Of a stretch of 64,000 nt of DNA, positions 1 through 64,000 are shown piece after piece. The stretch lies in assembly GCA_965644295.1 (NCBI GenBank), contig CBFFRP010000028.1, positions 124,001 to 188,000 on the forward strand, read 5' to 3'. The stretch's first letter is position 1. Each line of letters begins with the position of its first letter. Below the pieces are notes generated by a model that saw only the letters and a program-made list of their open reading frames with translations, ran no database searches and was not told the origin of the DNA. Origin of the DNA: Paraphysomonas bandaiensis. Lineage: Eukaryota; Protista; Chrysophyceae. Position numbers and translations under genes: made by a program.

Positions 1-15
1 GCGTCTGTGTACTAG

Positions 16-1110
16 ATATGCAGGAGTTCATGAACCGCCTCATATTTCGTGCATCAGCGGCGGCACTATTCAACAACGCCCTGGCTGACGATGAAGAGCT
101 CTTTCAGCGATTCATTGACTTCGACGATATGTTCGCATTGGCAGTGGCGGGTTTGCCTGTGAAACTACTGTCAACTGGATACAGAGGTGAGCACGTGAGT
201 TTCTACTCCTTTATCCACTGTTTATTATTGTGATAGGTCGAGAAAAACTTTTATCTGAAATTACCAGGTTCAAGGATGACCTCTCACAGTTTATACAAAG
301 CCGTTACAAGTTGCTGGCGGAAGATTTTGGATATGGATGTCGCGACCTTTCTGCCAATCACCTTTCCATGCTCTGGGCTAGCGTAGGAAATACGATGCCA
401 GGTAAGTACTGGCCCCAAGTCATGTAGCCATATATGCTTCTTCATCGCTGCACGCAGCTACCTTCTGGACAATGCTCTACATTCTTCGGTCCCCAGAAGC
501 GCTAGATGCTGTTAACCGCGAACTTATTCAGGTTCTTGGAGAAAGTAGAGCGCACGACCCTGACCTACTGATATCTGCTGATGAACTGCGACGGATGGAA
601 GTTCTGGATTCCTGTATATCCGAAGCATTGCGACTCTCATCTGGGTCCCTAATAATGAGGAAGGTAACGCAAGCATGTACCTTGACTCTGAGTTCCGGGA
701 ACACATACTCCTTCCGCAAAGGCGACAGTGTTGGGGTTTTCCCACCTCTGGCGCATCATGATGCAGACATATATCCTGATCCAGAGGAGTTCCGTTACGA
801 TCGATTTGTTGGGCACCCCAGTACTCTGACGATTGACGGGAAGGAAGTCGCGAGCTCACTCTGCTTCATTCCTTTTGGTGGCGGTGTATCCTATTGTCCT
901 GGTAGAAAGTTCGCAAGAAATGAAATTAAAGCTTTGGCAGCTCAGCTTCTCCTCCGGTTCAACATCGAGTTTATGCGTCCAACGTCTTCTGAAAACAGTA
1001 GAGACCCCTATGTACCTCCTATTCCTGATGTTGACTACAGTCGGGCGGGACTGGGTGTATTCCAACCGAAAGATTGTCATATTAAAATAAGTCTATCCAA
1101 GAAGCATTGA
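16..1110 (+). CDS. Cytochrome P450, CYP7/CYP8-like (3' part; 5' end lies outside the window)
   Basis: Exons about 16-186, 237-401 and 458-1110, joined by GT-AG introns 187-236 and 402-457. The spliced I-helix WASVGNTMPATFW resembles CYP7A WASQANTIPATFW. Also present: ExxR (EALRL) and the heme motif FGGGVSYCPGRKFA. Confidence 0.9.
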
Positions 1111-3021
1111 CTGAATGGGTTATGGTAGCACTCAGGTTGTATCATGTAGGGTAAATCTTGTAGTGAAGCTATATTTTCTTTGACTGAGTGTAGTCTTATT
1201 GACTTCGCACAACGCGCAATGTGGAAGAGATAAAGATCTCTGGGATATGTCAAATGTTTGCTTGTAATAATTTCATTACACGACTAAATTACTTGTATTG
1301 TACTACTTTGGCAGCACCTAAATTCTCATATTCGTTAATAAAGACATAGGTCTTCAACTCCTAATCATTGACAAGGATGATAGATAAGCGCCCCACATGA
1401 AGTACCTTTTGAGTTTAAGAGTATGGTATTTCCAATTATGAACGATTATTGTCTTCAGTCCCTTCAATGAATTGCGTTTGTAATATATAATAGGTTCTAC
1501 TATCTACTATTCATTACGAGTAAGAATGATTGAGAATTAAGCAATAGATCATACGTTGAGGGCTGAGCAGGAGCTATCGAAGGATAACAGCCTACAGGCA
1601 TACTGTCTACGCTACTTTATATTTCTTGATCATTAGCATGTATGTCAAGCACTATTCTCCGTTTCTGATGCTCTTTCATTCAGTCACATAATATTCAACC
1701 ATGTTCTTGGCATAAAGAGTTCATTACTTATACAATATCTTTCATAGCTTTCCAAACACTATAACATCAAATGTAGCAACATTATTTCGTGTGATATAGA
1801 CTAAAAAATAAATCTAGTAGCTAGAGGTGTTCAGGCGCAGCTGTAGAAATGTCTGGAACCACTCTGCAGTAAAGAAATGTAAGGTTTCAGATGAGGTGCA
1901 TTCGTTTGCTGTTGTTATGCATGAAATATTCAGTACTACGAAGCTATGAAATATGGTGTGTGTGTATAGTGTATAGGTATACATCCCTATAGATATGTAC
2001 ATGTACAAGAAGTATGAAGAGTGAAAAAGAAAGATATATTCTTCTTCAACCCTTTTTTGTATATTTTTGTTCAAATATGCCTTTAATATTGAGATAATAA
2101 TTATCTGTATTCTAGCCGTACTTGTATAGCAGTAATATAGAGAATATTTGCTTCAATTTATTCCCGAAAAATAAGATGCGAACCGAAGATTTTTTTTGAT
2201 GGTGCGATCAATACCAGGAATACACTACGATCATATACAGCAGACGCCTTCATATCTTATCTATATGATGAAGTGCGACCGGTCCAAATATGGGCCATAT
2301 CGGGGTATGAATTGTACAGCAGATTTGTGCACATTGAAGGACCATAATATAGCTGATACAGTTATTTTACAAACCAAACGACATCATGCGAACTTTAGGA
2401 GCAAGTGATACACAGAAAGGTCAAGCTGCGGTAATCAGATACGATGGTGACCACAGCCCCAAAACCCGAAAAAAGCTGAATGAGATCGTCCATTCTGGTG
2501 ACAAATCTGGACCATACTCTACAAAACCCAACCGGTTTCGAGATCTATCTAATACTTATGATCGGAAAGCACAACAGGTCATCGATCAGGCAAGGCAAGG
2601 GAAACAAGCTCATTCAAGTGCACGAAACCAGGATAAACAAGGGAAACAAGCTCGAAAGTAATACTGTTCCTATATGCTCAATTGCATAAGATGATTTTAC
2701 TGGTTGTTTAATAAATTACGTGTTGTACAAATCATAACTGACCTTGTTCTTTCTACTTAATAATGAATGCAATCAAATATCTTATAGGTTGCAATGTTTT
2801 CGCAGTTGAGCTCGCCTCAATCATACTGCTATAGCCAACAAGCTAGTTTGTACTCAGCACACTATATGTAATGAGTTTTGTGATGCTGTCCCAAAGAACA
2901 TTGACAGATCATATAGTTGTAAAGATGCGCTGAAGATTACCAATTCACTACTCTGTCAACTCATTAGGATATAACAACGCACAATATGTTATTACACGAG
3001 TTGGCTCTTTGTGGCTCAAAT

Positions 3022-3332
3022 CAGGGATAGGGAAAAATATATTGCAATACTATTGTTAGATAGCGTTCCATCAATAGTATTGATGGAGTTTTTAAACCGG
3101 GCCTACAATACTATTGCAATATATTAGTATGACTAAGCAGTAAGTAAACACATCCGTAGTTTTTAGTACTTGTCGTTATTATAAGGTCTAAGGTCACTTG
3201 ATAATCAAACCCACTACTCTTAACTAATTAAAAGTTTCCTCATACTCATCCTCTGAGCCATCATCGGTGACATCATCATCACCATTGTATTGTACAATGT
3301 ATTGCAATACAATATATTGTTCCCTATCCCTG
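3022..3332. mobile_element. Non-autonomous hAT-type DNA transposon (MITE), 311 bp
   Basis: TIRs CAGGGATAGGGAA(A/C)AATATATTG (23 bp, 1 mismatch). Exact 8-bp TSD GCTCAAAT at 3014-3021 and 3333-3340. No coding capacity. An 8-bp TSD with CAG termini is typical of hAT elements. Confidence 0.88.
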
Positions 3333-4351
3333 GCTCAAATAATAGTATGCCGTATGCCCACCAAGTCAGCAAGATGTCCGCAATTTACTCTGACAATCAA
3401 TGAAGGTGATTAGTGGCTACTCAATAGCACATATTATGAGATATAATGCTGACTGCTAAGATAACTAGGCCGACAAACTGTAGGATGCAATGCACTTTTC
3501 ACGAATACGATCCTTCCTGCATCGTATTTGTTGTGTAAACCACTTTCAATTCGCCTGATAAATACCAATGAACGACATCTATTTGTCTCTTCTATTGACT
3601 TCCTCTTCTCTTCTCAATAGCCACAGTATAGCATATCATACACTCACAGTTGACATTAACACAGAAGTATCTCGGACTGATGGATGTGCATAAAAGAGAT
3701 AAAACATATCGTTTTTGGTCCTCGTTGCTTGCAGTGATTATTGATTTCAGTCCTAATGCTGAGAAAGGTGACGGCTGCCCTCGTGAGAATTAATAACACT
3801 GACAGCTGCTGCTATACGCACATACACCCCACGTGATTATGGAGTAGGGCGAAGCATATGAAGTTTTCTACAGAACTGCATGAGAGTTGATGCCTATCTC
3901 AACTCTTTACCCTCTCTGAAACTTCGACTCCTCTGTCTGCTCTTGCGTTACAAAGATCTTCAGACGATATCCATGACCACTTCTTCGTTTAAAGGAGGGA
4001 TTCCTAGTTTGTTGGCCTGCGAATGTTGAAATATGGTACTTCTGCTCATAGAGAATCCTGTTTCGTGCAAAAGCGGTGAAAATTCCCACTTTTTCAAAGC
4101 TTTGAATCATAAAAAGACGGAAAAAGTTGTGAGGGTTGACAAAGTGGAATATTTTGAATCGAAGTGAAGGAAGGAGTGCGTGGAAGCAGTCGAAACAAGT
4201 GCAGAGTGTACAGCTCGTCTATAGATGTATAATGCACACACTGCGGACTGTATGCTTGACCATCTCTGTTGCATGCAGGTAGTAGCAGTGCACGAAGTCC
4301 GGTAATGTTGAGTCACGATAGAGTCGAGAAAATCATGCAGTTATTGTCTCA

Positions 4352-7300
4352 ATGGAATTAAGCTTTGACGAAGTGTGTGCTCAGCTCGGCATACCTGACG
4401 TTATCCGTCGATCATACGAAAATAGAGGTCTTCGTAAGCTCCACAGCTGGCAATACGAGTGCTTATGCCATACTGGTGCATTGCTTGGCAAGAACTTGGT
4501 GTATTGCGCTCCTACTGGGGGTGGTAAAACTCTGGTGGCAGAGCTTGTGATATTAAAGACAGTGATCGTAACTCGAAAGAAATCTATACTTATATTACCA
4601 TATGTGTCATTAGTTCTTGAGAAGGAAAAGGAATTTCGGAGACTGGTCAATATTTACAACAGATCGAAATCGAAGAGTGACCGGATTAGAGTCAGAGGAT
4701 TCCATGGAGACAAGAAATCATCGAAATTTGTATCAGAAGATATACTGATATGCACAATAGAGAAGGCGAATGTTGTGGTGAACTCACTTATTGCTCGAGG
4801 GCTTGCAGGGCAAATAAGATGCGTTGTTGTTGACGAGATGCACGTTCTCGGCGATTCACAGAGGGGCTACCACTTAGAAATTCTCATCAGGTACTCTTTA
4901 ATTGATTTATAATTTACTGAATGATCAACTCAACTTTTAACATTGCAGTAAGTTGAAGTATTTGCAAAACAAAGGACGGAAGTATGTTGGGTCAGAGGCG
5001 TTTGCCTTTCAAATGGTTGCGCTGTCTGCGACCATGCCTAATATCGCAGACTTGGCGAAATGGTTCGGAGCAGCCCTATATGTCACCACTTTCCGTCCTG
5101 TTCCACTGAAAGAAATGATCAAGGCGGGGAATGAAATTGTGGATACTGCAGGTACTCATATACGCTATATTCATATTCCAGGGGAGAGCACATCCATGGA
5201 TCCTGAGACCCAGTACATGATATCTTTGTGCAAGGAAGGTCTAAGTCAAGGTCAGCAGGTGGTGATCTTTTGTTCGTCAAGAAATCAATGTGAAAGCACG
5301 GTGCGGGTGCTACTGCAGATTTATCAAAAAGAGCAAGTGGCTACTCGACACGAGGGATGTGTTCTAACTCTAGACGAATTGGAAATCGCACGTGGCTCTG
5401 CTGTTGAAAAGATATCTTCTCATAATCAGGCTTGCGGTTTCTCGGTCTCACCCTCTCAGGAGACACTTTTGGCTGCACTGCGTCACGGCGTGGCTTTTCA
5501 TCACGCGGGTATAGTACTTTTCAAGTCTAATCTGTATTTGGCTGATCAATATACTGTTAGGTTTGTCAGAACAAGAGCGCGAGGTAGTTGAAGGGTCATT
5601 CCGCCGCGGAGTAGTGAGTGTTCTAGTGGCCACCTCCACACTTGCAGCTGGAGTAAATCTCCCGGCAGGACGAGTTCTGATCCGGTCAATGCGAATAGGC
5701 CGCGATACTCTCGGGCCGACACAGTATCGGCAAATGTGTGGCCGAGCTGGGCGACCTGGACTCACCAGCTACGGTGAGTCCTTCCTATTAGTGAAGCGAA
5801 ACGAAAAGCATCTTGCCATGCAGCTGACAACTGCTCCACTGCCACTGATTCGCAGCCAAATCCATCCGACTCAGGATGGGGGAAAAGCGCTGCTGAAAGT
5901 CTTACTGGATCTTTTTGCTTTAGGACTGTGCAACACAGTAGCGGATGTTTTGGAATACGTCGAGCACACGATGGCATACGCGGAGTGTTCAATGTACCAA
6001 AAGGAAAAAGCGGCATCTGACCATGATGCACACAATGTGACAGACTTGATGACTAACACTGTCACTCTTGTGAAGTTTCTAAGTTCAGCGAATGCAATTC
6101 ATCTATTTCCTGTGTTGTCGTCGTCAACTCCAAGTGTGATGAGTCCGAGCAGTTGTTATGCCTCCGATGGGCTAGTCCACGACTACAGTATGGTTGGGAT
6201 AAAGATTTCCCGGTTCGGTCGTGCTGTGGTGGAGAGTACACTGAATCCTGATGAGGCTATCGTACTATACGAGGATCTCATGCGGGCACGGGAAGGAGGG
6301 ATAAATCTTGAGACTAATCTCTACCTGCTCTATCTGGTTACTCCACTTGCACACAATCTTTCACCGGACTTCAAAAAGCTGTGGGGAATATATGAGAAGT
6401 GCATTCGCAAGCCAGGCGACCCCATGGCTGCTACTTTTAAGAGTGTGGGAATAGATGAAGGAAAATTGTTCCGTTGGACTCACCAACCCCCACGTTACGA
6501 TGACTTGTCAAATTGTGGAGACAGATTGCGTTTGTTCAAAATTCGTGTTGCTCTTCAGAACTCAGGTAGTGACCCCCAACGACAGCAAGCCCGACTAAGC
6601 AGTGATGAATGCACCGCTTTATGCCGATGCAAGAGGCTGTGGGCGGCCTCTGCACTTAACATGCTTCTAGATTGCCAGTCAGTTGCCCAAGTTGCGTCTA
6701 CGTATATGGTATCGCCACAAGATATAACGAATCTTCGAATGAATGCTGAATTCCTGAGTTCTCGACTTGCTAAGTTTAGTAGGGAGATAGGGTGGATGAG
6801 CGTGGAGAGACTAATGAAGCATATTAACACTTGTATTGCTTGCGACAATATCCACAGTGCGGAGTGTAGGGAGCTCATGTCCATACCAGGAATGAATTTG
6901 AAGCTGGCGAAGACTCTCCTGGACAGTGGGTTTCAGTCCGTTGAGAGAGTTGCAACGGCACCTACCAATGATATCGTGCAGGCATTGCTGTTGGCTCGAC
7001 AGTTTGAAGTTATGGTATTTTTTAAAATATATATTATGTTTCTGTGATCACGGTATGCGCTGTGTATAGGACCTACATCAGTTTGAGCAGGCAACGGCAG
7101 CTGCCGACAATGAATGTGAAGACACGAACGAGAACTCGGGTAACGACGCAGTTTCTTCTGGAGATGATGCGGTATATCGACAGTTGAAGAGAATGGTCGG
7201 ATCTCTTGTTTTGGCAGCGAGGCAGCGTTGGGAGGAACTAGTAGCTGAGAGTGAAGCACAAGCAATTGAGCTCATGGCGTCCGACATTTCGACTAACGGC

Positions 7301-10300
7301 GTGTTGAAGAGCGATGAGGAGCGTGGCGTTGGTTTAGAACAAGATTGTATGACAGAAAGTGATGACGACTCTCTTTCGTCCGACGATGACGAAGGGATGG
7401 CGGGTTACATGCATCAGCAACCGGCATGGTTAACCGACGCCAAGAGTGCAGTATGTGGGACATCGACACAAGATGCAACTTTGTTGCAGTCTGAGTCCAG
7501 CGGCGGCATGGAGTTATATGATGACGACAAGAGCTGCGTTGCAGCAGTCATACAGCTTTCCCAGGCCAATGGCGTTGACAGCATGTATGCCCCATCTCCA
7601 TCGACTCACACCACTGGTAGTGATGATAAGGAAGACCAAATTGAAGAGAACAGTATTCCAGACGAAGCGTTCGTGATGCTTTTCGAGCAAATGGAAAAGC
7701 AAAGTGTATTCCAACACCCGAAGGCCCATTCTTCCTCCGCTGACATGGCTATATCAATGAATGGAGAAGGTGGCTTCTCTGAATATGTTTCCAGTAGCGC
7801 TCTTCGATCAATACCGTCTACTCCTTCTGTGTGTTTAAGGAGTTCGGATTCTATGCAATCATTGCGAAAGTCGGTGCAGCCCTCTGAAATAGCACCGCAT
7901 ATTACTCTTAAATCACAAGTTACACCCCAGTTGTCGCCATATTTGCTTCCGTACACTCCTTCCAAACGAAGCACTCCCGGTCAATACCTTTATCTGCCAC
8001 AGATAGAAGGGTCTGGGCAACGAAGAAGCCGCGCAGCGGATATTGTTGCCTCTCAACCTGATCAATTGCGCAGGGCTTTCGGGTGGAAGCATATTGGTGA
8101 AGGTTCGAACTGTGAATCGTTTCTGTCGAGTCTAAAGAGTTGCAAATGTGTTGCGTTTGAGGTTGTGTATTCAACGATACCATTTTCTTCTACGACCGGT
8201 GATGGAGTGCCATCGTACGTCGTCACCAAGGCCTGGGCCCCGCTAACTGCCTGGGCTCCGACCTCTTCCCTAATGGATACAACAAGAAAGACTAAATCGA
8301 CAGAGCCCATTATTCTAACCGGAATATCGTTTTGTTTTGGAGACGCTTACGGGTACTATGTTCCACTACCTACTATTCCCCCGATTTTGATCGCAACCGT
8401 AGAAAAACAGTCACCAATGTTATCACAGCGCTTTGCGAGGTGTAACCCGAGGGGGCTGTCCGACAGGTTGCCAGACAAAGCTAAACTCTTAATATGCCGC
8501 TATGTCGGGTTTGACAAGATATTCAACAAGTGTCCCCGTCTTAAATTGGCTGTAACTGGGAAGCATACTCCTCGCCAGGTTGAGAATAATCCACTGATGT
8601 GCGCCTCTAGGGAGTGGGCAGAGGTGTCTCGTCGGGCTTTGCGGCATGAGTGGCAACGAGGATGCTGTGTGGAGTGGAGATTGTGCAATGAGATCATGAA
8701 TAGCGACCACATATGTAAGATATCGGTGGATATGAAATCCAAGATGATGACCCTAAGGGAGCGGGACATCCTGATGAACGGTCATCTGGAAGATCCACAA
8801 GTAGCCCTATCTCTTCTTGAGTCCAACTCTTCAGTAAAACTAGATATGCCAGTGGTGAGAAGTGCCCCCAATGGTTTACCTGAGAAATTCGTTTCGATTA
8901 TCAGGTCGTGTTATGCAGCTGTCGCCTCATTTCGCGTCATGGGAGACTTGGAGCAGATCTTGACCGAAAAAGGCTTGTGGTCAACTTTTGCTAATATCGA
9001 AATGCCTCTCTGCTATACAGTTTGCGATGCCGAGCTTAATGGAATGCCAATCGATACATCTTTTTTTACTAACCTGAGACAAGACCTAAACGACAGAATT
9101 AAAGTAATTGAGTATTACTTCAAAACATGGAAAGGACCCTCATTCAATTTAGCATCACCACAAGACGTGTCGCTCCTGAAATCAGATATTAGAAATATAA
9201 TATCGTCGAATGCAAGACACGTTGGTAAAGCTCTAGCTGCTAACTTAACTACTCAGAGCTGTTCTTTTCCCCCAGACTGGAATTGTAACACATCGGTTGG
9301 AATAGACAGGACACAGTGGTCAGCGGGAAAAGAGAATGAGCCAGCTCCACAAAGCTATCTGGAAGAAAAACAGCAGAAAACTAGGGAGTTGGAGGCAAAG
9401 GTGCATAGGCATCCCGTTATGCTCTTGGTGAGAGAGTGGCGATCGCACACTCGTTTCCTTCCCACTCTCAGTGCTATACTTGGTGCTCGATTCAGGCTTT
9501 ACGGACAGGGAAATGACCGGGTTCGTGGGAACTACAGGGCTATTGGCACTGATACGGGGCGACTTATTATAGCAACTCCACCTTTGCAACAGGTTCCGCA
9601 TGACTGTACATATGTGGCGCCTGTACGACCGACTCTGCACGATGAAATGTTACAAGCAGCGTCTGTGTCGCCTTCTTCACTTCACAACATGATACAGCAA
9701 GTTAACAGCAATGCCTCTTCAGGAAACCTGGAGTGGGTACGACTTGCTTCGATGCGATCGATTCCTCCTCCACACACGAACTGTAGTTCTCTTGAGGAAT
9801 TGAATCTCAGTGTAAATGGCATGTATTGTGGAACTGGGGTATCTTTATCAAAGGTCCCAGTGGGCACTAATGGAAAACTCGTCTCTATTCTTGAAAGCAG
9901 GATCGACGAGCCCATACAGTGCAACGATGGTAGTAACATTGTACTGGTAGATATGTGGCGCGAATTCGGACATGTTTACTCGGACAAGAGAGCAAGAAGT
10001 GTCCGGGTCGTGGCCGTCAGCATTTCAGGGCGGATACGCTACTACCCCTCCGATAAGGTGTGTCGTCTTCTGGCCCCACTGATACCGAGTGAAATAGAGG
10101 TTTCGAATATATCTAGTGGGGGTGTGGAGGAGGGCGAGAGCAATGTAGTATGCGTAGGAACCTCGGATGCTTTTACATCTGTTAACCCACGAATGGGATT
10201 TCAAACATCGGGAAAATATATTCTCTTGGCATCTGATTATTCGCAAATTGAGCTCCGTATTCTTGCTCACTTTGCTGGTGATCGCAAGCTCTGTGGCGCT

Positions 10301-11224
10301 TTTGCACAGAACGAAGATATATTTAAGTCAATTGCATCGCAGTGGAAACGAAAACCTCTGGATAGAATATCAAAAGATGAGAGGAATCGAGTGAAACAAC
10401 TCTGTTATGCTCTGCTGTACGGCGCTGGTCCAGCGAAAGTAGCAGATGATGCGCAATGTACTGTAAAAGAAGCCGAAACCCTGATACAGGATTTCCTAGG
10501 ATGCTATCCTGGTATTAAATCTTTTATGGAGGAAGTGAAGAGGGCGTGTCGTAGTAAAGGGTATGTGGAAACTATGTTAGGCAGAGTCCGACACCTCCCA
10601 GCAATCAGGAGTGAGAGCAGAAAAGAAAGATCTCGAGCCGAGCGACAGGCGATTAACACCGTATGTCAGGGATCGGCTGCGGACCTTGTCAAGGTATACA
10701 GTAAACTAAATGCCTGTCATGTGTTTCATGTTTTCTACCAGCTGGCCATGATAAATATTCATCACCGCCTACAGAACGAATTTCAAAAGCGTAACTATCA
10801 CTCGAGGCGAAGCTATCCTGGTGGTGGTCTATATGCAGTTTTAGATTCTGTTAGACTAGTTCTTCAGGTGAATCTCGCATGGTATGCTGTATGTATATGA
10901 CTAAAGAGAGAACAGGTTCATGATGAGTTGGTGTACGAGGTGCCGGAGGAGTACTTGTATGATGTTGCGGAAATAGTTAGGGATTGTATGGAGGGTGCAG
11001 TGGATTTAAACGTCCCTCTTCGAGTAAAGCTTAGTGCTGGATCTACATGGGGGGATCTGAAGCCGCTCGAAATCAGTAGGCCAGAGGGTATCGTGGAATG
11101 CCCATCACCGTGTAATGTTGAATCGTCTGTTCGTCAAAGTGAAGTCATTCGTCCATGCACGGATGTGAATAGTGTTAATACCATCTCGAAACCAGTCGCA
11201 AGATGTATATTTAGAGATACATAA
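4352..11224 (+). CDS. POLQ: DNA polymerase theta (SF2 helicase plus A-family polymerase)
   Basis: Six exons (introns 4891-4948, 5509-5560, 7015-7069, 10694-10741, 10868-10915). Helicase motifs APTGGGKT, DEMH, SAT, HHAGL, TSTLAAGVNLPA, GRAGR. Pol A motifs DYSQIELRILAH, KQLCYALLYG, QGSAADLVK and LQ|VHDEL. Confidence 0.96.
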
Positions 11225-11901
11225 TATCTAATGCCCACCCCTGCATACGATTATCTTGTGAATATGATGTCGATTTTCTTGTCAGTGTAAGTTTCTTTTC
11301 TTCTACTTATTTATGAATACGATCATGATCTTGCTAAACTGCCATAATTAAAAATTAAAAATCTTATAATGTTACCCACTGTGGTAGGGTATATTGTAGA
11401 AAAGAGGCCAGTATACCCACAACATAAGCTAACGTCATTGAATGACAAATATGCTCCAGTGGCCACCAGTAGGCGTGATGACAACTCCTAAGGACTCATT
11501 AAGTGTCGATATTAGGCAGTCTAATATGGACTACCTCTCATTGGGGGGATTTATACTCCACTACGTGGGCCACAATGGTGTTTGGTATTGCCACTATGCT
11601 CACTTATTCAGGTTCATTGCGGCAGCTCTAGGCGCTTCTCTGGGATGTCACAAATCCTGTGAAGAAAGAGAGCATATGTCAAGACGAAGTGTAGAGAAGT
11701 CTTATAGTTGCAGAGTATTATAGAGACATAACATGAAGTGAAATGCTGCCCTGCCGGCAAGTTGTTGCTGCCGAATTCATCTCATAAGTAAACATTATTC
11801 AAACGTGGGAATTTACGATATTTTAGGGAAATTAGAAGAATTTACAGTATCTAAGTAAAAAAGCTTAAAACGTTATTCTGCTTACATAATGTTTACTTCA
11901 T

Positions 11902-12493
11902 TTAAACGAGAGTTAGACTGTTTAGAAAGTGTCCATGTGCAAGGTATGCTGTAACGGCAGTACCATGGATAATAACATTGGCATCCGATGGTATGTTTTC
12001 ACCATATCCCAATGCCGCGAACGTTTCAGACTGAAGGTGAGTGCAAGGAGAGGCAGTGTCGTAAAGGAAATGAACGTTGATGCTTACACAAGGCTTGGAA
12101 ACAATCAAAGGTATAAATATATGGAGCCCTGTGCCACACAGTATCCCTTCAATCGGAAATGCAGGCTCATCTTCAGTTGCTTCCATTGCCACACAGTCCC
12201 TAGCCCGTCTCTAATTATACACTTATCCTGTGGTGTTATATCACCGATGCGCACATCGTAAGCTGCAGGATGGACGGTAACGGTACCTCTCGGAAATCTA
12301 AGCTGTAGCGTTGTTGCTCCATCAAATTGACAATATAGCTCTGCAGGATAGCTAAATCTTTTCCATCTTCCATTTTTGATGCTACGTAACGAAGAGTTTT
12401 AACTTTATAGTGTGGTGGCATTTGATTTATTCAGTCTGTATCAGACTCTCCAACTATCCCCTCAAGAACTCCACTGGCATCAGTGATTTCCAT
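11902..12493 (-). pseudogene. Degraded retropepsin-like aspartic protease-domain gene
   Basis: VHFLYDTASP resembles the hh-D-T-G motif. The upstream coding-like segments are interrupted by stops and frameshifts. The C-terminal LLG strand is missing. Confidence 0.5.
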
Positions 12494-12952
12494 ATTGATC
12501 TGTTACTAATGATACACTAATTACCACCTACCTAGTATAACTATTCAGCGAAAGATAAGATGACCCCAACGTCATATGTATCCTTTCAATGAGCCAATCT
12601 TGAAATTTCCTTTAAGTACTAAGGTGGTGACAAGGTAATTTAACTAATATGATATATGACTAGATTGAATAATATTTCCAGAAAATGATACGTTAGTGGG
12701 TAGGTTCTCGATAGTAATACTGTTGTTTGTCTCCAAACTCAGTCCGTCTTTGTACTTCGAAGTATAATATTTAGTTTCGCGCAGCAACTTTCATATGCAT
12801 AATAAAAACAGTCCATTGGTTAATTCGTTAGCCACAATCTATGAATACTTTGGCTTATTTAATCATATCTATACCGCACTATAACATATAGGACAGTACA
12901 TATGTCAGTTCGGAAATTGAAGTAAGCATCATACGTCCGCTGAGATCTACTA

Positions 12953-14235
12953 CTAAGGCGTCACAGACTGCTTACTTAAAATCCACTCGTAGTATGCCCG
13001 AAAAGAGTCACCCAAAAATTCTGCGAAAGAAACTCCATCCTTCGTCCACCTGTCAGCCAACGGAGGCACTTTCTGCGCAACTGTATTTCTGAAGACATCG
13101 CTGCGAGTGCACCCGCTGGGAGCAGATAGAGGAAACGTAACATGTGTGTCTATGAAGCAAGGCATAGATATACGCGCTACACCAGGTGTCCTCTTGCAGC
13201 CACGCACACAGTGTGGAGTCGCCACCAGCAAGCCTCCAGACACAATCTGAAGGCACTCACCGAGCTGAATTCCCATGCAGTCCTCAGGAATACTCACCTT
13301 TTTCTCTGTCCCGTCCCTGTAGGGGTCAAGTTAATTAAAAATTCGAAGACCGCTCAGCAATAGTAGTATAAAGCAACTTTCTTACCTATCTGCCACCCAC
13401 AAACCAGCAGTTTCTGGCTCAGGGTTGGGAATGACATCCCCGGTTGTGTGATTTACAAATACCTCCGGTGCAAGGCACGTCAGAAAACCTGAATCATTGT
13501 GCCATGCAATCCAGTTGTCCGACTGGCTCGAGTTTACAGCCACATCATCAGAATCAGACGTGGAGAGAGGGAAGTAGTACAGTAACCGCGACTTCGCCTT
13601 GATAGTGTCACATATGGCAGAGTAGAAATGTCCTTCTTGATAACCCGGTACTTGTGCGACAAAGAGTCGGTCCAGATGCCTGGCAAGGTGTACAGTCACC
13701 TGCTTCATTGTACGACCAATTTCGCAACATTTGTCTTTGAAAGAAGGAATGTCTTCTTCGGATGGCCATTTATTGGCAGGGAGGGCCCTTCAAAATATGT
13801 AACTAGCGAACACTTAGAAATGACATCCTCCAATACCCTTACCATGGAAACTGCTCCCTCAGCTCAGGCGCCGGATCATCCGTCTGAGTACATATCTCTA
13901 TGTTAAACGAGTACAGCAGCGGCGTGTGTTCGTACCAGCGGATTAAAATAAAAGGAAGCCTTCGCATAGTCCGGAGCATCTCCCATCTTCTCTTTGCCAT
14001 AGCTCCATCCGGCATTATACATTGATGCTTCATCTTCGAGCTGAGCGAGTTTATCGGAGGGTAGTGTGGCGAGGGAGTGGCCGAGAGGGAGAGTGTGGGA
14101 ACATGTATCGACCCAGCCTGGAACACCACGGACAGCGAGAACACCCAGACTGTCTGAGCCATAGGCACGCAGGAGGGACTGGGAGAGGTCGCCGTCTGAT
14201 ATGAGGTCTTCGTATTGGATGATAACTACAGACAT
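12953..14235 (-). CDS. 2OG-Fe(II) dioxygenase, isopenicillin-N-synthase/DIOX_N-like (multi-exon)
   Basis: N-terminal AYGSDSLGVLAVRGVP and GWSYGKEKM. Facial triad WHNDSG ... TPHCV and 2OG-binding RIS. The ORF pieces are separated by short GT-AG introns. Confidence 0.88.
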
Positions 14236-14282
14236 CGTTCAGTTATGATGATACTGATAAACACCTTCAACTACAACCCCAA

Positions 14283-14820
14283 CATACATACATACATACA
14301 TACATACATACATACATACATACATACATACATACATACATACATACATACATACATACATACATACATACATACATACATACATACATACATACATACA
14401 TACATACATACATACATACATACATACATACACATACATACATACATACATACATACATACATACATACATACATACATACATACATACATACATACATA
14501 CATACATACATACATACATACATACATACATACATACATACATACATACATACATACATACATACATACATACATACATACATACATACATACATACATA
14601 CATACATACATACATACATACATACATACATACATACATACATACACAGATACATACATACATACATACATACATACATACATACATACATACATACATA
14701 CATACATACATACATACATACATACATACATACATACATACATACATACATACATACATACATACATACATACATACATACATACATACATACATACACA
14801 GATACATACATACATACATA
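14283..14820. repeat. (CATA)n microsatellite, about 538 bp
   Basis: Near-perfect tetranucleotide array filling most of the interval between divergent start codons at 14235 (-) and 14893 (+). Confidence 0.99.
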
Positions 14821-14892
14821 TGGATGAGGGGGTATCAATACTCTCCTCTAAACCTTCCAACACACACCTCTTAATAATTATCCTCGTATCCA

Positions 14893-16036
14893 ATGTCAAC
14901 TCTATCAGATTTGTGTAGGATTTCCAAGGAAGCATGCATCGTGCTCAGTGACATCGTGGGTCCCTTTTATCGCAGCATTGACTCCAATCAGACGTCCAAA
15001 CTGAAGTCTGATAAGAGCGTGTTCACTATTGCTGATGGAATTGTACAACATTTGCTGACGAAGCATTTATTTGTGAACAAGTTTTCCAGTGTGGTTGGCG
15101 AGGAAGATGGGTCGACTATCAATATTGTATCTGCCCCCTACTTTGTGGACGACTTGACTGTACCCGACGAATTCACGAGTATAATCGATGATGCGCGTAT
15201 CAAAATTGAGGCTCTTGGTGCTCAGATTCACCCTGATGGATACAAGGAGCTTAGTGTCTTTATTGATCCTATTGATGGTACAAGAGAGTTTTCTACGGGT
15301 ATGAGTTGCTTTGTTTATTGTATTTGTGACATATTGTCTTACTAATTCAGGATTGGGCGAGCAATGTAGCATATGCATTGGTTTCTCTGATGCCAACGGT
15401 CGTCCTGTTGCTGGGGTGGTGTTTCGTCCTTTGACGTCTCCACTGACGTATGCTTGTGGTGCTGCCTCTGAGGGCTATATTGACAGTGCTCTCTGCACTG
15501 ATGGGCCGTCCAATCCTAGGGGGCTGCTAACTAGCAATGGAAGTATATCTCCATTCATCGGACGCTTAATAGAGGAACTTGGCTACGAGCGTGTGCCTTC
15601 GGGTGGTGCGGGGAATAAGATGCTCTTTCTGTTGGAAGGTAGGGGTGGGTGCTACATACAAGACAGAGGGGTCTCTAGGTGGGACACATGTGGCGCTCAA
15701 GCGGTGATTGAGGCTTACGGTGGTACATGCAGCAAGCTCACAAAGTTTGTGGCAGATCAATCTCTTGAATCGTATACCTACCTTAGGTCAGATGTAAACC
15801 TTGATTATGAGCCTGGGGTGGCATATCATACGCCCTATAATTCCGTCCTTGACAAGGAGAAAGCAGCAGCCATCAAGCAAGGGCAAAAGTTCCTTATTGA
15901 AGACGCGTCCCACGCAAAGCCATACTCTAACCTTTGCGGCCTTTTTGCACTTGATCGCGAGAATCTGTCGAGACTCTCCGAATTTCACTCTGCCATCCAG
16001 AGAGCTATGGCCATCTCTCCTCCGGCATACGATTGA
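14893..16036 (+). CDS. Inositol monophosphatase-family phosphatase (3'(2'),5'-bisphosphate nucleotidase-like)
   Basis: Intron 15299-15350. Motifs TIADG, VGEE, FIDPIDGTREF, GGAGNK and WDTCG. Confidence 0.9.
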
Positions 16037-16716
16037 GTACGCATTGTTCCTCCCAAGGCGTCATTCATATTAAAGGAGTAGTAGTGGAATAGTATACTGT
16101 TGCAGTTTGTATTACGTTACTTTATATTCTGCTTTGTCAAAATGAACGGCCAGGTGTCGAGTAAAAGTAATGAGTAAAACTCATTGTCGTAGTATATTCC
16201 GAAATACAATGTTACCGACCCTTGCAGGCTAGGGTGTAAGCATAATACCTTTCAACCTGTAAACCTTGTAAGGTGTATCTCTAGCATAGTTGGTGTATAT
16301 ATGACGTAACACAAGAGGTGTATCGAAACTCATAAAACAGATGAGTACGACTACGACATCGCTGTATTTGTAAACTTTGAGTATACTATTATATTAGTAT
16401 TGTGTATTGTATACTCCACTCAGGTTTCGGACGACAATACTTTTCCGGTTAATAATTTCAAATTAATTTTACGGCTGTAGCATTTTGGCTTACTACTTGG
16501 GATATTGTAGATGATGTAGAATGTCTCCTACTTCCTACTTTAGGACCACATAGTTATTGGCGAATCCCTATAGCCTATTTGTTCATCAAAACTATATCCT
16601 ATCAGAGCAGAAGTTGTACGCCAAATAAAAATATACGAAAGTGATTGAATATATTTACAAAATCTATGACGACCATTGTTACATAATTTTACAACGGTTT
16701 CACCAGTTATGGCTTT

Positions 16717-18055
16717 TTATCTATATCGATCAGTTCTGTCATATCTATAGTCTCTGCTGCCATCTCGATAACTACGTCTGTAATCCTTTTCTCGAGATCG
16801 ACTCCTTCTGTGTCGCCGTTCTGAATAGCCGTGTCGCCTCTCACCGCGCATTATTAATTCATCATCTGAAGTTCTCACCAATCTCATTTCCTCCGCTCGT
16901 TGTAGGAGAGCAGTAATTGTATCTTCCTTGTCATTATCCCCACCCACTTCCGTCAATTCGCACCACCGTCGTAGCATATCTTTCCTTTCCTCCCAGTCCA
17001 ATTTCCCTCTTACTTTCCGTAGGAACAGGCAACCTTCTTTCACAGCAACATTCAGTACCTCTGCATCCAACGTCGAAAACGTCAAAGGCGATTTAGCATC
17101 ATCTAGTGTCCAGTTGCAGTACGTAACTCTTCTTCTTGATACATAGCTTTCCTGTAGACCCTCTGTATCCGTTTCCGAATCTGAAATCGCACGCAGAGCA
17201 CCCAAGAATGTGGGAACTACCATCTCATCACTTGCGCGGACACGCATGAACGGCTTAAACAGGCGTTCTTCCCCAATATTCTCCAGTAGTCCCACTAGCC
17301 ATTCTGCATGAATCCGAGAGAGCAGTACCCACTGATCCGCTTTCAGCACACTAGTATACGGAAAACACTGATACAACGGCTTAAACTGTAACTGCAAAGA
17401 GTATCCATTGTTTGGTTTAGCTTTCCAGTTGATCCAGCTCTTACTATCGTCCGAAACTGCCCGAAGAGTTTCCTCCAATGATCGGATCGGCAGACAAGTT
17501 TCGGACACAAAGCACATCGTCGATACAGTAGGACAAGAGAGAGCCTGTAAACTCATTATACCATCACAATAAGAGTCCTATACATACCGTTTGAGCGAGT
17601 CGCACCATGACTTTAGAAAGCTCCACTGACCCCCACTCGGGACATAAACAAAAGTCGACCAAACGCTCACGTACCCATGGACTGAGCACCCGCTCGGGGT
17701 GCTTCGCATGAATCCATATATGAACTTTATCAGAACTTTCCTTGCTTGCATTTTCAATCCACGTTCGCCATATTATTTCATGCGGCAGTTCGTCTATGAT
17801 GATGAAGAGCAGTCCGATACCTGTGAAGCTGTCACTCCCCAACCTTAAACCATCCTTGAAGTGCTCATTCCTGATATAAAGTCACGTATATTTATACCAC
17901 ACAACCATATAGTACCAGAATGATGTAATGGACTCCATCAATGGGCTTACTCTCTGCGGACTGGATGTATCGGGAGGTGTGTGAGAGGTACGAGGGGGCT
18001 GGGAACGGTCATGAGACTTGTACTGGTCTTTCAACCTCTGGAGAGCTGATGACAT
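16717..18055 (-). CDS. Core-2/I-branching (Branch/GT14-like, DUF266-type) glycosyltransferase-like protein with an Arg/Ser-rich tail
   Basis: Introns 17871-17915 and 17545-17587. Motifs IGLLF..LPHEIIW, IHAK, WGSVEL, SETCLPI, KADQWVLLSR, DE..VPT, TYCNW and LFLRK. Confidence 0.78.
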
Positions 18056-18451
18056 CTGCAACAATGAGAATGGCTCGGCAATGAGGAGATACGCAGATTA
18101 ATGAAGCTGTCCTCAATAGCTTATGTGTGTACATCTAGATGGAGTGAGTTGTACTGCTGTACCATGTACTGGTGTACCTGTACGAACCTGGCAATGCGCG
18201 TACTCTGATGTCAGGTACAGCAGTACATAGCGTATAAATAGAGCTGTATTTTCTGTATACAGGCCTCTAAAAGTGACTGTTATGATGGTTTGATTTGTAT
18301 AGATGTACGATAGTCCAGTACGATGTACACTGTACAGGTACAGCACTGTATAGTAGGATGATACGTACAGGCAGCAGAATGCCACCCTGCAGCATCAACA
18401 GCATCACATTTCCAACATAAATGGCAACAATCATTCCCTCAACTTGAATCC

Positions 18452-21400
18452 ATGAGTTCAAGCATGTCTTCTGAGGATGACTCTCATAGCAGGGACTCAG
18501 AGAGATGGCCGGGAGATGCGGTGTGTCGCATAACAGATGAGCTCATATACGAGCAAACAGGCGTGGATATCGTCCACAACTCACAGGATTCATCTCAAAT
18601 ACATGCGCTGGATCTTCATATTCGAGATGGCAGCAGAGGGAAGATTAGAAAAATAGAAAACTTAACGAAACTGAAGAATTTACAGCAGCTGAATATCAGT
18701 TACAATGCCATCAATAGAATTGAGGGTTTGCACGGTCTGGAGAGACTTGTTGAGCTTAACTTAGCCGAGAACTGTATTCAGAAGGTTGGTGCTGCTTTGT
18801 TTAATTTGTTATGCATATGGACTTTGCAATGTTAACTCCGTGACGATAGATCGAGAATCTGTTTCATCTACGAGCACTCGTGCGGCTGAGTTTGTGTGGA
18901 AATGAAATTGAACGGATACCTGTTGAAATATCGTCCTTAGCCAATCTGACTATACTACGCCTTAATCGGAACAAGGTATATTGCAGTTATTTTGACTTAT
19001 TTTTGGGCTTATATTGTAATTCATACATCAGCTACATGTAGCTAGGGATCTGGGGAATCTTCGTCCTTTGGGTCAGTACCGCATTGACGTGATATGCTTA
19101 TACTAGTTTATATATGTCTCTAGTTAACCTACATGAACTTCGCATTGACGGTAATCCCTTTAATTCGGGTTCGAATAGTGGGGGAATGAGGATGCAAACT
19201 GTGTTCTACTTGCCGGGTTTGCGTGTTCTCGACAATGTCGCTGTGACAGGTGCTGAAAAAGAGCGGGCGAAGGCTACTTTCTCTTCGGAGTCAGAAGATT
19301 TGGTGCAGCTCAAGTCCCGACTAGTAGCTCAACAGCGCAGAGCGGAGATGTTGGAGGAAGAGGTACGGGTGTAGTTGTGTATTTTAAGTTGGTATAACTT
19401 TTATATTCTGGATGGCATAGGCTGCGGAGATTAAGAAACAGCATCAACAGCTCGCGCTGAACTCCAGTGAAGGGACTGGTAGGGTTAGGCATCGCTCTAG
19501 GTTGGAGCTTCTATCTCGTCTGCGATCTGAAAAAACTGATGAGGCAACTGAGGCGAGAGCAGCGGTGTCCCAACTGCAACAGGAAGTTACATTCATGTCA
19601 ATTGACAATAGCTTCGATCGTTGGGGAGGAGATAACACTGGGTCATCTTCTGAGTCGGATTCGACGATGTCTAGGTCGCCCCCTGACACCCCTCCATCAA
19701 CACCTCATATTCGACAATTTACCAGTACTACTCCAGCCCCTGCTGCGACCAGCATGAGTACTTCAGCCAGTGCAAGTGTCGGTACCTCTCCTAGGTCTGC
19801 GCACACTCCCGGTGATGCCTCGCGGCAGATAAGGGAGCTGACTGACCGAGTAGAGCGGCTGGGATCTCGGCTAGTTCAAGCTGAGCGAGAAAAAGCTGAT
19901 GTTTTGACCCGTCTCCACGAAGCTGAAAATGATCTGAGGAATAGGGATGAGGTTGGTCGCTCCGGCTTAGCTGTAGACCTTTCGGAAACTCTGAGAGAGC
20001 TCTCTGAGAAGCGGGAGGAAGTTGAGCTCCTGGGATCTCGGCTAGTTCAAGCTGAACGGGAAAAGGCTGATGTTTTGGCCCGTCTACACAAAGCTGAAAG
20101 TGATCTGAGGAGTAGGGAGGAGTTTAGTCGTTCAGGCGTAGCTTCTGACCTTTCAGAAACTCTGAGAGAACTCTCTGAGAAGCGGGAGGAAGTTGAGCTC
20201 CTGGGATCTCGGCTAGTTCAAGCTGAGCGGGAAAAGGCCGATGTTTTGGCCCGTCTACACAAAGCTGAAAGTGATCTGAGGAGTAGGGAGGAAGTTGGAC
20301 GATCAGGCCTAGCTGCTGACCTTTCTGATACGCAGAGAGAGCTCTCTGAGAAGCGGGAGGAAATTGAGCGACTACGGGACTTACTGCGGGAAAAAGGTGG
20401 GCAGTAATATGCATATTACGTATTACTACTTACATGCTATCAGATAATGAGATTACCCGCGTTGTCAGAAGAGAACAGATGAAAGAACAGGAGGTGGAGC
20501 GGTGGCGCATAGAGGCAGAGACTGTTAAGAGTACTGCGGACAGGTTGCGATTAGAGCTTGATGCTGCTGACGACAAGTATAGAATGGTGGATGCAGAACG
20601 CTCATCTTGGGAGTCGCGCGCCAAGCGGGCAGAGAGAATTAAAGAAGCTGATAGTGGAGGCGACGATGACCTGCAACGGGCGAACGAATTGGTAGCCCAG
20701 CTTCGGCGAGATTTGGAAGACGCAAGGGCACAGGCTACCTCCAGTCGAGAGTGGATATCAAAAACGGTGACAGAGAATTCAACCCTTCACGAAACAGTGA
20801 GGCGACAGAAGCGGGAGCTTGATCAGATGGAGGCTAGAGAAGAGGGGGCACGATCAGCGTTGGAAATGTGTGAGGCTCGCCTAAGTAAGTGTTCACAGGA
20901 ACTTGAAAGAGAAAAGGATGTGAGGGTTAAGGCGGAAGAGAAACTCAGGTCGTATATTCAACGATCGCGAGACGATGTGGTACGGGACGAAAATCATGTG
21001 GATGCACCATTTCCTGGAAAGCCGAGAACAAGTGCAGGCGGGTATTTTGATGACACTGAATCTACTATATTCGAGGAGTCTGTTAACTCCCCTCGCCGCC
21101 GTGCGGACGGAAATCATGAGATTGAACGGGTTGCATCCGGAGGAGTTGCCGCAGTTATTGCGGAGGAAGTGAAAACGGCACAGCAGCAGGGGTGTGACCT
21201 CAAGGAGGCTTGTGCGAGAGCTGCACAGAGGCTAATACACACGACATCGAATCGAGAGGGAGGCAAATGGGCTCTTGCAGAATTTGTTGAAGCTGATCAG
21301 ACTGGTACTCAAGCTACGGAGGAAGTAAAAGCACTGCGAGCTGAGGCTGCTCAACTGCGGGTTGGTGCTTTATAATGCCGCCTCTCTTCCTTATTAACGT

Positions 21401-24061
21401 ATTGTCTTACTCAACGACAGCGCGTGCTGGTGGATTTATCCGGAAAGGAAAATGCCCTCATGGCCAGTATCGACAAAAAAGAGTTGGCCGTAAAAACACT
21501 GAAAGGACATTGTGATCAAGCGAAAAGGTATATATATATACGTGCGCGATTGCGTCTAGGTATTCCTCTTATATACACGCAGAGAGGCAGAAAGCACTTT
21601 GGCTGAGCTATCCGCTTTAGTACAGAAGCTACAAGAAGGGCAGTCAGATATCGCTGAGCAGGAGTCGAAGAAAGCTATGGTAGTAAAAGAGCTCGAAGAT
21701 GCGCGTCGTGAATTCGAGGAATTGAGTGGTTTGAGTCAGTTGGAGCACAAGAACATATTGGCCTCCCGGGAACGACTTACCGACCTTCACAAAGAATGTG
21801 CGCAGTGGGAGTCTAGGGTAGCAGCAGTGAAGGAAAAGTTCACAGAGGAAGATATGAAGTTTAGGCACGCGAAGTCTGCTGGCACAGATGAGATTAGAAT
21901 CTTACAGAGCGATTTGCTGAAGCTACAGTCTGAAGTGAAGTTGAAACGCCGATCACTGCACGAAGCAGAACGTCTGCGAAAGTCGATAGAGGAGGAATCT
22001 GAAGTGCGTCAGCGTGAATTGGGCCAACAACAACTTCTAGCCTCTCGCGAAGTTGAGGATATGCAACGAAACTTGTCGTCGGTCAAGTCGGAACTGCGAA
22101 GCCTTAACCTACAGCTTGAACAGCTTCAGGCCCAGAAAAAGCAAGAGCAGTTGGAATTACAAAGACTTGAAGACAGACGCGCGACAGAATCGAGAAAGTT
22201 AATAGCAGAAATTGACGATTCGAAGCGGAGACTTGGAGACATAGAAAAGCAGACTGCTTCATCGGAAAAGAAGTGTCGCACCGTGAAGGAGCAGCTCTCA
22301 TCTCTGGAGACAGAGAAAAGCCTCTTGACACAGGCTGTGGAAGACCTGACGCGCTCCCAAGCGGAGCTTGATCGATCCGCGGCGGAAAGACGAAGGGTAG
22401 CAGAGGAAGAGGCCGAGGCTGCTCAACAACATGCGCAGGCTGTAAGCAGGCTTTCCAGGCAAGCAACTGCATCTGCGGAGCAAAAGCGAGCTGAATGCGA
22501 CGCTATTACAGCGGAATGTCGCACGATGGAACGACGTAGTGAAGACTTAAAGCGTCTACTTCGCGAGCAGGAAGAATTATTGGAGAGGTCGCGGCAGGCT
22601 ATCAAAGGCCTGGAGGTCGAGCATTGTCGTCGTGTGAAAGACATGCAAGGCCTGAGCTCAGAGGAGGAGGAGCTCCGCATACGCTTACAGGCGCTTCGAA
22701 GCAGTATTGAAGGCGATACCCGGAAGGCTGACGATGTACGTAGACGGCTGTCACTCCTACATGATGAGGAGTCAGATCTAAAGGAGCGCGAAGGGCGTCT
22801 CAAATCGACACAGTCTCAACTGAAAAAGACTTTGGAGGAATGTCAGGACGAAGTGAATGAGTTGCGGACCATGAGTGAACGGGAGCGACGCGCTCTTTCT
22901 GATGCCAGGAGTAAACGCTCCATGATCGAGGCTGACATAGCCCGTTGTGAAGAAGAACTAAAGTTTTCTAAGGAACAGGCCGAGGAAGAAGCACGTAGAC
23001 ATGCGGAGCTCGTAAGAGAAACCCAAAGGGCACGTGAAGAGGCAGCTAAGGTGCAGAAAGAAGTAATTAATGCTCAGAGGCGTCATAATGAAGCAGTGAG
23101 AGTAGAAACTGAAATTAGACGACGAGAATCTGATGCAACACACCTGCAAAACAAACTTCGAATTGAGGCTGAGTCGCTGGCAACAACAATTAATTCGGAG
23201 AAGCACACTGTGGAAACTCTTTCTGCAGAAAGAAACAACATAATCAAAGAAATAAAGAGCGCGAAAGATGAATTGCGTGTAGTCCGTCGTGAACTAGACT
23301 CTGCCAATGTTGCACTTGAGTCGTGTATGGCGCAGCAGCAGCTCTCCAGTTCAGTTAAAGAGGAGTTAGAGATAGAAATATCTCGAATTCGTGAGGCTGA
23401 GAAAGTTGAGCTTCTTCGAGCAGAACGAATCAACGAGAGCTACAAGGATCTGGAACGGCGACTAAAAGAGATAAGGAATGAGTTGTCTCGAGAGGAGAGT
23501 ACCTACGCTCGTGTGAAGAGTAGGAGCATGGAGGAAGAGTCTAAGCTTGCTGAGCGTCATCGGTCATTGTACGCAGCCACAGAGGAGTTATCAAAGATTG
23601 AGGGTGTAATGTCAGACCTTCATAAGAATCTTCATCAGGAGCGGGGTAAAGCGATAGAAGAAATTAGTCGTCTTAGCCAAGCAAAACAAAGTGTGTTGAG
23701 TCAAATGTTTCACATGTCGGAGGCACGTACGCGCTCTAACAGAATTGGAGACACTGGTATGGGTGAAGCGACATCTACGACCGAAATGGGTCGTGGGATG
23801 GGTAGTGGCGCTCTTGATACATTTTCTCACAAAGGTGACCATGATGTGTTAAATTTACATGAAATCAAATATGGCGATAGCCATAATGGTGGCGGATGGA
23901 GTACCGGACAAATGGAAAGCACGAACGTTCGTGAAAAGTCCAATCATTTGCGTCAAGTCAACGGCGTAGATACTGTTGAGGACGTGTCCGATTTGCGAGG
24001 ACAATTATTGAAGCTGAGTGAGCAGAGTTCAGCTATTTTAAAAAGCGCAATAGATAGTTGA
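18452..24061 (+). CDS. Centriolin/CEP110-like protein (N-terminal SDS22-type LRRs plus a very long coiled coil), multi-exon
   Basis: The LRRs (RITDELI..., KIRKIENL, LNISYNAINRIEGL, LSLCGNEIERIP, GNPF, LRVLD) resemble the centriolin N-terminus. They are followed by more than 1200 aa of E/R/K-rich heptads. Confidence 0.75.
19859..20371 (+). repeat. Coding tandem repeat, 3 x 171 bp (57 aa), in the centriolin-like gene
   Basis: Units begin CTGGGATCTCGGCTAGTTCAAGCTGA at 19859, 20030 and 20201. Confidence 0.95.
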
Positions 24062-25399
24062 CATGTCGCTTTGTATCAATCACCTTATAAGTAGTTGCAT
24101 TCTTGTTGATAGATAGTGCTTGTGAAGTTAACGACTGTGTGTGTTTTGGCAAGTGTTTGCAGTTTTGTATGTTTAAATTATTCAGTTCGTAGTTGTAATA
24201 ACTGCGTTTTAAGTACAATCAGCGCATGAATATTAAATTAGATAGAAACTAATTTATGCATTTTTGCCACTTCTAATCAGTGATGAATACTCGTACTGCT
24301 CATGATTGAGGACTGATAAAAACTGGTACATAAGAATGTCTGATCATTACTACATGAGAACTAGTTTTACATCTATAGACTAACTAATAACTGGACTTGC
24401 TATATACTACTAGTGGTGGGACGACCGTCTCGGGACTGCTTAAGCATCGCTGCGAGCACCATGGTGCAACCGTCCCTTTTAGTGAGGTTAGTCGGGGGGT
24501 ATACCTTAGGGCAATGTGTCTGGCGGACCTGTGCCACGGATTATGTGAGGAGTGGATGGGGCGAGATGTAGATGAGAGTGTAAGTCGGTGGTGGAAATGG
24601 TGCTGGTTGACGAGGTGGGGTTTCGGCCACAAGTAAAGATGAGTTGTTTCCGGAGTGGTTGCGCTTGCCTCTGTCGGGTTCGGACTCTTGTAGATGATAG
24701 AAGTGGTTGCCGCCTGGAGTATTTTTGGTGTCGGGGAAGTATCCTGGGACTGGTGTTGTTGTGAGTGTGTCGGTGTCGTGACCGGTGATAGAAACTGGTA
24801 TAGATATATATGTGATATACTGCTTTAGCCGTTCTTACTGAACTTCTACGGAAGTGGGTAAAGCAAAAGCGTAGTGCACTATCAATCTAATACATGAAAA
24901 TCATCGACCTATTCGTCGGGTAATATGATGTATGAATAATATATACTTCGAATCTGAAACCTAATCAAATAGATTACCCAAAACAGTAGTAAAGAGATAG
25001 TGGTAAATATTATATATATTATTCTCAACTTAGTTTTATTTGGTTGTCTAAGAAGTCTAGATAAGGACAAGAAATATTTTAATTGAGAGGTCATGCATAG
25101 TGGTGTCTGGCAGGTTGAATTACAATGGCTATTTGTTGCCCCAATTTCAACAGTTGACAATGAGTCGATATGTACCCGTGGTAATGTACAGAAAAGGGAC
25201 AATGATTGTATATCTATTTTTAGGGAGACCCATTCATCACTTCTAATGACACACAGAAAAATGAGAAAATTATCCCTTTGTCCGGCGAAGTCGGTTCTTA
25301 TTTAGGAAATATTTATCCATTATTAAACATATCACAACAAGATACTGTTACTCAGTATCTTAGAACTCGTGTTTAGAACAAGATATGGCCTGAGAATAC

Positions 25400-27135
25400 C
25401 TATATTGTAAAGTTGTCACTTTTATAAAGCCACTTTCGAAGTACCACATCTACGCTATCACATGAAAGGGGTTCATAATGTCGAGGCAGTTCATTAATTG
25501 CTATGTTGATGTGAGCACACATGGTAAGCAATATCTCTGGAACAACTTCCAAAACTCGGGAATGAATGTCATCACGAACGAGAGAAGAATAGGAGCACTG
25601 TGCAGAGTAGCTCAAATGCTGATAAAGTGAGAGCTCAACAGCAGCCTTGGATTCATTGAAAGTGCCAATGCATTCAAATGGCTTCTTCCCACCCTTATCA
25701 GCTCCAATAAGCGCAAGAAATATTTCTCTGAGTTCTTTCTTTTCCATCAAATTTTCTCCAAAAATTCCCCAGACTGAAGGCGGTGGAAGGAAAGCAGACA
25801 TGATAAGGTAGACAAACACACATTTCTCACATTTAGCGCACCATCGTGTATAGCCCACTGGATCGTTGCATGATATAAACACATTGTGAAGTTGTTGCAA
25901 TCTTGGTGCCGTGCAAAATATTCTTGCCACCTTATTGTTGATATAACTAGCCATATAGCCAAATGTCGAGTATACTCACCTCTAAGTCCCACATGTTTTC
26001 CAGCGGAGAGCGTACAGTAATACCACCACACACATACTTGCGTACATACTCATTTGCGGCCTGTACAAACCTCGACGACTTGTCATACTGGTGATTCACC
26101 TAAAACGCGCAGTCAATTGCGGTCATTTGACGGCATATACGATAACTTACTTCCACACCCTCATATGTCACTCCATTTCCGAAATCAGCAGACTTTTCGT
26201 TACCCAGAAGCACTTCTTTGTGACCGGTCAGTACTCCCACCTGCTGTACAATTACCACACCAACGACGAAAAATAACACTACTGCACCAGGACGGCATCG
26301 AATAGAACTAGGGCCGCCCAAGGATGTCCACATGGTTGCAAGTACGACTTCGATGTGCGCCGCAGATCCTCATATCCAAAACTATGCCGCACTGACAACA
26401 GATGCATCAACAACTGGCTACATAGCCGATAATCTTACCTGTGTGATATTTACTTCCAGCTACACGAGATATATGGTGTAGGCGCCAGTTTTGCTGGAAC
26501 TCTGTTTGTCCATCGGAAACGTAAAAGAGACTCGGGCGCTTGCCGGAACTTAAACTGAGGTGCCAGGTCACAAGACTATCCTTGCCACCTGCACATCTAA
26601 TTTACATGATTCACACTGCAAGTGATATGTATTTACCTCCGATTGGAACCAATACATCTTCGACCTGCGCATGGTCCATTGGCAAGGCTAGAAGCATATC
26701 GTCCTTGTGTGAGTCAGTCCCAGACTCTGACCACTCGATAACTGGAGCCTCGGCATTGTTGCAATAAAGATACTCTAACAGCACATTAGAGTACAGTTGT
26801 TGCCAGAAAGGAAGCACATCAGACGTGCGGCGGCTGATATTTCTATTGATGATTATCCGACGGCAGCCGAACCCCATCCAGTACCAGGGCAACACACACA
26901 TGCCTATACACCACACCGCATGGTGCATGTCGTCAGGGAGATCTCTGTCGATAGTCAGAACCGATTCAATGGATGTTCTATTGCAATAACTGAAGCAGAA
27001 AGTGATTTCTGTCTGCTGCTTGCTCTCATCGCGATGTATTTTAATATCTGTGAAATAGAAGGCCTCATGAGGATCTTTCTCGAAGAGACTGTTAATGTGA
27101 AAACACTCCTCATCCTCCGCATCTATCTCAACCAT
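25400..27135 (-). CDS. murL: MurL-like PP-loop ATP-dependent epimerase homolog (UDP-MurNAc-L-Ala-L-Glu epimerase family), about 497 aa, 6 exons
   Basis: Exons 27135-26637, 26588-26439, 26391-26288, 26240-26151, 26099-25980 and 25930-25400 splice in frame (1494 nt). Motifs in order: VLVPIGGGKDSLV, GHP, GNEKSADFGN, VNHQYDKS, SCN..WCAKCEKCVFVYL, IFGENL, KKPFECIGT. Confidence 0.8.
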
Positions 27136-27507
27136 AGTTAGATGAGGTGTAGTTGATATGGGGGGGTGTATGGTGCTATGGGGGGTGATGGTGTGGGTAC
27201 ATACATGTACACTGCACTGCACTGCACTGCGAGCGATCTGAGAGGCTGTAATCTTTCTTCGACTTCTTTCTTGCTTCTATTTTGTATCTCAATAGCGTAC
27301 TACTGCAATAGTAGACAAGTACGATTGGTGTAGACAAGTATAATGTACTGCTATACTTGTACCTCACGACGACATATGGAGCATATCCAAGTAGTATCGT
27401 ACTATCATCACTGGGCAGTGTGGTCTTAATGTATCATACCATACATACATGTCGCTTATAAGATCATACTCCTCTTCTTAATACCAGCGATACTTAAATC
27501 CCTTCTC

Positions 27508-29067
27508 ATGGCAACCCTTAAATACCATAAACCAGGCGAGTTAACAGTGATATCGATTCCTCAGTTCGATACAGAGCACTTTCCCTCATGCCCTAAAATA
27601 AACTATAGGAAACTACTGTCATCTCTGTTACCTCCCACTGACAGTGATGCTCCCGCTAAACCCGAATCAAGTAATACAGACTCCATCCCTTCAGGTGCTG
27701 AACCAGATCTAGTGAATGGAGTCAGTCCCGTGAGTAAGGCACGCGGTAAGCACTGTAATATAGTGGAGAGGCTGGAGAAGAAATACTTCGGGTCTGTGAC
27801 CGCAGAATCGGAAGAGAGTGACAGCATGTCTAGTGGGAATAATGTACCATCGGGTAAAGATATGAAGAAGAGGAAATTGAAATCATCCGCTCTAGACGAT
27901 TACGATTTAAATGACTCTTTCATTGACGATTCAGAGACTATAATTGCTGCCGAAAAGCGAATGAAGGTTAAGCGTACCAAAACGAAGCATGATGGATTTT
28001 TTGTGTCGTCCGGAGAACTGGAAGTCGTTTATAATAGTGAAGAAGTAGGTGGACCAGCGCCTGTAAAGTCCTGGGATCCACCGGAGGGATTAGTGGAAGC
28101 ACTTCAAGTGTTTAGAGCACAGGTACGGGAGCACTGTGGGCTAGATGAACACGAAGACCACCAGAAAATTCCACAAATTAAATACTTTCCTCGTGCACTC
28201 GACGAACATTTGTCTAAGGTAGATATTGTTGCTGCTGACGCGAGAATGGGGTCCGTTAGAAAGAACTCCCCGTATTTAGCAGCTTTGCGAGAGGCATTGG
28301 GGTCAGGCATATCTGATGGTGCACTCAAAACAGCGGTGCTCCGAATAAGGGCTCACAGAGCGGCTGTGGAGAGACATCTTCAACTCATGCAGCGTATTGA
28401 GGAGGTAGGCACCACCATTCGAAATAAAATAGTCGCTATGGAAACCGATGCAACTGCGGACTCAGCTCGTTACAGCGTAAAGTGGGATACATCGCTACGG
28501 GGTGATGTGTGTTCCGTAGAAGAGCTCTGTATGGATTGGGTGGCCGCTGAAAATGATCATAGAAGCCGTCTGCGGGCCTCGGACAAGAAGGAGATGTCCG
28601 AATCAGAAGTATGTTCTTTCTCAAACGATAATGTTTAACCTGTGCCATTGCCCGCAGACAATACAACTAAACGGAAATCGCGAACTCACGAAAGTACTGA
28701 AAAAAGTATCGGCAATAGCATTTGCTGCACCTTATTCCGATGACAATGTTGAGAAGGGTGGGCTTTCTGGTCTAAGAAAGGCTCTGACTACAGAAAAGGG
28801 GTAATGCGCTGAGCTAGTCGGTATTGAATTATTCACTTAATGCTATGATCATATAGGAGACGGAAAAGGAATAGTGTATCTGTAGCAAAGGAACGGAGCA
28901 AATCGTCTACGCAACCGCCTACACAACCGTCTACGCAACCGCCTACACAACCGTCTACGCAACCGCCTACGCAACCGTCTGAGGAACTAACGGTGACCAC
29001 TGAGCTGAATGTGGTTTCCGCTGTTGCACCTGGAGATGGTTCGCTTTCAACTTCAACAGATGGCTAA
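27508..29067 (+). CDS. HPC2/ubinuclein-like HIRA complex subunit
   Basis: NIVERLEKKY plus the HRD motif YDLNDSFIDDSE ... GFFVSSGELE. Introns 28609-28657 and 28801-28856. Confidence 0.82.
28904..28980 (+). repeat. Coding 12-bp repeat (STQP/PTQP) in the last exon of the HPC2-like gene
   Basis: Alternating TCTACGCAACCG and CCTAC(A/G)CAACCG units, about 6 copies. Confidence 0.9.
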
Positions 29068-29645
29068 AGTGTGAATATGTTTCTATAGAGAGAACATATT
29101 TCTAGCTGTAAGAAGTGCAATATTGTGTAAATGAAGAATGTATTTTGATAATGTTCCGTAGTATAAGTCATAGAACTAGCCATAATGTATCATTTCCTGT
29201 AGAAAGTCGACATAACTATGATTATATACTCAACGCTCTACGCGGATAAATTAAGTAGAATGAGTGATGCGACCATAACAAATTACTATAATTCCGCACT
29301 CATTAAGTTGAACCTTTTCAATTAGCAGAATATGACTACACGCTCCTAATATTAGTACAATTTACAGATGCTAAATGCTAATGACGATGGTAATTTTTGT
29401 TTTCTGAATCTCACTATCATTTTGATGAATATCTGCAAATATATATAAAATAGAACATATTGACTGAGTATATCATGATCATGGTTTTCGGAACTCAGTT
29501 TATGCTTCGAAACTCAATAGGAAAGTGGCTGAGACGTCGTCTATAGGAATTATATATTATATATCACATTATATCCACCTTACGTCTACATGATATATTT
29601 ATATAGAGTAATATAACAATACTACATATGGAACTGTCTCAATAC

Positions 29646-30910
29646 TCAGTTATTGAGGACCCATACGCGCAGCTCTTCTACTGAATAATAACGGGTAACA
29701 AAGTTAGCAACTGGGAATATACATGACGCAAAGTCCAATTCACTATGCAAATTAAGTTCCTTTTCTAAAGAGATACAGTAAGTGCGCGCGGTATCAACAG
29801 GAGATGACTCCAAGGGGCTAAATACTAGATCTCCCGCTACCGTCCCAGTTTTTAAGTTCGTCTGAAAGATGTCACTGTAAGTGGGGCACACAAATAACAG
29901 GTTAAGTACCGCAACAAGTCTTTTGTCCACAGCATACTGCAATGCTGCAGACAACTTGTCTACACAGTCAAACTCTACTGCATCCCCTCTTTCACCAGCT
30001 AATGCGATACACTGCTCCATTGCCAAACTCGTCACGTCAGCACCTTCAAGGATAAAACTAAAGGAGAGCGGTTGTCCATTAAACATAATTAGCGTATCCA
30101 GTATTGTCTGCACAGTGGTATGTTATATAAATCAGTCGAATGCACGAAGGCAGAACACTCACCATGTTCATTGCATGTCTCCGAACAACGACACCATTCA
30201 TCACAAACGCTTTTAAGTAACCGACATAGTTAACAAGTTGTTCCTGTAGCTTCTCCGTGCACTTTCTCTGGGATGGACCCTCTGTATAGCTACGGGTGCA
30301 TTGCTCCACTGCAACTGCTTGTGTCGACAAGAAATGGGGTTCAACATGAAATCCTGTGTCTTCACCATTGAGAGTAAGGTGTAACTACAGATAGCGCTTT
30401 ATATCAGTAGGCTACACATAACGCATCTCTATACTACCTCATATTCCAGTAAACCGACATCGCTGTTCATGGCTTCTGCTGATGTTGACGCTCTAACAAT
30501 ATTTCCAAGAACGAATTCCTTCTCATTCTCGATTGAATGCTCTAATATACTTTCTACTGATATACTACAATTTAAGTTAAAGTCCTTGATGCCAGCAGCT
30601 ACTGCAGGCTCACGTGACTGCAGCTCCAAACAAAACTGCCTCCCAACTGATTCTATTTCAGATCTTGAGGAGTTGAAGCGAATCACATGCTTCATATTGT
30701 ATAGTTCAAACTCAGTCTATTATCGAGTAATGTCATCGCTTTAACTGCAGCATATAGCTGATGCATACCGTTATTTCGAACCCATCCGCATACTCCGTAC
30801 TGATAGTAGACACCTCATCAGCAGCAGCTAGATGAGATAAAAACAACAGCAAATGTGTCGTCACGAGGTAGGAATACATATCACTCCCAAGGAAGCAATG
30901 ACTCACTCAT
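29646..30910 (-). CDS. Hypothetical protein (multi-exon)
   Basis: An ATG-A|GTGAGT micro first exon at 30910 splices to TAADEVSTISTEY. It continues into ORF pieces 30429-30695, 30079-30330 and 29646-30113, separated by intron-sized gaps. No recognised domain. Confidence 0.6.
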
Positions 30911-30967
30911 GCGTACAAGCTGCATCGTTAATGCTCATCAGTCTGCTGTACCAGATGTCCACATGTA

Positions 30968-31657
30968 CATACATACATACATACATTCATACATACATAC
31001 ATACATACATACATTCATACATACATACATACATACATACATACATACATACATACATACATACATACATACATACATACATACATACATACATACATAC
31101 ATACATACATACATACATACATACATACATACATACATACATACATACATACATACATACATACATACATACATACATACATACATACATACATACATAC
31201 ATACATACATACATACATACATACATACATACATACATACATACATACATACATACATACATACATACATACATACATACATACATACATACATACATAC
31301 ATACATACATACATACATACATACATACATACATACATACATACATACATACATACATACATACATACATACATACATACATACATACATACATACATAC
31401 ATACATACATACATACATACATACATACATACATACATACATACATACATACATACATACATACATACATACATACATACATACATACATACATACATAC
31501 ATACATACATACATACATACATACATACATACATGCATACATACATACATACATACATACATACATACATACATACATACATACATACATACATACATAC
31601 ATACATACATACATACATACATACATACATACATACATACATACATACATACATACA
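30968..31657. repeat. (CATA)n microsatellite, about 690 bp
   Basis: Near-perfect array between divergent starts at about 30910 (-) and about 31770 (+). Confidence 0.99.
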
Positions 31658-31769
31658 CGTATATACGGTATACCGGATACTGTTACATGGCTGTATGAAG
31701 AGTATTCCACATCACCATCTTATTGAGTTCTCTAATGGGCATATTGATGCATGTACACGCATATCTGTC

Positions 31770-32462
31770 ATGCGGGACATTCAATCGCAGGTAGAGTCTG
31801 ACTTCGAAGAAGATGCAGCAGAACATGATAGTCACAGCCACACACCCATGATTAAGATGCTTGTGTCTGATGTGGTGGCGGGGGCTGTTATCGGCAAGGG
31901 GGGATCTGCTATACGAGATATGCAGAGCTCGAGTGGAGCACTGGTAAGAGTATCCCAGCCGCGTGACTACTATCCAGAGACCTCTGAGAGGACAGTAGTC
32001 TTGAGTGGGTCTGTAGATAGCATTCTTCAAGCCCAGAGGATCATATGGCAGAAGATAGCACAGGTAGACCCCCCACATACCCCTCTATGACGTTCATATG
32101 CCTTGTAGTTCAGCAAACCCAAGGATCGAGGACCTGTATGCGATGTGACGTATGTAGCAGGAAAGGTTCTGATTCCTAACGAGTGTGGGGGTCTGATTAT
32201 TGGTCGCGGAGGCTCCAGTATCCGAACTGTACAAGAGGAATATGCAGCAAGACTACATGTCACACCAAGCGATAGCGATGCGTCGCGCATCTCTCGAGAG
32301 CGTGTAGTTACTGTTACAGGATCGCTGGAGTCGTGTATTAAGGCATCGGGGTGGATAGCTATAAAGTTGGCGGAATCCTCTCATCTAAGCTATCGCAACC
32401 AGAGCACTTCTTATACTCGTATACAGTCATCTACATCCCGTATTGAGACTACGGATAAATGA
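31770..32462 (+). CDS. Two-KH-domain RNA-binding protein, Nova/BTR1-like
   Basis: KH1 AGAVIGKGGSAIRDMQSSSGALVRVSQPRDYYPETSER and KH2 CGGLIIGRGGSSIR. Intron 32064-32108. Confidence 0.88.
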
Positions 32463-32775
32463 TGTTCAGTTGGTATATTTTTGATTCGTTTCAATGTTGG
32501 TTATGTGCGCATAGTCATACAGGGCTGTACACTATTTTCATTGATTCGTTGGTAGCCCCGAATGCGTCCTAATTGTCTTACTTTTTCTACGTATTTGAGG
32601 ACGATGAAAGCAAGAAAATTGGCAAAATAGAACTCTATTGCGTGCAGTATTCGTATTGATCATCAATCTCAGGCGCATATTGTCAAATGAAGGCTGCTGC
32701 TTGCAAGTTTCGATGCTGCATCATTGCTAGCAACTTTTGTTATAGCAATTTGTACGCATATCATCCTATACGAAA

Positions 32776-33310
32776 GTCTGATAATTTAGCAATAGGCGTC
32801 AAGAATCGTCACCAGTTAAGTAGCTAGATGAAAACTAGTCAAGGTAGATAGACTTCTACCTGTAACTAACTAGTTCTAACTCTCATATCCTACTATTTAA
32901 CGCTACGAAAGCTGCTTGTGCGTCGGGGGGTCTGCCCTTGGGATGAGAGTTCCACCAGGCTCTGAGGTACAGGGTTCTGTATTAAGGTCCTGAGTGTACC
33001 GAGTGCTAGATGTGTGCGCTGAGAGGTGGGTGGTGTGGTGGAATGTGGCGTTGTCTCAGTGCACCGTTTGGGCGTCAGGCATAGGTGGAGTTGCCGGAGA
33101 CGGCGTCGTTGTCTAGGGCCCGAACATTTCATGCGGGCCGGTGATATGTTCCTGTGTGTATGAGTGGTGTGGGCGGTGGTCCAGTCTCGGGTCGTCTGTG
33201 GACTCCTAGTAATCGTAGCACCTTTGGGCGTTTTCATTTCTGTCTACGTATTTGGCGCGGATATGGGAGTAGCCTAGGGGGTCCTTTGTGTAGGGTAATG
33301 TATCGTCACT
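32776..33310 (-). mobile_element. Dispersed repeat copy, possibly the 3' end of a truncated non-LTR retroelement
   Basis: Shares GTCTGATAATTTAGCAATAGGC and ATATCCTACTATTT(A/G)ACGCT(A/G)CG..GCTGCTTGTGCGTCG with 52697-52805. The adjoining body is C/A-rich on the minus strand. The element class is inferred only. Confidence 0.5.
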
Positions 33311-33884
33311 TCGATCATGGATCATGAGCATGCGCATATATTGTCTGAACATTCACTCTGCTATCATGTCCAAAAACCGTATTAGTTGTCTGATGTAGTG
33401 TTAAATGAATTAACTAGTAAAAGAAACTGAAAATATATAACTCTGTAGTATATACATATGTCATTTTCTTCTCAGCTAGATGCGTCATCATTTTGCGTAA
33501 CATTCCAGCAATATGGAGTAATTCGTGGTGTAAAATTAAGCGCTACACAGCGTACCTTCTATTAATATGTAGACAACAAGGTTGCGATGATTGTGTTGAC
33601 ATTCTCGTTATGAAACAGTCAAAAAGCACACTCGACTCGACCTATAGCTTCGTTGTCAATTATTTTTCAATTTTTCTTACATACTACTTCCTCTTTTGCA
33701 GAGCAATAAGACAATAAAAACACGCCCCTAAATAACTTTGATTGTCTACTGACTGTCACTATATCACTAACTCGACAACTTACACTACGACGACCTACAC
33801 ATTCACCGCTATTGCAGAAACCGATTAAACAAACACATTTCACACGCCCTCTAGTTGAACTAAATTAATAGCTGCTATCGCGCA

Positions 33885-36800
33885 TCACTTCAAAACATTA
33901 AAACTACTCTTGGTTCCACTCTCACTGCAGAGGCACTACATACGAATAATTACATAAACCAAATCACACTCTAATACTTACTTTACTCAACGCAGCATCG
34001 TTCCAAGCCCGCATAAAGGTTCTGCAAAAAATCATAAGGATCAATTGAGAGTGAACAATAATAGGACTTACTTCTTGTTGACCCCTTCCACCGGAAAAAC
34101 CGGATTCTGAAGCTCCACTACTCGGAATAGTTCGTTGATTGATACAATGTCGGCAAGCAAGGCAGAACGATCAATATCCATGCCAAGAGCTTTTATAACT
34201 ATGTCGGGTGTAACTACACCGGTGCGATCTGCAACAGTCACAGTGAGACCAGGCAGATAAAAAATGAAGGTGACTCCGTACCAATATCCAAATATTCGAA
34301 TGCTTGTGAAGCTCTATCATCATCGATTGCCATCCTATGACCATGGGTGAGCGATTCACAATGCTATCAGGCCAACACAAACCTTTGGCATACAGCTGCC
34401 GCAATATACTCGTTATAGGTTATCTCGCGAAGCTGGGGCTTGGATGAAGGTGGTTGGGGTGGAATTAGGGATCCAGGTTGATCCGAGGCACAACATCCAG
34501 CTAGTTGACGAGGTGATGTGATAGCGTAAAATATCTCTTCCAGCTCCGCTAACTACGAAACACAGCTATTTCACCACTACAATTATACAGTAAGGGGGTT
34601 CAGGTACCTCGAAGGAGGTTCCAAGGGCTAGCATTTCATTAAGTGATATTGTTCCGCTATGATCATGATCGATTTCCAGAAACTCGGTACGATATGATGA
34701 TATCTGAGCACCTTTTACACATGGTAAACATATATGACGGAGCTTACCTGATCGGTGGTGAGTGTGTACGCAATTAACTCTAGCACCAACTTTGTCAGCG
34801 TCGGCAGTGATGAGAAGACTCGCAAACTATCGATTAATCACAAGAGCGCTCGATACATACATACAATATATCCCCACACCTTTTAACAATATCACCGGCG
34901 CTCGTTCGCAGATTTTCTGATAGTTGAATGCGTTTATTCTGTGGGGAAGGGAATGGAGGCATGCTCTGGCGGGACGTTGGACTAAAAGGCATGAGGGGGC
35001 CCGGACCATTGGACAACTGCCCAAGAATGAAAGGGTGCTGCAAGGCCTCGTCTGCTGTCATCCTACATAGCACATCAAACATTTACAATTCGTCAGCATA
35101 GTTACACACCGGAACTCTGGATTCTTAACCAGGAGGCGTCGCATGAAATCAAGGCCAATGTGAGACACGTGTCTGCGAGGCGAAAAATTAATAACCTATA
35201 ACCCATTAGCAACTTCTGCACTAACTTGAATCGTCGTTCAGGATACTCTGCTTCTTTCGTTAATGTACTATTGTGAATATCATCCGGAGTTTTGCCTGTG
35301 CGTCATCGTAAATAAAACATATAAACATCGGGTACGTACCAAAAAACGGTGGAGATCCTGAGAGTAACATGTAACATATCACCCCGAGTGACCAGAGGTC
35401 ACATCGATGATCGTAGTCCCCTTTAAGAACCTCAGGTGCGGTGTAATAGCACGATCCCACCCGCTGTCGCATGCGTTCAGTGCGGTCAAAATGCTTACTG
35501 AGACCAAAGTCGATTAGGATCAGCGGCGAGGACGAAGACTCCCCTTCGAACAAAAAGTTCTCCAGTTTCAAATCTCTGTACAACGAAAGGTTAGATGCGT
35601 GCTAGAAATTCAGTAAAGTATATTTACCTATGCACGATGCCCATCGAGTGAAGGTATTTTATGCTGCTTAACATATCCTTCATCAAGCGGGAGGCCCTGT
35701 CCTCACGGAACACGAATCCCTGACTCTTTCCTGAGGTGAGCATTTCGTAAAGTTCTCCGCCTCTGCATGATGCCCGTCAGATATAACTTCTACAAACACT
35801 TAGATATGTACGGCAACATAACTCACCGGCAGAGGTTTGTAACCAGATACACCGAGCGCCGCCCAAAGAACACATCCTGTAACTTTATGATATTAGGGTG
35901 GTCTACTTCTCGAAGAATGGCGATCTCAGTGTGTAATTTCCTGTGAATAAAGCACATGAGATTTCATTCGTACGCATCATCGCAGAAACATACTTTAGGT
36001 AGTAAGAAGTCACGCGGTCGACATTCATAACTTTCACCGCCCGTTCATCTCCGGTAACCCTGTGCGTAGCTAAGTAAACGGACCCGTAGCTACCTTTCCC
36101 TAGTTTATTTCGTCCGTGCACATTATAATACTCGGCACAAGAGGATCCCGAGAAATGCTCTCGAACAAAGTTTTGGGCTAGTGTGCTGGTCTCACGAACC
36201 TTTGCCGCTGCACAACATACACGAGTCGTTATTCATTAAAATATGAGCAGCATATTAACACCTGACACCCGGAGTTTATCATGAATCTCTGCATTCCTGT
36301 GAGGTAAGATAGATTCTAATACACGAAAGTACACGCTGGCTGCGTGGTAGTTTCTACTAGCATCCTCCCGCATCCCCTCTCTCAGCTGCTCGTCCGCAAA
36401 CTCCATGATCTCATTGGCCTAAATGATACCCGTAAAATGCTGTCACGAATACTTTAACTGTACCTCAGATATCAAGACATCCTCTGCATGCGTAACTACG
36501 ATTTTCAGCTTTGCAGAATTTTCGATTGCTGGGGTGAGGGCAGACTCAATCGCCAATTGACTTGAAAATTTGTCGCGGATAGTCTCGAAGAGAACCAAAC
36601 ACGACTGGGCACCTTCGTCAATATGAGTTTCAACAACCCTGTGTAGCTTCAAAAGAATTAATCACATGTTTGAAAGTGATACATATCCTCTATACCTTCA
36701 AAGCATGATTGATGGCACATATGACCACTCGTTTGTATCGATTCGACACCTCAGAAGAGTCGGTGGACTTCAAGTAGCCCCTATGCAGCATTTAAGTAGA

Positions 36801-36928
36801 CCCTCTCACTACCAGCCCACTTACCGTAAAGCCTTTTGAGCTTCTCCCAGGAACATTGATATGGGTCTAAGGGATGGTGGGATCTCCATCCCTACTCCAT
36901 TTACCACATCTGGATCATCCTCGCCCAT
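33885..36928 (-). CDS. Calcium-dependent protein kinase (CDPK-like) with an N-terminal Vta1/LIP5-like domain, many exons
   Basis: Kinase motifs LGKGSYG, AVK, DHPNIIKL, HRDLKLEN, DFG, GSCYYTAPE. Junction SLRVFSSLPTLTKLVLELIAYTL. EF-hand DHDHSGTISLNE. The N-terminal exons splice in frame from ATG 36928. The 3' end is approximate. Confidence 0.9.
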
Positions 36929-38600
36929 CTTGTGCTCTACTGATGTATATGTGTCTGATATATGTCTCTGTTATGCCATTGATATCTCCGATAACACGCT
37001 TGATGACTAACGGATCTAATAGAATCAACAGTTGCTTGGCTCGAGCTGCATGAATGTATCTGCTATGCTGAGACACAGTCTTCTATACGGTAATCTTTCT
37101 CCACGTACTCTCTATGTGCTAAACACACACAGTACCACACGACATACGATACTTTCTACCCAACCCTACAAAAAATATATGCTTTTTCATACTACAAAAT
37201 TACTTTTAAAATTAGGGATTTTCTAGCAATTTCAATTCACAAAATTAAAAATTTGCACCCTTTATACTACCCGGGTATTAAATATTTGGGGTAAAATAAT
37301 TGAAAAGTACGTCAAGGTTACGTACTTTGCAGTATATGCGAACTTCCTCGTGTCTTTTTTTATAGCCCATCAAAAAAGGGACTTTATAGCGCAAGAATAT
37401 ACTGTTTTTTTCAATGATTTCATCAGTTTGGTGTGGTGAAACACAGATACACAGATACACAGTATCTAGCTGACGACAGGCCCGCATATAGAGTGGAATG
37501 AATAGACTGCAATTGAACCGATAGTATCACCCAGCGGTAGAACAGTTCATTCAGAGGAATGGAATGAAAGAATCAAAGGAGGCTATCTGTTTGACTATCA
37601 TCTATCTCATGATTCATACTGTACCCGTGTACCTGTACCTGTGTACCTGTAGGTGCTGGCCCATGTTGTTCATATTATCTTTATTTGTTTCCTATAATTT
37701 ACAATTGTTCGTGTACATTTTCAGAGAGTTATTGAAGGAGGTCTACTGGATTAACTGCGGACGAAAGTAATACCATCCTAGTTATGCTTTTTATCAAAAA
37801 CCCGAATTTGTAATTTCATTGCGTTATCACTTAAGTAGTCTACCCTTATTCATAATAAGCTCCAGTACATGCAACATATAATGAGATAATGAGTCGCAGT
37901 GGGTTGGGGGAGATCAAATAAAATATACGATCACTACAGCAGTCACTGCCTAGAACCCCATAAGACGTATAGCATATCTTTATTAGATATCAGAGCCTGA
38001 TATATACTTTGCACAATTATCAGTACACATCAAGGGGTGGAAACAGTTACCGGCAGACCCATGTATAACGTGAGTTTAGGCAGACTATATCGAATATCGT
38101 AGTACCTATGTGCTATATTCATATATGCATTGTGCAGAGTACTTTAAAGCCTTCTGGAATATGGAATACATACTTCTGTATCTCTCTAAAACTTTAAGTG
38201 CTACGTTGTAATCCATTATGTATTCGCTGTTGCTCGGGTAAATGGACCGTTAGGACAACATATACGTACATGTCTTGTGTTTAAATGCGAAACTGAAATT
38301 GAATAGCAAGAGTATTTCGATTTCGATGTATGGGTCTGTCAGCTAAGCGGACAGAGTCACATACTGGTCCAAACAGATTTCGTATAGGAATGGAATTCAA
38401 CATATAATAAATGTCGAAAAGTTAGAATTACATAGCGAGCATCAATAGCAATCAAGCAGGGCAGCTCTTACCACGAATATGGCTAATTAAACGATACATC
38501 ATCGCGGAAAACACCTGCTCTCTATTCGAGACAGAATTAAATACTATAAACAAGAGTCAGTGCTAAACTAATATCCGCAGTGGAAACAACACATAAGGCG

Positions 38601-41600
38601 TCAGTCTGAATCTGCACCGCCCGCAGCATACGCAACTGTGCGTCTCAATACCCCTTTTGTTGGCTTTATCGGAGGTCTCGATGGAACGGGAAGCATAGTC
38701 GAAGGACCATCACCACTGGTGCTGGACATAGAACCACTTGAAATATCTGTAGCCAAACACTCAGATGGTTTGGGTGGATTCTTAAGAGGACTGGATTCTG
38801 GTGGGACAATCCTAGTAGTGGTATGATGTGAGGAAACTATTGCTAGCTTCGTTTTCTCAGCTTTAGAACTGACACAAGCAACTGGGAGGGGCTTAGACTT
38901 TCTATTGCGTGTATCAAATGACCGACGCGGCTCGTTGCTTTGAAGATCGGAGGCATCTGTTCCCTGAGGGGGAACATTACTTATATCAGTAGCTGTTATC
39001 AGCTTCGGAAGCGCTCTGCTATCAGCCCCCTTTTCCACTTCCACTACACGGCGCATATAGCCAGACCGTTTCGGTTGTTTCTCAACAATCCGAGTACTCC
39101 TTGTTGTCCGCGTAGACACTGAAGGGGAACTCGGCGATTTCTCACGGGCATCAACCATCAACTTAAGCCCAGCATTCATACCATCATCAATGCTACTATC
39201 CAGAAGCATAGCACCCAACTGGGACACTGCATCGGGGCCCAAATATTCTAGCACTCGGATAATTATTCCATTTAAGTCTTTTTCAGAAATGGAAGTTGAG
39301 TGGATTGCTGGCCCATTACCACGGTGCCGAGCATTTCCTGGTAGCGTAATGTGAGTCGGACGATCATCATGCATAATTTTACCTTCAATAGAATCAACAG
39401 ACACCTTTAACTTATGCTGCAAAATTTCCTCGATTAAAGACGACACCAAATATCCGCCTTGTCTCAAAGCCTGACTGGCTGTGTAAGATAGTGCGCTTGC
39501 AATTGAACAGATTTTTTGAAAAAGGGTTTCATAATTTTCTCGTGCTTCTTTAACGGATTCAGTTAGAATTTTTTCCTCTCCTTCTAGTGCTTCGCGAGCG
39601 GCAATGCGCGATGCTCTTAAAGATTGATCAGGAGATAATCGCAGCAACAAATCTTCGAGTTCAGGACTAATTACTTTCATTTTACCATTGACAATATCAT
39701 TCATGCCCGCAATAATTATGTCAGTGCATTTCCTAGTGTCCGAAATATCACTCTCTAGTGTTCTTATAGAATTTTCCTTCTCGTTATTTTCTGCAATAGT
39801 AGCTATAATACTGCTATTCAGGCCATCAAGTTTTTCACGAAAAGGTTTCGTGTACATCCCACCAACGTCCAGTGTTTTGTCACGTAGTGCCGACAGCGTG
39901 GCTATGTGCTGCTCAAATGACTCAATTTCAGATTTGACACGGTCAAGGCTGTCCTTACTAAATTTCCTGACCGTGTTTTCTTCGAGATTCATCATATGAG
40001 ACAAAATAGCCTGCTTCAATAGACGTGTGAGAGGAATAGCATCAGGTTCTTCGTCATCATCATCGTCAGCATCGTCATCTTCACTGTCTGCATCATCTAT
40101 CCACAGAAATAAGTGAGCACTATATATCATGTTATACAAAATTTATAACACCTCCAGCATCCATAATATTCATAATTTCTTGAACGAGGGCAGCGTTTTG
40201 TTTTTTCATCTCCATTAAATAAAATCGTTCCCCTGAACTAAGACTATCAAAATAATCAGAGTCCAATTTGCGTCGTTTGTCTGCTTCACTAGCTGTGGAC
40301 GCAGTATTGACGGTTGTTCGAAGAAAAGCGAGCTCTTCGTTTTCCCCGTTATTGATTTTGTCCATAAGATCACGCTTGTGAATATCTTCGTCAATTACGC
40401 GGCGTGAAAACTCAAGTATTAACACAAGTGGTAGTGCAACAGGTAGTACTGTCTTCATCAGAGTGCGGATATCAGCATGAGATCCAAATGATAGCGAAGA
40501 ATCCACGGTAGACAACAGCATATCCTCTAAACTTATACTATCATCTAGCACTTTTAATTCTCCCACATCACTTTCCTTGATCTCAAGTAACCCCAAATAG
40601 TGAAAAAAAAGCTGCAACAGGATTAAGCACAAAAATACCATAGAAAAAGCGTCCATACCATGTAAGAACACATTTGATGTCTATCCTCTGAGAATATTTG
40701 TGGCTGCGAATGTGAGTGTTCAAATCTAGAACTATTCATCCATTCAGCATGCATAGTGTCTCTGACTTTACCATGAACAATCTGTCGAGTCCAGTTTCTG
40801 ACTGTCTCAAGATGTTTGTAAACTCCTACTGACTTCAACATTGACTCTCTTTCACTCACAGCAATATCAACTTTCTTGTAAATATTTCCTGGGTGAAGAG
40901 GTATATGAACACAGCGCGAATCACCACCAGAGCTGGCGTCTTTTTTCGCTTTAGATCCAAGGCCTCGTTTGGACTGCGACGCTTCATGAGATACTTCACC
41001 TTCGTCGAGATCAGGTAAACCGCCAAACACTGAACTCGCGAGCTCCAATCCGCACTCCTCTAAAAACTGAATCATGGTTGGGTGCGTAGTAAATTCAGGA
41101 GTGACGTCATCATAAGTCTGTGGACAACATTCAAAGATAATTCCAATTAACGCAAGTATACACAACAAAATCTTCCGAAAATTGACATGTTTGTTCTGCG
41201 CTAACAATAGTTTTGGGGCAGTCACAAGAACGTTGGACGCGACGGACAGGCAAAGATCTGTCAGAGTGTTCTCAGCTTCATCAGACCGAAGAATTGGTAA
41301 CTCTCTCTTCATGACACTCATTTTCTCTTTTAATGACATCTGGAAATCTTTTTCCATATACGCACCGTCTTCAAGATCAGATACAATCATACGAAGAACC
41401 TCCCAGCCTTCAAGAACATCGCATTTTGGAGAAGGTTCAGTGGGTCCTAAGGTAACCTCCGTTGAGGCACGATGTTTTTTACCTTTTCTTCCCTTTTTCT
41501 TCTTTGCGGCACGATTCTCATCGTCGAACACCTTTTTCACATGCTGACGAGCTAGTCTCAAGTAGGCACCTTCACAGATGTTGCTGAGAGCCGAAGGGAT

Positions 41601-43816
41601 GTACTCCTCCGCGTCCTCTCTCCATATTCTCTCATCCCCATTTTCATCTAATGATTCTCTACCGTCAATGGATACGTTCTCACTGTACGTCTTCTCGGAA
41701 GGTGTAACTCCTTTTGATTCGGTAATCACTCTGTCCTCATTGATTGTTCCCAAATCTGAATGCCGTACAGGTGATGCAACATTCGGCCACTGAGGCTCAT
41801 GTTGAACTCTGATCTCGTCATTACCGTTATTATTTCTCTCCGCTGGAGCTGAAGTACTCTGACTGGCTACAGAAGATTCAGGCACAAGTTTTTTCATTTG
41901 AGATAACCTTGGATTAAGTACAGATCCCCGGGCTCCACCATCCCGGTTTTGCCTGGATATAAAACATGACTACAAGTACTGTCAAGTTGCTACTCTCCCA
42001 CCTTGCCACAGAACGACCGGTAGACATCCTCATAGTGTTTCGGGCGCGGCCCCGCTCAATCTTTGCGGCAACTTTAATTTCGTCTTCTAGGCGCTCGCAT
42101 TGTTCTCTCACAGCAGCAACTCGCGATGAGGCGACATTGTACTCGTATCTGAGTCCTATAAAGGAGACAGCGTAGAAGTTAGTCATACTTCAGTGTATTG
42201 ACAGTGGGGCTACCTTGAAGGTCAACGGATTGTTGAACTTTGATCTCATCCATATCTGCTTGCATCTGTTTGCTCTTCGCCTGAAGACTCCTCATTTCAT
42301 CGCGCGAGTCGTCGGCTTCCATCATAACAGCAGCTAACTCTTTCTCGCGAGCAGCCAGCTCTTCCTCCAGGTCCCGTATGTCCGCCCCAATTCTATGCAT
42401 AATCTACGCCCAATAATGATATAAGGATCAACTAAACTCTAGTACATAGTACCCACACTTTACCTGCTGTATATTACACTGGTGTCCACCGGTATCCCCA
42501 TCTCCCCCTTTATCCTCGGGTCCCATGCCACCAAGCAGCGAACGTAACCACTCGGCCTCCTTGTGTTGTCGAGATAATTCACCTTCTAGCTGAGAAAGAC
42601 GGTCACGCTGACGTTGTATCAGGCGCTCGAACTTCCCCTGGCTAGATTGAAACTTTCCTTCCACTGAATTTCGGATCTTTCCTTCGTCAGTATCCTTTAG
42701 TTCCTCGTCCAGCCTATTGTTCTGGCGATGTAGCTGTGCAATTTGGCCTTCAAACTGTCGAATCTGCTTTGTCATATCAATAGACTTCTGATGTAACTGG
42801 CTTTCCAGCTGCTGGGTCACGTTTGCGCACTGTAAACATAGGCATCAATAAAGATATAGGATAACTGGTGCTAACTGACGTGTTTCTTCCAATGTTCCCG
42901 AGCTGTCCTCAGTTTACGCAGTAGCTCTGAACATATATATCACCAGCACACAAGTGTAGAACACAACGTTTACCCGAAACTATGGCCGCGCTGCTTTCTG
43001 TGTCTACACTCTCTGGAGCAACATCTCCTTTATCTTCCCTTGGGCTTTGAAGGACTTGCGTAGTCCCCATATCATCGTCATCACAAGCGTCGTCATTTTC
43101 TTCGAACGCATCGTCTTCATCGCAAAGCTCTTCTCTATATTGACTTCTATTGTCACTACGATAAAATATCAGCAAGTGAATTATACAGACAATGATCGCA
43201 CCGAAAATCGATACCGAGGGCCTCAAATTCTGTCTTAAATTTTTTGGCCTGCTTACGGAACCACTGGTCTGCTGTTTCCAACTCCTGATAGATTTTATTG
43301 TGCTGAAAGCTTCCCATATAGTGTTCTAAAGAGAGCTACACAGAATATCGTAAGGGTAACAAATAATTACAAATATTTTTCAACCATGGCCTGGGCTCGA
43401 AGAGTTCGATCTTCCAATGTTCGCATTGTCTTGGAATAACCCTGGGCCGGACGCCTCTCAATGCCGAACTGTTTATCAAAATCCATGCTTTGTGTGGCAT
43501 TGACTTTCCTGATTTCCGAATCTATCTTTAATGTACAATCATCAATTTCTTTTTGAAACTGTTGATGCTGTAATTGTCTGTCAAGCTCACGTGCCCCTTC
43601 AGACATAGCCGTTCCTGTCCTCTTCCCGGCAGATGAACTCGCATTTTTTCGGGAAGATGCAGTTCCTGTTCGTCGGTATACAGCTCCTGCACTCTTAGGT
43701 GTCTTGGGAGTATCAGGAATAGCAAAGTTCAGAGCTCTTTCCTCCTCAATAACCGCCTGAGCCTGTTTAAGGGCCTCTGAGGCGGTGCGAATAGCCTCGA
43801 ATGATATCTCCTGCAT
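38601..43816 (-). CDS. Large hypothetical coiled-coil-containing protein (multi-exon)
   Basis: Chain of long minus-strand ORFs (43367-43816 through 40623-41897, 40132-40671 and 38601-40139) linked by short intron-like gaps. No recognised domain. Confidence 0.7.
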
Positions 43817-44265
43817 GTCTATCTCTCTCTTCGATCAGAAAAAGCACACGGCTTTAAAACATGTTTAATATAAACCTGGAGACATTCATTCGGCTTCATA
43901 TGAATAACTCCGTTAAACATCCCTGTACTTGACTGTGTAGCGGTGTACTTATATATACGTACAGAGGTAAACCGGTATAGCAGTACATAAAAGATAACAA
44001 CTCTTGTGTCTGGAGATACTTCCCTGAAAATGCAGCCATGCGGATAAACTCGATGTTGAGTTTTTTCGTCATTCTTCAGAGTTTTAGAAGATGAGATATA
44101 TAAAAAACTAGAAGTTTGGTAAAAATCTACTAAAAAGCCTAGAAATTCAATTATCATTGAGGAAACTTGTAAGTAAAGCAACAGGGATAAGCATACACAC
44201 AGCTATTGATACCGTCACAGGAAGTGGTCATCTATCTTCCTTAAGTAACTGAGACATTAACGTTC

Positions 44266-45463
44266 ATGGAGTGGTGGTGGCTTCAATCCGATAGTTTAGC
44301 TGATATATCAGAGTCACTCGTGCGTGATGGATATGCAGTGGTTGATGGCTTCTTACTGCCGTCTGAGGCCCGCGACCTACGAATAGAGGTAGATATAAAT
44401 ATTCAGAGGGGTCGATGGATATCATGCTTCTCTGCTACTAGGTTCTCGAAGCGTATGCCTCAGGCCTTCTCTCTGAGACTGGTAAAACGGGAGGAGGTCG
44501 ATCCGGGAAGAGCACAGCTTACGAAGATAAGTCTGTAAGAAGTGACCAGTTAGGGTACTTTGATGGCACATCATCGGACTGGGGAAAGGGTGACGTCTTG
44601 TCACGAGCACTTGCAAAAATGGTAAGAGGATAATTTCTTTGGTTTTTATGTGGCCGTTACGAGTACTCAGAACACTATTGTATGCGAGCTAAGGGATACA
44701 AAAAATGTAGAAAGCGGTGAGAATCTCGTACATGAACTTCGCTGTGTTAGCACTCGTTCCCGGGCAATGGTTACATGTTATCCTGGTGGAGGCTCACGGT
44801 ACACAAGACACTGTGATAACGCCATAGGCAACGGTCGCAAGCTAACAAGCATATTATACCTGAACGACGGTTGGTCCCCAAGTGATGGTGGTGAGCTTGT
44901 CCTCTACCCTTCACTGCTCTCGGGTCGCGAGGTGCGTGTGGAGCCTACAATTAACAGATTAGTTTTGTTTTGGTCTGACATACGCTGCCCTCATGAGGTA
45001 TGTGTCTGCTCCCTTTGCACGACATTCACTTGTACAGTTCTATTCCGCTGACGTTTCGTAATAGGTACTGCCATCTCATCGAGATCGCTTTGCGGTGACG
45101 GTTTGGTTTATCGACCGCGAGGAGAGGGATCGGCGTGAAGCTTTGGATGCAGCTGAAATGAATTCAACTGGCACTTCAGATAATTGCACGACCACAACGC
45201 AGCCAGTTTTATCCGGTGAGAGTACTAGTCAGGACGGAACTGGGGCTACCTATCTAATTAGCAACATCACCTGGAAAAGTTATAGTGTATGTGCACTGGA
45301 TGTGAGTAGTGACTGCATCAGAATAACTTCGCAGGATAGTTCATTTGAACCTGTTCTTATTAAGTTACCAGCACCAATTCACCAAAATAGGACAATTGCA
45401 AGCTATAAAAAGAAACGGCAATTGCTGTCTATAAATGTTAGGTTTTCATGTAGCAATACTTAA
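44266..45463 (+). CDS. EGLN/PHD-like prolyl 4-hydroxylase (2OG-Fe(II)) with a C-terminal CS/PIH1-like beta domain
   Basis: DGYAVVDGFL, VRSD, MVTCYPGGGSRYTRHCDN, RKLTSILYLN and FWSDIRCPHEV|LPSHRDRFAVTVWF. Three short introns. Confidence 0.88.
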
Positions 45464-45936
45464 TTTAATGCTTTGAAATAATAAATCGATTTATTCAATG
45501 TGTATGTAGTATATAGTATGCATCGATTCTATGCCTGTGATTTCTGAAGACCTAAAGGCTTCGACTGATTTCAATGTCAAAGCCTGCTGTTTCGTACAGA
45601 TATATCAAACACTGTAAAATACACTTCTTTTACATATATCTTGTTAGCTTTATACTAACTGAAACTCATTTTGTACTCTCTACAAGCAGAGCTTTCAAGT
45701 AGAGCCCTTACATGTCATCGTATAACAGACCTGGCAAAAATATACATAGACGACAAACTTCAATAAAACCACTTATAATATTATTTACTGATGTGATGCC
45801 ATTAGAGTACAGCTTTCTGTGCACATTATAAGGCATTACAGAGATACACATTAACGTATAATCATTAGAGACTCGAGTTTGTTTGGGTTGATCCTAGTCA
45901 TTAGAGTATGCTGGTTACATTTGGGGAAGCATTTGT

Positions 45937-47286
45937 TCATGAGGTATGCTCTAATATCCACGGGTGACTCGCGATATCCTTTAGCTTCATTCTTCGTGAA
46001 CAGTCCTTTACAAGTAGCCTGAAAAATAACGTTATTGGAATACAGTAGCACACGAGTGTAAATGCAATGTACCTAGATATAAGATCGCGAGCACCGTTTG
46101 AAACGGTATTAGGAAACCTTAAGTCCACGTTGCTGATGCGGCGGTACGTGGCACGGGTACCAACTGCCTCAAATGGTGGAGTTCCTACAAGGAACTCGTA
46201 GCAGAGAACCCCAAGACTCCAGATATCGGCAGTTTCATCATGCTCACGCCCCTCTACCATTTCAGGTGGCAAGTAATCAAGCGTACCACATAGAGTTGTC
46301 CGACGAGATGTGGGAGCATGGACAGACCACCCAAAATCTGCGATTTTAATGTCATTCTACCACAACATGTTAGCACAGAAAGATATATTGTCATATATCA
46401 TACTCTCTGTCCAATCAAAAGATTTTCAGGCTTAATATCACGATGAATGACATGCTTCTGATGGCAGTAATCCAATGCTTGCGAAAGATCGAGAATGTAT
46501 CTGCATAAAACAATGAATTCAACATATAAGTAACTTTAAGGGCTGGCATACTTTGCAGTTGTCCGTTCGCTGAATTGGCCTTTGCTAGTTAATACCTTGT
46601 ACAACTCTCCACCCGGAGCAAACTCCAATATCAGATAAATACGGGAGGAATCGTAAAAGTAACCAAATAATCGCAACACATTTTTATGTCTGTACAAACA
46701 CTTTTGATGAGTCATTGTACATTGCAGCGATGAACGAAATATACCTGAGATTCGATTGTATTTCAATCTCGCGTCGAAGTTGATGTTCAACGCCAGCTTT
46801 CAAAAGTTGAGATTTCTTAATAACCTAAGTCACACGGATTGACTTTTACAGAATGAATTTTACTTGTTGAAATAAATACCTTAATAGCTACAATAAATTT
46901 GCTCTTTCTTTCCCTCGCCAAGTAAACATCGCCGAACTTTCCTCTTCCTAGCGGTCTCCCAATTTCAAAATCTCTTAAACTCCATTGTTTTCCTCTGTAT
47001 AAATATAAGCTGAGGATTTTACACCTTATATCGCCTACCTCTTAGCTTTGTCAACCATCTGAGGATCGAGGCCCTCTGACACTTTCTGTGCGTCGGAGAT
47101 AGAATCCTGTTGTACTAATTAGTCAAATCAAAACAATCATAAAGACCAACCGTTGGCATATTTCCTTTATAGCTGGCATTTTCTGAAGGAAGTCGTTAGT
47201 TTATACAAATGTCTGCTTGAACACTCACCGTCACTTTTTCCTGATAGATTCAAAGTCGCCATTCCACTCGTAATGTGCTCAGTCAT
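45937..47286 (-). CDS. AURK: Aurora kinase (multi-exon)
   Basis: [74 protein letters not shown]. Confidence 0.96.
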
Positions 47287-48707
47287 ATTCACAGGAGAGA
47301 GTTACTTATCACGGTGTTGGCAAATATGTGATGGTAGCTTTACAGTCGTGGTATGTGAGTGAGCAGCGCAATCTACATGCATAATATTGATATGCATAAC
47401 ATGCTGCATCATCTAAAGTAGCCGTTGAATGCGTTCAGAGAAATACAGTACTACAAGTGGTATATAGGCGGTATTCTGTGTTTGTGAATTGAAGGCCAGA
47501 AAATATAAAAATAAGGAAAAATATAAAAAAATAAGGAAAAAATATGGAAAAGGGATGAAATGTTGGAAATCTAGAAGTAGCTGTACAGTATGCATATAAT
47601 GATGGAACTCTAGCTACCAGATACGAATCGAACTTGATAGGACTCAAGAGGCAATTGTGAACACGAAACAACAGTGACAATCGAAGGCAAGTGATTGTAA
47701 AGGACGTCTACATGGGCTTGACTCTAGTGGCAGTGATCGCATCATTCAGTAGAGTTCTACCATGAAACTATTCGATAGTATTGCTTGGCTTTATGAGACA
47801 GATATTGGCAGCCTCATACGCATCTGACATCACGTACTGCACCTTATATCCATTCACACCATTCACTATAATATCATATAGGTACCAATATCTATATTGT
47901 ATATTGTATTACCAAACGAGTTGGTTGGGTTGAGATACTGGGGTGAGTCAGTTTGTATCCGTCTGTTTCGTCTCGTCAATGTGTGGTGTTAACTCTTTAC
48001 CGCTTTCGCTAACCAATAAAGTGTGTTCTAACTCATGTACTGCTTTTTCATCCCAATTGTTGTGCCACTCCTCTGCAGACGCTTCGCACTGCCTTTTTCA
48101 AGAGTACACTTAGGATCTCCCATTTCTATCATTCCTTAATTTCTTTTAGAATGATAAATATTCCTTATCTTTTTATCCTTTTTTTCATTAACTATGATCT
48201 AATTTATTTGAATACCTGAGAAACTTTGAATACCCACGGCTTCGTATAGCTCTATAGAGACTACTTTGAACTTAAAATGGCCATAGCATTCGAGAAACGA
48301 CACACTGTATTGAAAATAGTGTATAGTACCTGGTCTCTTGTCGAATATAGTCTTACTCTCTCATAATGTTTAGGATAGGAATAAAAGAACTTCTTGTTCG
48401 TTATCCATAAATATAACTATTTGCTGTGGATATTTTGAATTTTGATAGATATCACTCAATACTCAATAGAACTAGCAGATGAAATTGTCAGTCAAGTGAT
48501 TAATGGTTAACTCAGTTCTAAACTAGGTGATTGTGGGATCGTAATAGACAGTGATATACTTTTAACTTGTAAGTTAAAAGTTAGTCAAATAATACTTTAA
48601 TCCTTAAGCTGGTCAATTACGCAAAATACAACTAAACTCACGCAAGCAAGAAGCCATATTACAATCAATCATTTCGATACTGAAAGCATGATCCTGATTT
48701 TTGTAGG

Positions 48708-49785
48708 TTAAATGTCACCACTCGAAGCCTCCGACTTCTTCCTTTCTGTCTCAAGCTCCTTCTGAATTTCGTCGATTAGGTATTGAACCTGTTACAGCAA
48801 GTCATAAGTTTCGATGCGTGGACAAAAGTACAAATGGGAGAGAAACGCGTCATGTTTGTCAAAATAATCAACATTCATTCTTACTGAATGAATTCAGGTA
48901 AACCACAAGATATCCTTCTAAAAAGGAATGAAGTATGAATTACAGACCTCTGCATCCGAGAGAATAGTATGTGTGATCTTATCGTCATTTCCCTTGCGAA
49001 GAACAGAGAGTTCAATTCTATCAGGGCTGGGGCTTGCGGAGTCAAGGGTCTTTAACAGTACTTTTACGGAGAGCTTAAGGTTAGCATCTATCGTATTATT
49101 CTCAACGAAATCCGTCTTAAGTATGCTCTTTCCTGCTTGGTTATTTTGACCTAAGGGAGAAGTGAGTACGCGCCAAATAGCACACGCGTAGAGCCAACTT
49201 ACCAATCACTGTTGCTTTCCAGCCGCTGAAATTTCCTGAAGGATCGCTCTGATACAACTGGAAGCCGTAGTACCTGTCCCATCCAGCGAATACAAAGGCG
49301 ACACCAAATGGTCGCAAGCCACCGAACTGTGTGTATGCTTGCTTATAATTGCACACAGACTTGACAACTTGCTCCACAGGCATAATCTCTTGGTAGTTAT
49401 ACAAATACCTGGCGTACTCAGTTATCAATAGGACTACATTATTAATAGGTTTTACCTTTGAGATCCCAATCTCGCTTGATGAATAAGAATATTAGCATCT
49501 GCCGTCAGACCAGCGACAAGACAGGAAACATGGTCATCAATTATATATGTCTTCTCGCTTGTTTTGGACGGCTCCAGAAGCTTAGATACTGTACGCTTTT
49601 CGGCAGCTAACACAATACCTTCAGATGACTGCAGACCAACACAAGTTCCAGCGTTATTAATAGCCTCAATTGCATATTCCACCTGATGGAGGCGCCCTGT
49701 GAAATGGTCAGCTCCACCCCCAACAAAATATGCGCCTACCTTCTGGGGAAAATGTAGTAGTGGATTGATCATACCTTCTAGACAT
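48708..49785 (-). CDS. PSMA4: 20S proteasome subunit alpha type-4 (alpha3/PRE9)
   Basis: [51 protein letters not shown] and [16 protein letters not shown]. Four introns. Confidence 0.96.
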
Positions 49786-50091
49786 TGCTTCTTTGTTTAT
49801 AAAAGGAAATTGCCAAAGACGATTCCTATGTTATAGGCTCTAATATATTATCTAAGCAATGAGCCGGAATCAGCATATACATACACGCACACACATCATA
49901 TATACATACATATATGTATATACAGCAACTACTAATATATGCAGATCCGCGCACACACACAACATGCACAACACACAGCAGTGTTGCAGGATAAAATAGT
50001 GTATTCTTCAGTACTACAGTGGTTGTACAAAGTCTGTATTCTATAATACACTCTTGTGTATAGGTATGCATATACAGCCAGTAGAGCATGC

Positions 50092-50296
50092 ATGTATGTA
50101 TGTATGTATGTATGTATGTAGGTATGTAGGTATGTATGTATGTATGTATGTATGTATGTATGTATGTATGTATGTATGTATGTATGTATGTATGTATGTA
50201 TGTATGTATGTATGCATGTATGTATGTATGTATGTGTGTATGTATGTATGTATGTATGTATGTATGTATGTATGTATGTATGTATGTATGTATGTA
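50092..50296. repeat. (TATG)n microsatellite (CATA on the minus strand), about 205 bp
   Basis: Array with a few interruptions, lying between divergent starts at 49785 (-) and 50572 (+). Confidence 0.99.
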
Positions 50297-50571
50297 TAGG
50301 AACAGCTGGGAGAGTGTGTGGGATATATGTGGGATACAGGAGAGTACGGTCCACTGTAGTTCGTAGGGGTTAAGATAATTCTCAGAAGTATATCACTGCA
50401 CTTTCACACTCCATCGAGTTCGTCCTACAGCGGAAAGTATTTCGAACACTTGGAGAGTCGTGCTGATATGAAACCGCATTCAAGTCATTTATTTCACACA
50501 CTGCGAACACAGACGTGCATACGATACCGATATCTCACTAAACCCTTTTAAGGAAACAGTAAACACCCTTT

Positions 50572-51668
50572 ATGATAGTGCCGGAGTTTTGGAAGAACGA
50601 GACACCTGCAGTGGATCCTAAGGACAATACGATTGACTGTGGAGACCTGGATCTATCTGATGACACACACCGACAAACGCTGCGAGAAAAGATGCGTGAT
50701 ATCTTTGATCGCACAGGGTTTGTTGTCGTTACTAATACTGGCTTGACAAGCATGGTGGATATGCAGAATATTGCGAAATTTATTGTAGAGGCTCCAATGA
50801 CATATACAGGGGGTGCCAACAAGCGTAATGGAATTGTTGAGAACGTCTATGAGACGGGCGCACCGAAGGAGGCTCATTTGCAGTATCATCACGGTATGGA
50901 ACAGCATATTGTTACTATTAATGTGTCTTATTGTTGTAATGCGTTGCAGAACTGGCATATTTGTCTAAGAGTACCAAGATGCTTGGATTTTGCTGCGACT
51001 ATGCTGTAAATAATAAAGGCTGGACTTTCGTGTCTGACCAAGTCGGGCTCACTGAAGCCTTTCTCAAAACAGATTTAGGACAGAAACTGAAAGAGAAAGG
51101 ACTGTGTTATATTAGGCACATGACAGATGAAGCAGCTTATGTCAACGCCGACGAGAGTGGTGTATACAACCACTGGCAGAAGTCTTTTGGTACAAGTGAT
51201 GTTGAGGAGGTGGAGAAACTCTGCAAGGAGCGTGGTTTGGTTTGTGAGTGGGGCCCAGACCCCACTGGTCGCCCTGGTCGCTGCCTAACTACAAAGTTCT
51301 ATGCGTCGGCGTATGAGTATTGTCCAGCAACAGACAAGAATATCATGTTCTCTAGCATCGCTGATCACTACCTGTGGTTTGACACATGGCCTGGATTGCG
51401 GGACATTCCTACTCACTTGCGACCGCTGCAAATGAAGTTTGGGGACGACACAGATATAAATGAGGATGAACTTCGCGCTTGGATCGACATATATGATCAG
51501 TTCGGTGTGCCTATTAAATGGAAGGCTGGAGATATCGCTGTCATATGCAACTGGCGCTGGGCACATGGGCGACCTGCATATACACTGGAGGAGGGAGAGC
51601 GACGAAACCTCGGTGTATTACTCGGAGAGACTTTCGATCGTGTCGGGCCCCTCGAGGGGAAATGGTAA
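50572..51668 (+). CDS. TauD/TfdA (clavaminate synthase-like) 2OG-Fe(II) dioxygenase
   Basis: Splicing of intron 50894-50949 restores YHHELAY (HxE). C-terminal WKAGDIAVICNWRWAHGR..Y...ERR. Confidence 0.85.
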
Positions 51669-52225
51669 AATGTATACCATGCAGCAGTCCCAACACTGGA
51701 TATGGTTTCAGTGTAATTGTACACTTTTTTGATATTTTAATTTTTGAAACTTGAAAAATAGCTGTCATTTTAATGCTAACGGTGTTTTTTATTCAATGAT
51801 CATGACTTACGAATAGTAATATTTTACAGTATACACAACTTGGCAACTGCAACTGCAGCGGTGACGTGTACATTGTAACACAAGTAATATTCGTTTATAA
51901 ATTACATTTTCTTACCAACTTGTAATACTCCCAGACTACGTTCTACTATATATCTCGTTCTACAATTATACTAGCCAATACTATAATTTTGAATTGAAGT
52001 ATATTCCTAAAAGGTGGCTTTATATTTTGGGCTTAAGACCTAAAATTTTAAATACGGACAACGGATTAAGAGCGTAGCTACGCAAGTTGAATTTTTTGAA
52101 TTATAGTAGTCGTTACTTGAAGAATATAGTAGTCGTAAACACTATTCCGTATTACATGAACTTCTGATATGAATTTTGTCAGTGAAACTGAAATATATAA
52201 TCTGTATAAGTTCTTAGTAGTGAAT

Positions 52226-53000
52226 GTCTTATTCTTAGCAATAGGCGCTTATGTAAGAGCTAGAACTAATCTAGCATTGCAATTCAACTAACTAGTGCTT
52301 ATCTCTGATATTCTACTATTTAGTCAAGATATATACAATACATTGATATAATACATAACGAAAAGAGATACTGTGAAATCATTTCTTTGGTGCAAAAGCT
52401 TTACGTTACGACACACAGAAATTCATTGATATCACATAGGTGCTTTTGGCTCATACTTTATGAGATAAGAACCTCAAACCTGCGCACCCACATCTTAAAG
52501 AGTCTTAGATTTTAACAATGGAATACCAGAAAGCCCTTCCACATATTCATTGCAACTTATACCCACACATTGAATTTGTTAAATTACCGGACGCTGAGCG
52601 ATGAGGCCATTTCAGAGGACAAAATCTCCAAATCACTTAAAACATATGACGCACAGTACATTTAGGGATATAGAGTTAAGAAGTTCTATATATAATGTCT
52701 GATAATTTAGCAATAGGCATGTAAGTGTTAAACTAAACAGAATTCTATCTAGTACTTATTACTAATATCCTACTATTTGACGCTGCGGAGGCTGCTTGTG
52801 CGTCGCCGCAAGCACCCAGGAGCGGCCACCTCCGCTCTCTATCCTTAAAGTGAAGTAGCCCGGATGCTTGACTTCAGTAGGCAGCCCAATACCCCGGGTG
52901 CCCTTGAGGTGGGCCCTGTTCCGGATGCCTGTTTATTCGTCAAGGCCCAAAGAAGTCTACACAAGTGACACTAATTAGCGTCCCTTGTACCACACAAGCA
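52226..53000 (-). mobile_element. Two further copies of the dispersed repeat (about 52226-52321 and from 52697 onward)
   Basis: TTAGCAATAGGC and ATAT(T/C)CTACTATTT blocks occur in the same order and at similar spacing as at 32776-32925. The right boundary is uncertain. Confidence 0.5.
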
Positions 53001-53151
53001 CTAGACTATGAGTGGGCAGATATATCTCTTGTACTTATCCCCCATAACACCACGACAAGGTGCGAGTCCGACTTTGTTGAGGGAAGAAGTTCTAGTGATA
53101 CAATCAGAACTGTCACAATTGAAGCAAACCGTAAACTATCAGCAGGTTAAA

Positions 53152-55256
53152 TACCAGCCGAGAGAGTGATGTGCATGGCATCGATATCTGGATAAGATAC
53201 ACCAGCAGAGAGAGTGATGTGCATGTGTATCAGTGATGTGCATGGCATCGATATCTGGATAAGATACACCAGCAGAGAGAGTGATGTGCATGTGTATCAG
53301 TGATGTGCATGGCATCGATATCTGGATAAGATACACTAGCAGAGAGAGTGATGTGCATGTGTATCAGTGATGTCCATGGCATCGATATCTGGATAAGATA
53401 CACCAGCAGAGAGAGTGATGTGCATGTGTATCAGTGATGTGCATGGCATCGATATCTGGATAAGATACACCAGCAGAGAGAGTGATGTGCATGTGTATCA
53501 GTGATGTGCATGGCATCGATATCTGGATAAGATACACCAGCAGAGAGAGTGATGTGCATGTGTATCAGTGATGTGCATGGCATCGATATCTGGATAAGAT
53601 ACACCAGCAGAGAGAGTGATGTGCATGTGTATCAGTGATGTCCATGACATCGATATCTGGATAAGATACACCAGCAGAGAGAGTGATGTGCATGTGTATC
53701 AGTGATGTGCATGGCATCGATATCTGAATAAGATACACCAGCAGAGAGAGTGATGTGCATGTGTATCAGTGATGTGCATGGCATCGATATCTGGATAAGA
53801 TACACCAGCAGAGAGAGTGATGTGCATGTGTATCAGTGATGTCCATGGCATCGATATCTGGATAAGATACACCAGCAGAGAGAGTGATGTGCATGTGTAT
53901 CAGTGATGTCCATGACATCGATATCTGGATAAGATACACCAGCAGAGAGAGTGATGTGCATGTGTATCAGTGATGTGCATGGCATCGATATCTGGATAAG
54001 ATACACCAGCAGAGAGAGTGATGTGCATGTGTATCAGTGATGTGCATGGCATCGATATCTGGATAAGATACACCAGCAGAGAGAGTGATGTGCATGTGTA
54101 TCAGTGATGTGCATGGCATCGATATCTGGATAAGATACACCAGCAGAGAGAGTGATGTGGATGTGTATCAGTGATGTGCATGTCATCGATATCTGGATAA
54201 GATACACCAGCAGAGAGAGTGATGTGCATGTGTATCAGTGATGTGCATGGCATCGATATCTGGATAAGATACACCAGCAGAGAGAGTGATGTGCATGTGT
54301 ATCAGTGATGTGCATGGCATCGATATCTGGATAAGATACACCAGCAGAGAGAGTGATGTGCATGTGTATCAGTGATGTCCATGACATCGATATCTGGATA
54401 AGATACACCAGCAGAGAGAGTGATGTGCATGTGTATCAGTGATGTGCATGGCATCGATATCTGGATAAGATACACCAGCAGAGAGAGTGATGTGCATGTG
54501 TATCAGTGATGTGCATGGCATCGATATCTGGATAAGATACACCAGCAGAGAGAGTGATGTGGATGTGTATCAGTGATGTGCATGGCATCGATATCTGGAT
54601 AAGATACACCAGCAGAGAGAGTGATGTGCATGTGTATCAGTGATGTGCATGGCATCGATATCTGGATAAGATACACCAGCAGAGAGAGTGATGTGCATGT
54701 GTATCAGTGATGTCCATGACATCGATATCTGGATAAGATACACCAGCAGAGAGAGTGATGTGCATGTGTATCAGTGATGTGCATGGCATCGATATCTGGA
54801 TAAGATACACCAGCAGAGAGAGTGATGTGCATGTGTATCAGTGATGTGCATGGCATCGATATCTGGATAAGATACACCAGCAGAGAGAGTGATGTGGATG
54901 TGTATCAGTGATGTGCATGTCATCGATATCTGGATAAGATACGCCAGCAGAGAGAGTGATGTGCATGTGTATCAGTGATGTGCATGTCATCGATATCTGG
55001 ATAAGATACACCAGCAGAGAGAGTGATGTGCATGTGTATCAGTGATGTGCATGTCATCGATATCTGGATAAGATACGCCAGCAGAGAGAGTGATGTGCAT
55101 GTCATCGATATCTGGATAAGATACGCCAGCAGAGAGAGTGATGTGCATGGCATCGATATCTGGATAAGATACGCCAGCAGAGAGAGTGATGTGCATGTGT
55201 ATCAGTGATGTGCATGGCATCGATATCTGGATAAGATACACCAGCCGAGAGAGTGA
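53152..55256. repeat. 67-bp minisatellite, about 31 copies (with some 48-bp short variants)
   Basis: Unit GATACACCAGCAGAGAGAGTGATGTGCATGTGTATCAGTGATGTGCATGGCATCGATATCTGGATAA. Period 67 (53196, 53263, ...). No spacers. Confidence 0.98.
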
Positions 55257-55470
55257 GAAGATCCTGCTGCTGTTGATGTGGAATACAGTCCTGTAGAACG
55301 ATAGTGAATACGGACACTGTATTCATCTAGAATTGTGTGTAATTGTAGTGTACATGCATCAACATGCATATGTACAGCGCACTATCACAGCCCACTGCCG
55401 TCTATTCGCATTGCTACTCAGTGATACCCCGCTATTTCACTTGTGTTTCGTAACTCTGCAGTAATTTGTA

Positions 55471-57880
55471 ATGTGGCGTGCAGTCATAAGGGCCACAGTA
55501 AGAGAAACGGCTCGTATACACGCCTTAAAACGAGCACCGGCCCTTGTATGGAGAAGTACACAGGCACCATGGCTGTCTGCTACTTATCGTCACTGCTCAA
55601 CCACATCAGAGAGTTCACTGAGTGAGGGGTTAGTCGATTACTACAACCCTCCTACTGATAAGTACTCATACGGGGACTATAAAGAGATATCATCAAACAG
55701 TGAGAGCGATAAGCGATACACAGATGTTGAAACAATAAACAGCGCGTCATCGCTCGGTAAGTACATTTGGATTAGAGGAAGGGTGGCCAGTGTGAGGGGT
55801 AAGGGCAATGCATGCTTTTTAGTTGTTAGATCGAAGGCGCAGTACACCATTCAAGTTTGTCACTTCAAAGACAAGACGGATGCATCTATCTCGAAGAGCA
55901 TGATTAAGTTTGCGAATAATATACAACTGGAGAGTATTGTTGATATATACGGGAAAGTGGTTGCAGCAGATGTGCACTCATGCACACAGAACTCTGTTGA
56001 AATTGCGATGGAAAAGATATATGTAGTGTCGCGGGCACCTACGAAGCTTCCTTTCCTCCTTGATGATGCCTCCAGGTGCGACAGAACTGTTTCCTGCTAT
56101 TTTCAATTGTTAACAACAACTCTTATCGATGTCGTTTGATATTGGTAGGTCGGAAGAGGAAATCGCACTCTCTGCGGAAACTGAACGGCCTTTCGCAAAA
56201 GTGGATCAGGTACGTTCTACCTAAGCACTTGTCACCTACTTAATACTATTGCCCCAGGATATTCGACTCAATAACCGCTGGTTAGATTTAAGGTACATAT
56301 TTACTTCGTGTCATATGTAAAACTGTATGTGGCCTAAACCTTGTATTTGAAATTATGTACGGCAGTTAACCGCTCATATACCTTTGGACCCATGTAGGGT
56401 GCCGGCGAACAATGCTATCATACGCATTCGCAGTGGAATTATGCGCTTGTTTCGTGAGGCTCTCTATGCTAAAAATTTTACAGAGATCAGCTCCCCGAAG
56501 TTGATATCCGGTCAGAGTGAAGGCGGGTCAGAGGTCTTCACAACTGACTATTTTGGCCAGGTGATGTGGAATATACGCCTGCTCTTTAGCTAGTGTGGGA
56601 CTATGAATTAAGCAATGATGGCTATGCAATATCGGAGTAGAGCTATGCGTATTAAAACTTTGTGGTGACTGCGATATTCAGTATAATATATTGCTTATCA
56701 ATATCATGGTTTTATCGCTTACTTCGTATTTATCACAGCCAGCATGTCTGGCACAGTCGCCACAGCTCTACAAACAAATGGCCCTGTCGGCAGATCTCCA
56801 CAGGGTGTTTGAGGTTGGACCTGTATTCCGCGCTGAGAACTCTAAGACGAGGTGGGTCAGTATTCTATTGAAAATTGAGTGTTCCTGAGGAGAAAACGCC
56901 GAGTGTAGACGCCATCTCTGTGAATTCACCGGATTGGATTTGGAGATGACTATTTCCAGTCACTACAACGAGGTGCTTTCAGGTTTACTGACAATTATTC
57001 TGTCTTGCATCTGTGCATCTTATCCTTTTTTACCAGTACTTCATGACTTGTTCCGCCATATATTTGATGGCCTGGAGAAACACTATGCGCAGGACTTGGC
57101 GATAGTACGACAGCAGTACCCCAGCGAACGGGTCCAGTTCACAGAAGATCCACTTATTGTGCATTGGCCTGAGGCTATGGAGATGCTTGTGGAGGCAGGA
57201 GAGAAGGTTTGTATCGGAATATTGTGAGCTGTGGGTGATAACGTATGGTAATAGCCCGACCCCACTGATGACTTAACTACTGCGCATGAGCTCTTGCTAG
57301 GGAAATGTGTGAAGGAGAAATTTAAATCGGACTTCTTTATACTGGACAAATACCCGTTGCGCATCAGGTTTCAGTTTTGCATCTTCAGTGCTGTCATTGC
57401 TGACGCCCATGTATCCGTGTAGACCTTTTTACACGATGCCGTGTCCGAATAACAGTTTGTTCTCCAACAGCTATGACCTATTTATAAGGTATTAGACGCA
57501 CTTACTCTGGATGAAGGGATATTGGTTAACAGTAGACGTTGTAGAGGCCAAGAGATATGCTCAGGAGCACAGCGGTGTCACAATGCGGTACGTACCATTT
57601 TCATCGCATTTCGTCTAATGCTAGATCAGGATATGTTAGAGAAGAGAATAGCAGAAAAGGGAATCGATCCTCGTACTCTTCAATTCTACGTTGATTCATT
57701 TCGGCATGGAGTCAGCCCTCATGGTGGAGCCGGCATTGGGCTGGAGAGGGTAGTGTTCCTATATTTAGGTATAAGGGCACTATTTCCGTGTTTCTGAATA
57801 ACTAATACTTTGAATTAGGATTAGATAACGTTCGAAAAGCATCGCTATTTCCGCGTGACCCGGGGAGGTGTTCTCCTTAG
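55471..57880 (+). CDS. DARS: Aspartyl-tRNA synthetase, eukaryotic cytosolic type, with an N-terminal presequence-like extension
   Basis: OB-fold [92 protein letters not shown] and FPRDP. Many short introns. Confidence 0.95.
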
Positions 57881-58641
57881 ATGCGTGGATGATGGGTAGA
57901 TTTAAGAGTGCAATGTTTCATGTGGTATTAAAATAATAATAGAAAAATATTACAAATAAATTACTTCGAAAAACGAATTGCCTATCTAGAAAAAGCCAAT
58001 ATAGTAGACATACCGATCATCACGATCACTATATAGGCCGTCGTAGTTGTGAGTTGTTGTGATACCTAAAACAAAGGCTCGGGGAAATCTGACGAGATTA
58101 ATGTTGTTGGGTGTATAAAATATCGACTATGTATCACAATATTTACTTGTAAAGTTACTACTGCCTCTTCGAAAAAGCAGCACTAATTCGTAAGCTAAAC
58201 TATTCACGACATTGTCTACTTTCATGACGATTTGAAGAATCTATCAGACCTAAACATAAAACGTACTACATTCAGTGTGCTTATAAATGTATCAACACAA
58301 TCGCGACTAGGTATCACTTTTTGCTGAAAATAATTATTGTCATACAGATTCTGTACGATGAGTATCCACGCATGCACTACACTATCGCACATATAAAACA
58401 CTCCATCATCATGACCAACTCTCATATATATCAATGACCCTGGAAACTGGTCAGATCAATAATATCAGGGATGCTCTTGACAACACTAACCACAACTTCA
58501 TAATCACATAAAAGATAAGGTATATATGGGACCAGAATTAAGAATAGAGTACGTATACAATGTTTTGTCCCTTCAGTAACACATTATCGCATAAAAAATT
58601 CGAAATCTTCGATGCATTGAACCCGTAATTACATTGCGGAC

Positions 58642-60006
58642 TCAAACTTCATCCGGACCAGATACTTCGGGTGAGACTTCTGTCGCTTGGTAAGGATAAA
58701 CCTGTGCCTGCTTTATTGATGGAACGGTACTGTCGCTGGGCTTCGTCTCCACAACAGAGTAATCCTTTAACGGCTTATTGCTGAGAATTCCGCCAGAGGA
58801 TCGGCTGGTTGAAGATCTGCTCTGACGAGTAGTGTCGATCGCTGTGTCATGAACCCCAGTGACTGCTATACAGCCATCATTCCCCACATCGAGCAACTTA
58901 AATTGCTCCTCAAGTATCACTACGTCTTCTTGGTCCACGAGGCCCAAACGTATCAGCTTATACAAAATGTACTCCTCTCTGCTCACCATTTGGTCGCCAT
59001 TCGCATCCATATCGAATAATTTATCTACTTCCATCGAGCGGGTAAGTTCCTCCTCCTTCTTCTTAGATTGGTGATAGCGGTACAAGGCTCCATTAAACTT
59101 GTTAAGCGCTTGTCCAGTTAGTATAGTACCCACAACTGAGTAGAAAATGGTAAACGCTCGAGATGTCTGCGAAGTAGGGAGGACATCACCGTACCCTATT
59201 GACACTGTCAGTGCATATACAGAAATAGACAAAGTGCATGTGACGTTACGTATAAGCAATGTGTGCAATATATCAGACTCACCTATGGTAGTTATAGTTG
59301 CACAAGACAAGTATATTGCATCCACAACGGAGTGGTTGTCAACCACCACGGTATAAAATACTGTACCCACAAAAACCGTGGCAAAAATAATGGACAGTCC
59401 CCAGCATAGATCCTCAACAATCATGACAGCGTACTCTGGAAGTGTATCAAACAATGGGATCCGATCTATTAAAACTCTCATGCTAAATGCATTCTGCTGC
59501 GGTAGTTGCAGTAAACTCAGACCGCTCTTATCAGTCCCGTAGTACGAAGAACGATCACTTTTCGAACCCGTGCTCCCAGTTGGGTTTAGGGTCATTTTCT
59601 TTTCGATTTTTGCTTTATGCTCCGAAAGGAGTTCGAATATCCATCTCAACAGAGAAAGGACTAATAATAAACCAAGAAATATATATATACATAGAAATAA
59701 TTTTGCAGCATCATTCACGATATGAACATCGCCATAACCCACAGTCGTAAGTGTTATAATGGTCAAATATAATATTGAAAATATCGACATTTCATTTTTG
59801 GATATGAGTTTAAAAAAAACCAAACCACACAAAAAATATGCAATGAATGAGAAGGCGCACATTGCTACCAGCCGCTTATGCAGTCGTTGTTCATTTCTTT
59901 CAATATGAGTTCGACGACGCTCACTGAATGACTCTGACACACGTGTGATGAATGCTTGACGGCGCATGGTCCCCTGTGAGGGTAGACTCCCTCCACTGGA
60001 CCGCAT
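58642..60006 (-). CDS. Two-pore-domain K+ channel with EF-hands (TPK/KCO-like)
   Basis: Four TM segments and two pore motifs (TLTTVGYGD; TITTIGYGD after removing intron 59196-59282). EF-like loops DANGDQMVSREE and DVGNDGCI. Confidence 0.92.
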   Translation of the reverse strand: MRSSGGSLPSQGTMRRQAFITRVSESFSERRRTHIERNEQRLHKRLVAMCAFSFIAYFLCGLVFFKLISKNEMSIFSILYLTIITLTTVGYGDVHIVNDAAKLFLCIYIFLGLLLVLSLLRWIFELLSEHKAKIEKKMTLNPTGSTGSKSDRSSYYGTDKSGLSLLQLPQQNAFSMRVLIDRIPLFDTLPEYAVMIVEDLCWGLSIIFATVFVGTVFYTVVVDNHSVVDAIYLSCATITTIGESDILHTLLIRNVTCTLSISVYALTVSIGYGDVLPTSQTSRAFTIFYSVVGTILTGQALNKFNGALYRYHQSKKKEEELTRSMEVDKLFDMDANGDQMVSREEYILYKLIRLGLVDQEDVVILEEQFKLLDVGNDGCIAVTGVHDTAIDTTRQSRSSTSRSSGGILSNKPLKDYSVVETKPSDSTVPSIKQAQVYPYQATEVSPEVSGPDEV

Positions 60007-60277
60007 TAACGGTAACGGTTAGTTTAAATATTACCTACAGTGCGATGTGATATATACAGCACACGCAACTGTTAACAAACTGTTCGAGAACTTAGCTGAC
60101 ACTCATCAGCCATAACGCCGGCCTCTATATGACAGCATGCTCACAGCAGTCCGCGTATTCATAGTGAGGGAGATGTACGTAACAACCCTCAAGCCATCGC
60201 ACTCTTAATGGGAATACAACACAAATACAGACTGTAGGCAAAGGTCAGTTACAGTACAATCGTACATATAATACAGT

Positions 60278-60450
60278 TGTATAGGTGTACAGTGTATAGG
60301 GGTACGGTACAGCTGTACAGCGGTCAGGTGTATAGGTGTACAGTGTATAGGGGTACGGTACAGCTGTACAGCGGTCAGGTGTATAGGTGTACAGTGTATA
60401 GGGGTACGGTACAGCTGTACAGCGATCAGGTGTATAGGTGTACAGTGTAT
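60278..60450. repeat. 51-bp tandem repeat, about 3.4 copies, GTAC-rich
   Basis: Unit TGTATAGGTGTACAGTGTATAGGGGTACGGTACAGCTGTACAGCGGTCAGG starts at 60278, 60329, 60380 and 60431 (partial). Confidence 0.95.
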
Positions 60451-61452
60451 GAGGGTACATAACTGCCGGTGCACATACAGCAATAGGACGGACATACAGC
60501 AGTGGGATGTCACACATGAGATAGAGGCAGTGGTAGATTACGATCAAGAGTGACGTGTGATACATGATCTTAATCATCAGTACAAAGAACCTGAAGGGGT
60601 ATCGTAGAGACCACAAGTACAATGGAGATGAGATGAGAGATAGCTCACGATTGTCTCGCTAGAGGACGTGCAGAGAGCAGTGTTGTGAGTGATGGCAGCG
60701 GTGCCCACTGTGATGTTATGTATTGTGTGAACCGAGGGACAGAATACGCCGTATTCCTGCAAATCAAGTTCTCGGAAAATTATGTTCACTCATGCGATAG
60801 TTCGGAACTTTCATGAAGCGGAAGGAGTGCTCAGTGCTATACCGGACCCTTGTCAGCTAACCATGCGGTAGAGGCAGCCAGCAACTCATACATGGAATAC
60901 AATAAGCAGAAAGGCGATTAAAAAAAACATCACTCACGTCAGTCGCTGTCACTGATAAGTAAAGTTGGAATAAGTGTGTAGCCCGTGTGTATGTGTGTCT
61001 GTATGTGTGTATATATGTATGTATATATCATGCCCCTATGAGCGTATAATAACTACAAGGATTTACTTGAATACAATCCCTTCATCTGATTAAAATCAAG
61101 CTCAATGCCCTCGTACAAAACGTGGGAATTTTTCTCACGGTTGCATATAGCTGCTTGGTCTCAGTGCCATAACTGCATAACGTCATTAAACTAAACTTCC
61201 TCAACACCATCCGCCAGATTCAGCGAACAAGGTGACCACAAAACCATCATAGCTTCTGTAGAAACAGTTTTCTTCTTTCTGAAAGCTGGCGTATTCTTAG
61301 GAACAATCAGTCCTGCCCTCCCATAAAACATAAACATGGCAATGTGGGCGGCAGCAGGTGGACTTCCTTTACACGCAGTCCATACTTGTATTTTAGAAGG
61401 CGACGGGGAAAAATCTCATTGCACTCTAGGTTAGGTTTTATATCGAATTACT

Positions 61453-61641
61453 ATTCAATTATATTGATTTTTACTATATGGATGAGGAGGTGAATGCTAG
61501 AGTACAAGATCCTTCTAATTTGGAGTCAGTAAGAAGGACCTTAAGATCATTAATGCTAGGAGGACTTGATCCTTCAATCGCCAATGCAAGAGAAGATCAA
61601 ATAAGAGCTATTATAATTCAATTATATTGATTTTTACTATA
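61453..61641 (+). repeat. 26-bp direct repeat framing a 50-codon ORF (61478-61630)
   Basis: ATTCAATTATATTGATTTTTACTATA occurs at 61453-61478 and 61616-61641. Confidence 0.85.
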
Positions 61642-62020
61642 ATAAAGTAGGAAAAGAGAATTATACTGCAAGGATTCCTTGCTGAGAAATAGAACAACGG
61701 AGTTGATGCATAATACACTTTGTCCACTACATTCAACTCTTAAACCAACTTATCTTTAGTGTAATGATGCTCCTATAACCGATTGTTGAGGCGGTGAAAT
61801 ACCAGTTCAAGCCTCACAACATGGTTGATAGATTTTATACTTGTCGTGAAATACATAAAACAGTCATGGTAGAGTAGATATCAGATCTTCGTATGTAAGA
61901 GTTGCGCATTCTAAAGACAGTTATTGCCACGGCATGAATTTTATTTTATCAATCAGAGATAAAATTATTACAACCAAATAAATCACAATATACATTTCTC
62001 TTGTGCGATAGATGATGACT

Positions 62021-64000
62021 TCATTTTCTTAACATTGATTTGCATTCTTGTACACGGCGAAGAGCATATTTCAGTGCCGGATGGCATATCAAATTTGCAT
62101 TTCTTTTTTCCGACGTAAAAACTCTTTTTTCTTCGCTGTGACCAAGTGGTTCAATCGCAGCCATAGAGCATTCAGTGCTTGTTGACTGCAGATTGTCAAT
62201 ACACTTCTCTAACTCAGAGAGTCTGTGTGAGGCATTCAATCTATTTTCGTCAGATTTTTCAATGTCTGTCGTGAGATACAACAGGGCCTACAAGAACATT
62301 TAGTTTCACCACATAGCATTTAGCAATGCGCTATACCATTTCCACATACTCCCCTATATCGAGCAAAGTAGCTTGTGAACTAAGCGCTAAACCAGTACGA
62401 TGTGCGGGCGTACCGGGCCGAGACAATAGCTTCACGCTCAATCGCAGAAGCTGGTACACATATTACAACTACGATGCACAGACGATATATTGGTAAGTTA
62501 CCGCAAGAGGAATGGGAAGAACATTTAGATCCATCCCTGACCGTGCTCCCCGCTGTTTTGATGGCGAGAAAACATACGATGATTTAACATCCGGTGACAA
62601 TCTAGTAGAAGAATTATAACATGGAATATAAATAAACTTTGCAGAACACCTCTTGCCAGTATCGGCTTTTATAGCCACTTCCGAAGTTTTCTTCCCTTGG
62701 CTACTCATGCGAGTAGGTGAAGTGGGAACTCCGTTGGATCCAGGCCGCAGTGATAAGAACACAAGTAAAATTGCTGATGCCAACCTCTATAATTCCAGTT
62801 AATCTCAAAAAGGACTTACACCAGTCACAACTACCTGCGTAATGGTAAAATCTCCACTGCTGTTGCAAGCAACCCTTTCGAGGTGAATCTGATAATATAA
62901 AAATTGCTTGAAATGAACCCTAATCAATTTATATAGTCGCACCTGAAAGTCTCCTTTTCTCCTGACAAACACGTAGCGATCATCTTTTCCTCTCAACTTC
63001 CTCCCATGGAACCGTGGCTGATTACTGGAATGAGCAGCGACGACTGTCTCGATCATTTCCACTAAGCATGTGTCATCACCCACAGAGCTATCATAATCAT
63101 CATCATCTCCTTCTCCTACCACTGCCAAGGTCTGCCCGTGAAATACGGGGGCATACCCGTGTCCAGGAGCAGCTATGGTGGCAGTGCTCTTCTTGCTGGC
63201 AGATTTTTTCGACTTCGTATCAGACACAACTGAAAGGCTGTCATCAATCCAGCCTCCACCACGCCGGAACTTCAGATTGTGTACCAATGACGTGCCCACT
63301 GCAGAAGGACCCGTAGCAGAAAACGGAGAGTGCAGCTGCTTCTGAACCAGTTGGCGCCTCTGTTGACTTAATTCCTTCTCCAACCTTGCATGTGTAAACT
63401 TTTTATGTAAATACACCACAATCTAACCACCCACCTGTCTAAAACCCACGAATACGATGCAGACAAGTGTTCTGACATACGAAGGTCCTCTAGTAACTTT
63501 CGAGCGTCATCATAAGAGTTCTGAACTGCGCTGACAACACCGCTCAAAACAGCGCTGCGTAGTTGAAGCATAGACTCGCCGATATGCCTGTTGCATTTAG
63601 TGCGTTAACAGTGATTAAATCAGAGCGCAAGTTCGACTAACTTTAAAATTTTGATGTCACGATCACTAGTGTTTATGCCACAAGTCTGCTCTGCGCCCCG
63701 AAGAGCTTTTCGTAGTAATGCAGCTGATGGAAGCAACGAGCTTTCGTGTTTCCATTCTGTCAATAATCACTTTTAACTAGCATAGCAACTCTTAATAAGT
63801 CGTAAACCTTCGTCATAAGAAATCGTGGGCAGGACTGAGTCCAATGCCACAACCAAATCCCTTTTCACAGCGCTGTCGCATATCTGGAATACACACTCAG
63901 GTGTATGTACACTTTGTATTTTTACACACCTCTACAAAAGCGTCCTCAATCTCAGACGCAGCAATAGAAGCAAACATATCGTTCCCTTTCAGGCTGCGTA
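62021..64000 (-). CDS. Hypothetical protein, 3' part (multi-exon; 5' end outside the window)
   Basis: Consecutive minus-strand ORF pieces (63368-63571, 62805-63419, 62469-62783, 62021-62281) with intron-like gaps. No recognised domain. Confidence 0.6.

Follow-up and report, generated by a model that had tools for sequence, protein, structure and literature searches.

A spliced and transcribed MurL-family gene of the protist Paraphysomonas bandaiensis, probably working outside murein synthesis

To our knowledge, the only role known for MurL is in bacteria, as one half of an alternative pathway that provides peptidoglycan with D-Glu. The enzyme consumes ATP and yields AMP, and adenylation of the alpha-carboxylate of Glu has been proposed (PMC5808125, PMC8788868). 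Eukaryotic homologues receive one sentence in a 2018 review (PMC5808125), and we found no paper on them beyond that sentence, nor did we find a structure of any MurL. GenBank contains homologous proteins of Phytophthora, Symbiodinium, and Balamuthia, some of which were automatically named MurL. The novelty of a eukaryotic MurL-like gene is thus lower than the original prediction for this locus assumed, as such genes are already in the databases; a functional description was found for none of them.

The window, that is, the whole stretch of 64,000 nucleotides that was analysed, carries a six-exon MurL-like gene on the minus strand (27135-25400), which we rebuilt from the sequence and which encodes a product of 497 aa with one terminal stop. 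All five introns are GT..AG introns of 47-51 nt. Joints in RNA decided the choice among equally open splice models, including that between two adjacent AG acceptors possible for intron 3. The features of the locus are given below, with transcript contigs from two culture runs (X1, X2) and a marine polyA metatranscriptome (X3), and with a DNA-like run (X11).

27508..28638, plus strand: neighbouring gene in divergent orientation, carrying a HUN (HPC2/ubinuclein) domain (Pfam PF08729, E 3.3e-12)
27136..27193, minus strand: 5' UTR, minimum extent (X1 and X2 transcript contigs extend to 27182 and 27193)
26637..27135, minus strand: exon 1, with the start codon (27135-27133), the MurL_N-like domain, and the first half of the PP-loop (PIGG) (gene model, RNA)
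26589..26636, minus strand: intron 1, 48 nt, GT..AG, splitting the codon of a PP-loop glycine (joint in X1, X2, X3; not in DNA run X11)
26439..26588, minus strand: exon 2, with the remaining PP-loop (GKDS) and an insertion (with E196, W201, R202) that marks the eukaryote-type clade (gene model, alignment)
26392..26438, minus strand: intron 2, 47 nt (joint in X1 and X2 contigs)
26288..26391, minus strand: exon 3, with the CGHPWAAL motif (gene model, alignment)
26241..26287, minus strand: intron 3, 47 nt (joint 26237>26285, cut +3, in X1, X2, X3)
26151..26240, minus strand: exon 4, with the GNEKSADFGN motif (gene model, motif scan)
26100..26150, minus strand: intron 4, 51 nt (joint in X1, X2, X3)
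25980..26099, minus strand: exon 5, with the VNHQYDKS motif (gene model, motif scan)
25931..25979, minus strand: intron 5, 49 nt (joint in X1, X2, X3)
25400..25930, minus strand: exon 6, with the four-Cys cluster SCN..WCAKCEKC (25820-25873), KKPFECIGT (25661-25687), C-terminal helices, and the stop codon (25402-25400) (NF041275 MurL match)
25283..25399, minus strand: 3' UTR, minimum extent (X1 transcript contig starts at 25283)

In transcript contigs of both culture runs, the five joints all lie exactly at the predicted bases, and contigs of the marine polyA metatranscriptome carry four of the five, the joint at 26392-26438 being without coverage; the unspliced form is found in the DNA-like run. 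The transcript extends over about 25283-27193, and about 315 bp separate its 5' end (27193) from the start of the neighbouring ORF (27508). The gene is single copy in the genome, its GC content resembles that of its surroundings, and strain SNPs in the coding sequence number five (three synonymous, two non-synonymous). The exon junctions lie within gap-free blocks in alignment to uninterrupted homologues, and residues 9-468 of the spliced protein align in one stretch to a relative, P0004 (E 4e-125). Within the product, the motifs fall at residues 164-171 (PIGGGKDS, split by intron 1), 264-273 (GNEKSADFGN), 282-289 (VNHQYDKS), 341-358 (SCN...WCAKCEKC), and 403-411 (KKPFECIGT). Both the rebuilt model and the RNA joints agree with the six exons, five short GT-AG introns, and 497-aa product of the original prediction, every motif that it quoted is present, the HPC2 gene that it placed head-to-head was recovered as the HUN-domain neighbour, and the spliced RNA by which its splicing was to be checked exists in cultures and in the marine metatranscriptome alike. 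Its view that the N-terminus resembles neither a signal nor a transit peptide also fits the acidic N-terminus, in which no obvious targeting peptide can be read.

Membership in the MurL family was assessed with an HMM built from 66 murD-linked bacterial MurLs, which matched the spliced protein with 233 bits (E 2.4e-73; profile positions 13-407 of 459, protein residues 22-429), as against at most 2 bits for 200 shuffled versions of the same protein. This single match covers both MurL domains in order (MurL_N, then MurL_epimerase_C), and the closest relatives are annotated with PF26299 and PF26298 in precomputed annotation. Among the conserved family-wide columns, 37 of the 39 checked are identical and the other two are exchanged conservatively (E to D319, V to I409); the set that is kept includes the PP-loop GGGKDS, E..S, NHQ..K, the four Cys, and KPFEC.G...E, and the GGGKDS variant of the loop is conserved in at least 90% of 122 aligned sequences. 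The NCBIfam model NF041275 (MurL) also matched, with a score that for the window protein is that of the exon 6 piece (67.9 bits, E 5.7e-19, profile positions 298-391) and for full-length proteins is that of the closest relatives (94-137 bits), so that its equivalog cut-off of 700 bits is not reached; bacterial MurLs from outside the Xanthomonadales likewise score only about 255-261 bits. For QueC (PF06508), no exon in the window matched at E <=1, and relatives reached at most 16.8 bits against a cut-off of 22. Judged by its sequence, then, the protein is a real MurL homologue and not a QueC, and the claim of an intron-bearing eukaryotic MurL homologue is borne out by the HMM score, the NF041275 match, and the spliced RNA. 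Scores far below the equivalog cut-off, a separate clade, and the failure to find a MurD2 partner show that it is no orthologue of the murein epimerase, and on the same three counts the earlier reading of its motif series as that of MurL needs qualifying.

The predicted fold adds a resemblance to QueC. An AF2 model of the exon 1 domain (pLDDT 84) has its best ESM Atlas matches in bacterial MurL_N clusters (TM 0.61-0.66), and against the PDB it returns only generic RNase-H-like/actin-like matches (Z <=7.2) that lie within background and give no hint of a function. Whereas the window protein was modelled for exon 1, the full-length structure is represented by a model of P0004, the closest full-length relative and a 40% identical proxy (pLDDT 91.7). 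Its best Foldseek matches are QueC 2pg3/3bl5 (probability 1.00, TM by target 0.64-0.73), followed by QatC, Cap9, and TtuA. A PDB search with the family profile returned PP-loop enzymes only: TtuA (3vrh; E 3.8e-5) across the loop and, more weakly, GMP synthase (E 0.02) and NAD synthetase (E 0.05). The SGGxDS-type loop that marks the PP-loop ATP pyrophosphatase superfamily is thus present as its GGGKDS variant. With QueC, QatC, and Cap9 the protein would share the fold of its catalytic domain, the PP-loop, and a C-x9-C-x2-C-x2-C cluster. It differs from QueC in an identity of only 11-21%, in the lack of a QueC Pfam match for the window exons, and in an extra MurL_N domain of about 165 aa; the resemblance, seen in the catalytic domain of the proxy model, is one of fold. 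On the question of MurL versus QueC/QatC raised with the original prediction, the sequence profiles favour MurL, and the proxy model resembles QueC in fold. The cysteine cluster sits where QueC presumably binds zinc, and from its conservation and this likeness it is probably a zinc site. Together, sequence and models suggest that this MurL-family enzyme is cytosolic and has two domains, MurL_N being joined to a QueC-fold PP-loop ATP-pyrophosphatase domain with a four-Cys cluster.

The eukaryotic proteins stand apart from the bacterial family. In our trees, 25 eukaryote-type rows and one long-branch bacterial row (P0061) form a clade separate from all other bacterial MurLs, with an SH-aLRT of 100 in one tree and UFBoot/SH-aLRT values of 100/100 in another, on a long stem of 0.86 substitutions per site. 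Its members come from oomycetes, Symbiodinium, Balamuthia, and chrysophyte-like contigs, and the contigs carry eukaryote-type genes, as checked by neighbour genes for a few of them. Clade-specific changes include D287 (S in 98% of bacterial rows, so that NHQY(S/D)KS carries D for S), W84, A242, the insertion with E196, W201, and R202, a change of SYWK to PWYW in the N-domain, and changed residues in the segment 219-238, which is conserved in bacteria. The window protein belongs to a chrysophyte-like sub-clade with P0004, P0010, and the EukProt proteins P0085/P0165, and shares no more than about 40-46% identity with its nearest relative. Known eukaryotic MurL-like proteins (Phytophthora spp., Aphanomyces, Nothophytophthora, Symbiodinium natans 'murL', Balamuthia mandrillaris, EukProt) share its clade and domain pair at 32-41% identity, but fall in a different sub-clade. 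With bacterial MurL it has in common the two-domain architecture, the length class, the motifs GGGKDS, GHP, NExSA, NHQ..K, SCN..WCxxCxKC, and KPFEC.G...E and, presumably, the same ATP-to-AMP adenylation chemistry (PMC5808125). In contrast to bacterial MurL, it lies in the separate long-stemmed clade with that clade's insertion and substitutions, and it is encoded by a protist gene with spliceosomal introns, without a murD neighbour or a genomic murD, and without a murein pathway found. The original prediction regarded the gene as acquired, horizontally or endosymbiotically; homology to a bacterial family is clear, and the tree shows neither the donor nor the direction of a transfer.

In bacteria, the partner is close at hand: in 71 of 80 loci, the gene immediately following murL is of murD type, and three of these ligases, scanned against TIGR01087, all scored above its cut-off. 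Protein, Pfam, and TIGR01087 searches of the 62.5-Mb protist genome returned no murD- or MurD2-like gene, and tblastn found none in the 64-kb window, in line with the earlier statement that the window holds no other mur gene, or on the homologue contigs. The check for mur partners across the genome was equally negative for MurB_C and Transpeptidase, while Mur_ligase_M gave only one borderline match and Dala_Dala_lig_C only borderline ATP-grasp matches. Because these searches looked for single exons in the six-frame translation of a draft assembly with 669 contigs, the genes are best described as not found rather than as proven absent. The genome encodes silicon transporters, and neither LHC nor PsbO was found in it, so that the host looks non-photosynthetic; a role in plastid peptidoglycan was dropped for this reason. 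Recycling of prey murein was also considered, and the genome yielded no AnmK and, for MurQ, a weak SIS-domain match only, which leaves the earlier idea of prey-peptidoglycan handling without recycling genes to support it.

We consider it likely that the gene belongs to the nuclear genome of a colourless, chrysophyte-like marine protist and is functional and expressed there, that its product adenylates a carboxylate at the expense of ATP, probably as an epimerase, and has been turned to a substrate outside murein, and that the murein context and the MurD2 partner were lost in the eukaryote-type clade. On this reading, the GGGKDS loop would bind ATP, the carboxylate of the substrate would be adenylated with release of PPi, the activated alpha-carbon would be inverted or otherwise transformed by E266, N283-H284-Q285-K288, and C408, residues whose catalytic roles we infer from conservation and from QueC, and the adenylate would be hydrolysed to AMP. 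As no cell-wall pathway or partner was found, we propose some other substrate, a non-murein carboxylate, of which the simplest would be the terminal residue of an N-acyl amino acid or small peptide. The complete set of MurL motifs is kept, and the substrate could also still be murein-like.

Among the alternatives, the same adenylation might lead to another second step, namely amidation of the QueC/asparagine-synthetase kind, ligation, or a carboxylate-amine conjugation like that of QatC/Cap9. In each of the nearest solved folds, QueC, QatC, and Cap9, adenylation serves to form a C-N bond, weak matches to the QueC Pfam model appear over the Cys-cluster region of relatives, and the length of the clade stem, with its clade-specific residues, is compatible with a functional change. 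However, NHQ..K, KPFEC, and GHP, which are common to bacterial MurL and not obviously found in QueC, are all conserved, which argues that the MurL-specific second step was kept, and no TGT- or QatB-type partner gene was noticed beside it, whether in the window or on the inspected homologue contigs; we regard this alternative as unlikely, with a modest chance of being right. A true MurL activity, in a cryptic murein-like pathway or on prey muropeptides (e.g., in salvage of Glu stereochemistry), appears improbable. It would account for the retention of all catalytic-looking MurL residues, would suit a host that appears to be a colourless bacterivore, and agrees with the automatic naming of some homologues in GenBank. 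Yet the missing murD, MurD2-like, MurB, and transpeptidase genes and the poor yield for AnmK and MurQ speak against it, as do scores of 68-129 bits against the 700-bit cut-off, the separate clade with its altered N-domain and 219-238 residues, and the presence of this clade in oomycetes and Symbiodinium, which are not known as bacterial feeders.

A decaying relic of an old transfer, transcribed but without function, would explain why the ancestral partner and pathway were not found, and also the fast evolution of the gene (the MurL-like proteins P0004 and P0163 are about 39% identical, the BTA1 proteins encoded on their two contigs 70%). We think this very improbable, because the reading frame is intact across six precisely spliced exons, none of the 39 conserved residues checked shows more than a conservative exchange, oomycetes, a dinoflagellate, an amoeba, and chrysophyte-like lineages have all retained members of the clade, and environmental polyA RNA contains the transcript. 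That the gene is a bacterial contaminant, or stems from a bacterial fragment misplaced during assembly, has practically no probability left. Bacteria account for the great majority of the family (>585 loci in species-representative genomes, found with a 10-sequence family alignment), but the five spliceosomal-type introns are spliced out in transcript contigs, polyA RNA included, which already refutes this explanation, and the eukaryotic setting of the 64-kb window, with the HUN-domain gene head-to-head, the unremarkable GC content, and the single copy point the same way. The original prediction had judged contamination unlikely, and on introns and neighbour alike it was right.

A more specific proposal, which we put forward as a long shot, is that the eukaryote-type MurL-like clade is a separate enzyme class, in which MurL/QueC-type carboxylate adenylation would drive the rearrangement or epimerisation of a metabolite peculiar to eukaryotes, the concrete candidate being the betaine-lipid head group in the conversion of DGTS to DGTA. 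The enzyme for this step is unknown (PMC10685587), and chrysophytes make both lipids (PMC9892843). In two chrysophyte-like contigs (L002, L087), the MurL-like gene lies directly upstream of BTA1, which encodes the betaine-lipid synthase, and has the same orientation. Two observations speak against the candidate. In the protist genome the two genes are not linked, both BTA1 copies being on other contigs, and the pairing is absent from four other BTA1 loci. Moreover, no diatom or brown-alga homologue was among the named matches, although the diatom Phaeodactylum and the brown algae Fucus and Ascophyllum make DGTA (PMC9892843).

An intact, expressed, intron-bearing MurL-like gene in organisms without murein points to a second job for the MurL scaffold, in a eukaryote-type clade that spans stramenopiles, a dinoflagellate, and an amoeba. 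The core conserved in both the bacterial and the eukaryote-type clade narrows down which residues may carry out MurL chemistry. With the substrate identified, protist metabolism might turn out to include an ATP-driven epimerisation or rearrangement of a new kind and, possibly, a source of metabolites that contain D-amino acids.

The MurL-like gene occupies the minus strand from 27135 to 25400, where GT..AG joining permits several open models of 481–499 aa. The model with the strongest donors encodes 497 aa in six exons.

Exons of the strongest-donor model and its introns, with the runs whose transcripts contain each joint (X1 and X2, culture runs; X3, marine polyA metatranscriptome)
27135–26637, minus strand: exon 1
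26589–26636, minus strand: intron 1, joint in X1, X2 and X3; interrupts the PP-loop
26588–26439, minus strand: exon 2
26392–26438, minus strand: intron 2, joint in X1 and X2; X3 has no coverage
26391–26288, minus strand: exon 3
26241–26287, minus strand: intron 3, joint in X1, X2 and X3; two adjacent acceptors possible
26240–26151, minus strand: exon 4
26100–26150, minus strand: intron 4, joint in X1, X2 and X3
26099–25980, minus strand: exon 5
25931–25979, minus strand: intron 5, joint in X1, X2 and X3
25930–25400, minus strand: exon 6

Among public sequencing runs, matches to this stretch came from cultures of a single organism and from the marine polyA metatranscriptome, and contigs of four runs were compared over 25200–27400. 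All five introns are removed at the exact predicted bases in the X1 and X2 transcript contigs, four of the five joints are present in X3 with zero mismatches, and a DNA-like run (X11) carries the entire region unspliced. The five RNA joints fix the 497-aa model, including the choice of acceptor at intron 3, and thus bear out the six-exon protein and intron-split PP-loop of the original prediction, whose motifs were all recovered (residues 164–171, 264–273, 282–289, 341–358 and 403–411). Bacterial contamination, which had been judged unlikely, is ruled out by introns spliced in RNA. Five strain differences separate the coding sequence from the X1, X2 and X11 contigs, three of them synonymous (26333, 26686 and 26710) and two non-synonymous (25563, H444P; 26695, M147I); X3 is identical to the window at these sites.

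The transcript extends from about 25283 to about 27193. Its locus is the only MurL-like one in the protist's genome, with a GC content close to that of its surroundings, and the divergent neighbour (27508–28638) encodes a HUN/HPC2 domain. A (TGCAC)n pentanucleotide run (27204–27227) lies between these two genes, just upstream of the transcript 5′ end. Elsewhere in the window, 31000–31499 is a low-complexity tract (GC 0.25, GC skew −1.0, the plus strand lacking G altogether) across which several long ORFs run in both orientations, and a minus-strand ORF at 16717–17556 matches a Core-2/I-branching glycosyltransferase domain (E 6e-7).

Several lines of evidence place the protein in the MurL family. 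Exon 6 matches NCBIfam NF041275 MurL_Xanthmoales (E 5.7e-19, profile positions 298–391 of 447), and an exhaustive HMMER search with this exon gathered 1,484 relatives. A single alignment joins residues 9–468 of the spliced protein to its closest full-length relative, P0004 (E 4e-125), and the exon junctions fall inside gap-free blocks against uninterrupted relatives, for which precomputed annotation gives PF26299 MurL_N and PF26298 MurL_epimerase_C. Our own Pfam scan was blank, which is uninformative because the library lacked both MurL models. Against a custom HMM built from 66 bacterial MurLs with an adjoining murD gene, the protein scored 233 bits (E 2.4e-73, profile positions 13–407 of 459), and 200 shuffled versions scored at most 2 bits. 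It also keeps 37 of the 39 invariant or near-invariant columns of a 122-sequence alignment, with conservative changes in the other two. MurL is therefore the best family among those compared, including QueC and other PP-loop enzymes.

Family membership does not make this protein the murein enzyme. Against the NCBIfam MurL model, exon 6 reaches 68 bits and its closest full-length relatives 94–137 bits; the equivalog cut-off is 700 bits, and ordinary non-Xanthomonadales bacterial MurLs score about 255–261 bits. A 101-row tree groups all 11 named eukaryote rows (the window protein, Phytophthora, Nothophytophthora, Aphanomyces, Symbiodinium, Balamuthia and three EukProt entries) with 26 metagenomic rows in one clade (SH-aLRT 100, stem 0.86), and leaves 63 bacterial rows outside it. 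A careful 58-row tree recovers the same split (100/100) and places the window protein in a 10-row sub-clade (100/100). Inspected contigs of the clade have eukaryote-type neighbours, namely a BTA1 (betaine-lipid synthase) fusion, cyclophilin, WD40, translin, tetraspanin, Kelch and TMEM18. One sequence from a bacterial-looking contig, P0061 (L085:414-1754), joins the clade on a long branch; it has no murD neighbour and lies beside a Big_7 domain and carbamoyl-phosphate synthase, and its position reflects either kinship with the donor lineage or a long-branch artefact. Three Phytophthora models (P0172, P0175 and P0196) join the MurL-like protein to NEK kinase or IFT57 domains, probably through merging of neighbouring genes rather than real fusion. 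Residues differ as well: serines found in 98%, 98% and 81% of bacterial rows are D287, W84 and A242 in the window protein, and the eukaryote-type clade carries an insertion with E196, W201 and R202 and has lost the bacterial motif around residues 219–238.

The bacterial partner was not found either. More than 585 MurL-family loci occur among bacterial species-representative genomes, and directly downstream on the same strand lies a Mur ligase gene at 71 of 80 loci retrieved; the three of these ligases that we scanned all exceed the TIGR01087 (murD) cut-off. Bacteria also have natural fusions of MurL and a MurD-type ligase in one chain of 795–942 aa (P0120, P0139, P0140, P0144 and ESM Atlas clusters), a further sign of the close coupling of these functions there. 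An exon-wise search of the draft protist genome found no murD, MurD2-like protein, MurB_C or Transpeptidase, one borderline match to Mur_ligase_M, and only borderline ATP-grasp matches to Ddl. No MurD-like match was found in two homologue contigs or in the window, in keeping with the earlier remark that it holds no other mur gene. Of the original interpretation, MurL homology, splicing and freedom from contamination thus stand, and identity with the murein enzyme is disfavoured by the scores, the tree and the failure to find a partner.

The PDB copy searched holds no solved MurL structure, and a PDB profile search returned PP-loop enzymes only (TtuA, E 4e-5, then GMP synthase, NadE and Cap9). 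An AlphaFold2 model of P0004, used as a stand-in for the full-length fold (pLDDT 91.7), is closest to QueC (2pg3, 3bl5; TM by target 0.64–0.73), followed by QatC, Cap9 and TtuA; on this predicted structure, QueC is the distant structural parent of the window protein. The C-x9-C-x2-C-x2-C cluster presumably corresponds to the QueC zinc-site pattern, which it resembles. A model of the exon-1 domain (pLDDT 84) matches bacterial MurL_N clusters in the ESM Atlas (TM 0.61–0.66), and in the PDB only RNase-H-like and actin-like folds at background level.

MurL depends on ATP and Mg2+ and liberates AMP, and adenylation of the substrate carboxylate has been proposed (PMC5808125, PMC8788868). Since all the MurL-specific residues are kept and the changes affect the N domain and an internal segment, we would anticipate unchanged chemistry acting on a substrate other than murein. 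The PP-loop would bind ATP and the substrate carboxylate would be adenylated, as proposed for MurL. Activation would acidify the alpha-proton, perhaps through an oxazolone-type intermediate, which we consider chemically plausible for an N-acylated residue, and the conserved E266, H284, K288 and C408 could then invert or otherwise transform the centre before hydrolysis frees AMP. The main rival to this epimerase-like course is a second step of amidation or conjugation, as in QueC, QatC and Cap9.

As to substrate, two chrysophyte-like contigs (L002:3040-7195 and L087:1725-5559) carry a MurL-like gene directly upstream, on the same strand, of a BTA1-type synthase, a DUF3419–methyltransferase fusion of about 689 aa. 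The other neighbours of the pair differ between the contigs, and identity is only 39% for the MurL-like proteins and 70% for BTA1. Chrysophytes make the betaine lipids DGTS and DGTA (PMC9892843), and the conversion of DGTS into DGTA has yet to be assigned an enzyme (PMC10685587). It is tempting to speculate on a link to this conversion; we regard it as improbable. Both BTA1 copies of the protist lie on contigs other than that of the MurL-like gene, at four further BTA1 loci no MurL-like gene is adjacent, and no homologue from a DGTA-making diatom or brown alga appears among the named matches listed. The two BTA1-like copies (C91:47956-49017, L089, open frame of 699 aa; C141:116990-118051, L090, open frame of 692 aa) are intronless, both 70.9% identical to the L002 protein, and may be paralogues or haplotigs.

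The 62.5-Mb genome (669 contigs) encodes about eight silicon transporters (SIT; contigs C348, C406, C398, C150, C405, C298 and C149) and gave no match to LHC or PsbO, which together point to a colourless, probably silica-scaled marine host; the gene is present in marine polyA RNA. The BTA1 proteins linked to the nearest MurL-like relatives are 70–71% identical to the genome's two copies, and the named sequences related to them come from Ochromonadaceae and Mallomonas. A role in plastid murein was discarded, as neither LHC nor PsbO was found in the genome. Handling of prey peptidoglycan, suggested earlier, fares poorly: AnmK was not found in the genome, MurQ gave nothing better than a weak SIS-domain match, and the eukaryote-type clade also occurs in organisms not known to feed on bacteria.

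GenBank and EukProt already contain eukaryotic MurL homologues, some automatically named as the murein epimerase, and our literature search found no study of them beyond a single-sentence mention in a review (PMC5808125). With the original observation of gene, splicing and motifs confirmed, what is new here is a splice-verified member from a chrysophyte-like heterotroph, and evidence that the eukaryotic MurL-like proteins belong to a single separate clade, from which MurD2 and the murein context have been lost.

Follow-up and report, generated by a model that had tools for sequence, protein, structure and literature searches.

The closest described systems are the Vta1/LIP5 proteins, the calcium-dependent protein kinases (CDPKs) and the MIT-bearing kinases ULK1/Atg1 and ULK3. 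The tandem MIT of ULK1/Atg1 binds Atg13 rather than ESCRT-III. The MIT domains of human ULK1 and NRBF2 do not bind ESCRT-III (PMC9477494), so reuse of MIT domains for non-ESCRT-III partners does occur. In LIP5, MIT1 contacts MIM1 helices through M43, M47, M64, D65, L67, E68 and K71 (PMC6862464), and in yeast one substitution in this groove is enough to abolish the binding of Did2 (PMC5141497). The N-terminus of CDPKs is normally variable, and a survey of brown-algal CDPKs mentions neither Vta1 nor MIT domains (PMC12335766). An earlier note on the DNA studied here knew of no described fusion of a Vta1 N-domain to a CDPK; our literature search, with most subscription journals outside its coverage, likewise turned up no account of a CDPK fused to a Vta1 or MIT domain. 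The gene described below is such a fusion, a new architecture in the CDPK superfamily made from two known parts.

A confirmed fusion of a Vta1-type N-domain and a CDPK-type kinase

The window, by which we mean the whole 64-kb stretch of Paraphysomonas bandaiensis DNA that was analysed, carries the gene on its reverse strand. Its features are as follows.

33885..36928 (-), whole coding gene as defined by RNA: 18 exons that encode 729 aa and are separated by 17 GT-AG introns of 44-64 nt
36929..37072 (-), 5′ UTR; the longest RNA contig starts at 37072, and two short ORFs lie upstream of the main ORF and in frame with it
36554..36886 (-), MIT1-like three-helix bundle, aa 15-94, exons 1-3
36488..36553 (-), variable linker joining MIT1 to MIT2, aa 95-116
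36167..36487 (-), MIT2-like three-helix bundle, aa 117-190, exons 3-5
36122..36169 (-), family-specific conserved MIT2-kinase linker N-F-V-x-E-H-F-x-G-x-x-C-x-x-x-Y, aa 189-205
35026..36127 (-), Ser/Thr kinase domain with intact catalytic motifs, aa 204-466
34748..34896 (-), CDPK junction (autoinhibitory) helix region, aa 510-541, from homologue alignment with full CDPKs
34635..34670 (-), EF-hand 1 loop, canonical, D553-E564
34383..34552 (-), EF-hand 2 region, its loop split by an insertion of ~20-25 aa
34072..34334 (-), EF-hand 3 (no position-12 Glu) and degenerate EF-hand 4

In the RNA-joined model the ATG lies at 36928 with an in-frame stop upstream of it, and the stop codon ends at 33885. 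The earlier note had proposed that four exons splice in frame into a kinase exon at 36207, and its coordinates agree with ours: exons 1-4 (36928-36825, 36780-36696, 36646-36464 and 36418-36262) are separated by GT-AG introns of 44, 49, 45 and 54 nt (the last of these leading to exon 5) and read without a stop into the exon at 36207. Only the end of the N-domain had to be moved, slightly further on to about aa 190 (36167). Both the 36261-36208 splice and the 36463-36419 splice are present in RNA contigs of four separate studies, and two single contigs, of 2560 nt (run X1) and 2392 nt (run X4), reach across the gene from its 5′ UTR into its 3′ UTR. These start at about 37070 and 37050, respectively, have an exon 1-exon 3 spacing equal to the exact length of exon 2, and continue across the kinase and EF-hand exons. 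The contigs derive from public runs and are uninformative on expression level and strand, but such full-span spliced RNA excludes that the N-domain is transcribed separately from the kinase. Exon 5 encodes the end of MIT2 (the last N-domain helix) together with the kinase glycine loop, so the domain junction falls within one exon. The fusion is real.

Some further details were noted along the transcript and beyond it. The upstream ORFs of the 5′ UTR have 2 and 8 codons (window 36973-37051) in the same frame as the main ORF. In the 3′ UTR the RNA contigs show strain-level differences at 33787 and 33879 (a 3-nt deletion and one substitution), and run X4 has a single coding substitution, at 35664. 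Elsewhere in the window, a (TACA)n microsatellite of ~700 nt (30938-31660) lies just upstream of exons at 31700-32460 that look KH-domain-like by eye, and a 376-aa ORF at 27508-28638 has the acidic stretch D-D-Y-D-L-N-D-S-F-I-D-D, which resembles the Hpc2/ubinuclein HRD motif.

The kinase motifs comprise the glycine loop (213-218), K235, E253, HRD (330-332), DFG (353-355) and APE, and the best PDB matches to the kinase and calcium-activation part of a homologue are full-length apicomplexan and plant CDPKs (E 6e-84). Judged by these motifs and matches, the kinase is of the CaMK group and, as the earlier note had proposed, of the CDPK type, with a junction helix and a calmodulin-like domain on the same chain. 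The note's description of the kinase as Ca2+-linked did not fare as well. Only one of the four EF loops in the window protein is canonical (EF1), since the EF2 loop is split, a disruption common to the whole window subclade, EF3 has no position-12 Glu and EF4 is degenerate. Calcium control is thus uncertain for the window protein, which from these loops is probably weakly Ca2+-sensitive or Ca2+-independent and more reliant on localisation. In the sister clade (the paralogue on contig C504, P0004, P0006, P0008 and P0119) two to four loops are near-canonical, and "calcium-dependent" as read from the loops fits the ancestry of the family better than it fits the window paralogue. A start of the form MGxxx[STC] is found in 11 of 33 complete N-termini, and many members of the window subclade have the MGxxxS myristoylation motif; the window protein begins M-G-E-D-D-P, with the Gly present and the motif not matched. 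At the gatekeeper position, codon 282 (window 35839-35841), the window subclade has Thr and the C504 group has Met, and a Thr gatekeeper may give a handle for bumped ATP-analogue kinase inhibitors.

A search of the genome (62.6 Mb, 669 contigs) identified two further intact genes of the same architecture, on contigs C19 and C504, making three in all. Contig C577 holds a decayed partial copy of the C504 MIT region at ~112.2-112.8 kb (L145:4733-5290), with stops and with no kinase within 7 kb. A separate canonical Vta1 with a VSL-type tail, a possibility raised in the earlier note, was found on contig C86. By eye, no intron positions appear to be shared by this gene and the fusion gene, which makes introns uninformative on the origin of the fusion. 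A profile built from pieces of the exons found 91 clusters (50% identity) that share the N-domain, and in every cluster that is long enough a kinase follows it directly. The named members (Chromulina, Mallomonas annulata and Mallomonas marina) are all chrysophytes, and of 30 clusters whose source was looked up none came from NCBI or UniRef, suggesting that the fusion is absent from the well-sequenced diatoms, brown algae and oomycetes. Divergent members sit on intron-poor contigs.

In the kinase tree all sampled MIT-bearing kinases fall on one side of a 98/97 branch, opposite nine other kinases of the genome. The window and C19 genes form part of a 99/97 subclade, and C504 groups, with weak support, with the homologues whose EF hands are better kept. 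The paralogue and outgroup rows were projected by BLAST and include some intron junk, and L159, L161, L164 and C319 were omitted. A single origin of the MIT-bearing CDPKs seems likely from this tree, which has few outgroups. A second Vta1-N fusion architecture was seen on two metagenome contigs (L029:110-1216 (+) and L102:3626-4780 (-)), where a Vta1 N-domain that scores as canonical (Pfam E 2e-35) is joined to a classical single MIT (PF04212, E 1.5e-22) that sits at the end of the ORF in place of the VSL tail.

Ancestry of the N-terminal domain

The N-terminal ~190 aa are best described as a predicted six-helix tandem MIT pair derived from Vta1/LIP5, an assignment for which the statistics are moderate and several directions agree. 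The earlier note had pointed to Pfam Vta1, and there the outcome is mixed: the family matches exon 4 of the window gene weakly (13.2 bits, E 0.089) and 9 of 38 homologues, with every match under the gathering cut-off (best 26.5 vs 26.8 bits, E 7e-6). All nine inspected stretches lie in MIT2, the better conserved half. Other Pfam families match at most two of the 38 homologues each, and the MIT family PF04212 matches none. Searches seeded with one Vta1 exon gave no matches, and the canonical comparison set was gathered by a motif scan; it consists of 22 Vta1 N-domains whose kinship to LIP5 was confirmed at E 1e-36. When the family profile was aligned to the Vta1 profile with hhalign, the match was colinear over 146 columns and both halves (E 1.1e-5, probability 82%), and MIT1 alone matched Vta1 MIT1 at E 8e-6 (probability 84%). 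The family profile also gave the genome's own Vta1 12.5 bits, against a maximum of 7.9 among the scored shuffles, and non-Vta1 ORFs with the same motif by chance had E >1. Motifs common to the family and Vta1 are an I-P-x-x-L-[RK] start, C-x-x-x-A in helix 2, A-[DE]-x-x-x-x-x-G and Y-x-x-W-[KR]. The Vta1_C (VSL) domain, through which Vta1 dimerises and binds Vps4, is absent: the window chain continues into the kinase and EF hands, and none was found in full-length homologues.

Structural models were made for homologues (Mallomonas annulata P0003 and M. marina P0119) and not for the window protein. The AlphaFold2 model of the homologue N-domain has six helices (pLDDT 88), and the top six Foldseek rows for it are LIP5 N-domain structures (probability 0.98-1.0, though with E of only 0.03-0.1), so that the tandem-MIT identity proposed in the earlier note is supported by fold as well as by profile. 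In the same model the second bundle reaches a structural Z of 11.0 with the calpain-7 MIT, 10.8 with an archaeal Vps4 MIT and 9.6 with LIP5 MIT2, and the first bundle a Z of 7.6 with yeast Vta1 MIT1 (rmsd 3.0, 69 residues). Any three-helix bundle could give such values, and the assignment to Vta1 therefore rests on the sequence evidence. The modelled angle between MIT1 and MIT2 is unlike that of LIP5 (TM 0.34; rmsd ~10, or 9.0 with 132 aligned), which is either real or a model error. Searches of ESM Atlas features and an Atlas fold search yielded no useful matches.

Two other explanations of the N-domain were weighed. One is that it is a generic MIT- or TPR-like pair of helical bundles that came to resemble Vta1 by convergence. 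This would be in keeping with a best Pfam score just short of the cut-off, with hhalign probabilities of just 82-84%, with calpain-7 and archaeal Vps4 Z-scores that exceed those of LIP5 in the range expected for helical bundles, and with a family-profile search of PDB sequences that did not find Vta1. Convergence would not readily give a colinear match that spans both halves, a score for the resident Vta1 above all scored shuffles while chance-motif ORFs fail, or specific motifs shared with Vta1, and it sits poorly with Vta1 being the sole Pfam family to match more than two members and with LIP5 heading the Foldseek list; we regard it as improbable. The other explanation is that the gene is an artefact of annotation or assembly, or else that a dead Vta1 copy was recently and neutrally fused to an adjacent kinase. 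Nothing was found in favour of this explanation, and we regard it as far more improbable still. It is refuted by the spliced single transcripts carried by independent studies, by the three intact paralogues and by the kinase that directly follows the N-domain in every long homologue. The MIT2/kinase junction inside one exon speaks against it too, as does selection: across MIT2 and the linker the window and C19 genes differ by a dN of 0.065 and a dS of ~2.4, indicating strong purifying selection. A Vta1-derived MIT pair remains the reading that we carry forward.

Binding surfaces and proposed mechanism

The earlier note had suggested that the MIT pair docks the kinase on ESCRT-III, and the residues do not support this as it was put. 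In helix 3 of the window protein, E84, R87, D88 and S91 stand at the likely positions of LIP5 M64, L67, E68 and K71, the mapping of this helix being uncertain. In the most likely register the fusion family has mostly R/K, R (96%), D/N and small residues at these four positions, where the 22 canonical Vta1s have L/M (100%), L (82%), E (95%) and K/R (100%), and of the MIM1-groove positions, all of them conserved across the 22 Vta1s, only M43 stays hydrophobic. A register scan, whose anchors came from the hhalign result and which is thus not independent of it, placed helices 1, 2, 4, 5 and 6 each best at the aligned Vta1 register, and helix 3 was negative against Vta1 in every register and ambiguous. 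The helix that forms the MIM1 groove thus appears, family-wide, to be the one without Vta1 character, with its exact residue mapping unsure.

In MIT2 the window protein has V175, A178 and K179 at LIP5 Y144, W147 and K148. Y144 is retained in 73% of the family and K/R148 in 81%, and at position 147 Trp, at 22%, is more frequent than any other residue. The W147 equivalent is absent from the window protein and both paralogues, and Y144 is absent from the window and C19 proteins as well, so that the window protein is without the Tyr/Trp pair. LIP5 W147 is needed for CHMP5 binding. The Y-x-x-W-K of Vta1 helix 6 is kept as Y-x-x-W-R in about a fifth of the members, which on alignment is good evidence of Vta1 ancestry. 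The Vta1-invariant residues D105, R106 and Y119 have given way in the family to other conserved residues (H 99%, R 89%, linker E/N 97-99%), and the residues fixed in the family are H149 (99%), R156 and the kinase-ward linker. Candidate partners are encoded in the genome, which has no fewer than six genes of the Snf7 family (on C408, C90, C380, C406, C255 and C421) and IST1 (on C441). Two of the Snf7-family genes (L008 on C408 and L013 on C90) end in MIM1-like helices of the form L-E-x-R-L-x-x-L-[KR].

The mechanism that we rank as the most likely, at roughly even chances of being right, is that a Vta1-derived head, packed on the kinase, targets and tunes it by means of a remodelled MIT surface that binds a partner other than a canonical MIM1. 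An ancestral CDPK of the chrysophyte lineage would have gained a duplicate of the Vta1 N-terminal MIT pair, and the original Vta1, with its Vps4-binding VSL tail, would have remained a separate gene. The pair may then have been remodelled into a folded module held on the kinase by the conserved N-F-V-x-E-H-F linker. The head would be both targeting and regulatory, an MIT groove gripping an amphipathic helix in a partner or substrate and docking the kinase there, and it has probably ceased to recognise the canonical MIM1 code of ESCRT-III; the window gene belongs to a subclade with partly decayed EF hands. An AlphaFold2 model of a homologue MIT pair plus kinase (465 aa, pTM 0.88) suggests a defined packing of the pair on the kinase, the pTM of a homologue being an indirect sign of it.

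Ranked second, and given somewhat less credence, is the reading in which the pair still docks on an ESCRT-III tail, most plausibly that of Vps60/CHMP5 through MIT2 or that of IST1 through a non-MIM1 groove. The kinase would then phosphorylate ESCRT-III or Vps4 cofactors in phagosome or MVB sorting, membrane repair or abscission, converging on ULK3, which provides a precedent (PMC4475061). The N-domain stems from a protein dedicated to binding ESCRT-III, one ESCRT-III tail or another is bound by most human MIT domains (PMC9477494), and Snf7-family and IST1 partners are available in the genome. MIT2, where all the inspected Pfam stretches fall, is the better conserved half, and it keeps Y144 and K/R148 in most members with W147 still the commonest residue at its site. 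The diverged MIM1-groove helix counts against ESCRT-III docking, as do the missing W147 equivalent in all three proteins of this genome and the missing Y144 in two of them. The remodelled-head mechanism has difficulties of its own, in that the register of helix 3 is ambiguous, several further grooves exist on MIT domains, and the members with Y-x-x-W-R fit continued Vps60/CHMP5-type binding there. A more ambitious proposal is that chrysophytes independently built a calcium-responsive ESCRT-III kinase from a Vta1 MIT pair and a CDPK, in parallel to ULK3 and the ALG-2 route. We consider this rather doubtful; the EF-intact clade, with the C504 paralogue, would fit it best.

Significance and comparison with known systems

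CDPK N-termini are regarded as variable leaders, and here a whole family has a conserved folded head of ESCRT derivation. The family is common in marine and freshwater metagenomes, labelled only "calcium-dependent protein kinase" or "hypothetical", and current Pfam annotation misses the head. If the head binds ESCRT-III, it would link Ca2+, a kinase and ESCRT directly in flagellates that are major bacterivores and mixotrophs, and if the calcium-responsive reading is true, Ca2+ signals would be wired directly to ESCRT-III phosphorylation in phagosome processing, membrane repair or cell division. If the head does not bind ESCRT-III, the family would show cleanly how an MIT pair was rewired in nature to serve a new partner, and the canonical Vta1 of the same cell would be the control.

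The Vta1/LIP5 N-domain (PF04652; PDB 4TXP/4TXR, 2LUH) likewise consists of two three-helix MIT bundles, ordered alike, with a colinear profile match and shared motifs in helices 1, 2, 4, 5 and 6. In contrast to Vta1/LIP5, the fusion has a kinase attached and no VSL (Vta1_C) tail, hence no Vps4 activation; its inter-MIT linker is longer and variable, its MIM1-groove helix has diverged, Vta1-invariant residues are replaced, the family scores under the Pfam cut-off and the modelled inter-MIT angle deviates. With no VSL, a score below cut-off and a changed groove, the fusion is not to be filed as Vta1. CDPKs (apicomplexan CDPK1/2/3, plant CPKs and brown-algal CDPKs) share with it a kinase, junction and calmodulin-like domain on one chain and a frequent MGxxxS start, whereas its N-terminus is a conserved folded domain of 190 aa. 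The CDPK-related kinases with decayed EF hands resemble the window subclade, in which EF2 is disrupted.

Like the fusion, ULK3 is a Ser/Thr kinase joined to a tandem MIT pair (PMC4475061), but its MITs are C-terminal rather than N-terminal, its kinase is of the ULK rather than the CDPK family, EF hands are found in the fusion only, and ESCRT-III binding is proven for ULK3 and putative for the fusion. With a CDPK-type kinase and N-terminal MITs, the fusion is not to be filed as ULK3 either. The tandem MIT of ULK1/Atg1 (PDB 4P1N, 8SOI), which comes next after LIP5 in Foldseek, is also kinase-linked and sets a precedent for an MIT pair that serves a non-ESCRT partner; it differs in kinase family and domain order, and its likeness to the fusion is structural.
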